This document shows positions 1 through 64,000 of a stretch of 64,000 nucleotides of DNA, piece after piece. Below the pieces are notes generated by a model. It saw nothing but the letters and a program-made list of their open reading frames with translations, searched no databases and was not told where the DNA came from. The position numbers and the translations under genes are program-made. How positions within the stretch are numbered: the first letter of the stretch is position 1; each line of letters begins with the position of its first letter. Origin of the DNA: Raillietiella orientalis (taxonomy: Eukaryota); contig JAYWIR010000001.1 of NCBI GenBank assembly GCA_036172245.1, positions 1,922,001 to 1,986,000 on the forward strand, given 5' to 3'.

Positions 1-606
1 GCACTTCGTTACCCTGGTTTGCTGGCCTCCGGTAGCTGTCCTCTCCTCTTCTGCCGTCCCGTCGTCCGTCCGTTCTTCCCTTCCTCCTCCTCATCGTCCT
101 TCTCCCGCGCCGGGTGGACCCCTGCCTCCGGCACAGCATGGCAGACCTTCCGCGAGCGCGAGGGGACGTGGTGGCCCCATGCCCCGGAGGCGTGCGCCGT
201 CCTTGGCGTAAAGTCCCCGGCGAACGTGTTCGCTCTCTTCCCGGTTCGCGGACGGGAGACGCCGGGATGCCAAGGATCCTCTGCGGATCGTTCGTGGGTC
301 AAAGAACAGGGAGGGGCTCGCGGAGGCTCAACGAGCGCATTCAAGGACCCGACTGCGCTCCCTTGTAATGAGCTGCCTCTCCTTCCATCGCACGAGCGCT
401 CTCTCTCCCTTTGCGGGAGAGCGCCCTGGCAGCAGACCTCGAGGGCGCTTCCGGAATCTCCCTCGAGTCTCCCTGCCGTGTCCTCCGGTCGAAGCTCCCT
501 GGTCGTCTGCCTCGGACGCTCCCCTACTCCTCCCCCCCCCCAAGGAACGACGCAGCAGCAGCCAATCCGGGGTTTTCTCTGTAATTTGCTCGTAGGTCAG
601 CGTGAG

Positions 607-45913
<45,307 letters not shown>

Positions 45914-47913
45914 ACCCGAGTGACCAGCTCAGATGACGGGTAATCTGCTCCCAGCGAGGATGCACAATCATCCGACATCACGTCTCATCAACAGAAAGTA
46001 GTTTTTTTCCATAAGTGTATGTTGTCGTTTAATATCCTAACTTAGGAGTGCAAACAGTTATTTTTTGTAGAGATTTCATAGTAAATATAGTACACTGACA
46101 ATACTCGTGTATGTGCTTGTGTATGCGTGTGTTTTTGCATCGCCCTCCTTCACGATTCAGCGCGGCATTTGGAACTGAAAACTGAAACCACTGACCTGCA
46201 GGTAGTGTAAAGTACCACGCCCTTTGGCGGTGTGACCAAAAAGTGTTGCTTCTCGGACGCATCACGGTTCGGTGAAAAGCGGACAGACAACTGACCAAGA
46301 CCTTGTACACAAAGGTTCTCCATTCCATTCAAGGACAAGTGTACTAGCAGCCGCCTCGAGATGTTTGGTGATCCATCTTCTGGCGCCGCGGCAGCAACTC
46401 TGCCGTCTCCATCCAAAGATCTTTGGCTGAGAATGTCACGCCGTCTCACATCCGATCTTGATCCATGATGGGTTCCCAAAAACAGTCGAGATAATTCTGG
46501 AAGGTAAAACACCAATGTTTGACCAATGTTTGGGCGCCACTGAAGCCACACTGAAGAGAGCTGAGCTTTGCAAAGATTATTCGTTGCTCGGTAGCAAAAT
46601 AGAGGAAATGAAAACAAACAAACATACCAAAAAAATGACAAAGTGCAGATAGATAAAAGTAGAAGGAGCAAAGCCCCGTTCCGTTATTTCATATTCTTTG
46701 CGGCTAAACACGGAGATTTTTGACTCTTCTAATAAATTGAAAGGAAGTAAGCTGTTTGTGGATTTGCGAAGGCTGAGGGTTAGTGGAATCGTGAGCCGAA
46801 TCAAAAGCCACCAACAAAAAAATTTGAAGACGCGGTTCTACTCTTACTTTGGAGGGCTTACAAAATCTTGAGTGGGAAGTGGGAAAGCCTCACAAAGTGT
46901 TGGGAAAAAGTTGACGTTGTTCGTAGAGGAAACCGGACCTAGGCCGAGAAAAACACCGCTGGTGTCGGTTCGCGGCCACCCTGCTGCATTCTAACCGACT
47001 GTCTGCAAGCGTCCTCCGGCTTCTCTTGAGCGCCGGAGGCGCTAGGTGGCGCCGTGAAAGTTCAAATCCAACAACAGCTGAAGAAGACTGGCAAAGCCGT
47101 CCCCGAAGGCGACAGAAGCTTCTGGACGCTTGCGAATCTCCAGGACGAGGTGGTTTTGGAGGAGCTCTTTGGAATGGAGTGTACGTGCTGCTGCTCTTCG
47201 AATTGCGGAAGGATTCCGAGACGCAGGACCGATTCCTTCCGGACATCTCTCTCGGATCTCACGTGCGCACGCGCTCTCGTTGAACGTGGCGAATGGTAAC
47301 GTGGAAATTCGCACGGCCTCCTACTTTGCTCTTCTTCCGTCTCAAGTTTTCCCTCATTTCCTTTCCTTTGCTCTGGGTTGCCGAGCTGTCGTCGTACGAA
47401 TAAACAAAAAGATTCTTTTCCAAACAACCTCCTGTTTGTCTGCTGGATCATTAGAAGCGGCTCAGATGAGCTCAGATGAACTTTGGTTACTCCTGAGAGC
47501 CGGTAAGCGAATTCGACTGGAGTGAGTCGGAAGCAGATTCAGGGGTTGCGAGCTCATGGTGCTCGTCTACAAACACGCGCACATGTCTACACGTCTCGTT
47601 CAAGAACCCAAGTATCTATTATTTTATCAATTTCGTACGTGATGTGCACGGGAATACCAACAAGCAGACGCGTGTTTGGCTGCGTTCGGTGCAGTGATCA
47701 ACTCTGGCCCAGAATTTTTATAAGCGAGCAATCACGTTAATCGAAAGCATGAAAGCAAAAAAGGAAAGAAACAGCACCAATAGAAGAGTTTTCAAAAGGT
47801 TTGGGGATCATTTCTGGCTCTAATGGTTTGTCTAAATCTTCTTTCCAAACCATACACGCAGTTTTATAGCCACCCTTATTACTGATACACAGCTTGAGTG
47901 CCTTTCTTAAAGT

Positions 47914-48825
47914 GTGCCAGCGTCGGAGGCTTTGTGGTTAAGGCTTCCGTGCTTGGCACCAGAATGGAATGATGTAACCCACAGCCTCACACCATGCGTC
48001 GCGGGTTCGAATACTCCGGCAGAAACTGACGCCACTGCGTCGTTGGGTTTCTCCTGCAATGGCGCTGGTTGGCCTCATCATTCGGGCGTGGCACCGGTGG
48101 TGGTTTAAGCCGGAGGCCCCCGATGAAGGCCGGAACAATGGGAGTCGGCCTTCGGATCTCTCCAGGAATCAAGGAGTGGGGAGTTCCCCCTCCTGTCGTG
48201 CAATGGAGAGCAGACCCCCCACAACGGGGGGACCCCTCCGGTTTCAACATGGATCAGGAGCTTTCACAGGCACCTCTCCAATTGTTCAAAGGAGCGGACC
48301 CCCCTGTTGCGGGGGGGACCCTCCGAGTCGTTGCCTTTTCACAGAGTGCAAGGAAGCAGGCGAGAGCGATTCCCTGCGGGAAGCTGCAGCGCCCCTTCGG
48401 GGTTCTCTTCAGAGGAGTGAACAGGAGCGGTTCCCTTGCGGGTTCCCTCCGGAGAAGAAATTCCTACTAGCCGATCCTTTCCGGGTTCCCTTCGGAGAAC
48501 ATGGAATAAAGAGGACCACCCCCATTAGGGGGGTTCCCTCCTGAAAGAATGAGGAAGGAGATTCCCTTCGGGGTTCCCCTTCGGAGACAACCAGGGTGGG
48601 AGGTGCGATCCTCCCTCCCCAAACGTGATAGGAACGGCCACCAAGCCTTCCTGGATTCATAGGGCGGACCCTCCCTTCGGGGGTGCCCCCTATCTTGAAG
48701 AATAACACTCACCCTCCGCGGGTGGCGTGGAACAGTGTTAAAGGGCCACGAGCGCCGCGAGGCACGCGACATAGGTACTCCTGAGGACGCACTCTTGAGG
48801 TACTTAGCGTACCAAAAAAAGAAAA
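47914..48825 (+). mobile_element. Full-length tRNA-derived SINE (~912 bp, subfamily 1) with 13-bp TSD
   Basis: A-box-like GGCTTTGTGGTTAAGGC, B-box GGTTCGAATAC (48004-48014), A-rich tail AAAAAAAGAAAA, flanking direct repeat cctttcttaaagt at 47901-47913 and 48826-48838; colinear with 22387-23341. Confidence 0.88.
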
Positions 48826-49577
48826 CCTTTCTTAAAGTTCCCTAGCTGCCAGCGCAGTTTAGGCTGAAGACATGCTTCTTTCTTAAGTGCTTTTTGATCT
48901 CCTGACCGGAGATGGACTCGCCGAACCACGCATCCAACGAAAGAATCCCGGATTTCGTTGCAAAAGGAGGACCATCCTCAGAACGTCCTCAGGCTTGTAG
49001 CAGAGACGACTGGGGCTTCTGCGAATTGACCGCAGGTTTCGCCCGTGAGTGTCCATTAAAAGTCCGGAAGCAAGCGGGGTCCATAGTTCCTAAAAGTCCA
49101 ACAAGTGGTCATTCATGCGATCCCTATCCTTGAGAGTGCGACAACGAAACCCGCAGGAGTGTTCGCGCTTTCACACACCGGGCAGAGGCGGCCTTTGTCC
49201 GTCTTCCGGGATCCATCGCGTTCAGGAGAGGCATGCAGCTATCCAGTGGACAGAAGACGAAAGAGCCTTGTTGTGGTCCACCTGCGTGCTGTTTGCGCTG
49301 AATCGAAGATGATCGTTTTTGAACTCTCTGCCAGAGACGGCCGTCGCATAGAGAGTTTCGTATGTCCGTGTGCCCCCAAGCTCTCGTCAGTTCTCACCCC
49401 TACAGCGCAAAAGTAACGAGAAGAGTAATTCACTGTGAAGATGACCACAGGAAATTCGTTAGTGGCGATCTGTCTTCATTCTCGCTGATCATGCAGCTGC
49501 TACTAAATAATTTCCTAGAGAACGTTCCTGACCCGAAAATTCGATCTGTGCGACAGACAAAATTTTTGGCCACCAAC

Positions 49578-50378
49578 GCGGGCCGTGGGCCTCGTTCGAA
49601 TGCGGTCTCCGCGCGTGTTGCCGAGGATCGCGGGTTCGAACCCTCCCGGGGAAAGAAGGATCGACGTCGAGAACGGGCGGTGCGTCGTGGTTTCGAGTTG
49701 CCTCCCGCAGGATGGCGCAGGTTAACCCATTCGGGTGAGGCACCGGTTGACACCCGGTCACGCCGGGACGTTTATTTATAAAAATAAACATCGATGGCTG
49801 TGGCAGGACGTTTGATTCTGATACGTTACTTATGGATACAAAAAGGAACCTTCCGGGATCGGGCATGCGGGCCAATCAGGATCACCTCGACAGGAAGGGG
49901 GGAAACAAGCAAAAAAAAACATGGGACCATCTTGACGCGATTACTCCTCTGAGAGTGAGGCACTGGTTGACACCCGGTCACGCCGAACCGTTCACACCGG
50001 GCTTCTGAGGGTGAAGCACTGGTGGAAAGCGGATACCCCTGTTGACTGGCCGGGATCGGAATTTGATCCTCAAGAGTCCTTCCGGGAATCAAAAGCCGTT
50101 CAGGGTTCTCCTCCGGTTGAGAAAATAAAGCCGATCCATGGAGCTGCTTCAAACCATTCTCTGGGGGTGCCCTTCCAGAGCGTAAGAAGCGAGCTACTTC
50201 CTTCGGAAAGCGACCCTTCAGAAAAATTGGGAGACGTCCCTTCGGGGTTCTCTACAGAGGAAGATACAAGGAGCGGCTCTCTTGCGGGTTCTTTTCGAAG
50301 ATGAAATTTTAGGAGCGGATCTGTTCCGGGTTCCCTCCGGAGAAGAAACGAGGAGTGCCCTCTCCTTCGGGAAGGCCA
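49578..50378 (+). mobile_element. tRNA-derived SINE, subfamily 2, 3'-truncated and interrupted by nested inserts
   Basis: CGCGGGTTCGAACCCTCCCGGGGAA head nearly matches the 9790 copy; hairpin modules to ~50378. Confidence 0.75.
49748..49954 (-). mobile_element. ~207-bp LINE 3' end nested in a SINE
   Basis: Ends AATAAA-CGTCCCGG-CGTGA-CCGGG-TGTCA; flanked by gtgaggcac(c/t)ggt at 49735-49747 and 49955-49967. Confidence 0.65.
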
Positions 50379-50379
50379 G

Positions 50380-51570
50380 CTAGACCAGATGATGGACCAC
50401 GCCCTGGTGCGCACCAGCTCGGCCCCTCGCGACGAGCGCAACCGGCTGCAAGGGACTCACATCTCTCCTGGTCGCCCGAGAGAGATTGCTGACGCGTTGC
50501 GGGTACCAACTGCTCCAGATGGTTGCCCTGGTGGAGGAGAACACCTCGAACTGCCTTCCCACGAACCGCACCGTCTGGCTCCAGGAGGAAGTCTTCGTCT
50601 GAAGAAAGATCCACAGCGCGAGCAAGGCGGGGTACTCCTGATTGCAGCGAGTCGAGTGGTTGGAGGAGGTCGTCCACCCCGCTTGCTCCAGTGCTGCCCT
50701 CCCTAAGGGGCACAAGGGACAGCGTGATCCCGGCAAGGTGGGAAGCGACGTGCTGCATAGCAGCAAAGACGAAACTTCTGAGCAGGTGGATAACTCTGGA
50801 AGTGACGGACGCTGCGACCCGAATGTCCCGCCGAAAGGACTTGCACGCTGGGGAGAGCTGCTCGGCATCCCTCCGGAGGTCAAGTGGCTCCCGTCGTGCT
50901 GGAACAGCGGCGCCCTCCACCAGGAGTGGCGGAAGTTGGCGTTGCCGGTGGCGCATGGGGGAATCCCGTGCAAAGCAGTAGACACGGGGGAGCGTAGACG
51001 ATCGGTGCGACAGGTGAGGGAAGAAGGAGACCCTCCCGCGCCTGCTGTTGGGCTGTGCTGCGCTCCGACCCCTTCGGCATCGCCTGGTGGCGATGTGGTA
51101 GGCGGTCCCAGGGACATTTTCAGACTTCTCTTCGCGCGCGTTTCCGCACTCCTTCGCAGTTCCCTTCTGTCTCTGAGGGATTACAGCGACCTAGTACGCC
51201 AGAAGAAGAGGTCGAAGTGGTAGGGATGTCATCCACTGGTCGCGGATCTTCCTGAGGACCGCCTCGAGATGGCCCCATCTGGGAGTCTTGAAACATGAAC
51301 TTGCCGGCATCCTGACCAGGATGCAGAGGACTCCTGGCAGCATACTGTGATCCCTTCCTCGGCCCCCCTTCCCTCCCCATGTATAATTCCCTCTCCCCTG
51401 TTTTTGTGTGCGTTTTTGTTTCCCCTTTCCCCACGCTACCGAAGCGGACCTCGCCGGTCTGCGTTCCAATCTGGGGCAGGTTCGTTGCTCCTGGTAGAAC
51501 CACTTGTTCTACCACACCAATGTATTTTCATTACTTTACGTAATAAATGTTCGGCATAACCGGAAGATAA
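50380..51570 (+). mobile_element. 5'-truncated, decayed L1/Tx1-like LINE: ORF2 C-terminus, 3' UTR and structured terminus
   Basis: WRKLALPVAHGGIP then (frameshift) DRCDR*GKKETLPRLLLGC zinc-knuckle remnant, C-terminal RWPHLGVLKHELAGILTRMQRT, pyrimidine-rich UTR, AATAAA 51542. Confidence 0.7.
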
Positions 51571-54094
51571 TCACCCTAGTAAACGGCCCATAGTAACGAC
51601 CACCCCGTGACGTCGCTACTGGCTTTTTTAAAGAAAAAAAGCCAGCCATTCCATGTTGGCTCAACACAAGCAAGATGAGATGCAAAACTCTGAAACATTC
51701 TCAGTTGTGTCTCGCGTCTTTTAGAGAATTCCCGTACGTTTCTCTCCATAGTAATAAGAATGTAGCGACTTTGTATGGCTTGATGAAGCATGAGCATTTT
51801 CACAATGATTTCTCACATGCATGCAAGACAGACATTTTGTATCCAATCAGTCAGATGATCGGAAACTGCTGATGACAGGTGATGTATCCAGCTGAAGAAA
51901 AATTGCCGCTTCTGGCAGAGCGATCGGAGCTAACCGGCAGTCTCACTATGGAAGCATTCCACAAGGGGGGAAGTGAAACCAAAGGGACTTTTGGAAATCT
52001 TCCTCGCTGCCGGAGGTTCGCACACGCTGCAAGCCAAGTGCCAAAGGAACCGAGCTGGGAGCCTGAAGTAAGCGCTGCGGAGACAAAAACCTGCTGGCGC
52101 TCAGTGAAGCACGACTTCATGGGGAGTTGGAAGGCAAGCAAGAGAAGTAATGGCCAAGCAGCACACCATGGAGATGAGGGCTGATGGGACATCTGAGAGC
52201 ACAATGATCTCCGAGGGAATCTGCGACTCAGAACTCGAAGCTGCTTGTCTCAGCAGCTACTGCGTGCGGACAAGATGCAAAGTATCGATCAAAGGAAGTG
52301 AACCGTGTCTTGGAGATAGCATTTCTCATGGGGAACTGCTTAAGAATTTTCCTCAATGATTATTTTTTTTGATAATTTTGATCCCAGCGGGGTAACCCTG
52401 CAGGACTTGGCCTGAACAACCGAGTGGTGTGTGAATCGTGAGCAGAGTGGTCGTCACATTTGTTCATGAATAATGCTGATGAGCTTCAAGAACCAATTAC
52501 TCAAATATACGGATCGCATCGATATCTTTCGGTGGCATTACTGAATTAATGAATTCCATCAAAGAGGCATTAATACTGATACAATATTGCTATAAACTAG
52601 AGAGTTTTTTTGTGGACTTTTCACACGGCTATAAAGAGTTGTCAAAACAAAAAAGCAGACCACTGCCACAGGCATGCTCTGGACAGGATTCAGAAACAGA
52701 GGTAAACGGTGAAGCTTCATCATTAGCATCCATATGAAAAATGCTGATGATAATATGAAAATGGATACATTTCCGCGTCACTTATCAAGCCAGCGAATAA
52801 GAAACAGGAGTCCTGCCATCTGTATTTTAAAAAACGATGAGCCGATGAAAAATATGAACGTGGCTCGCGCACTCCAGTCCCCGAAGTGTGGCTCTTCTAC
52901 CAACCACTTCGTAAATTCTGGAGAGCAGCGTCCTACCACTCACGCAGGCTTGCCAATTTTTGCAGTCAGCAGTGCTGAAAGGAAGCAAATTTTCCTCTGT
53001 GCGTTTCCCACAAGTTCATTCCATCTCTTAGCAATTTTTTTTTCTCTGTTTTTTTGTCTTTCGGGAGCCACTATGCACATCTCCCTACTACATGCTGCAG
53101 CCCTACTGACTTTCGAAATGCTTCTACAAAGGGGACTTGGAACAAAGCAGTTTCGGTTATCACCCTGAAATGAAAATCACTCATCTTTGAAAAAAGAATT
53201 ATTGGTTGCCAAATGAACCTCAAATGGGGATCATGTCGTCGTATACAGCCTTTTGCTCTAAAATCTACTGGAGCGTTACAAATGCATTCTTCTTCCTCCT
53301 GTCTGATGATTCCTCCGTCACTCTTTCTAAAATTACAGAGTCCCCAGCCGTGCAGAATCACTTCTGCATCCTTGGACATATCAATGGTTCTCAAGAAGCT
53401 ACGCAAAAGCAGTCATCTTTACGTTACCCAGAGCGACAAATTAGAACAGTAAGTGATTCTTTGAAATAATAGGCAAATTAACTGTTCATCTGGATCCCAT
53501 AGGTGCTGTTGCGTCTACTCAGGTGACTGGGCTCATGATAACTGACCTCCGTTGCACGAGTATTCGTTTCTCGGCTATTCCAAATTACGTTCCATGAAGC
53601 ACTGTGGTTGTTTTGAACTATTCACCTTCTTCTTCAACGCGCAAACTTTAAGGGATGCTTAGAACAAAACAAAGTACACACTAAAAACGGGAAACAATTC
53701 TAGGAAATTTAAGCATCAGCAATCCAAATGTGAGAACAGTTCTTGCATTGGATAGGAACTGCCTTTGATATCTCTCTAAGCAAATCTGCGAATCTCCAGG
53801 CAGTCAGAAGTAGTTTACTAGTGGCCTAACGGACTATCACTGAAACTATCAAGGTCTCAGGAGAGAAAAGAAAAGTATGGGAAGAGCAATGAGACGATTT
53901 TTGGTGGCATTATTATAGCAAGGAATACATTAGAGAGTCGTCTGTTCATAATTGAGAACTTCAAGGAAAATACCAAAAATATATTTGCAGACAAAATACC
54001 CCCGTAATGAGTACCTCAAGAACGCCACTACACTTATGTAATTATGCCGAATAGAATTTTGAAGGTGTCATAGCGGTAGGGTAACAACCTGCCG

Positions 54095-54380
54095 TTTAAC
54101 GATGGCCATCGCTTTACGATATCATGTCGCGAAACTGACGAAAGCAAAACGTGGTTGCTAAAGGTCGTTGTGAAAGGGACGAAAACAAAGAGTCGTTGCT
54201 GAAGGTCGTTGTGAAAGAGACGAAAGCAAAACCGTCGCTGCGAAAGAGACGAAAGCAAAAGCGTCATGGTAAACCACAAACTTCCGAATTCTGAAATGAA
54301 ATTTGAACCACTAATGTGACCACTAATGACCACATGCGTAGGTATATACGTGACAGTAACGTATACCTACGCACGTATGT
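54095..54380. repeat. Short imperfect tandem array (core gtcgttgtgaaagagacgaaagcaaaa) flanked by palindromes
   Basis: About four units at 54125-54265, gaccactaat repeats, palindrome cgatggccatcg, hairpin tgcgtaggtata...tatacctacgca at 54335-54373. Confidence 0.7.
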
Positions 54381-55039
54381 GATACTCACCTTTTAGACGG
54401 AAAGGGGCCAAAAGCTTGGAATGGAATTGCACGACCATACCAAATCATTCCTTACAACGTCGACAAAACATTAAAGCAAATACTAAAAACACTGCATGAT
54501 TACCACTGAATAGAAAGCAGTCCGTCTAAGACAAAAAGATGGAGGAAGCATTCTACAATATCGCCAAGAAAAGATCCTCAGTAGGTAATTAAAAAAATCT
54601 TTACAAGGGAGACTAAAAAAAAAATATAAATCAAAGTCCTAATGTGCGTAAATTCCAGTGGGTCGAAGAAATATATTCCTGGTTTATATCTAGAAGCATA
54701 AAACTACGCAAGCGAAGAAACTCGAAAAGCAAAAGAAGAATGTTGGTACCCAATCATACCGAAAATAGCACCAGTCGGCCATTTTCGTGCCATTAATAAT
54801 AACACCAAGTTAAAGCATTGGATGCAATAAACTGACGTGTTAAAATGACTCGTTTATTGGTTGAAGATCGATTTTCTTTGGATAAAGTGCATTAAATAAA
54901 TTGTGCTTCATGATTTAAATGAATCTGAATTTCGGAAGTTACCGTTCACTCCGCTCCGCACTGCTTCCCGGAGAGACGATTTCTTGCAGCAGCACATCCT
55001 CCTTCGAAAGGCCCGCTCAAGGGTGGCGAGTTTTCACTG

Positions 55040-55600
55040 AGGGCCTCCAGAGGTGCTCTGAAGCCGTGCGGTTACGGCTGTCGTGACCTATGCCATCCAC
55101 CGTTGTTCACTTTAGTGTTCCCACCTCGAGAAGAGAACGGACAGCATCCTCACATCATGGGTAGGGTGCTGCAACGACAGGTCAGCATCGTTGTCGTTAC
55201 ACGAAGTCGCACAAGAGCCACACAGCCACGCAGGTCTGTGGATCACAGCCGTCGCGATCCATAAACCACGTTTGCTTTGCCAGCCTGCAAAGGTTTGTGG
55301 CAAAGGCATGAACCGCCTACAAGTGTGGATGGGTCCATGGACTTCGAGAACTTCGAGAACGAAACAGCATTGCTGGCAACGGGGAGGACAAATGAAGTGT
55401 GGTGGGCGCAGGTCACGAAAACAAAGCCCTCGTAGAAAAGATTTCGCTGTGGAAATGGAAAACCCATCGAAGAAGACCCACGGACAAACGCAACGAATCT
55501 GAAGATGCCGAACCGGGAAGAGGCAGACGTCATTAGGAACACACAAAGACCCCAGGGGGTAGCACCACAAACACCTCTAATGTTGACCTGAACGGATGAT
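55040..55600 (+). mobile_element. Decayed Penelope-like element end (GIY-YIG remnant plus damaged hammerhead motif)
   Basis: VVTYAIHRCSL*CSH...SASLSLH...H...W...MNR in GIY-YIG order, followed by CTGAAGA-TGCC-loop-GGCA-GACGTC at 55499-55531. Confidence 0.5.
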
Positions 55601-56807
55601 TTCCGACACAACTTAAGAGTACGAGTTTCTTCAATCGGACAAGCGAGTCATTTCTCTTAAGGATTTAATCCAATCCCACCTTTATGACTTCATCAGGAGC
55701 TGGAAGATTTTCCGCCCCGCTCGCTCCAGCCACTTAACTCTTTCTGAGCTTCCGACATCCGTAAACATTTCGTCGACCTTTTCCCCCCTTTGAAATAATT
55801 CCCACACGGCTCAGTACCGTTACCGTCTACCTTTTGGCTATCATTTGGCCTTCGAACCCAAAGCAGCATTCACATTTGATTCCGTATCCCTCTTAGAGTG
55901 GGTTTTTTTCAAAACGAATAAATAAATTCAAAAGCCATGAATAACTCCATGTTGTTTCTTGGAATAAGTACGATTAACGAGAACGAGCATAAGCAAATAG
56001 CACGCATCAAAATAAATTTGAAAAGCCTTTAGGCAGAACGGGCGAAACTCGAAAAATCAACCGTCACTTCATCACTTAATCTTGCAATGAGAGTTTGGAA
56101 ACTTCTCATAAGCACAAGCAAATATGCGTCGTTCACAGAAATTCCTTTGGATGTGTGTTTTTGTGCACGAAGCACTTGGAAACGAGCATCCATCCACGGT
56201 AGTCCGACGGGGGGTAACCACAGTTCCATTTACAAAAACATTCACATTTGGTAGCACCTTAAGACACAAATTAATACATTCTGAATCTGAACACAAGATG
56301 TATTTGGCAATCACCTCTTTTTCTTAAAAGATAATCAAACATTGGGAAAAACAAAAAAAAAACAAAAAAAAAAAAAACAACGACCCCGTTACAAAATACA
56401 TAAATATATTCTTTCAGAAATCAATAATATAAAGTAAGAGAATATCTTGGTTATCAGATTTGTGACTGGCGCTTGCTAATACCCGAAGCCAATATTGCTG
56501 CCAGTTTGCTTTCTTTCAGTGGGAAGGGCAAATAGAATGAAGCAGCGTATGCAATTTACTTGCAATGACTAGAAGTGCAAGCTGGAGCCTGCTGCAAACA
56601 CCATAGCATAACCTCATCAGGAAACCAATAACCTTATTCTTACAGAAACCACTGAGGGCAAAAATTTTATATAAAGGGCAGGCTCTTCGGCAATGGTACC
56701 ATGTGGTTTGAGAATCGAACTAATGGTTTAAGCATTCAACAAGGCACCTGAAGAGCTGCATACTTTCCAGTAGAATAATAAGCGTATTACATAGATCACG
56801 TTCAGAT

Positions 56808-56906
56808 TCAAAGATCATCAAAGGATGAGGCAGCCAAACTTGCTGCAGAATTGTGAAGATATGTGGAGTTTGAGCCTGTAGAAGACTGCTGCAACTGGGT
56901 TATGAG
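56808..56906 (-). CDS. ATXN7: ATXN7 exon 8 (LITQLQQ...SSFDDL stop)
   Basis: Acceptor aattttccag after a 47-nt intron, TGA at 56810-56808; no homology support. Confidence 0.6.
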   Translation of the reverse strand, partial: LITQLQQSSTGSNSTYLHNSAASLAASSFDDL

Positions 56907-59900
56907 CTGGAAAATTACGTTATCGATACCAAAGCTAAATAGAGGAAACGTACCTTCCTAACAGGCACATCAGGTTTGGATAATGATGTGAGGTTAACAA
57001 GCTGCTGAGGCATCCCTACTTGAAATGGAACAGAGTTGGCCCCTGCGTTTTGGACCTTCACTACATTAAAAGACTTTTTAAACCAATAAACGTATTCAGG
57101 AAAATTTAAAAAAAATTTTTTTTTGATTCATTACATTTTTCTTAGATCTACAAATGGAATGTTTACTTTTCATCTACCTTTCTGTCCTGAGATCGATGGT
57201 CCACCAGTTTGCATATCCCTGCTGGAAAGATTTGAAACAAGCATATCATGCATTATGGGATGTGAGTTGGAAAGTGTCTTCATGGCATTATCTTTTTCGG
57301 ATGGAGAAGCACCACTCAGCAAGGGGACTGACAAGGAGCAAGAGGGTAGACCATTTGGTAATTCTAATGTTACAACACTGGATGAAGGAGAATTACTAGC
57401 ACACTTATTTAAAGCTAGCTTGCTTTTGCGAGCTTTTTTGGCTTGAGGAATGGGATGGAGTCCTTCAGACACTTTTCTGATGGATGCACCTTCATATGGT
57501 CCATTAACCTCAGTCTCATTCACTGATTCAGGTACTGAACGATGAGTTATCAAGGCAGTGTGAAGTGCATTGCGCAATAAATCCCACTTATGATCAGAAA
57601 CCAGAGCACCACCAAGAAATCGACTATCAAAGACGCAGACCTGAAATATGGATGCGATGAATGACATTCCTGGCACATGAAAAGTTACCGAAATTGGCAT
57701 AGCAACTGGTGGCAACTTTGGAAGCGTTCTTTCATTTGACGGAGACTTATCTGATCTGTTAGTGTCTCGAGGAGAAACTACAGGAATATCAGTCTGAAAG
57801 ATGGATTCCTTTTGATCATCACTTTCCTGCAATGCCCAAATAAGAAGTTTTATTAACACCAACATAAAGGGGAAATGGGAAACAAAAATGTGAGACTAAT
57901 TACACAGTGCAGTGATGAAAAATTTAGAGAATAAAATGACCAATAGCATTTTATAGCTAGCCAGAAAAATCACAAATCTGGATGTTGATAACACTTTTTT
58001 ATAACTAGTCATACATTTAAAGCATGTGCATGGTTCCTCAAGTAGCAATATAATACCAATTTATTATGAAATATTTGAAATAACGGACATGATCTCTGAA
58101 AGTCAAACATTTTTTTTAAAATTAATTTTTAATACAAAATACTAACTTAAAGAAACGCTAAAATAAAGTGATTGCATATAAAGAAAACATTCAATATTAA
58201 CAAAACGTGCATCTCTGAATATTTTTATTGAAACAGACATACATTAATAACCTATAATTTATAACAAAAATAATCAAAATAATCAATTAAAATAAAAGTA
58301 ACACTATTTAAATTGTCAACTTTGGTTACAAGGAATTTAATGAGAATAAAAACAATGTTTTCATAACATACTCCCAATGAATACAACTCCTGATATCAAG
58401 CATTCTACAAAAACAGTCTGATGATTTTGAAATACACAATCACCTGTGATAGCAGTAGCAGTAGTAATTACAACTCTCTCTAAGTATTATTTAATAAAAT
58501 GTTGAAAACCACAGATCTAGCCATATCTCTTCAATTTTATGAATGGTAGAGACGATTTGGGACAACAAAAGAGATGGAAGCAAATTATAAACAAAACTTC
58601 AATAATTTGTCCTTTTTAAGAGAATTGCTTTCAACAAACAAACTAGTAGTCTCTTTCTAATTTTTGAAGCCATGCATACTTGATTTGGGCAAAAAATTTT
58701 AGGAAAAACAATTTAAAAAATCATGCAATTGCTTGATTTTTTAAATTATTCTACACTAAAACATAAAGGGAGAAAAAAAAAACTCATTCACATCATTTAG
58801 GAGAGAAAATTCACATCATTTAAGAGAAAAAAAATTGCTTATCACATAGCATTCATGTTCCATAAATGCTCTCACATGTTTCAATACCACTGACTCTAGT
58901 CAGTAATGACATTAGATGCAAATCTTCCTCAGGAACTGACTGATATCTGGAGCCTAGTCTTCCCTACAAAAGCAGTATAATACTTTTCAGCATAGAAAAA
59001 TGCTACACAAAGTGTAGGTACAATGCTATGCACCATATTTTTGATAGATTTTATTCTAATAATTTTGTGGATGCTCCATTATTACAAATCATATCATGAA
59101 TGTTTTCCTGTTATGAAAATTATATTAAACTTCTGATTTGTTTCTTAGTAATATTAATTCAAATCAGTCTTGTTTAACTTTTGATAGGAGAGCATTATTC
59201 TTAAGTTGAATGATAAATAATTATTGAAAGCAACACTAGGGCACAAAAGCCACTGAGAGACTGGGTTTTATTATTTCAAATAAATTAAAATGCCATGAAG
59301 ACTTAGCAAGCTCCCCTTCAAAGACTGTTGCTTAGGCTACCATAATTGAACAAAATGTACCTGCAAAAATATTTAAATATAAATTTGCTATACCTCTGGA
59401 AATATTGATTAAAATAAATATTTCTATCTAATGAAATTTTCTCACTTATCTTTGCTACCTAAGGAACATAACTTCACTACATCAGTAATGACAAATATGA
59501 TCAAGCATTCAGCATTTGAAGCATGCTTGTTTCTGTGGATTCAAGCTAATCTTTACAAATTCTATCAATCTATAATAATTCAAAGGAGACAAATAATAGA
59601 ACCAACAAAACGTATCAGTTTTAGAAATTTGCTGTTACTTTAGAATGAGTATTTTGGTACTTTCTTTCAGAATAATAATGGCAGAATAACATGAATTAAG
59701 TTATCAACCCATTATGATTTCTACAAACTTCATATGCTTTTTCATTGTTCTCACTTTGCAAGCTCTGCCTATGAAAATACCTTTTCACAAACGGATTTTC
59801 TACATTCCTTCTACGTAAATTGAACTCTTGTACAACATGGTAGTTAAAAAAAATTAATGCACTATCCTAGGTTAATGAATCCTACATAGTTCAAAATGTT

Positions 59901-62708
59901 TAAATTTTATACTTCAAAAATTGAGCCATAGTTCTCTTTAACTTATCAAGTACTTTTATTAACATTAATGTAATAATATTGCATATTTATACATCAATAC
60001 ATTAAAAATAATACAGTTTCATTACTTTCAAACATGCAGACATGATGCTGAAATCATTCATTATAAATTGCAGAGAATAAGTCAAACTTTTTGAAAAGGT
60101 AAACAAGATTTAAAAATAAATTGATTACAAAAATCCTTCCTCAATCATATAATAAAAATATTTCTTTTAAGGAAGTTATAGTTCCCAGAAAATTTTATCA
60201 AATAATCAATGTATTTAAAAATAAAAACTTCAAAATTAAGGAATGAAAACTTTCATTCATTAGAGCAAAAAATCAGTTTTCTATATGAATTCCCCTGAAA
60301 AATTCATTTTTAACAATTCTAAAAATGCAAAAAATACTCCTACAAATTTATGTATTTGTAATAAACCAATTCTCCTTCAAATCTATAAACTAGTATCTGC
60401 ACCTTATGAATAGCTGCATTATGACTTGGATGTTCAGAATTTGTTTGTGCAGCGTCAAAATGCTCCACACAAGGAATTTCATCATTCCAATTGGAAATAG
60501 AAGCACTAGAAAAACTGGCAGAAACTTGAGAGTTTTCAACTTGCTCAATTTGATTGAGCTCCCTGATATTTGAAAGTGAAAATTCTTTATTTAAAACACA
60601 AATTGGGCTCACTGACAGACTGTCACGTAAAGAATTAGTTAAGTTTGGAGATATTTCTAAATGTTCTTCACTTGCTTTAACATCTTTTCTAATTATCACA
60701 GATGACAGAGTTTGAGGTGGGGATATAAGACCAAATGAGGGTAAAATCTCATCAACTTCTGCATGTGGATAAGAGCATCCATCATGATTATTTAAAGCAC
60801 CATCAATTAGAGGAATTATAGAAGGTCTGGAAACATCAGTACCATGACATGCAGACTGATTTAAACATGAAAAACTTGGAGGAGGAGGTTGTTGTGCAGA
60901 TGGCAATGGTCCCTTAGAATAATTCTGATTCTTATTCTTTAAATTGCGTTCTGTATCTTTTTTGACTTTCTTTTCCTTTGCAAAAGATGCATTTTCATCA
61001 AACATATGCATATCCCCATGACTACCAACTGTATCATTTTCAGTATCTGATGAGTTTGGAGACAATGCATATGCATGCCATATTTCTAAAATTATAAAAA
61101 ACACATCATATTATTAATCCTACATTCTCTATACTTACGCATATGCCTCAATATTGCCTGAGGTTTCACCACCTTCTCACATATATCACAAACAACTAGA
61201 TAAAAATCATCTTGAGAAGGACAGAGTCCAAATATATCCATATCTAAATAAAAAACAAAAACAAGTGAATATAGCATTATTTCAGGAAATTATGTTGCTG
61301 TTCTGTCCCACAAAAACCATCAGAAGACTTGTAAACATCTACAATTTTCCCATTATACCACAATAAATGTACGATTATATCACAACTAGATATGTTTACG
61401 TATTAAGAGTACTCCAATCCAGAAATTAATGTACTTAATCCAAAACTGTCTATTTAAGTTCAAGCAACCTTCTTCAGGTTTGCCTTTGGATAAACAATAA
61501 TGACGCACATTTCTCAAAGAAAACATCAACTAATCTCCCTTTAAACCTCTTCATATTGAACCCTAACTATGAAGCAATGTGGAGGAAATTTACAGATACA
61601 TGAAGAAAATTTCGAACAAAATGCTGAAACTCGGTCAAAATGATTATGTACAAACTTCACAATTAACTCCATGTACAAGATACCCAACTGCCAACTTGTG
61701 CTGACATAAAATGCATGTCCATACAAAACACTTGAGCTTAGAAGAAATCTTACATCCATGACAATTACTTTCAACCTTGCATGAAAATCTACTTAATCAT
61801 ACGTACATCCTGACTTTTTTTCTTTTTTTTTCTAGAATAATTTCTGAAGGGTACACACTTGTTCTGAGCCATTCAAAATGTTGTTGACCCTACCCTGTCT
61901 TTCTAATTTAGCATGTATACTAAAACACTATTTATGATAAACTTCATAATGAATTTCTAAGTGTATGCTCTTAAACATGTTGCAAGGCAAATGTGATAAA
62001 GTAATCATGTGAATAGTTCTTTATATATGTTACTTTTATGCATACTTCTCTAATTCACTATTGGCAATCCTATATGCTCTACATAAGCTGCTGACTTTTG
62101 ATCTTGTAGTTATGCAATTCCACAAAGCTATAATATAAAGAATAGTTTTTTATTTTCTTTTTCTACAGTTGAGGAAAAATATAATCTTAATCTTAATGCT
62201 TTCATTTACAGACAAAAACATTTTTCTGCTCGCATGAATAAAAATATTGAAAAAAAAAAAAACATTTATGAAACGTTCACTACATTACTATATCTTTCAC
62301 CGACAAAACCTAGACTTACCTTCCTTTTTAAGCCTCATACAGTCTTTGGAAACTTGTAGGCTTTCTTTGATATGCTGGCATTCATCTAGGGAACACAATT
62401 AAATAATTTTAGAAAATCACTCAACAGACGTACCAATTTCAATCATATAACGATACCTCATAATAAATTATACTGATTTTTAATAGCCCTTATTGAAATT
62501 TATTAATATTGATTATCTAATTTTGTGAGTCAAAAACGAATTTTTAAAAATGACAGTACGGTACCATACTTCAACATATCCTACAAGATGTAAATGGAAA
62601 TCAAATCTAACGATACTAACTTTCTGAATTTTCCAATTTTCTTTTCTCAATCCAGGAAGACCATGGCTGGCCAAGGTAATTCATTGGGCTATCATCCTTG
62701 GCCGCCAT
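56808..62708 (-). CDS. ATXN7: Ataxin-7 / Sgf73 homologue, 8 exons, ~582 aa; exons 62708-62621, 62385-62320, 61243-61139, 61085-60403, 57826-57689, 57640-57178, 57060-56954, 56906-56808
   Basis: Diagnostic N-terminal [55 protein letters not shown] (C2H2 ZnF-Sgf73) and the C-terminal block PIS-VCVFDSRFLGG...DHKWDLLRNAL. GT-AG introns with consistent phases; joined length 1749 nt. Confidence 0.88.
56954..57060 (-). CDS. ATXN7: ATXN7 exon 7 (VKVQNAG...DVPVRK)
   Basis: Acceptor ttttaatgtag, donor AAG|gtacgt, open frame; no homology support. Confidence 0.65.
57178..57640 (-). CDS. ATXN7: ATXN7 exon 6 (VCVFDSRFLGG...WDLLRNAL...SGQK)
   Basis: Acceptor atatttcag, donor G|gtagat, ataxin-7 C-terminal conserved block. 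Confidence 0.83.
57689..57826 (-). CDS. ATXN7: ATXN7 exon 5 (ESDDQKES...PKLPPVAMPIS)
   Basis: Acceptor gcattgcag, donor gtaact, phase 0-0. Confidence 0.8.
60403..61085 (-). CDS. ATXN7: ATXN7 exon 4 (last His of the ZnF plus a long low-complexity linker)
   Basis: Follows a 53-nt intron; ~227-codon open frame in very AT-rich DNA. The donor AAG|gtgcag is weak, so the 3' edge is less certain. Confidence 0.8.
61139..61243 (-). CDS. ATXN7: ATXN7 exon 3 (zinc finger DMDIFGLCP...LRHM)
   Basis: Acceptor ttttatttag, donor gtaagt, strongly conserved peptide. Confidence 0.93.
62320..62385 (-). CDS. ATXN7: ATXN7 exon 2 (NECQHIKESLQVSKDCMRLKKE)
   Basis: Acceptor gttccctag, donor gtaagt, phase 1-1. Confidence 0.88.
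62621..62708 (-). CDS. ATXN7: ATXN7 exon 1 ([29 protein letters not shown])
   Basis: ATG in AAAATGGCG context, donor gttagt. Confidence 0.88.
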
Positions 62709-62803
62709 TTTTATTATACTTTTGATCAGGTGTAATACATAAATGACGTAAAAAAGTATGTCATTCTAAGCGGTTACATCAAAAATCTAAAGCACATTTT
62801 GAA
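62709..62803. promoter_or_regulatory. Putative bidirectional promoter/5' UTR region between ATXN7 and CFAP57
   Basis: 95 bp between divergent ATGs; CRE-like TGACGTAA at 62744-62751; YY1/Pho-like GCCGCCATTTT at 62701-62711 overlapping the ATXN7 start; local return of CpGs. Confidence 0.6.
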
Positions 62804-63009
62804 ATGGAATCGCCGAAAGCTGAAAAACTATACTGTGTTGGCATATCTCATTTTTTAAATCATGGAATTGAGTTCAAAGACAATCAAAATATTATATACT
62901 GTGCAGGAAAATCACTCATCATATGCAATGTAGATCAGAAGCGGCAACTATTCATACATACATCAGCCAAAGCTAATCGTATTTGTGGTTTTGCAGTCTC
63001 GTATAAAAA
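62804..63009 (+). CDS. CFAP57: CFAP57/WDR65-like WD40 ciliary protein, exon 1 (gene continues beyond the window)
   Basis: IEFKDNQNIIYCAGKSLIICNVDQKRQLFI...GFAVS resembles the CFAP57 N-terminal blade (FxDEQxIIFPxG...YNVDQKxQKFI); donor AA|gtacgt at 63010. Confidence 0.78.
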
Positions 63010-63152
63010 GTACGTATTTTCATTATTAACAAACATAATGATAGAATTTTAAAAAAAAACTACGGTGATAATGTGCACAGGTAATGATTTCTGAAGTTTA
63101 ACACGCAGTATGTTCTTACATAACAATGATTTCTTTTTTTTTTTTTCACAAG

Positions 63153-63263
63153 GCAACATCTTGCTGTGGCTGAAAGCAGCCAAAAATTATTCATTAAAGT
63201 ATTTGACCTTAGTTCTTTGAAGAAAAGGAAAGTTATATCCTTACAAGAATTTGGTTCTCAGGC
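63153..63263 (+). CDS. CFAP57: CFAP57-like exon 2 (KQHLAVAE...IKVFDLSSLKKRKVI)
   Basis: Poly-T acceptor ttcacaag, donor gtaagt at 63264, matches the RYLAxxE...IxIYDLxxxRKRK pattern. Confidence 0.8.
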
Positions 63264-64000
63264 GTAAGTAAATCCATACAAATTAGTTCACAATCCAAAA
63301 TCTCAGAAATACACTTAAGTTGAGCACCTGATTCACTTGATATGTTTGAAAGTACATTTCCATAAGGCATTCAAAAACAGATTAAATGAATTCCACAGTT
63401 ATGTCAAGTACACACAAAGGTCTGTGAATGTGCATGATAAATTTGTTTTTATCTGATGACTTTTTTTTTTTTTTTTTTTGCATATGCATGACACTTGCAA
63501 ATTAAATATATGTCGTAAGTTTTGACATTTTTGAATTTATTTCACTTTTTGTCAATCATTGGAAATTGGCAAAAGTTTTCAAGTTGTGAATTTTGAAATA
63601 AATTTTCCTGTTCGCCTCTTATCTATATTTGATATAAATATTTGTGCATTTCATGAAAGTGGAACAGCATTAGGAATATTTGAAAACCATAATTCCACTC
63701 AATTGCATATTTTGCTCTCATGTTAACTTTTATATTGTATTAAGATAAAATCTATCGATTTTCGATTCCCAGAAGCTCAATACTTACATCACAAATTTAA
63801 AACAGTTCTTTCAATTTTAATGTTTGGACACTGCAGGCATTAGTTGCATACATATTTTCTGATATCATCTTCAGTCTGGATCTTTCAAACAATTCATTCT
63901 TTTCGATGCAGCTAACTACAAACACTTGCCCATAAATTTTTAAAGTGTTACTTTGTTAAAACAGCTGCAGAAAAGTGCCCATTATTTATGCCTTAAGGGA

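What the first reader, a model, noticed from the sequence alone, without database searches (positions are those of the whole stretch)
47914..48825. Long tRNA-headed SINE whose body is an array of ~12-14 repeated hairpin modules
Seen: between the Pol III tRNA head and the A tail, the element repeats a module of rough consensus GGAG-C-GG-W-[CCC-loop-GGG]-TT/A-CC-CTCC-GG, separated by purine-rich linkers. Examples in copy 22387 are GGGAG-TCG-ACC-TTCG-GGT-C-CTCCC, GGAGCGG-ACCCCCC-TGTTGC-GGGGGG-ACCCTCC, GGAAGCG-TCCC-TTCG-GGG-TTCTCTTC and GGAGCGG-TTCCC-TTGC-GGG-TTCCCTC. Loops differ between copies (ATCC vs TTCG; GTCACC vs ACAAC; TCCCA vs ATTA) while stems persist, and subfamily 2 (9790, 49578) keeps the module style at much lower primary identity. 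Established: most SINEs are 100-600 nt with a non-repetitive body. Inference: RNA structure is under selection, so the transcript may be a multivalent scaffold, for example for LINE ORF1p/ORF2p or ribosome docking as the Alu domain does, or a source of small RNAs.
Basis: partly seen in the sequence, partly recalled or inferred. Interest (0 to 1): 0.72.

Follow-up and report, generated by a model that had tools for sequence, protein, structure and literature searches.

The report
Long hairpin-rich SINE-like retroposon
This is a 912-base non-coding jumping element of the SINE type whose middle is unusually rich in short GC hairpins, some of them copies of one unit, but the few copies available give no proof that the hairpins are kept by selection.

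Summary
The element is real and sits exactly at 47914-48825. It is flanked by a perfect 13-bp target duplication, ends in an A-rich tail, and has a box-B promoter motif in its 5' head. The window holds one more full copy, one fragment and two distant relatives.

Its body folds far better than shuffled sequence (z -4 to -6; five control regions -0.5 to +2.2). A defined hairpin unit (GGAR, C-run, loop, G-run, CYTC) occurs 5-6 times per copy. It occurs 0 times in the other 60 kb and about 0.1 times in shuffles.

- Only 5-6 units fit the consensus, not 12-14.
- No tandem repeat or periodicity is detectable.
- tRNA models do not recognise the head.
- The second subfamily hardly keeps the hairpins.

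Covariation does not exceed controls, and stems and loops change at similar rates. G.U and A.C outcomes are equal, and both strands fold equally well. Two things hint at RNA-level constraint: CTTCGG occurs only on the sense strand, and the outer stem stays paired across units.

Verdict: an unusually long SINE-like retroposon with a partly duplicated hairpin body. A function for the hairpins is unproven. Dfam, Repbase and SINEBase could not be searched.

The parts
47901..47913 (.). left target-site duplication CCTTTCTTAAAGT
   Evidence: Exact 13-nt match to 48826-48838.
47914..48825 (+). whole element (subfamily 1, copy c47914), 912 nt
   Evidence: Bounded by the target duplication. Aligns from its first bases with copy 22388-23341.
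47928..47944 (+). box-A-like, D-arm-like stretch inside a 20-pair 5' hairpin (47914-47959)
   Evidence: Read from the sequence; hairpin. Only an approximate match to the recalled box A consensus TRGCNNAGTGG. No tRNA model hit.
47957..47989 (+). 33-nt insertion private to this copy, between box A and box B
   Evidence: Absent from copy 22388. Skipped by 2 contigs of run X1, with 5 nt of microhomology (table 5).
47999..48014 (+). box B region: TCGCGGGTTCGAA, then TAC
   Evidence: The 13-nt block 47999-48011 is the longest stretch invariant in all four full copies; the next longest are 8 nt. It matches the recalled box B consensus GGTTCGANNCC except at its last two positions in subfamily 1, and fully in subfamily 2.
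48027..48123 (+). 5' body: two longer stem-loops (48027-48077 and 48082-48123), alignable with subfamily 2
   Evidence: (z -2.78 and -0.85).
48139..48194 (+). two short hairpins: GGGAG..CTTCGG..TCTCC (decayed in this copy) and GGAG-GGGG-AGTT-CCCC-CTCC
   Evidence: z 0.03 and -2.35. In copy 22388 the first one is perfect. Its outer pair reads G-C, G.U, A-U, A-U across the four copies (pair 147/168).
48205..48238 (+). consensus module 1 (GGAG..C6-ACAAC-G6..CCTC)
   Evidence: fold z -2.20.
48246..48286 (+). hairpin with TCAC loop, absent from subfamily 2
   Evidence: (z -1.49).
48291..48323 (+). consensus module 2 (GGAGCGG-A-C6-loop-G7-A-CCCTC)
   Evidence: -24.4 kcal/mol, z -3.27.
48325..48389 (+). 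a 16-pair stem-loop, then CTGCGG-GAAG-CTGCAG; holds the only T4 run of this copy (48336)
   Evidence: z -1.30 and -3.34.
48379..48410 (+). consensus module 3 (GGAAG..CCCC-TTC-GGGG..CTTC), the best-conserved module in all four copies
48424..48449 (+). consensus module 4 (GGAGCGG-TT-CCC-TTGC-GGG-TT-CCCTC)
   Evidence: (z -1.75). AGGAGCGG is invariant in four copies.
48480..48542 (+). two hairpins (..CCCTTCGGAG.. and ACCCCC-ATTA-GGGGGT)
   Evidence: z -0.51 and -0.93.
48553..48582 (+). consensus module 5 (GGAAGG..CCC-TTCG-GGG..CTTC), with a second CTTCGG 13 nt further on
48594..48726 (+). four more stem-loops: 48594-48619, 48629-48653, 48656-48699, 48708-48726
   Evidence: z -3.11, -2.99, -2.15, -2.07. 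Copy 22388 has an 18-nt palindromic insertion inside the first and a larger hairpin in place of the last.
48799..48813 (+). 3'-terminal stem-loop GGTAC-TTAGC-GTACC, directly before the tail
   Evidence: z -4.15. Weaker (3 bp) in copy 22388; a GGGT..ACCC stem lies at the same place in copy 9790.
48814..48825 (+). A-rich tail A7-G-A4
   Evidence: The same A(n)-G-A4 form is in copy 22388 and in copy 9790.
48826..48838 (.). right target-site duplication
22388..23341 (+). second full subfamily-1 copy, better folded, no T4 run
41892..42095 (+). 5'-truncated fragment between 13-bp direct repeats (41879-41891 and 42096-42108), no A tail
9790..10507 (+). subfamily-2 copy (58-66% identical to copy 22388 in the aligned blocks)
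49578..50400 (+). subfamily-2 copy with an internal duplication and insert; 3' end not defined

Best explanation
This is a non-autonomous, non-coding non-LTR retroposon of the SINE type, about 0.9 kb long.

The 5' head carries an internal RNA polymerase III-type promoter: box B, plus a rough box A about 55 nt upstream of it in the copy without the 33-nt insert. The RNA would be copied into the genome by a LINE reverse transcriptase through target-primed reverse transcription. The enzyme would start at the A-rich tail that follows a small 3' stem-loop. This leaves a 13-bp target duplication.

The body is a string of short GC-rich stem-loops. Part of it arose by repeated local duplication of one hairpin unit of about 30 nt (GGAG / C-run / loop / G-run / CTCC), and by palindromic insertions into existing hairpins.

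I take the hairpins to be a property of the family's source RNA that acts in cis. Many independent local folds would keep a long transcript compact. They would leave the head and the 3' end free, and perhaps offer repeated binding sites for the partner LINE's proteins. Inserted copies then decay neutrally.

Shown: the retroposon anatomy, the hairpin excess, the repeated unit, and the neutral decay of copies. Inferred: Pol III transcription, the LINE partner, and any function of the hairpins.
For: - Perfect 13-bp target duplication and A7-G-A4 tail. A second insertion has a 13-bp duplication too.
- The two full copies start within one base of each other.
- The longest block invariant in all four full copies is the 13-nt box-B stretch.
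- No Pfam family in 9 frames across the copies, and no protein homologue.
- Multi-copy: 82 contigs of a DNA run lie on the element, with 2/9/31/40 in the identity bands >=99, 95-99, 90-95 and <90%.
- Fold z -4.2 to -6.1 for subfamily-1 bodies against -0.5 to +2.2 for controls.
- Consensus unit 5 and 6 times, against 0 in 60.4 kb and about 0.1 in shuffles.
- In all 6 distinct units, a 5' GGAA goes with a 3' CTTC and a 5' GGAG with a 3' CCTC. The first short hairpin shows G-C, G.U, A-U, A-U at one outer pair across the copies.
- CTTCGG occurs 6, 6, 2, 3 and 1 times on the sense strand of the five copies, and its complement 0 times. Shuffles give 0.44-0.51, with 0/1000 reaching 6. The window background is 0.25 and 0.36 per kb.
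- The best-preserved copy has no T4 run (shuffles 3.0; 1.4% have none), as a long Pol III transcript would need.
- Copy differences include an 18-nt perfect palindrome placed in a hairpin loop and a 12-nt tandem duplication.
Against: - No tRNA model recognises the head. By SINEBase's own rules, boxes A and B are only an indication.
- 912 nt exceeds every family in SINEBase 2012, where the range is 75-662 nt without tail (PMC3531059, section 'SINE data analysis'). It is also long for Pol III.
- Subfamily 2 has T4 runs and almost no hairpin excess.
- Covariation is not above controls. G.U equals A.C at 29:29. Stems and loops change at similar rates. The + and - strands fold equally well.
- Only about 2-3 of the 6 CTTCGG sites sit at a predicted hairpin tip. 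Its strand bias could come simply from head-to-tail duplication of one unit.
- No LINE partner was seen in the window.
- The fragment at 41892-42095 has a target duplication but no A tail.
Confidence: 0.45

Rival explanations
1. The same retroposon, but the hairpins have no function. They would be by-products of how GC-rich quasi-palindromes mutate: slippage in C and G runs, short tandem duplications, and template switching or snap-back synthesis during reverse transcription or replication. These processes create and perfect palindromes without selection.
For: - Indels between the two subfamily-1 copies are themselves palindromic or tandem. Examples are an 18-nt insertion giving a 10-bp perfect stem, a 14-pair hairpin replacing a 5-bp one, and a 12-nt tandem duplication.
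- Both strands fold equally well.
- No covariation above controls. G.U:A.C is 29:29. Stem and loop rates are 0.099 against 0.115-0.147.
- Subfamily 2 has lost almost all the excess.
- A SINE with a degenerate motif of about 20 nt repeated more than 10 times is already known, the CHRS 'quasioligomer' (PMC3531059, section 'Data acquisition').
Against: - CTTCGG is 18:0 sense against antisense over the five copies, and about 12 times the shuffle expectation.
- Outer-stem complementarity is kept in all 6 distinct units with two different stem versions.
- Stable GC hairpins should hinder reverse transcription, yet they are strongest in the copy nearest to what run X1 shows as the common state.
Confidence: 0.35
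2. The body, or its 3' part, is copied from the 3' UTR of the partner LINE. On this view the hairpins are that LINE's own recognition structures for its reverse transcriptase.
For: - SINE bodies and tails often descend from partner LINEs (PMC3531059, 'Definitions'; PMC5786205, abstract start in the search listing only).
- A stem-loop sits directly before the tail in all copies.
- The fragment 41892-42095 is a 5'-truncated piece with a target duplication and a different 3' end, as a LINE tail might be.
Against: - No LINE or reverse-transcriptase frame was found among the frames tested.
- Window self-comparison shows no other sequence sharing the 3' region.
- Both full copies begin at the same base with the promoter head.
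Confidence: 0.15
3. It is not a Pol III SINE. It would be a Pol II-transcribed non-autonomous retroposon, or a LINE deletion derivative, whose box-B-like motif is fortuitous or a remnant.
For: - Length of 912 nt.
- No tRNA homology detectable.
- T4 runs in 3 of 4 copies.
Against: - The box-B block is the most conserved stretch of the family.
- It lies about +55 from the 5' end, with a box-A-like stretch at about +12 in copy 22388. That is the geometry of a type-2 Pol III promoter (recalled).
- The best copy lacks T4.
Confidence: 0.1
4. One reading: the transcript is a host-relevant or LINE-relevant multivalent scaffold, or a small-RNA source, kept by selection on RNA structure.
For: A repeated unit with conserved pairing, and a sense-strand CTTCGG bias.
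Against: - No covariation above controls.
- Stems of about 5-15 bp are too short for Dicer-type processing (established knowledge, recalled).
- Only 5-6 units are alike.
Confidence: 0.08

Closest known systems
tRNA-derived SINEs (head-body-tail, Pol III boxes A and B, LINE-dependent), as defined in SINEBase (PMC3531059, 'Definitions' read in full)
   Same: Interspersed, non-coding, 5' head with box B, body of unknown origin, A-rich tail, target-site duplication, subfamilies, 5'-truncated copies.
   Different: At 912 nt it is longer than any of the 175 families listed there (75-662 nt without tail). Homology of the head to a tRNA could not be shown. The copy number and the partner LINE are unknown.
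CHRS/CHR-2 SINEs of cetartiodactyls, a 'quasioligomer' with a degenerate motif of about 20 nt repeated more than 10 times (PMC3531059, 'Data acquisition', passage read)
   Same: The SINE body is partly made of a short degenerate unit repeated in the same orientation, and the number of units varies between family members. In run X1, contigs skip 52-219 nt blocks (table 5; short sides, so weak evidence).
   Different: Here the unit is a two-tier hairpin of about 26-35 nt. Only 5-6 units are recognisable, separated by other hairpins, and there is no detectable tandem periodicity.
Stringent-type LINE/SINE pairs, in which the reverse transcriptase recognises a 3' stem-loop (PMC5135761 and PMC6510757, abstract starts seen in the search listing; examples recalled)
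   Same: A small stem-loop lies directly upstream of the tail (48799-48813).
   Different: Here there is also an A-rich tail, there are many more hairpins along the body, and the partner is unknown.
Alu and 7SL-derived SINEs (recalled)
   Same: The idea that a SINE RNA fold matters for retroposition.
   Different: No 7SL similarity: Rfam finds nothing. The structure here is a chain of small hairpins, not an SRP Alu domain.

Membership tests
SINE (SINEBase criteria, PMC3531059) | Short (<1 kb) interspersed, non-tandem genomic repeat | tested here: met
   912 nt. Five dispersed copies or fragments in 64 kb. No tandem array.
SINE (SINEBase criteria, PMC3531059) | [quoted passage not shown] | not testable with these tools
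   No genome is held. 82 short contigs of one DNA run lie on the element at 80% identity or more. That shows many copies but gives no count.
SINE (SINEBase criteria, PMC3531059) | At least 60% identity to a tRNA, 5S or 7SL RNA over 60 nt or more | tested here: inconclusive
   ARAGORN finds 0 tRNAs and only implausible calls at 70% threshold. Rfam shows no tRNA, 5S or 7SL hit at E <= 10 on whole copies or on the heads alone. No eukaryotic tRNA set was available for a direct identity count; the one bacterial tRNA at hand gave 32/52.
SINE (SINEBase criteria, PMC3531059) | Internal Pol III promoter (boxes A and B); an indication only | tested here: met
   Box B is exact in subfamily 2 and nearly so in subfamily 1, inside the only 13-nt block invariant in four copies. 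A box-A-like stretch lies about 45-50 nt upstream. The consensus motifs are recalled.
SINE (SINEBase criteria, PMC3531059) | Transcribed by RNA polymerase III | not testable with these tools
   No RNA run was listed. A T4 run is absent only in copy 22388.
SINE (SINEBase criteria, PMC3531059) | Non-autonomous: encodes no protein | tested here: met
   No Pfam family in 9 frames over the copies. No homologue of the 188-aa frame. Indels between copies shift the frames.
SINE (SINEBase criteria, PMC3531059) | Retroposed by a partner LINE (target duplication, 3' tail of simple repeats) | tested here: met
   A 13-bp perfect target duplication and an A7-G-A4 tail for this copy. No duplication was found for three other copies. 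The partner LINE was not identified.
Quasi-oligomeric SINE (CHRS-like) | Degenerate short motif repeated in tandem many times within the body | tested here: inconclusive
   5-6 units per copy fit one consensus. TRF, self-BLAST and autocorrelation show no regular array.
Structured RNA under purifying selection | Compensatory base changes above phylogenetic and shuffled controls | tested here: not met
   (see text). Only 4-5 sequences, so the power is low.

The most novel reading that the evidence does not exclude
The source RNA of this family is a Pol III transcript of about 0.9 kb, built as a chain of a dozen or more autonomous GC stem-loops, several capped by the very stable UUCG-type loop on the sense strand only. 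The chain would be kept by selection because it serves as a repeated docking platform for the partner LINE's RNA-binding protein or reverse transcriptase, or as armour against nucleases. That would be a new way for a SINE to compete for the LINE machinery, and it would break the usual length limit of SINEs.
Probability: 0.15. Interest if true: 0.65.

Novelty: new variant of a known kind. Interest (0 to 1): 0.35.

Why it matters
If the hairpin chain proves to be functional, it would show that a SINE can carry a modular, duplicable RNA structure. It would also show that Pol III-type retroposons can approach 1 kb. That gives a handle on how SINE RNAs recruit LINE proteins.

As it stands, the finding is a well-delimited and apparently recently active retroposon family. 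It is useful for repeat annotation of an organism whose genome seems absent from the protein and contig collections searched here. It is also a clean example of how hairpin-rich repeats can look selected without passing a covariation test.

Tried and rejected
- Whole-genome search: no genome is held.
- Earlier notes of this scan: nothing on this genome or sequence. A word search gave only unrelated elements.
- Sequencing runs: one DNA run with a 0.09 share of words, and no RNA holder listed. Laying it gave short contigs only, and the last 75 nt had no cover.
- Public contig collections:
  - Metagenome scan with a degenerate 22-mer from module 4: 5 loci.
  - Genome scan with an 18-mer: 16 loci.
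  - Viral scan with the same 18-mer: 1 locus.
  - All are chance matches of 30 nt or less by BLAST.
- Organism identification:
  - 10 longest frames against Pfam: nothing.
  - The 256-aa frame 60343-61110(-) against 5.8 billion proteins: nothing.
  - I considered a coccidian such as Sarcocystis on composition alone. I read passages of PMC4337577 and PMC9141347. Neither mentions a SINE of this kind, and nothing ties the window to them, so the idea was dropped.
- Rfam: no family at gathering score in the window. Only noise at E <= 10.
- Coding body: rejected.
- Simple count of perfect stems of 4-6 bp: clearly above shuffles only in copy 22388 (31 against 18.5, 0/200). It is not above shuffles in this copy (20 against 17.8).
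- Count of strong stem-loops (dG <= -12): 9-10 against 3.7-3.9 in shuffles. However, one control region also gave 9 against 4.3.
- RNAalifold on four sequences reported 16 of 43, 1 of 29 and 3 of 41 pairs with double changes. I do not count this as evidence, because the method picks such pairs.
- Literature: five full-text searches found no description of a hairpin-array or UUCG-rich SINE of about 0.9 kb. Dfam, Repbase and the SINEBase sequence bank cannot be searched here, and supplements are closed, so 'undescribed' is not established.
- timed out and was repeated with fewer shuffles.
Full report
WHAT IS THERE

The stretch 47914-48825 is one copy of an interspersed repeat.
- It is bounded by a perfect 13-bp direct repeat, CCTTTCTTAAAGT, at 47901-47913 and 48826-48838.
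- It ends in CC-A7-G-A4.
- BLASTN within the window finds four relatives:
  - a second full copy at 22388-23341 (85% identity over 770 nt, same 5' end within one base);
  - a fragment at 41892-42095 (94% identical to positions 664-850);
  - two much more distant copies at about 9790-10507 and 49578-50400. This 'subfamily 2' is 47-74% identical to copy 22388 in the aligned blocks.
- The fragment also lies between perfect 13-bp direct repeats (GAGAAGGTAGAAA).
- A coded public DNA run lays 82 short contigs on the element. Most are 80-95% identical, so the family is multi-copy in that organism.
- No genome is held for the window, so copy number could not be counted.

THE HEAD

This is only partly borne out.
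- ARAGORN finds no tRNA in the window, and nothing credible when its threshold is lowered.
- Rfam gives no tRNA, 5S or 7SL match at E <= 10, on whole copies or on the heads alone.
- What is there is a box-B/T-loop motif. TCGCGGGTTCGAA (47999-48011) is the longest block identical in all four full copies; the next longest are 8 nt.
- A box-A-like stretch lies about 45-50 nt upstream. In copy 22388 the two lie at about +12 and +55 from the first base. I recall this as the geometry of a type-2 Pol III promoter.
- SINEBase states that such boxes are an indication, not a proof (PMC3531059, 'Definitions').
- This copy carries a private 33-nt insertion between the boxes (47957-47989). Copy 22388 lacks it, and two contigs of the run skip it.

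NON-CODING

Long open frames cross the element, as expected in sequence with 60% G+C. Nine of them have no Pfam family. The 188-aa frame has no homologue among 5.8 billion proteins. Indels between the copies shift the frames.

THE HAIRPINS ARE REAL

- The whole element folds with z -4.45, and copy 22388 with z -6.11, at 20 shuffles each.
- With folding restricted to local pairs (span 50, 40 dinucleotide shuffles), the two subfamily-1 bodies give z -4.2 and -6.1. Five control regions of similar G+C in the same window give -0.5 to +2.2.
  - It occurs 5 times in this copy and 6 times in copy 22388.
  - Shuffles give about 0.1, and 0 of 300 reach the observed count.
  - It does not occur at all in the other 60,402 nt of the window.
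- The units share more than pairing needs (GGAGCGG three times). They are therefore most likely paralogues made by local duplication.

THE 'ARRAY OF 12-14 REPEATED MODULES' IS OVERSTATED

- Only 5-6 units fit the consensus. The other stem-loops are of different kinds.
- Of 20 stem-loop segments that I cut from this copy along the predicted hairpins, 10 have z <= -2. That choice of segments favours low energies.
- Tandem Repeats Finder finds nothing. Self-BLAST finds one weak internal repeat. There is no purine/pyrimidine periodicity.
- Simple counts of perfect stems exceed shuffles clearly only in copy 22388.
- One of two control regions also showed an excess of strong stem-loops.
- Subfamily 2 does not 'keep the module style'. 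It has 1 and 0 consensus units, and local fold z of -1.6 and 0.05.

IS THE STRUCTURE UNDER SELECTION?

I tested this in every way the five sequences allow.

(a) Between the two subfamily-1 copies:
- Paired columns differ at 0.099 and unpaired columns at 0.115.
- By class, stems differ at 51/517, hairpin loops at 16/109, and linkers at 9/103.

(b) One-sided changes in stems:
- They give G.U 15 times and A.C 12 times on one reference structure, and 14 and 17 on the other.
- That totals 29:29, the neutral expectation.

(c) Structure taken from copy 22388 alone, counted on four-sequence alignments:
- Pairs changed on both sides number 8 against 6.1 in shuffles (106/500 as high). A slid control reaches 9.
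- In the 3' block they number 4 against 1.8 (26/500).

(d) Among pairs with any change, those still paired are 11/28 (this copy), 31/68 (copy 9790) and 19/56 (copy 49578). This is no better than the 0.3-0.6 seen when partners are slid.

(e) The + and - strands fold equally well.

There are caveats. Inserted copies decay neutrally whatever the source gene experiences. Four sequences give little power. A sequence-based alignment may misplace shifted stems.

TWO OBSERVATIONS POINT THE OTHER WAY

- CTTCGG, the sequence of the stable UUCG-type loop with its closing pair, occurs 6, 6, 2, 3 and 1 times on the sense strand of the five copies. Its complement never occurs.
  - Dinucleotide shuffles give 0.44-0.51, and 0 of 1000 reach 6.
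  - The rest of the window has 0.25 and 0.36 per kb for the two orientations.
  - However, only about 2-3 of the 6 sites lie at a hairpin tip in the predicted fold.
  - Two pairs of sites are obvious paralogues, so part of the bias is inheritance from a duplicated unit.
- The outer stem stays complementary in two versions.
  - In all 6 distinct units, GGAA at the 5' side goes with CTTC at the 3' side, and GGAG with CCTC.
  - The first short hairpin shows G-C, G.U, A-U, A-U at one pair across the four copies.

In addition, the copy nearest to the common state seen in the run has no T4 run (expected 3.0; 1.4% of shuffles have none). The single T4 of this copy is a private change. This fits a long Pol III transcript, but subfamily 2 has two T4 runs per copy.

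HOW THE BODY CHANGES

The differences between the two subfamily-1 copies are instructive.
- An 18-nt insertion in the loop of one hairpin makes a perfect 10-bp GC stem.
- A 14-pair hairpin stands where the other copies have a 5-bp one.
- There is a 12-nt tandem duplication.
- A 22-nt insertion resembles the neighbouring unit.
- In the laid run, contigs jump over blocks of 52-219 nt (table 5). The sides are short, so this is weak evidence.

The body therefore evolves by duplication, loss and palindromic insertion. That can create and renew hairpins with or without selection.

CONCLUSION

The best reading is a SINE-type retroposon. [quoted passage not shown] It is unusually long, and its body is partly a duplicated hairpin unit.

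I put 0.45 on the hairpins being a cis-acting feature of the retroposon RNA. I put 0.35 on their being mutational by-products. These confidences were judged separately and partly overlap, so they need not sum to 1.

COMPARISON WITH WHAT IS KNOWN

- SINEBase defines SINEs as shorter than 1 kb (elsewhere in the same text, shorter than 700 bp). It found 75-662 nt, mean 253, for 175 families (PMC3531059; sections 'Definitions' and 'SINE data analysis' read). At 912 nt this element is at the edge of that definition.
- A body made of a repeated degenerate motif has a precedent in the CHRS 'quasioligomer' (same paper, 'Data acquisition').
- Five full-text searches found no description of a hairpin-array SINE of this size.
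- Dfam, Repbase and the SINEBase sequence bank are not available here, and the organism is unknown. The family may therefore already be catalogued.

For these reasons I rate it a new variant of a known kind, of moderate interest.

Noticed in passing
window 51000-64000: G+C falls gradually from about 0.51 to 0.28-0.31. CpG observed/expected drops from 0.9-1.0 (1-56 kb) to about 0.4 (56-64 kb). Two long stop-free frames lie there on the - strand (57173-57895 and 60343-61110). They have no Pfam family, and the second has no homologue.
   Followed up: partly
window 41879-42108: The fragment of the family lies between perfect 13-bp direct repeats. It stops about 60 nt short of the family's 3' end and has no A tail, which ordinary tail-primed retroposition does not explain.
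   Followed up: partly
window 49735-49992: The subfamily-2 copy holds an internal duplication (49735-49772 and 49955-49992, 89% identical). Between the two halves is an AT-rich insert of about 200 nt with a perfect 8-bp AT hairpin at 49770-49789.
   Followed up: no
window 5473-5570 / 21624-21725; 23754-23918 / 26401-26567; 15697-15875 / 51196-51373: Three other small repeat pairs, all in inverted orientation, 69-83% identical. They are unrelated to the element.
   Followed up: no
window 50400-51200: A GC-rich stretch (63%) directly after the subfamily-2 copy has long open frames on both strands (up to 293 aa), no Pfam family and no fold excess. It is unclear whether it belongs to that copy.
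   Followed up: partly
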